The notes beneath the pieces were generated by a model, which searched no databases, had not been told where the DNA came from, and saw only the letters and a list, made by a program, of their open reading frames with translations. A stretch of DNA of 26,341 nt from an uncultured virus (IMG/VR IMGVR_UViG_3300046839_000025) (taxonomy: Duplodnaviria; Heunggongvirae; Uroviricota; Caudoviricetes): the IMG/VR virus record IMGVR_UViG_3300046839_000025. One strand, 5' to 3'. The stretch's first letter is position 1, and each line of letters starts with the position of its first letter. This document shows, piece after piece, positions 1 through 26,341 of the stretch. The position numbers and the translations under genes were made by a program.

Positions 1-1
1 G

Positions 2-1573
2 CGTCATGACCGTTCCGACACCAACCGCGATCTTTCCGATGACAATGAGAAGTGGCCCAACTGCTGCAGCGATGCCGATTAAAGTGAGAATCAGCCTCTG
101 CGTTGCCGGGTTCATGTTCATGATGGCGTTCATGATCGAGATGAGCTTCTGAAAGAAGCTGGTCAGAACTGGCGCTAATGTCTGGCCGATCGTGACGGTC
201 AGCACGTCAAAGGTGGATTTCAGCTGTTCAATGGTGCCTCCGGTTCCTGACATCAGGGCCTTTGACATCTTTCCAGCAGAACCTCCCGCGTCGTCTAGTG
301 CGTTTCGCAGGGAGCTGACATCTTTTGGTGAAGTCTGAATCAGGGTCAGCCACTTGGACATCTGCTCTTTTCCAAAGATGTTTGACGCAGCTTCCAGTTT
401 TTCCTGGTCGGAAAGACCGGAAAAGGCTTTGTTCAGGTTCTTTAACACATCCGGCATGGATTTGAGCGTTCCGTTGTCGTTAAAGATGGAGTAAGTTTGG
501 CCGGTGGATAATTTCAGCTGGTCCATGGCGGCAGCTCCTGACTTGGCAGGGGAGGCTAGCCGGGCAAGACCAGTCTTTAAGGCGTTCGCACCTTCTGATC
601 CAGAGATACCGGCATTTCCAAACACGTCCGTGATGGTCGCTAAGTCCTTTACATCCCATCCGACCGTCTTACAGATCGGGCCAGCGACAGAAATTGCTTG
701 GAATAATTCCGAGGTGTTGGTGTTTGCTTGCGCCTGAGCCTTTGCCAAAATGTCTGAGTAAGAGGCGGCCTCGGAAGAGTTCGCACCAAACATCTTCATG
801 GCATTTCCAAGGCCTGACGTCACTTCAGAAAGATCAGTACCGGTGCCTGCTGCAAGGTTCATGGCAGGCGTCAGCATGTCTGTTGCCTGTTTGGCGGTGA
901 AGCCCTGGCGGGCAAAGTTCAACGTCGCGTCTGCAGCATCCTGCATTCCAAAGACAGAAGCCTTCGCGGACTCGCTGATCTGGTTCCACAGTCCCTTAAA
1001 ATCTTCTGCAGAGTTTGCTGTACTTCCCATTGTCTGCTTGACCAGGTTAAACTGCTTGTCGACATTGCCGTAGGAGTTGACCGCAGCAGTCGCACCGGCG
1101 ACGACAGGCGCGGTGAAGCCAACCGTCATCTTTTCTCCTGCGTCAGACATCTTTTCTCCGACGCCTTTTACTTTTTCTCCTGCAGCAGCAATTCTCTGTG
1201 AAGAGACTGACCCGAAGCTCTTGGACTCTTTTTCCAGGCTCTTAAGTTTAGACTCTGTCTCGGCAATCTCACGCTGGAGGGCGTCATACTTGTCCTTGCC
1301 GAGACTTCCATTTTCCATCTGCTGTTTGGCCTGGACCTGGGCATTCTTTAATCCTTCGAGCTTCTCTTTCGTCGCATCGATGGATGATTTCAGCAATTTC
1401 TGCTTCTGGGTAAGGAGGGTGGTGTTCTTTGGATCAAGTTTAAGAAGCTTGTTGACATCTTTGAGGGAAGACTGGGTGGTGCGAATCGTGCTATTCACAG
1501 ATTTCAGAGCTTTCTCAAGACCTGTGGTGTTACCGCCGATTTCAACCGTGATTCCTTTGATTCTGCTTGCCAT
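2..1573 (-). CDS. Phage tail tape measure protein (N-terminal part, runs off window; not in ORF track)
   Basis: ATG at 1573 with RBS AGGAGGTG; manual translation MASRIKGITVEIGGNTTGLEKALKSVN...KLLKLDPKNTTLLTQKQKLL... stays open to the window edge; Ala/Gly/Thr-rich TMP core; follows the tail chaperones. Confidence 0.93.
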   Translation of the reverse strand, partial: MASRIKGITVEIGGNTTGLEKALKSVNSTIRTTQSSLKDVNKLLKLDPKNTTLLTQKQKLLKSSIDATKEKLEGLKNAQVQAKQQMENGSLGKDKYDALQREIAETESKLKSLEKESKSFGSVSSQRIAAAGEKVKGVGEKMSDAGEKMTVGFTAPVVAGATAAVNSYGNVDKQFNLVKQTMGSTANSAEDFKGLWNQISESAKASVFGMQDAADATLNFARQGFTAKQATDMLTPAMNLAAGTGTDLSEVTSGLGNAMKMFGANSSEAASYSDILAKAQAQANTNTSELFQAISVAGPICKTVGWDVKDLATITDVFGNAGISGSEGANALKTGLARLASPAKSGAAAMDQLKLSTGQTYSIFNDNGTLKSMPDVLKNLNKAFSGLSDQEKLEAASNIFGKEQMSKWLTLIQTSPKDVSSLRNALDDAGGSAGKMSKALMSGTGGTIEQLKSTFDVLTVTIGQTLAPVLTSFFQKLISIMNAIMNMNPATQRLILTLIGIAAAVGPLLIVIGKIAVGVGTVMT

Positions 1574-1584
1574 GTCTTCACCTC

Positions 1585-1749
1585 CTAAAACCTGTCAAAA
1601 TCTTCCTGCGTCGCAAGCCTTCTATACTTCACTCCGTCATTTGCCTTTTCTGTCCAGATATCAAGGACCAGGCCGATGGAAAGAAGATCAAGATCGCGGA
1701 TGGAAATTCCAATTTCTATGCAGCGCAGAAGAAAAAGCGGGGTGGTCAT
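1585..1749 (-). CDS. Tail assembly chaperone, downstream (gpT-like) frame
   Basis: MTTPLFLLRCIEIGISIRDLDLLSIGLVLDIWTEKANDGVKYRRLATQEDFDRF; -1 frame relative to the upstream chaperone, open across the A7 run; ATGA overlap with the upstream stop. Confidence 0.75.
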   Translation of the reverse strand: MTTPLFLLRCIEIGISIRDLDLLSIGLVLDIWTEKANDGVKYRRLATQEDFDRF

Positions 1750-2120
1750 TTCCCGCTCACTTCTGCGCGTCCTTTTTTTGCCTGGATGTCTGTTACAAGG
1801 TTGCTTCCCCAAAGCTCTAAGATCTCAGGAAGGACCTGATAGATCGAAAACATCTCAAACTGGTCCAGCCATTCGTCGATGGTCCTTGGAATCGTTGGAT
1901 CCGCGTGGTAGGCCATGATATAAGCGACGTTTTCAAAAATCTCAAGGTCATCAATCTCAAGCTCTTCGGAGTCTGTCGTTTTGGCTCGGTAAGACTTTTC
2001 GAGCTTGGAAAGGTCTTTAAAGATATCCCGCTTAAACTTCAGCCGGTAGATTCTTGGAATCGCGGCAGAAGAGCGGAAGGTGACTGGCTTTCCGCTGATT
2101 TCGATTGTCTTTTCAATCAT
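1746..2120 (-). CDS. Tail assembly chaperone (gpG-like)
   Basis: 124 aa between major tail and tape measure genes; ends with in-frame GCA AAA AAA GGA. Confidence 0.8.
   Translation of the reverse strand: MIEKTIEISGKPVTFRSSAAIPRIYRLKFKRDIFKDLSKLEKSYRAKTTDSEELEIDDLEIFENVAYIMAYHADPTIPRTIDEWLDQFEMFSIYQVLPEILELWGSNLVTDIQAKKGRAEVSGK
1773..1779 (-). other. Putative -1 ribosomal frameshift heptamer A_AAA_AAA
   Basis: Seven A's phased X XXY YYZ near the 3' end of the chaperone; the -1 frame reads KKRTRRSEREMTTPLF... Confidence 0.75.
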
Positions 2121-2132
2121 AAGCTTTCTCCT

Positions 2133-2744
2133 TTACTGCCCGGAAGAAGATGTAGAAGACGAGGAAGACGCAGCTTTCTCTGTCGGAACGTAGACTGCTT
2201 TGTACCAGCCATCGTAAACCGTTGCATCCGTGGTGTCTCCAGATCTAGCTTTCACCAGGCCGTCTGATCTTGGGTCTGCTGTGATGGAGAGTTTCTCTGT
2301 TCCAGGCTCGATGGTGTCTTCCTTTGTTTCTGACTCAAGGGATGGACGAGATGCCGTGCAGTAGTAAAGAACGTGGCGAATGGAGTTGACGTCTCCATCA
2401 AACTCAAAGAGAAGGGCAAACTTCACGGTGTCGGTCAGGCCGCTCTTTTCCACCAGCACGCCTTTGCTGTCCAGCTCTTCCTGCAGGATCTCTGTTCGAA
2501 ACCACTCCGGGATTAAAGCAAGCTCAAGGTCACCGGAGTAGCCGTTGTTTGTGATGGATCTAAAGTAGACGATGCCGTCTGCGTAGAAGGCTTTGGTTTC
2601 GCCTTCTGCGTCCAGGCTGATGGAGACAGCTCCTGGGATTGCTTTAGGGGCAGCGTACGTGAAGGTGGTCACTCCGTCCGTTGTGCTTTCCGTCAGCTTT
2701 GCCGCGTAGACATTTTTCAGGTTGTATTTGACTTTATTTCCCAT
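2133..2744 (-). CDS. Major tail protein (phi13-like family)
   Basis: NKVKYNLKNV...IPGAVSISLDAEGE...FYADGIVY...NNGYSGDLELA...FALLFEFDGD; position in the tail module. Confidence 0.9.
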   Translation of the reverse strand: MGNKVKYNLKNVYAAKLTESTTDGVTTFTYAAPKAIPGAVSISLDAEGETKAFYADGIVYFRSITNNGYSGDLELALIPEWFRTEILQEELDSKGVLVEKSGLTDTVKFALLFEFDGDVNSIRHVLYYCTASRPSLESETKEDTIEPGTEKLSITADPRSDGLVKARSGDTTDATVYDGWYKAVYVPTEKAASSSSSTSSSGQ

Positions 2745-2747
2745 AGC

Positions 2748-3065
2748 TTAAACCTCCAATTCATAAAGGACTTCATAGAGCTTTTCGGATTCGATATAGA
2801 CTTCGGTCTTGTTATAAAACAGGCCGCGGCTTGTCAGCACGCGCTCAATATTTTCCTCTTGGTCTGGGTTCTTTTTGTCCGTGTATAGCTCGATGTGAAG
2901 CACGTGGATTTTCTGATAGGCGATGCCGTCTGCCGCGAAGTTGTCGCTCTCAGGAAGAAAAAAGCAGAGAAATGGCGGGGCAGGGGAGCAGCCTTCTTCA
3001 AAATGATCATAGGCAAGGGAAAGTTCCGTTTCTTCCAGCATCTCTACAATCTCGTCATAGGTCAT
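2748..3065 (-). CDS. Phage tail completion/terminator-like protein
   Basis: 105-aa acidic protein directly upstream of the major tail gene; DNFAADG and IELYTDKK motifs. Confidence 0.7.
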   Translation of the reverse strand: MTYDEIVEMLEETELSLAYDHFEEGCSPAPPFLCFFLPESDNFAADGIAYQKIHVLHIELYTDKKNPDQEENIERVLTSRGLFYNKTEVYIESEKLYEVLYELEV

Positions 3066-3066
3066 G

Positions 3067-3450
3067 TCATCCTCCTTTTAGTTTCTGTTTGATTAGCTTT
3101 TCAAGCTCTTCGTTTCCGCGCTGCTCAGCAGGTGCGATGTGAGGCCTGGCCGCGACTCTTCCTCCATTTCGCTTCGCGTGGCCGTGCTCTAAGAGGTGAG
3201 CGATCTGGTAGCGGTTCCTGGAGTGGACGACCAGGTTGATGCTGTTTGCTGATTCACTGACTCGTTTCACCGACCAGGATTTCTTGTATTTTCCGGTCCT
3301 TATCGGAGCAGAATCCCGGATGTCGGTCCTTACGTCCTTAGCGGTTTTCTTTACCGCATCCTTCAGTTCATCCGAAGCAAGAGAAGCGTATTCGTCTAGC
3401 TCTTTCATGATGGCGTTTTCCAGCTGGTCAACTGAGACTTTCTTACTCAT
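3067..3450 (-). CDS. HK97 gp10-family tail component
   Basis: APIRTGKYKKSW...AHLLEHGH...ARPHIAPA motifs; synteny. Confidence 0.85.
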   Translation of the reverse strand: MSKKVSVDQLENAIMKELDEYASLASDELKDAVKKTAKDVRTDIRDSAPIRTGKYKKSWSVKRVSESANSINLVVHSRNRYQIAHLLEHGHAKRNGGRVAARPHIAPAEQRGNEELEKLIKQKLKGG

Positions 3451-3778
3451 AGCTTTTCTCCAGACTGCAGTTAAACTTAATCGAGTTTCGTTTATATCCC
3501 ATTGGGTTTACATAGGTAATGTTGTAGGTTTTTCCTTCAGCCAAAATGCGGAAGTGGGTGGAGTCGACTTTTGACAGCTCCGTGCACCAGCGGCAGGTAA
3601 AATCTAACGTTTCTTCAGGCCGGATGACTTCCATATCGGTTTCTGATCCAGTGGACGACCCGACCGTCGCGTAACAGGCAAAATAATCCGTCCAAGAGGA
3701 GCTTTGATTCTTGTACTTATCCGTTACGATCTCATTCTTTTGAAACAGAATGGGGACTCTGAGTGATGCGATGTTCAT
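3443..3778 (-). CDS. Head-tail adaptor / head closure protein (SPP1 gp16-like)
   Basis: 111 aa, ...FTCRW...FRILAEGKTYNITYVNP; follows the connector gene. Confidence 0.8.
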   Translation of the reverse strand: MNIASLRVPILFQKNEIVTDKYKNQSSSWTDYFACYATVGSSTGSETDMEVIRPEETLDFTCRWCTELSKVDSTHFRILAEGKTYNITYVNPMGYKRNSIKFNCSLEKSYE

Positions 3779-4065
3779 TAAAACTGCTCCTTTCTTACGC
3801 CAAAGAGAAGAGCGCGAAGGGTTTGATTCAGCTCGTTATGGTCGGCTTCTTCCCGGTGCTCGTAGAGGTAGGCGATGCAGTAAAGGATGGCAACGCGCAT
3901 TCGGATCAGAATCTTTTCTTCGTTTGTTTCCCACTCTTCGTCCGTGAATCTTGCGATGTCCTGGACCTGCTTGGTAGCGGAAGAAATGAGGGCTTTTATC
4001 AGGTCATCTTCATCGCTAGAGCTTACGCGAAGATAAGTTTTCGCTTCTTCCAGGGTAATTTCCAT
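3778..4065 (-). CDS. Head-tail connector protein (HK97 gp6-like)
   Basis: ITLEEAKTYLRVSSSDEDDLIKALI...AILYCIAYLYEHRE; directly after the capsid gene. Confidence 0.88.
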   Translation of the reverse strand: MEITLEEAKTYLRVSSSDEDDLIKALISSATKQVQDIARFTDEEWETNEEKILIRMRVAILYCIAYLYEHREEADHNELNQTLRALLFGVRKEQF

Positions 4066-4076
4066 AGAATGCCTCC

Positions 4077-4116
4077 AAACAAAATCTGCTGCCCAAGGAA
4101 AATCCTCAGGCAGCAG
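4077..4116 (-). terminator. Intrinsic terminator/attenuator after the major capsid gene
   Basis: Inverted repeat CTGCTGCC (4086-4093) / GGCAGCAG (4109-4116), followed on the minus strand by ATTTTGTTT. Confidence 0.6.
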
Positions 4117-4122
4117 TAAGCG

Positions 4123-5328
4123 TTAACCTGCGGCCTTTACAGAAAGACCTCTGATGGCTTCTGGAAGGATCAGCTTTCCGTCTACACGTTCAGATGCGAG
4201 GAAGCCAATCTGGCCGTTTGCTGCGTAAAGCTCAGACAGTCTCTTAAAGGATCTTCCCTGACGGTCTGCAATCCAGTAGTAGGAGAAGTCTCCAAAGAGG
4301 ATCGGCACCTTGCCCGCCGCAAGCTCCGGTGCGTAGATGGAAGTTCTATACGGGCGGTTTAAGATGGTGTCCGGCTGACCGGCAACTACGGAGGGCTGCC
4401 AGATATAGTTGTTGTTTCCATCCTTGATCTTGCGAAGGGCCTTGACGGTGGAGTCGTTTAAAATCCAGACCGCGCTGTTTCGATAGACGCTCCGAAGAGA
4501 GTGGAAGACGTCCATCATGGCATCAAAATTGATGCTTGTATTGCTGATTTCAGTCAGGGCTTCCTTATTTGATGCGACTTTGGTAAAGACGCCTTCCGGC
4601 TTCTTGCTTCCGTCTCCAACAAGGAAGGCTTCTTCTTCAGCGGCACCAATACGGCGGGCAAACTCTGTTGAGATGTAACCTTCCAGATCAAAAACCGAGT
4701 CGTTCATCAGTTCTTCGGATACCTTGATCGCCGTTCCCAGCTTGTAGGCAGAAAGCGTGATCTGATCGAAAGTGTCGTCAGACTCCGGGTAAAGCCCGTT
4801 TTCATCCATCCAGGACGCGGTGCCGTGAGAGGCGACGATCGGAATGGTGTGGGTGCCGGTCTGGGTCTGAATCACATGGGCAAGGGAACGGAAGAAGTTC
4901 TCATCGGTCAGGGCCTGAAGAAGCTGCCTCTCATATTCATCCGGGACCAGGTATCCTCCGTTAGCATCTGTTCCAACTTCCAAAACGTTATTGACATCAA
5001 ACCAGTTGCGTCTTCTGATGGAGTCCCAGAAAGCGGTTTTGTAAGCTTTAGAGCTAATTCCTTTCTTCTCTTCTGGCTCTTCTTTTACGCCGGGTTTAGA
5101 GGTAAGCGGGGAAGAGGTCGGCTGATTTAACATCTGATCAATCTGTTCCTGCCTCTGCAGGCGCTCAATGTCTTTTGTCAAATCCGTAACTTCTTTTTCC
5201 ATTTTCTCGTAAGTAGCGGCGTCTTCCTCGGACACGTTTCCACCGTTATCGGAATGGGTATCGAGGAACTCTTTTGCCGCGTTCCAGGCCTTGGCTCTTT
5301 TCTCCATGAGATCTAAAATCTTAGTCAT
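4123..5328 (-). CDS. Major capsid protein, HK97 family
   Basis: N-terminal coiled-coil delta domain, GGYLVPDE, KVSEELMNDSVFDLE, IKDGNNNYIWQP, FGDFSYY, ERVDGK. Confidence 0.95.
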   Translation of the reverse strand: MTKILDLMEKRAKAWNAAKEFLDTHSDNGGNVSEEDAATYEKMEKEVTDLTKDIERLQRQEQIDQMLNQPTSSPLTSKPGVKEEPEEKKGISSKAYKTAFWDSIRRRNWFDVNNVLEVGTDANGGYLVPDEYERQLLQALTDENFFRSLAHVIQTQTGTHTIPIVASHGTASWMDENGLYPESDDTFDQITLSAYKLGTAIKVSEELMNDSVFDLEGYISTEFARRIGAAEEEAFLVGDGSKKPEGVFTKVASNKEALTEISNTSINFDAMMDVFHSLRSVYRNSAVWILNDSTVKALRKIKDGNNNYIWQPSVVAGQPDTILNRPYRTSIYAPELAAGKVPILFGDFSYYWIADRQGRSFKRLSELYAANGQIGFLASERVDGKLILPEAIRGLSVKAAG

Positions 5329-5341
5329 TGTAGTTTCCTCC

Positions 5342-6052
5342 TTAATGTGAGAGAAGCGCCAGGCGCTTCTTTAGTGAATCAACAGGTATCGATGGTGATG
5401 CTGGTTTCTTTGGGGTCAATTTCAGAAGAAGGGAGTCTGTGACGGCTTTTCTTGAAAACAGCATCTCCGGATCCTCTTCTATTTCCGTTTCTCCCTCAGA
5501 AAAGAGAATTTCATCGGCAAAGCCGAGCTTCTTTGCTTCTTTTGCGTTCATCCAGGTTTCGGCGTCCATGAGCTGAGAAATTTTCCGTCTCGAAAGGCTC
5601 GTCTTAATCTCATAGGCGTTTACGATGGATTCTTTGACTTCAGAAAGCATGTCGATCGCTTTCTTCATTTCATCCGAATCTCCAATTGCGACGGTCATCG
5701 GGTTATGGATCATCAGCATGGCAACAGGGCTCATATACACCTTGGTTCCTGCCATTGCGATGACCGAGGCCGCAGAAGCGGCTAAAGCATCGATCTTAAC
5801 CGTAACATCATATGGGTAATCCATCAGCATGTTGTAAATTGAGGCGGCGGCAAAGACGTCTCCTCCAGGGGAGTTGATCCAAAGCGTGATGTTTCCTTCG
5901 CCGTCATCCAGTTCCTCTTTAAACAGCTTCGGCGTGACTTCATCTCCAAACCAGGTTTCATCGGAAATTTCTCCGTTTAGGTAGAGGGTTCTTTCGCTTC
6001 CAAAGGAATCTGGGGTTTCGTTTCTTATCCAGTTCCAGAACTTTCTTGTCAT
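5342..6052 (-). CDS. Head maturation protease, ClpP-related
   Basis: INSPGGDVF, AASAASVIAMAG, MIHNP, ETWMNAKEA; between portal and capsid. Confidence 0.93.
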   Translation of the reverse strand: MTRKFWNWIRNETPDSFGSERTLYLNGEISDETWFGDEVTPKLFKEELDDGEGNITLWINSPGGDVFAAASIYNMLMDYPYDVTVKIDALAASAASVIAMAGTKVYMSPVAMLMIHNPMTVAIGDSDEMKKAIDMLSEVKESIVNAYEIKTSLSRRKISQLMDAETWMNAKEAKKLGFADEILFSEGETEIEEDPEMLFSRKAVTDSLLLKLTPKKPASPSIPVDSLKKRLALLSH

Positions 6053-7383
6053 AAGGCATTTCTCCTTTCATGGATCCTTGCATCTGTCTCTTTCGGCTTC
6101 TCATTTGTTTCTTGCTTCTTTTCACTCTCTTGCTCCTCTGTATTTTGACTCTGCGCAGATGCTGCGAAAATGCCAGCATCCTTGAGCTTGGTCATGTTGC
6201 CGTTGATCAGGTAAAGATCGCCACCTTCTTCTTCCGGGATCCGGTCTAAGTTTTCGAGCTCCCGGATATCGTTTGCGCTCATCCAGCCATTCTGCCTTCC
6301 AACGGCGTAGCCGTTCATACGGCTCTGATAGTCTCCCCGAAGAAGCCCGTCCACGTTGAATTTAAAGAAGTAGTCCTTCTTTTCTTCCGGGCGGAGGAGA
6401 GCACGCTGCATAGACTGCTCCCACCGGCAGACCCAGGGGTCGAGTGTGTATTTTACAAACTCAAGAGACTGCTGCTCAATGTTGCTGAAGCTGGATTTCT
6501 CTAAGTCTCCAATCATATGAGGAGGAATGCGAAAGATCCTAGCAATTTCATCGATCTGAAACTTTCTTGTTTCAAGAAACTGCGCCTGCTCAGGAGAAAT
6601 GGAGATCGGCGTGTATTTCATGCCTTCCTCAAGGACGGCCACCTTGTTCGAGTTGGAAGATCCTCCAAAGGCTGAATTCCAGCTCTGCCGAACGCGCTCT
6701 GGGTCTTTCACAACGCCTGGGTGCTCTAAAATTCCTCCTGGGGTCGCGCCGTTTGCAAAGAACTTGCTTCCATATTCTTCGGTCGCAATGGCTAGGCCGA
6801 TTGCGTTCTTGGCCATTGCGATGGGAGAGTAGCCAACCAGACCGTCAAAGCCAAGTCCCGGGATGTGAAGAACATCACGTGGGGAAAGCCGAACGAGAGA
6901 ACCTTTCATCGTGTGTGCTTCTTCCTGAGAAGTCTGGTACTCATAGTAAAGCTGGCCGGATTGATCCCGGTCGACGGTCATCTTGTTTGGCATCAGAGGA
7001 TAAAGCGCGATGACTTCACCCTTTCCATTTCGGATGATCTGCGCGTAGGCGTTACCCCAAAGGAGTAGGTGGGTCATTAGCGTCTCCCGAAAAACGAAAG
7101 ACGTCATTTCGGGATTTGGCTCATCGTGCAGAACCTGATAAAGTGGGTGGTCGACCGCTTTCTCTTTGGAGCCTTCCTCAGTGTATCGGTAAAGGTGAAG
7201 GGGGAGCCCAGCCACAGCCTCCGAAAGGATCCTGACGCAGGAGTAAACTGCTGTCATCTGCATAGCAGAACGTTCCGTCACTGCTTTTCCTGAGGTCGTC
7301 CCTCCAAAGAAGAAGCGGTACATGCTTCCTGAGGTGGAGTTTTTCAGCTTGTCCCGGCTTTTGAATTTTGAAAAGATACTCAT
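6049..7383 (-). CDS. Portal protein, HK97 family
   Basis: AVYSCVRILSEAVAGLPLHLY, LLLWGNAY, GLVGYSPI, QFLETRKFQIDEIARIFRIPP; start taken at ATG 7383 behind GGAGG. Confidence 0.95.
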   Translation of the reverse strand: MSIFSKFKSRDKLKNSTSGSMYRFFFGGTTSGKAVTERSAMQMTAVYSCVRILSEAVAGLPLHLYRYTEEGSKEKAVDHPLYQVLHDEPNPEMTSFVFRETLMTHLLLWGNAYAQIIRNGKGEVIALYPLMPNKMTVDRDQSGQLYYEYQTSQEEAHTMKGSLVRLSPRDVLHIPGLGFDGLVGYSPIAMAKNAIGLAIATEEYGSKFFANGATPGGILEHPGVVKDPERVRQSWNSAFGGSSNSNKVAVLEEGMKYTPISISPEQAQFLETRKFQIDEIARIFRIPPHMIGDLEKSSFSNIEQQSLEFVKYTLDPWVCRWEQSMQRALLRPEEKKDYFFKFNVDGLLRGDYQSRMNGYAVGRQNGWMSANDIRELENLDRIPEEEGGDLYLINGNMTKLKDAGIFAASAQSQNTEEQESEKKQETNEKPKETDARIHERRNAL

Positions 7384-7394
7384 TCCTACCTCCA

Positions 7395-8993
7395 TTAAAT
7401 AAACAAGATCCCTCTACTGTCATATATTGACTCCCCAGTGTCGTTTCCGCAGCGGATCGCTCGGTCTAAGGACATAACAAGAGCGACGGCTCCGTCGATC
7501 TTCTCGGTGGACTTTTCCTTATCCATCTTGATGTTTCCTGCAGGGTCCGTCCGGACGTAAACGTTATCCATCATCCAGCGGAGGACCGGATGGCCTCCAT
7601 GCGCGATTTTCTGGTCCAGCGTCAGCCGCATCAGCTCCTTGGTGGGGCTACTCATGCTCGAGAAGCCTTGGCCAAATGGCACGACAGTAAATCCCATGCC
7701 TTCCAGGTTCTGGACCATCTGGACGGCTCCCCAGCGGTCAAAGGCAATTTCTCTGATGTTGTATTTTTCTCCAAGGCGCTCGATAAACTTTTCAATAAAA
7801 CCGTAGTGGATGACGTTTCCTTCGGTTGTCTGGATTGCGCCCTGCTTCTGCCAGAGGTCGTAGGGAACGTGATCGCGCCTTACGCGCAGGTCCAGCGTAT
7901 CTTCCGGCAGCCAAAAGTAGGGGAGAACAACGTATTTATCGTTTTCGTCTTCTGGTGGAAAAACCAGAACGAAGGCGGTGATGTCTGTGGTGGAGGAAAG
8001 GTCCAGGCCACCATAACACACACGACCGTAGAGGTCTTCTTCTCTAACTTTAAAGGAGCAGGCGTCCCACTTATCCATTGGCATCCAGCGGACAGACTGC
8101 TTGACCCACTGATCAAGACGAAGCTGCCTGAAGGCGTTTTCTTCCTGGGGATTCTGCTTGGCAGATTCGCAGGCCGCCTTAACTTTGTCGATGTCAATGG
8201 TGACGCCAAGCGACGGGTTTGCTTTTTTCCACACCTCAGGGTCCGTCCAGTCTTCATCCATCGCGGCACCATAGATCACCGGGTAGAAGGTCTCGTCGTG
8301 TTTTCTTCCTTCCAGAATGTCAACGGCTTTCTGGTGTAGCTCATAGCAGATGGAGTTTATGTCGTTTCCTGCAGTCGTGATGATAAAATGCAGAGGATTC
8401 TTTCTTGCGTCTGATGTTCCCTTTGTCATCATGTCAAAGAACTTCCGGTCTTTTTGCACCCAGAGCTCATCAAACACCAGACCGGACACATTCACGCCGG
8501 ACTTTCCCGCAACCTCAGCAGAAACCGCTTTATAGATGCTGTTGGTGGGGCGGAAGTGGATGGTCTTTCGGCTCGGGCGGATATCGCAGTATTTGCTCAA
8601 GGTTTTATGGAGCTTGACCATGTCGCAGGCCACATCGAACACCAGGGAAGCCTGGTCCCGGTCCGCGGCGCATCCGTACACTTCCGCACGCTGCTCACCG
8701 TCTGCACACAGCATGTAAAGAGCCACAGCCGCGGCAAGCTCGCTCTTTCCACATTTCTTTGGAATTTCGATGTAAGCGGTGGTAAACTGCCGGTATCCGT
8801 CTGGCTTAAGGGCGCCGAACAGGTCGCGGATGATCTGTTCCTGCCAGGGCATCAGGTGAAAAGGCTTGTTATAGAAGTCGCCCTTGGTGTGGGAAAGCTG
8901 CTCGATAAACATCACGACTAAATCTGCGGCTGTCTTATCGTAGTGCGAAGTTTTCGCGATAAATTTTGTGGGCTTGTATCTTTCCAAGGTCAT
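7395..8993 (-). CDS. terL: Terminase large subunit
   Basis: LMPWQ, Walker A IPKKCGKS, Walker B LVFDELW, nuclease GGLDLSSTTD and KIDGAVA; start taken at ATG 8993 behind GGAGGG. Confidence 0.95.
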   Translation of the reverse strand: MTLERYKPTKFIAKTSHYDKTAADLVVMFIEQLSHTKGDFYNKPFHLMPWQEQIIRDLFGALKPDGYRQFTTAYIEIPKKCGKSELAAAVALYMLCADGEQRAEVYGCAADRDQASLVFDVACDMVKLHKTLSKYCDIRPSRKTIHFRPTNSIYKAVSAEVAGKSGVNVSGLVFDELWVQKDRKFFDMMTKGTSDARKNPLHFIITTAGNDINSICYELHQKAVDILEGRKHDETFYPVIYGAAMDEDWTDPEVWKKANPSLGVTIDIDKVKAACESAKQNPQEENAFRQLRLDQWVKQSVRWMPMDKWDACSFKVREEDLYGRVCYGGLDLSSTTDITAFVLVFPPEDENDKYVVLPYFWLPEDTLDLRVRRDHVPYDLWQKQGAIQTTEGNVIHYGFIEKFIERLGEKYNIREIAFDRWGAVQMVQNLEGMGFTVVPFGQGFSSMSSPTKELMRLTLDQKIAHGGHPVLRWMMDNVYVRTDPAGNIKMDKEKSTEKIDGAVALVMSLDRAIRCGNDTGESIYDSRGILFI

Positions 8994-9008
8994 TCCCTCC
9001 AGGGCAGG

Positions 9009-9036
9009 CAAAAGAAAAGAACGCCAAAAGGCGTTC
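9009..9036 (-). terminator. Intrinsic terminator just upstream of terL
   Basis: GAACGCC-4 nt-GGCGTTC (9019-9036) followed by TTTTCTTTTG on the minus strand. Confidence 0.65.
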
Positions 9037-9073
9037 CGGGTGTTTTTCTCCATATTACTTTGGTGTTCCTTTG

Positions 9074-9101
9074 GCATGCACATGTATCATTGAAATAGCA
9101 G
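9074..9101 (-). repeat. Degenerate copy of the cassette promoter motif (10-bp internal deletion)
   Basis: CTGCTATTTCAA//TGATACATGTGCATGC aligns to the 10458-10505 copy with GGCTTTAGAG missing. Confidence 0.6.
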
Positions 9102-9126
9102 GACTAGGTTATGAATTTTGCGGGCA

Positions 9127-9153
9127 TAAAAATGACCCGCATTGCTGCGGGCC
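9127..9153 (-). terminator. Intrinsic terminator
   Basis: GGCCCGC-AGCAAT-GCGGGTC followed by ATTTTTA on the minus strand. Confidence 0.6.
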
Positions 9154-9288
9154 AAGAACAAAACCAAATAAATATATTTTAAGTGTCCGACTTAATAGCC
9201 GAGAAAGGACTTAAAAAATGTTCGATATTATTATATCACGAATACCATAAAAATTAAAGCCACGGCAAAAGGAAAATCCTATGTCCGC

Positions 9289-9317
9289 AACAAGAACAGG
9301 AGCCTTGGTAGGCTCCT
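9289..9317 (-). terminator. Terminator downstream of ORF 9323-9616
   Basis: Perfect 8-bp stem AGGAGCCT-4 nt-AGGCTCCT (9298-9317), then GTTCTTGTT; U-tract weak. Confidence 0.55.
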
Positions 9318-9322
9318 CCCTC

Positions 9323-9616
9323 TTAAGCTTCGATGGCCTGATCGAAAGCTTCAAGCTCTTCTTCAGTGTAAAGGTCTGTCCAGTCGGCATCTTCAGGTTC
9401 CTTCATGTAGAGGATTCGCTCTTTGTCATCAAAACGCTTTGGGTCTTTCTTGATTGCGCAAGGGTAAAAACCATTCTGCTGGAAAAGGTCATCTGCAGAC
9501 TGTTTGTATTCTCTGCTCGCTTCTACCGGAATCGTAAGGATGGCTGTGTTTCCGTAAAAGCCTCTTTTCAGGTTCTTCCAAAGGTAAGTGAATTCGTTTC
9601 TTTCTGCTCTTGTCAT
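9323..9616 (-). CDS. Hypothetical accessory protein (97 aa)
   Basis: ATG 9616 behind GGAGG; own promoter motif upstream and terminator downstream. Confidence 0.75.
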   Translation of the reverse strand: MTRAERNEFTYLWKNLKRGFYGNTAILTIPVEASREYKQSADDLFQQNGFYPCAIKKDPKRFDDKERILYMKEPEDADWTDLYTEEELEAFDQAIEA

Positions 9617-9654
9617 GGTATTTTCCTCCGGGGCTCTTCGTGTCTTTGCTTTTT

Positions 9655-9702
9655 GCATGTACATATATCACTCTAAACCCTTGGAATAGCAAGCTTTATG
9701 TG
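9655..9702 (-). promoter_or_regulatory. Repeated promoter-like motif, copy 1
   Basis: CACATAAAGCTTGCTATTCCAAGGGTTTAGAGTGATATATGTACATGC; 46/48 identical to 10458-10505. Confidence 0.75.
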
Positions 9703-9722
9703 GAAATAAGATCATTCTTTCT

Positions 9723-9947
9723 TTAGTTATATTGATGGATCAGGGCTGCGTAGGCGAGCTGGCTTGTTTCATCTTCCGGCTCAATGTCCCATCCGCGGTC
9801 ATAGCGGAGCGTCGTTTTGTTTCCAATGCGGAGCTCCATCTTGCTGATTTTGCCGCATTCGATGCCATAGTCTGAAGGCTCGTCGTAGTGTTTTAGTTCG
9901 TATTTTACCGTTTTCCCTTCGATCTCAAGCGTTCCTTTTTCCCACAT
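9723..9947 (-). CDS. Conserved small phage hypothetical protein (74 aa)
   Basis: MWEKGTLEI...KHYDEPSDYGIECGKISKM...YDRGWDIEP; ATG 9947 behind AAGGAGG. Confidence 0.75.
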   Translation of the reverse strand: MWEKGTLEIEGKTVKYELKHYDEPSDYGIECGKISKMELRIGNKTTLRYDRGWDIEPEDETSQLAYAALIHQYN

Positions 9948-9957
9948 GGCGGCCTCC

Positions 9958-10425
9958 TTATGCAATCGTGAACTCGATTCCGTTCTTTCTTTCCGGTTCG
10001 TCCGTTCCGAAGCGGTGATCGTCCTTTCTTGTGACAATCTTTAAGCTTCCCATCTTCCAGCCGTTTGCGCTAAGTCCATAGATTCCATCCATCAGGCCGG
10101 TGCTCTGGTCGGTGACTGTGATGGCGTCAATTCCGGCTTCTCTTAAGGTATCAGCGAAATCTTTCATATCCTTAGGCCAAGGCAGGTCCTCGACTTCGAA
10201 GCAGTCCGCTCCGCGGTAGTTTACGTTTTGGTAAGCCCAGTAGGCTTTCATCGCTCCGTCGCTGTATGGGAATTTGTTTTCCTCTTCGAAGGCTTTCATC
10301 AGGGTGGTTCCTTCATCGTATTTTTCTTCGTCAAAAAGCTTGCTGCGCTGTTTTCTAATCGCTTCTTTCTTTTCCTGGTAGTCGCTTATTTCTTTGTACA
10401 TGTTTTCAAAATATGCGTTTTTCAT
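9958..10425 (-). CDS. Conserved phage hypothetical protein (155 aa)
   Basis: ATG 10425 behind GGAGG; ...LREAGIDAITVTDQSTGLM...; preceded by promoter motif copy 2. Confidence 0.78.
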   Translation of the reverse strand: MKNAYFENMYKEISDYQEKKEAIRKQRSKLFDEEKYDEGTTLMKAFEEENKFPYSDGAMKAYWAYQNVNYRGADCFEVEDLPWPKDMKDFADTLREAGIDAITVTDQSTGLMDGIYGLSANGWKMGSLKIVTRKDDHRFGTDEPERKNGIEFTIA

Positions 10426-10457
10426 GGTCTTTCCTCCGTTGTTCTTTGCTTTTCTTT

Positions 10458-10505
10458 GCATGTACATATATCACTCTAAAGCCTTGAAATAGCAAGCTTT
10501 ATGTG
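10458..10505 (-). promoter_or_regulatory. Repeated promoter-like motif, copy 2
   Basis: CACATAAAGCTTGCTATTTCAAGGCTTTAGAGTGATATATGTACATGC. Confidence 0.75.
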
Positions 10506-10518
10506 AGGTTTTCTGCCT

Positions 10519-10698
10519 TTATTTTTCGCTTCCTGTCAGGATGAAATGAACGTACTCTTTCCGGTGTTCTTCAAGGTAAAGAACCAGGTCGTAATAGTCA
10601 TAGTCAAAAGCAATCCGCTGAACGGCAATGGTATCCAGCATGTTGGTTAAACCGCTTCGCTGGATGGCAAGAATCTGCTTCTTGATGGTTTCATTCAT
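10519..10698 (-). CDS. DUF5049-like small protein (59 aa; below ORF-track cutoff)
   Basis: Manual translation MNETIKKQILAIQRSGLTNMLDTIAVQRIAFDYDYYDLVLYLEEHRKEYVHFILTGSEK; start overlaps the stop of the upstream gene. Confidence 0.8.
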   Translation of the reverse strand: MNETIKKQILAIQRSGLTNMLDTIAVQRIAFDYDYYDLVLYLEEHRKEYVHFILTGSEK

Positions 10699-10924
10699 GG
10701 CATGTTCCTACCTTCCGTACGATATCTTCTCCAAAGATGACATTTAGTCCAGATCCGTTATCCCAGTGGACCAGGATGCTTCCCGTGTCGTCAACACCAT
10801 AGACGGTGCCAAGCGTTCCTTTGGGCGGTGCCTGGACATCATCCATTTTGATGAGCTCAACTCTCGTTCCGGCTGGGTAGCCGGAGCGAAGAATCGATAA
10901 GGTTTCTTTTCCAATGATGCTCAT
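10691..10924 (-). CDS. DUF4314-like protein
   Basis: YPAGTRVELIKMDDVQAPPKGTLGTVYGVDDTGSILVHWDNGSGL. Confidence 0.82.
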   Translation of the reverse strand: MSIIGKETLSILRSGYPAGTRVELIKMDDVQAPPKGTLGTVYGVDDTGSILVHWDNGSGLNVIFGEDIVRKVGTCHE

Positions 10925-11601
10925 GCGTTAGCTTCCTCCTTTGCTTCTGGGGTATTTCTAAACGCGGAGTTTCCGGATAAATTCCGTAGAAGTATCTTCC
11001 TATCAAGTTTGTAATCCGGCCCGATAAATCCCAGCCTGAGAAGGAAGCAGCGGAAGGCGTACTTTTCGTTCGTCACCTCATAGGCTCTGCTGCTGACCCT
11101 GGACTGTTCTTTGCTGAGCTTGCAAAGCAGGGTAATGAAATCGGTGTAGGCTTTGATTTCATCGGGCTCTGGCACTTCCTTAAACCATGGGAAGCTGACC
11201 CGGTCATCCTTTACATCGATGGTGAGATCTTCAATTCCAAAAGACTTCTTGATGAGATTACCTTTTGCCTTTAGGAAGTTGGAAAGGTTAGTGACATTTA
11301 CCTCTTCAATTGGAATTTCAAAGGTAAGGCCGGTGTCTTCTGGAGCTTCGGCCTCATCCTGTTTTTCTTCAGGCTCGGATTCTCTCGGCTTGAAATCGAC
11401 CTTTTCTAGCTCCGTAGCGATATGGTTAAGCTTTTCTTCGTCTTCGCAGGTGACGACGCCTTCTTTATCGATGGTGACATTTCCCACTTTGTATGCGCAG
11501 GTCGGCATGAACTGATATTCTGATGTGTCACCGGTAATACGGCAGATTTCTGTCACTAAGTCCTTCCGTTCTTCTCCCGTTACCTTGTAGCTTAATTTCA
11601 T
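10921..11601 (-). CDS. Conserved phage protein (often annotated 'virulence-related protein'; function unknown)
   Basis: C-terminal NEKYAFRCFLLRLGFIGPDYKLDRKILLRNLSGNSAFR; RBS AAGGAGG. Confidence 0.75.
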   Translation of the reverse strand: MKLSYKVTGEERKDLVTEICRITGDTSEYQFMPTCAYKVGNVTIDKEGVVTCEDEEKLNHIATELEKVDFKPRESEPEEKQDEAEAPEDTGLTFEIPIEEVNVTNLSNFLKAKGNLIKKSFGIEDLTIDVKDDRVSFPWFKEVPEPDEIKAYTDFITLLCKLSKEQSRVSSRAYEVTNEKYAFRCFLLRLGFIGPDYKLDRKILLRNLSGNSAFRNTPEAKEEANA

Positions 11602-11635
11602 TTTCGTACCTCCTTGATTTTGTTTCTTTTGGTAG

Positions 11636-11670
11636 GTACATATATCACTCTAAAGCGCTGTAATAGCAAG
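11636..11670 (-). promoter_or_regulatory. Repeated promoter-like motif, copy 3
   Basis: CTTGCTATTACAGCGCTTTAGAGTGATATATGTAC upstream of 11601. Confidence 0.72.
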
Positions 11671-11694
11671 AGAATAATGCTGAAATTCCAATGT

Positions 11695-12933
11695 TTATGT
11701 GAGTTCAGCATAAGGGATCTTCTTTCCATCGCGGAGGACAAATACATCAGAGGAATCATCCCTATATTGGATGTACCGATTCACTGCAACATCTACGAAC
11801 TTGGGCTCTAGCTCAATTCCATAGCAAACCCGGTTCAGCTGCTCGCAGGCAATGAGAGTCGAGGCGGATCCAAGAAATCCGTCAAGGACCAGGCCGTTAG
11901 ACTGGGTGCACTGCTTAATGAGGTAGGCGATGAGCGGGACTGGCTTACTGGACGGGTGGCCGAAGCCATCTTCTTTAGCATTTCTAATTCCGTCAAACTC
12001 AAATACCGATTTCTGTTTCTGGTCACCATACCAGATGTGCTTTCCATCTTTTCTCCATCCCCAGATGATTGGCTCCATATTGAATTTCCAGTCGGTTCTC
12101 ATCAGGGGAGCCCTTGGTTTCTTCCAGACCAGGCCTGCGCCAACTTTAAATCCGGCGTCTTCATAAGCGTCGTAAAAGACTCTTGCTTTCATGGTGGCGT
12201 AAAACACATAGATCGATGCGTCTTTTGCCATGGCATCATGAAAGCGAGTGAAAGAAGACAGCAGGAACTTGTATCCTTCTTCATCGGAAAGATCGTCATT
12301 TTTGATTTTACCAACCGAGCTGTCTAGAGACACAAGGTAAGGTGGATCTGTGCAAACAAGATTCACCTTCGTATCACCTAATAAATCTGTGTATGTGTTT
12401 TGGTCTGTAGAATCTCCGCAGATGACTCTGTGTTTTCCTAGATACCAGATGTCACCTGGCTTAGAAAAGCACGGTTTCTCGAGCTCTGCCTCTACATCGA
12501 AATCATCGTCTACTGCTTCTGTATCCACATCCATGAGTTTCGCGAGGTCTTTTTCATCAAAACCAAGAAGGGAAAGGTCGAAGGCGTTTTCCTGAAGATC
12601 AGACAGCTCAACAGAAAGTAGATCTTCATCCCAGCCAGCATTAAGAGACAGCTGGTTGTCTGCGATTATATATGCACGCTTCTGGGCGTCGGTCAGATAT
12701 TCTTCCTTTACGCAAGGAACTTTCTTCAGCCCTAATTTCTGCGCAGCATAAAACCTTCCGTGCCCGCAAAGGATGGTGTTATCTTTTGAGATTACAATAG
12801 GGGACAGGAAGCCGAATTCTTTAATCGATGCAGCAATCTGTGCAATCTGTTTGTCAGAATGGGTTCTCGCATTTCTGGCGTAGGGTATCAGCTTATCGGT
12901 GTCTTCGAGATAGTACTGTGTTGTTTTCTCCAT
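11695..12933 (-). CDS. ParB-like N-domain / N6-N4 DNA methyltransferase fusion
   Basis: N-terminal PYARNARTH...SIKEFGF...GHGR...IIADN; catalytic TDPPY; HPSSKP; SAM-binding LDGFLGSAST (beta-class motif order). Confidence 0.9.
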   Translation of the reverse strand: MEKTTQYYLEDTDKLIPYARNARTHSDKQIAQIAASIKEFGFLSPIVISKDNTILCGHGRFYAAQKLGLKKVPCVKEEYLTDAQKRAYIIADNQLSLNAGWDEDLLSVELSDLQENAFDLSLLGFDEKDLAKLMDVDTEAVDDDFDVEAELEKPCFSKPGDIWYLGKHRVICGDSTDQNTYTDLLGDTKVNLVCTDPPYLVSLDSSVGKIKNDDLSDEEGYKFLLSSFTRFHDAMAKDASIYVFYATMKARVFYDAYEDAGFKVGAGLVWKKPRAPLMRTDWKFNMEPIIWGWRKDGKHIWYGDQKQKSVFEFDGIRNAKEDGFGHPSSKPVPLIAYLIKQCTQSNGLVLDGFLGSASTLIACEQLNRVCYGIELEPKFVDVAVNRYIQYRDDSSDVFVLRDGKKIPYAELT

Positions 12934-13487
12934 TACTTACCTCCGCGTCTTGCTCTAAGCAGCCGCTCCATCACATCATCCTGAGGGTTTGCGCCGTTAA
13001 ATTCGGTCGAGCAGTTCTCTTTTACGATCTGGAAGATTTCATTCCAGAGCCTGTTGGCCTGATTCATGTAGTTGATTCCGATGTTGATGAAAGGTGAGGG
13101 AATTGGCTTTCCCGTAGTCGGATGCTTACTCAGATATCCAAGCTTTGAGGTGATCTTCTCACAGGCGATCCATCTGGCGGAGGCCATGGAGTAGCGCTCA
13201 AGAAGCGCCGGAGATACCGCGCGGGCAACTCCAAGGCCGTCAAGCCAATCCCAGGTCTCTTTGTAGATCTCAGCGGCGGCAAACTCGGAGCCATCATGCT
13301 GAATATCAGAAAGGAACTCATGAGGCTTCGGCATTTCCGCTCCTTCAAGGTCCGGAATGTTCAGGACCTCAAGTGGCCTTCCTCCGGGATTCCCATTTTG
13401 GTATTTCTCCAGCGCAGCTTTTTTCTTTCGTCCGGAGCCAGGGCGTCTGCCTCCGCGGCCGCCGATATTATTCGATTTTGTAGGCAT
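12933..13487 (-). CDS. terS: Terminase small subunit (P27-like)
   Basis: GGRGGRRPGSGRKKK...GNPGGRPL...HPTTGKPIPSPF; downstream of HNH and the cos-like region. Confidence 0.8.
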   Translation of the reverse strand: MPTKSNNIGGRGGRRPGSGRKKKAALEKYQNGNPGGRPLEVLNIPDLEGAEMPKPHEFLSDIQHDGSEFAAAEIYKETWDWLDGLGVARAVSPALLERYSMASARWIACEKITSKLGYLSKHPTTGKPIPSPFINIGINYMNQANRLWNEIFQIVKENCSTEFNGANPQDDVMERLLRARRGGK

Positions 13488-13539
13488 AATGTAGCTGCCT
13501 CCTTTTCAGTATTTTTATATTCCTAACAGTCTGCTGGGT

Positions 13540-13629
13540 TATTACCCTTAAGAAAACGCATGTTCTGCACGCGAGAGGGGGCGCCGGTCTCCAGAGAGGC
13601 TCGCCGTAGAGATCTTTCCTCCCCCTGGG
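13540..13629. other. Putative cos/packaging region
   Basis: GC-rich intergenic stretch with G/C runs (CCCAGGGGGAGG...GGCGCCCCCTCTCGCG) between HNH and terS, the usual cos position in HNH-type cos phages; exact cut site not identifiable. Confidence 0.45.
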
Positions 13630-13977
13630 TCAGCGACTTCCTTTCCGTTTATGCATTTTCTCGTGGCAGGAGTGGCAGAGGCTCATCAGGTTATTCTCCT
13701 CGCTGCTCCCACCCTCGGACAGCGGCACGATGTGATGCACCTCCTGCGCCTTCACGTACCTTCCTTCAAGAAGGCAGCGCTCGCAGAGTGGGTGCTTGTG
13801 AATGTAGCGGTCCCGGATTTTCTTCCAGGGCCTGCCGTACCGTTTTCCGGTGGAGTAGCCGCGGGTGAACGTGTCGTAGTGACGCTGCATCATCTTTTCA
13901 TGCTCCTCGCAGTAGGTGTGGTCTGTCAGCCGAGGGCATCCTGGGTAGCGGCAGGGCCGCTTGGGTTTTCGTGGCAT
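13630..13977 (-). CDS. HNH endonuclease (packaging-associated)
   Basis: HPLCERC...EVHHIVPLSEGG...NLMSLCHSCH. Confidence 0.92.
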   Translation of the reverse strand: MPRKPKRPCRYPGCPRLTDHTYCEEHEKMMQRHYDTFTRGYSTGKRYGRPWKKIRDRYIHKHPLCERCLLEGRYVKAQEVHHIVPLSEGGSSEENNLMSLCHSCHEKMHKRKGSR

Positions 13978-13990
13978 GGCTTCTCCTTTC

Positions 13991-14029
13991 GGGCAAAAGA
14001 AAACCTCGCAAGGGGATTTCCTTACGAGG
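13991..14029 (-). terminator. Terminator-like hairpin in the late-operon leader
   Basis: CCTCGTAAGG-AAATCC-CCTTGCGAGG then TTTTCTTTTGCCC on the minus strand. Confidence 0.55.
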
Positions 14030-14057
14030 CTGCTTTATCCTAACTTTCTACACTATC

Positions 14058-14131
14058 ATTTTACTATTTCTTGAGGTGCACTCAAGTGAAGTGAACTGCA
14101 CATGACTGCACTCAACTGCACTTAACTGCAC
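14058..14131 (-). promoter_or_regulatory. Late promoter with 10-bp-phased direct repeats
   Basis: ACTGCAC at 14095, 14105, 14115 and 14125 (variant at 14075); TTGAGT-16 nt-TAAAAT on the minus strand. Confidence 0.7.
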
Positions 14132-14547
14132 TCTTCGTTGATGACCCGGTCCAGCTCTTCAAGTGCGTAACCGTGAAGGGAGTAAACCCAGCGGAGGGAA
14201 TAGAACATGTTTAAAGAGATCTCTTCCCAGGACTCGTTCTTAAAGTAACGGGAGATTAAAACCGTCTGGTAGTCTGGTTCCTTGATCCTTCCAATGTAGT
14301 CCAGAGCCTCGGTCTTCCTTTCCGTCAGTTCATCCTCATCGCTTTTAATTTCTTCTTCTAAGCTCAGCATCTTCACGATGGTTTCTTCCAGGCGGGAAGA
14401 ATCATGGTTTGAGGCCGTTGGCAGGTCAGAGAAAGCAGGGGAGCTGACGGAGCGGGCCAGGTCCTGCATGATCGTTAATCGCTCCTTCTTTGCCTTGATC
14501 CTGGCTTCCTCTCGGGACAGTCCCCTTAGATATTCTTTTGCATTCAT
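14122..14547 (-). CDS. RinA/ArpU-like late transcriptional activator (DUF1492-like)
   Basis: MNAKEYL...YQTVLISRYFKNESWEEISLNMFYSLRWVYSLHGYAL (sigma-r4-like HTH); last gene before the packaging module. Confidence 0.8.
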   Translation of the reverse strand: MNAKEYLRGLSREEARIKAKKERLTIMQDLARSVSSPAFSDLPTASNHDSSRLEETIVKMLSLEEEIKSDEDELTERKTEALDYIGRIKEPDYQTVLISRYFKNESWEEISLNMFYSLRWVYSLHGYALEELDRVINEECS

Positions 14548-14756
14548 AAGCATTCCTCCCTCAGCTTTTTAATTAAGTAGTTCCCATCGATTTTGGTGAG
14601 TAACTTAAACCAGGAAGAACGGAAGAAGCGTTCGTCTTCCTTGACCTTTCCCTTGTTGATGTTCGAAGGTCTATTCTTCATGCGTCTTAAATCCTGCCGG
14701 TAGTCTTTGACTGCCTGAAGGACGATCGCGTCTGCTAATTTCTGATAAGGATCCAT
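14544..14756 (-). CDS. Conserved phage hypothetical protein (70 aa)
   Basis: YQKLADAIVLQAVKDYR...ERFFRSSWFKLLTKIDG; overlaps both neighbours. Confidence 0.78.
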   Translation of the reverse strand: MDPYQKLADAIVLQAVKDYRQDLRRMKNRPSNINKGKVKEDERFFRSSWFKLLTKIDGNYLIKKLREECL

Positions 14757-16105
14757 CAGTTCACCTCCAGCTGCGCTTTGACTGCATCAATTAAAGCGGC
14801 CTGCGTCTTATTTTTCTTGTTTAGGGCTGTCATCACGTTTTCATCGATGGTGCCTTTTGTAATGATGTGGTGGATGACCACGGTGTCTTTCTGGCCCTGC
14901 CGCCAGAGTCTGGCGTTGGTTTGCTGGTAAAGCTCTAAAGACCAGGTTAAGCCAAACCAGATCAGGGTTGATCCACCTGCCTGAAGGTTCAGGCCGTGGC
15001 CCGCGGAAGCGGGGTGGAGGACAGCAAGAGGAATCCCGCCTTCATTCCAGTCTTTAATGTCTTGATCGGTCTTGATTTCCCGGACAGGAAAGCGCTTCTT
15101 GATCCTCTCAAAATCATGCTTAAACCAGTAAGCAATCAGAACCGGCTTTCCGTTTGCGCTTTCGATGAGATCTTCCAGGGCATCGAGTTTCCTCTCGTGA
15201 ATCAACACGGCTTTTCCATCGTCACTGTAGACGGCTCCGTTTGCCATCTGAAGAAGCTTATTGGATAGGGAGGCTGCGTTGACCGCGTCGATTTCTTTAT
15301 CCTTTAAGCTGACCACCATTTCTTTTTTCAAATCGTCATAGAGTTTCTGCTCTTTAGGAGCAAGAGTAACCTTGACTTCGTTCGTCACGAGTTTTGGCAT
15401 TTTGAGATAATCACAAGCTTTCATCGATATCGTGATGTCCGAGATCTTTTTATAGATCGCATCTTCCGCTCCAGGAAGCGGCTTGTAGGAAAAGATCACT
15501 TGCGCGTTTCTTTTGTCTGGAAGAAAGTAGTTCCTCCGGTACTGGCCGATGTAACGCCCAAGCCTTTCTCCCATGTCAAGCAGCCTGAACTTTGCGAAAA
15601 GGTCCATCAGGCCGTTACTTGATGGCGTTCCGGTTAAGCCCACGATCCGTTTTACCTTTGGCCTCACCTTTAGAAGGCTCTTAAAGCGCTTGGACTGGTG
15701 GGATTTAAAGGAGGACAGCTCATCAAGCACAAGCATGTCGTAGTCAAAGGGAAGGCCGGACTTTTCCACGAGCCAGCTGACATTTTCCCGGTTGATGATG
15801 TAAAGGTCAGCTTTACTTTTCAGGGCTTTCTTCCGCTCGCTTTCCGGGCCAGTCGCTACGGAGTAGGTCAGGCCTTTCAGATGGTCCCACTTTTTGATTT
15901 CTTCCGGCCAGCTGCTGGTGCAGACGCGAAGAGGAGCAATGATTAAAGGCTTCCTTACTTCAAAGCGGTCAAACATCAGCTCCTGAATCGCGGTCAGTGT
16001 GATCACGGTCTTTCCAAGTCCGCAGCTAAGAAGGATCGCGGACACTGGATGATCGATGATGAACTTTGTGGAGTAGGCCTGGTATTTATGAGGATTGTAT
16101 TTCAT
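14756..16105 (-). CDS. SNF2-family DEAD/DEAH helicase
   Basis: GLGKT, VLDELS, LTGTP, SAGHGLNLQ, QTNARLWRQGQ. Confidence 0.92.
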   Translation of the reverse strand: MKYNPHKYQAYSTKFIIDHPVSAILLSCGLGKTVITLTAIQELMFDRFEVRKPLIIAPLRVCTSSWPEEIKKWDHLKGLTYSVATGPESERKKALKSKADLYIINRENVSWLVEKSGLPFDYDMLVLDELSSFKSHQSKRFKSLLKVRPKVKRIVGLTGTPSSNGLMDLFAKFRLLDMGERLGRYIGQYRRNYFLPDKRNAQVIFSYKPLPGAEDAIYKKISDITISMKACDYLKMPKLVTNEVKVTLAPKEQKLYDDLKKEMVVSLKDKEIDAVNAASLSNKLLQMANGAVYSDDGKAVLIHERKLDALEDLIESANGKPVLIAYWFKHDFERIKKRFPVREIKTDQDIKDWNEGGIPLAVLHPASAGHGLNLQAGGSTLIWFGLTWSLELYQQTNARLWRQGQKDTVVIHHIITKGTIDENVMTALNKKNKTQAALIDAVKAQLEVN

Positions 16106-16367
16106 CTAAAATTCCTCCAATCTGTTCTGGCTGATCGATTAAGTAAACAGAAAAGCCAAGATCTTCAAGCTGGCGTTTTCTTTTTAGCTGAAGAGGCCGC
16201 ATCTTCTTTCTAGGGGCTTTCAGCTCGACAAAGGCTATATTGCCTTCCGGCAGTAAAACGATCCGGTCTGGTACTCCGCTTAGGCCGGGAGAGATAAATT
16301 TCAGTGCTAGGCCTCCCATGCCTTTAACTTCCCGTCGCAGTTTCTCTTCGATTTCTTTTTCTTTCAT
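16086..16367 (-). CDS. VRR-NUC domain nuclease
   Basis: EKEIE...KFISPGLSGVPDRIVL...FVELKAP...PLQ. Confidence 0.9.
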   Translation of the reverse strand: MKEKEIEEKLRREVKGMGGLALKFISPGLSGVPDRIVLLPEGNIAFVELKAPRKKMRPLQLKRKRQLEDLGFSVYLIDQPEQIGGILDEIQSS

Positions 16368-16380
16368 ATCGTCCTTTCCG

Positions 16381-16605
16381 TGTTCCAGTGATCCAGTGAT
16401 CCACGTTTTCCTCTATATATCGTATATATGTATATATATTCTATATACTCTATATTTATATATATTATTTTTAATAGAATATAGTGGAACAGTGGATCAG
16501 TAAGCGCTGAAACACTTGTAGTTACTAATATCTAGCATGATCCAGTTTTGTTGTTCCGGTCTGGATCAGACTGGAATGGATCACGATCCAGTAATCCAGA
16601 CCGGA
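16381..16605. other. Putative replication origin, copy A
   Basis: AT/TATA-rich core (~16414-16483) flanked by inverted TG(A/T)TCCA iterons; 12-bp inverted repeat 16555-16566/16594-16605. Confidence 0.6.
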
Positions 16606-16627
16606 TTGCTTTTCACCCGATTAGAAT

Positions 16628-16711
16628 TTATGGCTGGATGCGTTCAGATGGAAGGTAAACCCACTGCGAACCATAGAGTGGAAGGCGGATTTTCTTTTCA
16701 TAAACGATCCA
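16628..16711 (-). pseudogene. Orphan 3' fragment of a second vapE allele
   Basis: WIVYEKKIRLPLYGSQWVYLPSERIQP* versus intact WHRFEKKIRIPLYGSQWVYIPPERLRP*. Confidence 0.85.
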
Positions 16712-16800
16712 CTTAGGCTAGAAGAGATAAACTTCAGCGCTAAGCCTCCCATGGTTTATGTCTTCTTGCGAAGCCTCGCTTCGATTTCTTTTTCTTTCAT
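16708..16800 (-). pseudogene. 5' fragment of a second VRR-NUC allele with an internal stop
   Basis: MKEKEIEARLRKKT*TMGGLALKFISSSLSG versus intact MKEKEIEEKLRREVKGMGGLALKFISPGLSG. Confidence 0.85.
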
Positions 16801-16814
16801 ATCGTCCTTTCTCT

Positions 16815-17042
16815 GTTCCAGTGTTCCACTAAATTCCCATTAATTTAGAAAAGGGTATATATGGTTATATATGTGTCCTATATGACCTATTTCTATGTTT
16901 TTTATTTTTAATAGAAAATAGTGGAACAGTGGAACAGGATGTGCTGAAACACTTGTAATTACTAACTTCTAGCATGTTCCAGTATTGCTGTTCCGGTCTG
17001 GATCAGACTGGAATGGAACACGATTCAGTGATCCAGACCGGA
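16815..17042. other. Putative replication origin, copy B
   Basis: AT-rich core flanked by TGTTCCAGTGTTCCAC and GTGGAACAGTGGAACAG; 14-bp inverted repeat 16992-17005/17029-17042; directly downstream of vapE. Confidence 0.6.
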
Positions 17043-17064
17043 TTGTTTTTCGGCCGACTGGAAC

Positions 17065-19422
17065 TTATGGACGAAGGCGTTCAGGTGGTATGTAAACCCA
17101 CTGAGAGCCATAGAGTGGAATGCGGATTTTCTTTTCGAACCGATGCCAGCCGAGCTTCACCAGGATGGCCCGAATTTTTGCTCCTTCCGCGATGGTAAGG
17201 TCGGCCCGGTTCTTTCCAAAACACTCGCACCAAATCTCCATGTTGGAGACGCTGGTGCGCTCAATCGTCCCGGTGCGAAGATCTGCTCCAAACTCGCTTT
17301 CACCATTTAGGAAGTTCCTCCGCTCATACAGGGTCATGCGGTCCCATTCGGAAGGGAGCTTGGTCTGAAGGTAGGAGACTACAATGCCTTCCCGCTCATC
17401 CGACTCCATGGCTTTAAGCTGCTCTGTCTTCGCAACATCCTGAAGCTCTGGCTCAAGGTAGAGCTTTTCACCAGCTTTAGCATACTCTAAGGCCTCTGCC
17501 CAGATCTGCTTGATGTCTTCCTCCGTAAGGTCCCAAGGGTGCCTGGCTAAACTTCCTGGTGTCTTGACTGGCCAGAACCTTCTGTTTCCTGTGGTGTCCC
17601 GAAGATACCCAGTCTCTGCGTTGGTGGTGCCAAAGAACACGCACTGGCGTGGGTGAGGCGTTGTGCGGCGCCCGAAAGACGCCCGGTAAATGTCGTTCTG
17701 GCGGGATAAAAAGGAACGGAGCGTTTCCACTTCTGCTTTTCTTAAACCTGCCAGCTCTCCAATCTCTAAGATCCAGTAACCCTGGAGCTTTTCTGCTGCG
17801 GTCTTATCTCTCGTATCACTGAGGTTAAGAGAGTCCGAGAACCATTCACCGGCGAGCTTAGCGATCAGGGTTGACTTTCCAATTCCCTGAGGGCCGTTAA
17901 GGACCAGCATGGAGTCGAACTTACAGCCAGGATGCATAACCCGGCATACGGCAGCGCAGAGGGTCTTTCTGGTGACGGCCCGGACATAGGCATTGTCTTC
18001 TGCACCGAGGTAATCGATAAGAAGGGTGTCGACTCGCTTCACGCCATCCCATGCGGGAAGTGATGCAAGAAACTCGCGGATAGGGTGATAGGATCTGTCG
18101 TCCGCCACCCTTGCCAGAGCGATCTGGTAGAAGCGCTGTGAAAAGTTTCCATAGTGTTCATCCACGTAGCTTACAAGCTGGGCGTCGTCTGCATCCCTCC
18201 AGTACTTGGTCGGATGATTCCAGGGCACCTCTCCTTTTATTTCCAGACAGTCAAGCTGCTGGTTGTAGACAATGGCCTTAAGGTTTTCATCGTTCTGAAG
18301 AATCAGAGTCAGGTTACCAAGTTCGTTCTCAATATTTCCTCTCCTGTTTAAGGTGAGCTTTCCCATCCAGTCTTCTGAATTGAATTCCTCCATGGCCTGC
18401 TCCCGGCGCTCTCCGGTTATCAGCCCCCTGACCTTTGCGTCACCACGGGCAAGATCAATCATTGCCTTATACGACGGGAGTTTTGTCACCGGAGTGTCAT
18501 CCGGGTACTTCTCATCAAGGTCTCTGAACTTATGCAGCCTGACTAAGTCAAAGGCATTAAGCAGCCTTCCGCAGGCTGGGTCGGTTGCGTGGTGGGAGTA
18601 GGAGAACTTGTGTTCATAAATCACGACACCAGCCGAGGACTCGCCCTTGATATAGTCGTAGCGGCCAGAAATTACTGATGGCGCGTAGACATCAGGCAGG
18701 AAGGTTTCTATCGCGTCTTCCACGCTGTAGGCCCGGCAAAAACAGCCAATCAGGCCAGGTTTAGAAAGAGGGTCTTCCACTTTTTTAAGCGCGTTGTGCC
18801 GCACTTCAGACTGCCTGGAGGACACTGGCCAGGTGGATTCATCCCGCCAGTCGTCGTATCTAGAAAGGTAATCGTCCGGATCAAGCAACTTTCCATCGTG
18901 CTCCCTATAGAAAAACATCACATTTGAAGAGGTGGACGGCCAGTACATCAGCCGGTGGGCTTCATAGGTCGAGTCGTCGAACAGGTCAATTCCGATTTCT
19001 TTAGCTGCCATACGTCCTACCGCAGGATACTCGGCTTCCGATACCTCTCTTTTCAGAGGAATGATCATGCGAAGCCTCGGGTGCTCTGGGGTGTGCTTAT
19101 GCGTGGAGTAGACGCAGAACGAGTAGGGAAGTTTCGACAGGACTTCATCCCACACACCTGGCGTGCCGTAGTCCATGTCTAAGGCTAGAGCAGACCTAGA
19201 GAGGACGTGGCCTTTCTTGCGCCTTCCAGCTTTTAAGTGGCCAAGGACGTAGCCACCTTTATCTTTAATTTCTGCCTGCTTTGCTTTTGGCATCTTCTTG
19301 TATTCTTCTACCGTTTCCGTTGTTTTGATGGTCTGACTGACCCTGGTCTTGAAATCCTCCCAGCTGATTTCGCTGTTCTTCCAGTGAAGCTCTTTTCGGC
19401 TGTTTCCATAAGAAATCTTCAT
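17065..19422 (-). CDS. VapE-family primase/helicase (virulence-associated E protein)
   Basis: N-terminal primase-like LDMD...YSTHKH...PRLRMIIPL; P-loop GPQGIGKST; EIGEL; GTTN...LRDTTGNRRFWP. Confidence 0.9.
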   Translation of the reverse strand: MKISYGNSRKELHWKNSEISWEDFKTRVSQTIKTTETVEEYKKMPKAKQAEIKDKGGYVLGHLKAGRRKKGHVLSRSALALDMDYGTPGVWDEVLSKLPYSFCVYSTHKHTPEHPRLRMIIPLKREVSEAEYPAVGRMAAKEIGIDLFDDSTYEAHRLMYWPSTSSNVMFFYREHDGKLLDPDDYLSRYDDWRDESTWPVSSRQSEVRHNALKKVEDPLSKPGLIGCFCRAYSVEDAIETFLPDVYAPSVISGRYDYIKGESSAGVVIYEHKFSYSHHATDPACGRLLNAFDLVRLHKFRDLDEKYPDDTPVTKLPSYKAMIDLARGDAKVRGLITGERREQAMEEFNSEDWMGKLTLNRRGNIENELGNLTLILQNDENLKAIVYNQQLDCLEIKGEVPWNHPTKYWRDADDAQLVSYVDEHYGNFSQRFYQIALARVADDRSYHPIREFLASLPAWDGVKRVDTLLIDYLGAEDNAYVRAVTRKTLCAAVCRVMHPGCKFDSMLVLNGPQGIGKSTLIAKLAGEWFSDSLNLSDTRDKTAAEKLQGYWILEIGELAGLRKAEVETLRSFLSRQNDIYRASFGRRTTPHPRQCVFFGTTNAETGYLRDTTGNRRFWPVKTPGSLARHPWDLTEEDIKQIWAEALEYAKAGEKLYLEPELQDVAKTEQLKAMESDEREGIVVSYLQTKLPSEWDRMTLYERRNFLNGESEFGADLRTGTIERTSVSNMEIWCECFGKNRADLTIAEGAKIRAILVKLGWHRFEKKIRIPLYGSQWVYIPPERLRP

Positions 19423-19748
19423 GCGCGTTCCTCCTCAATCTGGTCCGTAAGAACCTTCGTGATAAACTTCAGAGCCTCTAAGATCGTGGAAAGCTCCGAG
19501 TCTCCACCAAGGATCAGTTCAAGCCCGCTATTGTCCTTAAAGTAATTTCTAAGAGGGCGAACCGTGATGTCCGTTCCTGCCATATCCTCGATTCGGATGT
19601 AGGTCCTGCTGCCATGGCCAGTGTCCCCACCGCAGTAGCCGTTTGTCCCAGCTTCAACCGAGAGGATGTTTGCGTCAAAGATCTCCCGTTTCCAGGTCTC
19701 GATTTCTTTTCCTTTGACCTGCCTTGTGTCTATTCTTGTTTCGTACAT
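19419..19748 (-). CDS. Hypothetical phage protein (109 aa)
   Basis: VEAGTNGYCGGDTGHGSRTY; ATGA coupling to vapE. Confidence 0.75.
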   Translation of the reverse strand: MYETRIDTRQVKGKEIETWKREIFDANILSVEAGTNGYCGGDTGHGSRTYIRIEDMAGTDITVRPLRNYFKDNSGLELILGGDSELSTILEALKFITKVLTDQIEEERA

Positions 19749-20071
19749 GTAAACGCCTCCGTCCTGTGAAATCTTCTGATTGGGATTTCTCTTTTTATGG
19801 CCTCTGTTGCTTCAAGAAGCATGCCAGATGTGACCTTGCTTCCGAAGATCCAAAGCTCATCGCACTTTGATAGAATTTCCTTATTCATCGATAGCGCAAG
19901 GCTCCGCTCATCCGGGTTGCCGTCATCCAGAAATTGTGGAAACAGCAGATGGGGAGCTATCGGGATCCCGCCTAGATTTAAAGCGAATCTGCAGTAAGAC
20001 TTGGCGAGATCTAGGTTTGCTTTCACATCGCCAGAGTAGGGGCTGCAGATAAAGATAAGTGGCCGTTTCAT
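19730..20071 (-). CDS. DUF4406-like / nucleoside deoxyribosyltransferase-fold protein
   Basis: IFICSPYSGD...PIAPHLLFPQFLDD...LSKCDELWIFG...GMLLE; RBS AGGAGG. Confidence 0.75.
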   Translation of the reverse strand: MKRPLIFICSPYSGDVKANLDLAKSYCRFALNLGGIPIAPHLLFPQFLDDGNPDERSLALSMNKEILSKCDELWIFGSKVTSGMLLEATEAIKREIPIRRFHRTEAFTCTKQE

Positions 20072-20153
20072 GACTTCACCTCCTGTAAAGTACTTGTGAG
20101 ATAACTTCTACAGGTATTCCGTCAAAAGAAATGGGCAAGATCCGTACTTCTTC

Positions 20154-20852
20154 TTAGAAATTCCGCACGTGTTTTTTGAGCTCCGGGTCCTGCCTGAGCC
20201 TTTCGTAGATCCTCTTGACCTTCCTCTGGATGACCCGCTCGTTCCGGCTTTTCATCCTGGCGTAGTTTGCGGCGGAGTGGTGCTCCAGAATCACATACTG
20301 AAAGATCTCCTGGTCTTCCTTACTAAGCGTACTTACGACTTCAAGGATCCGATCAAAGGCAGAGCCCTGGGTCTCGTTAAAATTCCAAAGGTCAAAGAGG
20401 GCAGAGGACTTGTCGCTGCAGCCTTCTTCTTCATCCGATGACAGGATCCGGTCTAAGGAATCAGTCCAGTTCTTTGGGAAGGCTTCTTTTACCGCTTCCT
20501 CAACGTATTCAGAAGATGGGGCGTAGCCGTGATCACGCATGAAGTTTTTGATGAACGCTTCTTTCCAGCCTTCCATTTCTCTTTTTTCTTGATCGCTGCG
20601 GTTTGGCCTTCTTGCTTTCAAGTTGTAGTAAACTTCTGAATCCTCGATCGAGTAGAGGGCTTTGATGTCTTCTTCTTTGACTCCGTCCTGGCCCGGGATG
20701 ATTTCGAATTCTTCGATGAAATCAACATTTCTTCCTTCGTGCTGCTCACGCATTGGGAATTTGTAGGTGTAGGAATAACGCTTCTTCTGATCGGTCTTTC
20801 TAAGCTGATCAGCTTTGTTTTCTGTATGGACATAAACTTGTTTCCTTTTCAT
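20154..20852 (-). CDS. Sigma70 region-4-like transcriptional regulator
   Basis: C-terminal LSKEDQEIFQYVILEHHSAANYARMKSRNERVIQRKVKRIYERLR; RBS GGAGG. Confidence 0.65.
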   Translation of the reverse strand: MKRKQVYVHTENKADQLRKTDQKKRYSYTYKFPMREQHEGRNVDFIEEFEIIPGQDGVKEEDIKALYSIEDSEVYYNLKARRPNRSDQEKREMEGWKEAFIKNFMRDHGYAPSSEYVEEAVKEAFPKNWTDSLDRILSSDEEEGCSDKSSALFDLWNFNETQGSAFDRILEVVSTLSKEDQEIFQYVILEHHSAANYARMKSRNERVIQRKVKRIYERLRQDPELKKHVRNF

Positions 20853-20893
20853 CGTGTTTCCTCCAGTCCATCCCGAACCGAAGGAAGCATGGC

Positions 20894-20956
20894 AAAAAGA
20901 GCATGGCAGGCCTCTTCGGAACGAGATATTACGTTTCGATACGGCCAGCCATGCTC
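20894..20956 (-). terminator. Long terminator-like hairpin 2 in the leader
   Basis: GAGCATGGC-T-GGCC...GGCC-T-GCCATGCTC followed by TTTTT; inner stem 20916-20923/20932-20939. Confidence 0.65.
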
Positions 20957-21061
20957 GTAGGCTGGGTTACTTTAATTTTGTTTCTCACCTCTGCTCGAGC
21001 CACCTCTGCGCGCCGGGGTGAACAGGTGTAAGAAAGAGACTTTTACCGTCATCCTCAGGAC

Positions 21062-21138
21062 AAAAACAAAAAACCGGCAGACAGTTATCTCGACGCAAAA
21101 GGAAAAACTTCCTATTGCTTTTGATATCTGTCTGCCGG
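21062..21138 (-). terminator. Long terminator-like hairpin 1 in the leader
   Basis: Perfect 11-bp stem CCGGCAGACAG/CTGTCTGCCGG with inner stems, followed by TTTTTTGTTTTT. Confidence 0.72.
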
Positions 21139-21259
21139 ATTCTTCACGGTGCTCTGCGCTGTTGCGCTGCCGAGTTCAATACTTCGTGCAAACTTGTGAT
21201 GCAGCCAGGCTCTTAGCGGTTCTCTGCCGGGTTCAGCTCGTGTACTGCAAACCCCAATA

Positions 21260-21442
21260 TTATTTTTTCAGATGGGCGGGTGATTTATTGGAATGCCTTA
21301 GGATCTCAACCGTTACTTTTCCATCCATGACTTCATAGTTAAGTAGGGCCCCGCATTTTGGGCAGGACGTTTCAGTGTTTGTCCCATCGCCGGAACGCCC
21401 AAGTCTATACCCACATTCGGGGCAGGTGGTGAAGAGCTTCAT
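21260..21442 (-). CDS. Small zinc-ribbon protein (60 aa)
   Basis: CPECG...CPKCG; GGGGGA upstream; start could also be TTG 21451. Confidence 0.7.
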   Translation of the reverse strand: MKLFTTCPECGYRLGRSGDGTNTETSCPKCGALLNYEVMDGKVTVEILRHSNKSPAHLKK

Positions 21443-21463
21443 TGTGATCAATCCCCCAATCTG

Positions 21464-21498
21464 TTAGATGATGTCTTTTAACACTTTGACAGCGATGC
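21464..21498 (-). pseudogene. lexA: Detached 3' end of the lexA-like gene
   Basis: Removing the IS and one TGC restores ...IQG IAVKVLKDII* in frame. Confidence 0.9.
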
Positions 21499-21583
21499 TA
21501 CAATGGTCCCATAGGGTTGGACAGGTATTCGGAAAATTATCGTGAACATGGTAGAATAGCAGTAGAAGAAAGGAGCATCTGTC

Positions 21584-21919
21584 ATGGCACGAAGGACGAA
21601 TTACAGCCCCGATTTTAAAGCAAAGCTGGTCATTGAGATCCTAGAAGGTGAGAAAACACTGAATGAGGTTGCAGCCAGTCATAACCTGAACCCGAATATG
21701 GTTCGGAGTTGGAAGAAAGAGTTCATAGAGAATGCGGGACGAGTCTTCAATGAACGTCAGTCGGAGAAGGAAATCCGCAGAAAGGAGGAGGACCTGGAAC
21801 GGGATCGCGAGAGAATGCTGAAAACCATTGGTCAGCTCACCTTGGAACGTGATTTCCTCCAGGATTGCTTTCGCGAAACTGGATATCCCGTCCCGGATGT
21901 TGATAAAGAGAAATTCTGA
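21584..21919 (+). CDS. IS3-family transposase OrfA
   Basis: RRTNYSPDFKAKLV...HTH...WKKEF...IGQLTLERDFL; RBS AAGGAG. Confidence 0.92.
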   Translation: MARRTNYSPDFKAKLVIEILEGEKTLNEVAASHNLNPNMVRSWKKEFIENAGRVFNERQSEKEIRRKEEDLERDRERMLKTIGQLTLERDFLQDCFRETGYPVPDVDKEKF

Positions 21920-22733
21920 CTTATCAGTCAGCCGACAATGCGAACTGTTGGGCGTGAGTAGGTCAACAGTCTACTATGAGCCCAAGAAACCATCAGAGAG
22001 CGAAATACAGTATCGTGAGGAACTGATGGGAGAGATTGACAAAATACACACGGATATGCCGTATGCCGGTCAGCGGAAGATCCTTGAAACGCTGAAGAAG
22101 AATGGGTATCAGATCGGCAGAAAGTTGGTCAGAAGCCTGATGCGGGAGATGGGGATCATCACAATCTATCCGACACCGAATCTTTCGAAGTGCACACGAA
22201 GGGATCAGATCGTTCCGTATCTGCTCCGGAATGCAAATATTTTTGCTGTGAATCAGGCATGGTCGATCGATATCACGTATATCAAACTACATAGGACACA
22301 TATGTATCTGACAGCGATCATAGACTGGCACAGCCGAATGATCGTCGGATGGAAGTTATCGGACGTACTGGATACGTATCCAGTCATAGATGCAGTCAGG
22401 GAGGCAACAGAGAGATATGGGACACCAGCAATCATCAATTCCGATCAAGGAACACAGTTCACCAGTAGAGAATATAAGGGGCTTCTGAAGTCAATGAAAA
22501 TTCGACAGAGTATGGATGGAAAGAGTCGCTGGGCAGATAACATCAAGATTGAAAGATGGTTTCGTAGCCTTAAAACGGAGAAATTGTACACAGAAGAGTA
22601 TGAGACCCCGAAGGAACTCCGTCAGGCGATCAAAACATACATTGATCAATACAATAATCAGAGACCACATGAAGCATTGGGATACAAAACACCCGCAGAG
22701 GTTTTTGGAGAGAGTTTTGAGACCGCTGCATAA
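21897..22733 (+). CDS. IS3-family transposase OrfB (DDE)
   Basis: WSIDITYI, NSDQGTQFTS, SMDGKSRWADNIKIERWFRSLKTE, YNNQRPH; frame open from 21828, true start uncertain. Confidence 0.92.
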   Translation: MLIKRNSDLSVSRQCELLGVSRSTVYYEPKKPSESEIQYREELMGEIDKIHTDMPYAGQRKILETLKKNGYQIGRKLVRSLMREMGIITIYPTPNLSKCTRRDQIVPYLLRNANIFAVNQAWSIDITYIKLHRTHMYLTAIIDWHSRMIVGWKLSDVLDTYPVIDAVREATERYGTPAIINSDQGTQFTSREYKGLLKSMKIRQSMDGKSRWADNIKIERWFRSLKTEKLYTEEYETPKELRQAIKTYIDQYNNQRPHEALGYKTPAEVFGESFETAA

Positions 22734-22809
22734 AAGAAAATATGATACATATATGGTAAATAATGGCACATGATAATTGTTCCAAAATTTGTCTTGACAA
22801 AGGGGACCA

Positions 22810-23388
22810 TTATATGCCCTGGATAATGCATGACTCTACATAGATATCATTCATCCTCTTGTTTTCCGGATGAAGGCGGATGCGCTTTTCCTTTGGCTCC
22901 GGATAAAAACGCTTTAAAGTCGCTTCGTCATCCATCAAGGCAACAACAACCTGTCCGGGCTCCGCTGTATTTTGTTTCTTAATGAGAACGAGATCGCCGT
23001 CATTTATTCCAGCATCGATCATAGAATCGCCGTTTGCGTGGAGCAGAAAGAAATCACCTTTGCCGAAAAGGGAAACCGGTAAGGGGATATACTCTTCGAT
23101 ATTGCCGTCTGCGTACTTCGGGATGCCGCAGGCAATACTTCCGAGAAGTGGGACTAACTCAGTGGACGCCTTGGTCTGTTTCATTTTACGGGTTACAATT
23201 CCCTTATGTCCTTTATATTCGATCTTGCCTTCGCTTCGAAGGTCCTGCAGGTAGCGTGACACGGTCGCATTAGAAACACCTGTTTCTGCTGCGATAGTCC
23301 GAGTCGTTGGAGAAACGCCATGCGCTTCCTGATAAGAATCGATAAAGGAGAGCAGGGTCTTGTAGTACTCTGGATTCTTAGACCTCAA
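22810..23388 (-). CDS. lexA: LexA-like repressor (S24 peptidase), C-terminally truncated by the IS
   Basis: wHTH (SPTTRTIAAETGVSNATVSRYL), IACG cleavage loop, GDSM serine, TLKR lysine; TTG start with GGAGG; new stop lies inside the IS end. Confidence 0.9.
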   Translation of the reverse strand: MRSKNPEYYKTLLSFIDSYQEAHGVSPTTRTIAAETGVSNATVSRYLQDLRSEGKIEYKGHKGIVTRKMKQTKASTELVPLLGSIACGIPKYADGNIEEYIPLPVSLFGKGDFFLLHANGDSMIDAGINDGDLVLIKKQNTAEPGQVVVALMDDEATLKRFYPEPKEKRIRLHPENKRMNDIYVESCIIQGI

Positions 23389-23440
23389 ATCTTGTCCTCC
23401 TTTCTTAAAGTATCAATTGATTCTGTACCTTACAGTTTTT

Positions 23441-23468
23441 ATTATACGAACAAGAGTTCTCTAGTCAA
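23441..23468 (-). promoter_or_regulatory. SigA promoter with a Gram-positive SOS (Cheo) box in its spacer
   Basis: TTGACT-16 nt-TATAAT; CGAACAAGAGTTCT (GAAC-N4-GTTC) at 23447-23460. Confidence 0.82.
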
Positions 23469-23582
23469 TATGGTAATTTTGCTGTCAGAGAAGCTGTCGC
23501 TTTTTCTGTACACTTGAGAAGAAAGTGGGAAGATGGGTAGAAAAGGGCAGAAGAGGGTGCCTGAAAATCCGATTTTTATATA

Positions 23583-23658
23583 GTCCGTAAAGTTGCGGCA
23601 CATTGTCGTGAAATTGCGACAGTTTATGTTTGCGGGGCTGCCATTATGCTGATATACT
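23583..23658 (+). promoter_or_regulatory. WYL-gene promoter with upstream palindromic operator candidate
   Basis: TTGCGG (23630) -17 nt- TATACT (23653) with extended TG; TGTCG-N8-CGACA at 23604-23621 and a degenerate copy 21 bp upstream. Confidence 0.55.
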
Positions 23659-23697
23659 ATTATTTATTGAGTATGAGAAAGAACCGGAGGAGCTAAG

Positions 23698-24681
23698 ATG
23701 CCAAACGGGAACAGACAGAAAATCAAGCTGCTGAAGCTCATGGAGATACTTTACCAGCAGACCGATGAAGAGCATCCGCTTACGACCAGCCAGTTAATGA
23801 AAAGACTGAATGATCTTGGAATTACCTGTGACAGAAGGACGCTTGGAAACGACATCGCGACGCTGAACGAGTATGGCTATGAGGTCTTAAGCTGCTACGT
23901 TGGCCATGAGAAAGCCTACTACGTGGTCGACCGGACATTCACGGTGCCAGAGCTTAAGATTCTGATCGATGCCGTCCAGGCGGCAGGCTTTATCACAGAG
24001 AAGAAGACAAAAGAATTCGTGGACAAGATCGCAAGTCTTGGAGGAAGCCACCGAGCCGAGATTCTGAAAGGCAATATGGTCTGCTTCAACACAACAAAAC
24101 ACACGAACGAAGAGATCTACTACAACATCTCCGAACTCGAAAATGCGCTTCTTCATAAGAAGAAAGCCTCCTTCTATTACTTCGACCGGGACGAAAAGGG
24201 GCAGAAAGTCTACCGGCAGAACAAAGAGCGCTACATCGAAAATCCGATGGCTCTGATTTACAACAACGATCGCTATTACCTGATGTGCTATTCCTTCAAG
24301 CATAACGGGATCTGCAATTACCGGATTGACCGCATGGAGCATGTCAATACGGAAAAAGAGGACGTTGCTCCGGAGGCCATTATGGAAGCAGGAGACATCG
24401 GAGAATACACCGAGCAGGTCTTTAAGATGTACGGCGGCAAAGCCGAAGACCTTGTCCTGGAGTTTGACGACAAGCTGATCGGCGTCGTGCAGGATAAGTT
24501 TGGCGAAGGCACAAAGATGATCCGGACAGCCCCGGATAAATGCGCAGCTTCGATCAAAGTGCAGATTTCACCGACCTTCTGGGGCTGGCTATTTCAGTTT
24601 GTCGGGCAGATGAAGATCCTGTCGCCGGAAAGCTTGATGGAGGAGTACCGGGAGCGGGCGAAGATGGTAACTCAGGAATAA
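23698..24681 (+). CDS. WYL-domain transcriptional regulator (wHTH-WYL-WCX)
   Basis: N-terminal HTH (TDEEHPLT...CDRRTLGNDIATL), NPMALIYNNDRYYL, YRIDRM, C-terminal FWGWLFQF...ILSPESL; RBS GGAGG. Confidence 0.9.
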   Translation: MPNGNRQKIKLLKLMEILYQQTDEEHPLTTSQLMKRLNDLGITCDRRTLGNDIATLNEYGYEVLSCYVGHEKAYYVVDRTFTVPELKILIDAVQAAGFITEKKTKEFVDKIASLGGSHRAEILKGNMVCFNTTKHTNEEIYYNISELENALLHKKKASFYYFDRDEKGQKVYRQNKERYIENPMALIYNNDRYYLMCYSFKHNGICNYRIDRMEHVNTEKEDVAPEAIMEAGDIGEYTEQVFKMYGGKAEDLVLEFDDKLIGVVQDKFGEGTKMIRTAPDKCAASIKVQISPTFWGWLFQFVGQMKILSPESLMEEYRERAKMVTQE

Positions 24682-24693
24682 GAAAGGAATAGT

Positions 24694-25851
24694 ATGGGAT
24701 TGTTTGATTTCTTAAAGAAGAAAACAACGCCGACAGATGGAGTAGAGCAGGCTGAATCCGTGCCTGACGTTTCGAATAAGGCCAAGATACCGGAAGCCGG
24801 TCATAAAATTGCGCCGTCCGTCCCGGAGAAAGAGAAGAAATACTATCTGCCAGATGACTACTATACATATGTCATCCATGAGGGCACAGCTTTCGAGCGC
24901 CGGGTAGTTACATTCGAGGAAAGAAAGAAAACATGCATTCCGTCAGAGAGGGGCCTGTATGTAGCGGAGATCTTGCTGCTCTTCTACTGCTCTAAGGGAA
25001 AGTATCCTCATCCGAAGGACGGCTACCCCGGCTTCTGGTGGTTCAAATATGGTATCCGTGACGTAGGGAAGGCACTTGAGAGCCTGGAAGACCGCGGCTT
25101 TATCGAGTTTGGGACTGCTGCTGATGTAGCCGCATCTTTAAAAGTAGTTGAGCTTAAGGAACTGTTGTCAGATGCAGGACTGCCTAAGACCGGAAAGAAA
25201 GCAGATCTGGTGAAGCGTGTGGCTGAGAATATTCCTGAAGAAAAGATCCTCGCAGCCGGGGCTGAGCAGAAGTATCATCTTACGAAACTCGGTGAAGAGG
25301 AGCTTGAAGACAACGCCTATGTCCCTTATATGCATAACAACCGCAATACTACTGTGGAAGGGATTAACGGAGCTTACGCGGAATTTAACGTCTGGTCCAT
25401 AAACCGCATCCTAGGCAGAGGTGATAAGAGCAACTGGAGAGCAGTTGTGGACGACGAGGAAAGAAAGTCAATCGAGGAAGCGCACCGCAGATATATGAAG
25501 AATCTGTTTGATGAAGAAGATGGAGAGCTAATAGATGACAGCGAGATAAAAGCCCAGGAAGTTCAGCTTGCCAAAGTACAGCATGCTGCAAAGCAGTATG
25601 AGAAAGACGGGGATCTCGACTCCTACATTGCCTTCTGGGAAGACATCTGGAAAGAAGGCGGGCCGAAGTTCGAAGGCAAGATGTGGATGTTTACGCTGCC
25701 GGATCTGTATATAAAGGCCGGACGCTACGAAGATGCCTTGGCCTTGGTGATGAAGATCAAGGAAACCAGAGGGGCATATTACTGGGATAAGGCAGATTAC
25801 TATGTTAAGAAGATCGAAGGGCTGATTGAGAAAAGTGCGAGGAATCGGTGA
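24694..25851 (+). CDS. SAP-domain-containing protein with TPR-like C-terminus
   Basis: LKVVELKELLSDAGLPKTGKKADLVKRV (SAP); LPDLYIKAGRYEDALAL (TPR-like); MGLFDFLKKK N-terminus; 12 bp after the WYL stop. Confidence 0.78.
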   Translation: MGLFDFLKKKTTPTDGVEQAESVPDVSNKAKIPEAGHKIAPSVPEKEKKYYLPDDYYTYVIHEGTAFERRVVTFEERKKTCIPSERGLYVAEILLLFYCSKGKYPHPKDGYPGFWWFKYGIRDVGKALESLEDRGFIEFGTAADVAASLKVVELKELLSDAGLPKTGKKADLVKRVAENIPEEKILAAGAEQKYHLTKLGEEELEDNAYVPYMHNNRNTTVEGINGAYAEFNVWSINRILGRGDKSNWRAVVDDEERKSIEEAHRRYMKNLFDEEDGELIDDSEIKAQEVQLAKVQHAAKQYEKDGDLDSYIAFWEDIWKEGGPKFEGKMWMFTLPDLYIKAGRYEDALALVMKIKETRGAYYWDKADYYVKKIEGLIEKSARNR

Positions 25852-26196
25852 TAGCCGTTTTGTCAAGTATCGAGGATACTTCTGGAAACCAAGCAATAAT
25901 CTTGTTATAATAAGTACTTAGCATTTATATATTGGATATAAATGCAATATTTGATATCCATAGAACCAATGCTGCCGAAAGGAGTTGTTCATGGAAGAAG
26001 AAATACCACGACGTCTATTATTAATCAATTAGCACCGGTTCTAGAAGAAGCAAGAGAACAGTTCTTGCTTCTATGACAAAAGAATAAAGTGTATTTCACA
26101 TACGTTGCTAAAGCAGGAGAATTTTCTGTATCAGTGTTTAATAAACTAGTTGCGGAAAATATATTAAAAAAAACATGAATGGTAGGGTGAGCTTTT

Positions 26197-26316
26197 ATGG
26201 GAGAATTTATTAATGGTGAGTGTTTGGAAGAAATGAAGAAACTTCCGGACAATAGCATTGATTTTATCTTTACCTCGCCACCATACGCAGATCAGGTAAA
26301 AGATTATGGCATTACT
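26197..26316 (+). CDS. N4/N6 DNA methyltransferase, 5' fragment (cut by end of read/contig)
   Basis: MGEFINGECLEEMKKLPDNSIDFIFTSPPYADQVKDYGIT; SPPY catalytic motif at the N-terminus (beta class). Confidence 0.85.
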
Positions 26317-26341
26317 AGTACTCTGCGTTGATACCACTGCT
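26317..26341 (-). other. Library adapter (SMART / PacBio ultra-low-input amplification oligo); artefact
   Basis: AGTACTCTGCGTTGATACCACTGCT is the reverse complement of (A)AGCAGTGGTATCAACGCAGAGTACT. Confidence 0.95.

Follow-up and report, generated by a model that had tools for sequence, protein, structure and literature searches.

The window, i.e. the whole 26,341-nt stretch of DNA analysed here, comes from a prophage of gut Clostridia. On its minus strand, a leader of 407 nt (21259-20853) separates the ORF of a 60-aa zinc-ribbon (Zn-ribbon) protein from the gene of a sigma-like regulator. The leader contains two predicted terminators (T1 and T2), a hairpin that hides the Shine-Dalgarno (SD) sequence of the sigma-like gene, and three copies of the word GAAYYCGGCAG. 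With moderate confidence, we propose that the leader is gated by the Zn-ribbon protein, that the words are its binding sites, that T1 is occluded upon binding, and that the system is driven by the SOS response. The genomic context makes the Zn ribbon the likely key that opens the leader; it would bind RNA, recognise the words, and act on termination, translation or both. We observed directly the anatomy of the leader, the order of the operon, the lack of an internal promoter, the family relations of the protein, and the recurrence and modularity of the cassette.

A preliminary description of this DNA had proposed an RNA-level switch. The RNA gate in front of the first lytic regulator, the Com-like Zn ribbon, and the recurring cassettes speak for this reading, whereas two of its elements, i.e. 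competition between motif copies and an analogy with c4/CI systems, were not upheld.

Organisation of the operon

The features are listed in Table 1. The sole strong minus-strand promoter in the promoter scan lies 5′ of the repressor gene and carries GAACN4GTTC. The pattern GAACNNNNGTTC has two matches in the window, compared to 0.32 expected, and relative L059 has an SOS box at the position equivalent to the operon promoter of the window.

In the window, the last codons of the repressor gene are replaced by an IS insertion, as read at the junction; in relatives, the repressor has 215 aa and its C-terminal end is ..CIIQGIAVNVLKNIN. The IS3 element is missing at the equivalent place in L002, L005, L009, and L059, and in uninterrupted relatives (L002/L006 and L005) only 13 nt lie between the repressor stop and the Zn-ribbon start. 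The insertion in the window copy is a natural uncoupling of the promoter from the gate.

A consensus scan for sigma-70-type sites found no promoter-like sites between 21442 and 20853. As the Zn-ribbon gene of uninterrupted relatives closely follows the repressor gene with its SOS-box promoter, and the leader has no sigma-70-type promoter, lytic transcription must pass T1 and T2. It is a reasonable reading, held with fair confidence, that the 407 nt are the cis-regulatory leader of the first lytic gene and the 3′ continuation of the SOS-box-controlled repressor/Zn-ribbon operon.

About 400 nt without a credible ORF had been described between the two genes, which agrees with our analysis. Long antisense ORFs that cross the leader (106-152 aa) were rejected as coding sequences because of 1-nt indels between relatives. 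The nearest virus record (G001, 83.9 kb) was used as the related genome for comparisons; a blastn search of the studied stretch against 50,697 phage records yielded no match.

Table 1. Features of the operon, the leader and the sigma-like gene in the window
Feature	Position	Strand	Remarks
Repressor/Zn-ribbon operon promoter	23441..23468	-	TTGACT-16-TATAAT; promoter scan score 11/12
SOS (Cheo-type) box GAACTCTTGTTC	23448-23459	-	Inside the spacer of the operon promoter
LexA-like S24 repressor gene	22810..23388	-	Peptidase_S24 1e-29, LexA_DNA_bind 5e-5
IS3-family insertion sequence	21499..22812	+	HTH_Tnp_1 and rve matches; ends approximate
IS3 orfA	21584-21919	+	Within the IS between repressor gene and Zn-ribbon gene
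IS3 orfB	21828-22733	+	Within the IS between repressor gene and Zn-ribbon gene
Zn-ribbon gene, Com-like, 60 aa	21260..21442	-	ATG start; CPEC..CPKC
5′ platform of the leader	21143..21259	-	Anciently duplicated unit, motif copies 1 and 2, two GCAGAG[AC]ACC words, small hairpin; fold z +0.94
Motif copy 1, GAAYYCGGCAG	21224-21234	-	Exact match
Motif copy 2, GAAYYCGGCAG	21167-21177	-	Exact match
Small hairpin GCGC-AACA-GCGC	21156-21167	-	Compensatory C-G to U-A change in L059
Motif copy 3, GAAYYCGGCAG	21132-21142	-	Exact match; overlaps T1 5′ arm
T1 with motif copy 3	21061..21142	-	Stem-loop 21138-21074, U-tract 21073-21061
Inter-terminator spacer	20957..21060	-	Two GCAGAGGUG words (GCAGAG 21004-21009, 20989-20994), CGAGCA; no promoter-like site
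T2	20894..20956	-	Stem-loop 20956-20899, U5 20898-20894
Second GCCAUGC and SD-sequestering hairpin	20853..20893	-	Hairpin 20889-20855; SD GGAGG 20864-20860; ATG at 20852
Sigma-70-region-4-like regulator gene, 232 aa	20154..20852	-	First gene of early/replication operon; phrog_1740 E 3.6e-6

Predicted terminators and hidden ribosome-binding site

T1 and T2 are predicted to be intrinsic (Rho-independent) terminators, each having a G+C-rich stem-loop followed by a U-tract. The arms of T1 (CCGGCAGACAG and CUGUCUGCCGG) form a stem-loop of −35.5 kcal/mol (z −9.0, 0/200 shuffles as good), which is followed by U6GU5 (UUUUUUGUUUUUG). As had been described, its 5′ arm overlaps the third motif copy (Table 1). 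The claimed second terminator hairpin was also found, with −33.0 kcal/mol, a z of −8.1, and the U-tract UUUUUG. Because of loops longer than 8 nt, both escaped a simple terminator scan. Five of the seven distinct relatives that were read (L009, L008, L059, L152, and L162) have an A.C mismatch in T1, and L153 retains the perfect arm of the window.

The heptamer GCCAUGC occurs twice, at 20907-20901 and, past the U5 of T2, at 20893-20887, and an alternative pairing of the extra copy had been suggested. It can indeed pair with the 5′ arm of T2, but at about −16 kcal/mol compared to −28.5 kcal/mol for the real arm, and this pairing would leave all but the bottom of the SD hairpin closed. The SD hairpin itself, which is absent from the preliminary description, pairs UUCCUUCGGUUC with GGACUGGAGGAA (−16.7 kcal/mol, z −4.1). 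The best duplex partner of the anti-SD strand is the segment 21222-21198 (−21.4 kcal/mol); it was not adopted because half of it is replaced in L009. The whole leader folds with a z of −5.63.

Repeated words in the leader

The three motif copies that had been noted are all the exact matches in the window on both strands. G001 contains six forward matches, three per leader copy, and no reverse match, so that the exact word is restricted to leaders. Tandem units of about 57 nt had also been claimed. Two such units align with a score of 13, compared to −3.0 ± 3.3 in shuffles (0/500 as high), and both include GUUUGCA (at 21252 and 21193), but Tandem Repeats Finder reported no array, i.e. nothing at a score of at least 30. 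The 117 nt with motif copies 1 and 2 are no more stably folded than shuffles. The RNA around these copies is not structured beyond chance, and they look more like protein-binding words. Four GCAGAG words are present in the leader, as well as the GAGNNCC-type words GAGAACC and GAGCACC, which are distant from the SD hairpin. A search of positions 20000-24000 against Rfam 15 gave five matches, the best with an E value of 2.2, at about 18-20 bits versus gathering scores of 40-80, and hence no Rfam family matches the leader.

The upstream motif copies had been thought to compete for the 3′ arm of T1. However, they have the same sense as the 5′ arm and would only enlarge the terminator-like hairpin. 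The analogy with the P1/P4 c4/CI systems fails as well. All motif copies of the window are same-sense, whereas the words of the P1/P7 c4 and P4 CI antisense RNAs are complementary to the target leader; apart from the 3′ arm of T1 itself, a search for the complement of the motif in the window and in G001 found none, and the reading as a c4-like RNA with a trans target was dropped.

The same search bears on a negative role of the leader. The Zn ribbon, co-expressed with the repressor, could bind the words to strengthen termination like TRAP, or the leader up to T1 could be a 3′UTR-derived trans-acting small RNA like c4. The co-transcription of the Zn-ribbon gene with the repressor is compatible with this, and short repeated words on unstructured RNA resemble TRAP-type sites. 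Nevertheless, derepression would then produce more inhibitor, no route to lytic expression would be left, and the words have no complementary target in the window or G001, so that we consider such a lock hardly probable at all.

The Zn-ribbon protein

The CxxC..CxxC ORF of the preliminary description encodes a protein with two CxxC knuckles of the small zinc-ribbon type; an alternative TTG start at 21451 would yield a product of 63 aa. Its top PHROG is the Com-related phrog_6417, annotated as “translational regulator” (E 7.6e-5), where Mu Com scores 2.8e-10; this PHROG ranks best or second-best for each of the two proteins. A comparison of the Zn-ribbon family profile (A7) with a profile of Com-like proteins (A6) by hhalign gave a probability of 96.9% and an E value of 1.5e-10. 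Both results are in agreement with the likeness to Com that had been claimed, and the protein appears to be a distant relative of the Mu RNA-binding activator Com. Membership in Com proper is only weakly suggested by sequence. An HMM of 52 Com-like proteins scored the window protein at 15.4 bits, compared to 13.7 bits for the best of 200 Cys-preserving shuffles; phrog_13819 (gpCom) was not matched, and the Pfam Com model (Zn_ribbon_Com) was not among the matches listed. Shared cysteines generally inflate the profile scores of Zn ribbons.

An AF2 model of the protein is all-beta (pLDDT 76.8). Its nearest neighbours in a Foldseek search against the PDB are Zn ribbons, e.g. LysW with TM values of 0.61-0.69 and an E value of 0.07. 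The Foldseek and PDB sequence searches retrieved generic Zn ribbons only and no Com structure. At E values of up to 1e-3, 111 relatives of the protein were found. More distant viral matches of the profile (L166-L181) were large unrelated proteins, or small Zn ribbons before another gene, and were uninformative for the leader.

Zn ribbons are common polymerase-binding modules, and the best Pfam match of the protein is the TFIIB Zn ribbon (25 bits, a weak match under the 29-bit cut-off), while the top PDB sequence match is RPA12 (E 0.045, also weak). The Zn ribbon and the RNA words might assemble on RNA polymerase like lambda N/nut, so that T1, T2, and later terminators would be ignored and no single hairpin would be occluded. 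This processive antitermination would account for two strong terminators in series, of which T1 alone overlaps a word, and for words that lie upstream on unstructured RNA. A cis-RNA type of processive antitermination exists in Gram-positive mobile elements, i.e. canT, as described in the available part of PMC11658703. However, no similarity to N, Q, LoaP, or put/EAR RNAs was found, including in the Rfam search, and the relatives of the protein point to Com, which the available part of PMC6483171 presents as a local RNA remodeller. Altogether, we consider this alternative quite unlikely.

Conservation and modularity of the window-type cassette

The relatives of the window-type leader are about 95% identical, and covariation comprises one compensatory pair, three one-sided changes in T2, and a rebuilt SD hairpin. 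A metagenome scan for close relatives of the sigma-like gene yielded only two loci, one of them identical, so that covariation within the window-type leader stays thin.

The repressor, the three motifs, T1, the 5′ arm of T2, and the Zn ribbon (95% identity) are retained in three loci (L162, L164, and L165) whose sigma-like gene is a different one; this gene has 34% identity (E 7e-17) to the one that follows the Com-box in L102 (see below). In L162, T2 has −33.6 kcal/mol, with three substitutions in the 3′ arm that all preserve pairing, and the SD lock is rebuilt with another sequence, UACCUCC/GGAGGUA (−25.7 kcal/mol, z −5.2). The window-type cassette is thus modular, i.e. it also precedes a non-orthologous sigma-like gene, and T2 and the SD lock are retained there.

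The sigma-like protein of the window has no Pfam match. Homologues with a recognised domain are P0025 (PF08281) and the protein of L074 (Sigma70_r4_2, 4e-13), and the domain region aligns with the window protein (alignment A2). For comparison, we examined loci encoding homologues of this protein. A Zn-ribbon ORF lies upstream in nine of 65 loci, and a laxer search in 17 other loci found none. A terminator-like hairpin is present in 43 of 57 loci. An SD-paired hairpin was found in 44 of 57, a value only weakly above controls, as the pairing criterion is lax and is also passed by 35% of shuffles and by 26 of 50 next-gene starts. At such loci, another factor could open the gates.

Sister cassettes in other phages

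Related cassettes of Firmicute phages, termed Com-box cassettes, carry the two boxes CCGAGCAACGG..ACCAAAUNGCCGG and were found at no fewer than 61 unique loci of other phages. In 59 of 79 loci examined, a CxxC..CxxC ORF ends at most 450 nt upstream. The second box opens a hairpin of −21.7 kcal/mol or stronger in all cases (61/61), and 37 of the 61 pass a strict terminator test. The paired fraction is 98.4%, and the covariation amounts to 89 double-change cells, compared to 14.2 in shuffles. For 25 of 41 downstream ORFs a match to Sigma70_r4, r4_2, or ECF was obtained. Four of the loci (L063, L065, L074, and L075) precede homologues of the sigma-like gene of the window. A repressor-type gene lies co-directionally upstream in L063, L065, and L074; those of L065 and L074 have the scores of XRE-type repressors, and in L074 a metalloprotease score was obtained for the next gene.

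The window shows the same order of Zn ribbon, RNA words, terminator arm with a word, SD lock, and sigma-region-4 gene. The window-type loci L007-L009 and L059 lack the CCGAGCAACGG and ACCAAAUNGCCGG boxes, and a covariance model of the Com-box (R1) has no significant match in the window or its relatives; the best value in the window is 7.5 bits (E 5.8, 21076-21152). An Rfam search of four sister loci (L063, L065, L074, and L016) gave no match near gathering scores.

These comparisons help to evaluate whether the Zn ribbon is involved at all. T1 and T2 could be operon-end terminators of the lysogeny transcript that passively shield the lytic genes, which would be started by an unrecognised promoter or another factor; the Zn ribbon would have an unrelated role, e.g. 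in DNA binding or as an anti-repressor, and the words would be DNA sites. Tandem strong terminators after a regulatory operon insulate Tn916, according to the available part of PMC11658703. The 56 of 65 sigma-like homologue loci without an upstream Zn ribbon are also compatible with insulation, and the consensus promoter scan covers sigma-70-type sites only. However, no promoter fits into the ~40 nt between the U-tract of T2 and the ATG, which are filled by the SD hairpin, and a promoter between T1 and T2 would still face T2. The words are direct repeats on one strand and not palindromes. In addition, the Zn ribbon and the leader travel together before two unrelated sigma-like genes, where T2 and the SD lock are both retained, and in the sister family the sequence of the terminator 5′ arm itself is invariant. 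Mere insulation is therefore unlikely.

The sister leaders are also informative about translation. The Zn ribbon might open only the SD hairpin, as in Mu com-mom, with T1 and T2 as leaky, unregulated attenuators. Com is documented to melt a translation-inhibition hairpin (PMC6483171, available part). The SD lock is present in the window and rebuilt in L162, and RNAalifold with 33 sister leaders pairs the 5′ box flank with the anti-SD strand. In contrast, 230-370 nt separate the words from the SD hairpin downstream, whereas the site of Com adjoins its hairpin; strong leakiness is not expected of terminators with −33 to −35 kcal/mol and U-tracts; and some sister loci, e.g. L098 and L149, have a free SD and a canonical terminator as their sole barrier. 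Control of translation alone is thus highly unlikely.

A possible mechanism

In the switch that we favour, expression of the sigma-like gene would face three serial blocks, i.e. T1, T2, and the SD-hiding hairpin. The Zn-ribbon protein would most likely bind the 5′ platform, which is unstructured, at the repeats of GAAYYCGGCAG(AG). Word 3 forms the 5′ arm of T1, so that T1 could not fold once the protein is bound, and RNA polymerase would continue. For T2 to be passed and the SD hairpin to be opened, this protein would again be needed, or else the polymerase would have to be changed processively; the motif words leave the passage of T2 unexplained. Upon DNA damage, the repressor would be cleaved, the operon derepressed, and the Zn ribbon would accumulate, and only then would the sigma-like regulator be made. 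The activator is co-transcribed with the repressor, and the proposal calls for a hypothetical threshold.

In textbook temperate phages, the choice between lysogeny and lysis is made at divergent promoters that are bound by repressors. In the window, the repressor and the lytic regulator are co-directional, and RNA structures are the only barriers between them. If the Zn ribbon opens these barriers, the leader would be a protein-RNA timer through which the SOS signal leads to expression of a phage sigma-like factor after a delay and above a threshold. Tentatively, and with less than even confidence, we suggest that this is a widespread, undescribed switch of Clostridia temperate phages. It would combine the repressor, a Com-related Zn ribbon, and the lytic sigma-like regulator in one damage-inducible unit, and commitment would occur at the RNA level by a dosage threshold that serially removes a terminator, another terminator, and a hidden ribosome site. 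The modular cassette would have been exchanged among unrelated sigma-like regulators and among repressor types, either LexA-like S24 or XRE with a metalloprotease. All parts are small and modular (the protein has 60 aa, the words have 11 nt, and the terminators are of a standard type), many phages of gut Clostridia contain them, and their use as a reusable genetic switch seems possible.

Relation to known systems

To our knowledge, Com-type regulation has so far been known from one gene only, the DNA-modification gene of Mu. The leader cassette may be a form of it with differing RNA words, two terminators, and a sigma-like target, which would act by antitermination, translational unlocking, or both. 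If true, Com-type regulation would be extended to transcription termination and to master regulators. In our literature search, no paper was found that deals with Com-box cassettes or with a terminator or sigma-like gene gated by a Com-like protein, which is not proof that none exists.

According to the available part of PMC6483171, Com binds a specific RNA site adjoining a translation-inhibition hairpin and activates translation. The features shared with Mu com-mom are a small protein of about 60 aa with four cysteines, whose gene lies immediately 5′ of the one that it controls (or would control, in the window), an SD/start-occluding hairpin before the target gene, and GA-containing RNA words, i.e. 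GAGNNCC in Mu SELEX and GAGAACC and GAGCACC in the leader (PMC6483171). The differences are that the target in the window is a sigma-like master regulator instead of a DNA-modification gene, that the 407-nt leader has two intrinsic terminators, which Mu is not known to have, that the candidate words are remote from the SD hairpin and one of them overlaps with a terminator arm, that the cassette sits in a repressor operon under an SOS box, and that neither family of Com itself (Pfam Com, phrog_13819) is among the matches listed for the protein.

Tn916, with its insulating terminators and canT, and lambda N-nut share with the window that replication or lytic genes are silent behind terminators and that a device encoded by the element is needed (or would be needed, in the window) to pass several of them; canT is a cis-acting RNA without a protein (PMC11658703, available part), which differs from the window. 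Searches by sequence and in Rfam found no similarity of the leader to canT or lambda N-nut.

Lambda N is an arginine-rich peptide that binds boxB. In LicT/SacY and HutP antitermination, and in TRAP as the negative case, a protein binds RNA near a terminator. Short repeated words that adjoin or overlap a terminator arm are common to LicT/SacY, HutP, TRAP, and the window, and a small protein decides on hairpin formation, as is proposed for the window. The protein folds are unrelated, and the window has no known ligand or phosphorylation input; the input would be SOS-driven dosage.

Close parallels are found in the Com-box cassettes, which have the repressor in front of the order given above and the word in the 5′ arm of the terminator. 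The Zn-ribbon families are related at the profile level, and both classes of sigma-like genes occur behind both cassette types. The two types differ in their words, CCGAGCAACGG plus ACCAAAUNGCCGG versus three copies of GAAYYCGGCAG, and the window has two terminators and a leader that is about 250 nt longer.

Gene order and leader elements

Read along its minus strand, the window looks like a Clostridia prophage, and Eubacterium genomes are its nearest named relatives. The WYL and SAP-domain genes are both divergent from the repressor gene. The WYL gene also lies beside the repressor gene in two related phage loci (L006 and L059) and therefore travels with the element.

Features of the cassette and its surroundings, in gene order
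Feature	Position	Strand	Remark
SAP-domain protein	24694-25851	plus	
WYL/WCX-domain regulator	23698-24681	plus	divergent from the repressor gene; first in the order
GAAC-N4-GTTC box	23448-23459		spacer of the repressor promoter
LexA-like S24 repressor gene	23388-22810	minus	
IS3-family element	about 21499-22812	plus	strand opposite to the cassette
Zn-ribbon ORF	21442-21260	minus	60 aa
Leader	between Zn-ribbon ORF and sigma-like gene	minus	407 nt without a credible ORF
Platform	21143-21259	minus	contains words 1 and 2
GAAYYCGGCAG words 1, 2, 3	21224-21234, 21167-21177, 21132-21142	minus	
Terminator hairpin T1	21138-21074	minus	5′ arm overlapped by word 3
Terminator hairpin T2	20956-20899	minus	
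SD lock (hairpin)	20889-20855	minus	
Sigma-like gene	20852-20154	minus	232 aa
DUF7768, VapE-type primase-helicase, VRR-NUC and SNF2 genes			replication; after the sigma-like gene
Second GAAC-N4-GTTC box	18604-18615		within the primase-helicase gene
DUF1492 regulator, then HNH/terminase/portal/capsid genes			after the replication genes

The three words, the two U-tract hairpins and both copies of GCCAUGC lie exactly where the preliminary description had placed them, and the words are the only exact GAAYYCGGCAG matches in the window. The related 83.9-kb virus record G001, which has two leader copies, contains six forward matches and none in reverse. Beside T1 and T2 we found a third element, the SD lock, in which the Shine-Dalgarno sequence GGAGGAA is paired with UUCCUUC. 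All three fold far better than shuffled sequences (z −9.0 for T1, −8.1 for T2, and −4.1 for the SD lock); the 117 nt bearing words 1 and 2 fold no better than shuffles (z +0.94). The supposed 57-nt tandem units align with a score of 13 versus −3.0 ± 3.3 in shuffles (0 of 500 as high) and are an old duplication; TRF detected no tandem array. An Rfam search gave no family matches.

The observation is real and non-random, and its first interpretation, an RNA gate with a Com-like protein, holds in kind. Two of its details are not supported. Upstream word copies had been thought to compete for the T1 stem at the RNA level, but same-sense copies would still form a terminator-like hairpin, and the analogy to c4 lapses because complementary sites for the words do not exist in the window or in G001.

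Exchange of the downstream regulator

The most informative comparison is that with the loci L162, L164, and L165, which are identical to one another over the cassette stretch. They share with the window the repressor, the Zn ribbon (95% identity), the three words, T1, the spacer, and the 5′ arm of T2. From the T2 loop onward their sequence departs, and the next gene encodes another regulator (167 aa, phrog_13787), with 34% identity (E 7e-17) to a gene matching Sigma70_ECF that lies in locus L102 behind a Com-box, i.e. the conserved RNA boxes of the sister cassettes described below. None of the three substitutions in the 3′ arm of T2 disrupts pairing: two turn G-C into G.U, and one turns U.U into U-A. 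The hairpin (−33.6 kcal/mol) is followed by U5. The SD lock has been rebuilt from another sequence (UACCUCC/GGAGGUA, −25.7 kcal/mol, z −5.2). In L059, a C-G pair of a small GCGC-AACA-GCGC hairpin is replaced by U-A, a single compensatory change. These T2 changes, the rebuilt lock, and the L059 pair comprise all covariation-type evidence for the window-type leader; taken together they show that T2 and the SD lock are under selection and that the Zn ribbon travels with the leader, as one cassette, to positions before non-orthologous sigma-like genes.

The 214-kb IMG/VR contig behind L007, L009, and L164 carries three related repressor/Zn-ribbon/leader cassettes about 60 kb apart, two before a DSEVYYNLK-type sigma-like gene and one before a Cys-rich type. 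This arrangement suggests polylysogeny in which the immunity regions are nearly identical.

Relationship of the Zn-ribbon protein to Com

Pfam yielded only generic Zn-ribbon matches for the Zn-ribbon ORF, all of them sub-threshold. Among PHROGs it best matches phrog_6417, “translational regulator” (E 7.6e-5); Com, the zinc-finger RNA-binding activator of Mu, matches the same PHROG at 2.8e-10. HMMER, run over the full set of 1.84 billion representatives, retrieved 111 relatives at E ≤ 1e-3, most of them 57–85 aa long, with the common pattern C..CG..LGRSG.GT.TE..CPKCGA...Y.V.D..VTV. Profile-profile comparison of 32 relatives with 35 Com-like phage proteins gave 96.9% probability (E 1.5e-10, 45 columns), scores of this kind between Zn ribbons being inflated by the common cysteines. 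A simpler test with a Com-like HMM agrees weakly with this result: it gives 15.4 bits for the window protein, 16.6 for Mu Com and 13.7 for the best of 200 cysteine-preserving shuffles. AF2 predicts a five-stranded Zn ribbon (pLDDT 76.8), whose solved structural neighbours are generic Zn ribbons. The membership of the protein in Com proper is weak.

Sister cassettes with Com-boxes

A small CxxC..CxxC ORF lies upstream in 9 of the 65 loci with sigma-like homologues for which the gene start could be placed. Four are window-type; in the other five (L016, L063, L065, L074, and L075) a Com-like ORF is followed by the boxes CCGAGCAACGG and ACCAAAUNGCCGG, found in exactly these five among the 65. When IMG/VR was scanned with the box pattern, 75 loci were retrieved, and removal of chance matches left a family of 61 unique sequences. 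A Zn-ribbon ORF ends ≤450 nt upstream in 59 of 79 loci. Both boxes are invariant in 60 aligned sequences, and covariation is found in the helix joining them and in the hairpin beginning at the second box (98.4% of cells paired, slid controls 16–46%; 89 double-change cells versus 14.2 in shuffles). All 61 members have a hairpin starting at ACCAAAU of −21.7 kcal/mol or stronger, and 37 pass a strict U-tract test. In the RNAalifold structure of 33 aligned sister leaders, the sequence flanking the first box is paired to the anti-SD strand. Sigma70_r4, r4_2 or ECF was matched by 25 of 41 tested downstream ORFs. A repressor-type gene and a second gene precede the Com-like gene co-directionally in L063, L065, and L074; according to PHROGs, the former is an XRE-type repressor in L065 and L074 and the latter a metalloprotease in L074, so that the same logic is built with a different repressor type.

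The Com-boxes are absent from the window-type leader, and the Com-box covariance model reaches only 7.5 bits (E 5.8) in the window, at 21076-21152, i.e. the small hairpin plus T1. Judged by these searches, the window leader is not a member of the Com-box RNA family. The window cassette is a sister of that family and a candidate variant of Com-type riboregulation, one extended by intrinsic terminators and aimed at a master regulator. The natural Com site of Mu is 5′ GAAUGCCUGCGAGCAUCCCACGGAG 3′, and the SELEX core is GAGNNCC (PMC6483171). The natural site resembles CGAGCAACGGAG, and the SELEX core is present twice in the window leader, as GAGAACC and GAGCACC. Our literature search found no paper on a Com-like sigma-gating cassette family.

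Further small ORFs and leaders were observed. In 13 of 79 loci (L082, L089, L092, L096, L100, L105, L110, L112, L113, L122, L127, L138, and L140), a conserved basic ORF of 47–57 aa (..KQTS..VA.KASS.L.DGRTS.KTKSVAGSALSQT.PS.KKK) separates the Com-like gene from the RNA box. L064 has a divergent Com-box-like leader before its sigma-like homologue (2850-2948, plus strand; AACAGUAACUG .. GCUAGAUGGCCAGA.. hairpin and U-tract), with no Zn-ribbon ORF within 1 kb and a non-significant covariance model score (9.3 bits, E 1.8). Another family of Zn-ribbon ORFs (61–72 aa, ..RC..C.KLLAKTNGDTEIKCPRCGA.N.Y..) in L168, L172, L175, L179, and L181 (about 1780-1980) ends 13–15 nt before a large gene beginning ..YLKEYELELLGRNRIYTDADEIT...; it is a related small protein in a different context.

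Transcription unit and a possible gate

In the IS-free relatives L002/L006, L005, L059, and L162, 13 nt separate the end of the repressor gene from the start of the Zn-ribbon gene. The repressor promoter, TTGACT-16-TATAAT, is the top promoter-like site of the region in a consensus scan (11/12). Its spacer contains GAACTCTTGTTC, a GAAC-N4-GTTC box like those to which LexA binds in Firmicutes; L059, whose spacer sequence differs, has such a box at the equivalent place (1714-1725). The same scan found no promoter-like site on the minus strand from the Zn-ribbon ORF to the sigma-like ATG, and the ~40 nt 3′ of T2 are occupied by the SD hairpin. Transcripts must therefore pass T1 and T2 to reach the sigma-like gene and the early operon behind it, barring a promoter other than the scanned sigma-70 type.

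These observations fit a gate that the Zn-ribbon protein would open. SOS derepression would increase transcription of the operon, and the accumulating protein would bind the same-sense words on the unstructured platform; with word 3 bound, T1 could not fold, because this word is its 5′ arm. Passage of T2 and the SD lock might involve the same protein (GCAGAG and CGAGCA words precede T2), a processive modification of the polymerase, or a strictly Com-like control of translation. As activator and repressor are co-transcribed, the scheme would require a threshold. Counting against the gate, 56 of the 65 loci with sigma-like homologues lack the Zn ribbon. A terminator-like hairpin is found at 43 of 57 sigma-like loci and an SD-paired hairpin at 44 of 57, the latter only modestly above controls. 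Of the seven distinct relatives that were read, five carry an A.C mismatch in T1; the arm is perfect in L153.

Many of the Zn-ribbon-free homologues are preceded by 400–800 nt without an ORF of at least 55 aa (L021, L035, L043, L046, and L049, about 790 nt upstream of the sigma-like gene; also L015, L030, and L031). These stretches carry a small, conserved hairpin that resembles a terminator (−16.5 kcal/mol plus UUUUUG), together with an SD-paired hairpin (−21.3 kcal/mol), and may represent a further type of leader.

In the window copy, the IS3 element has entered the repressor gene at its last codons, parting promoter from gate. Its orfA and orfB overlap in the usual way, and its junctions lie near 21498/21499 and 22812/22813. 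The insertion replaces the repressor tail ..AVNVLKNIN and separates the SOS-box promoter from the Zn-ribbon and lytic genes by 1.3 kb of IS sequence in antisense orientation. This prophage copy may no longer be inducible.
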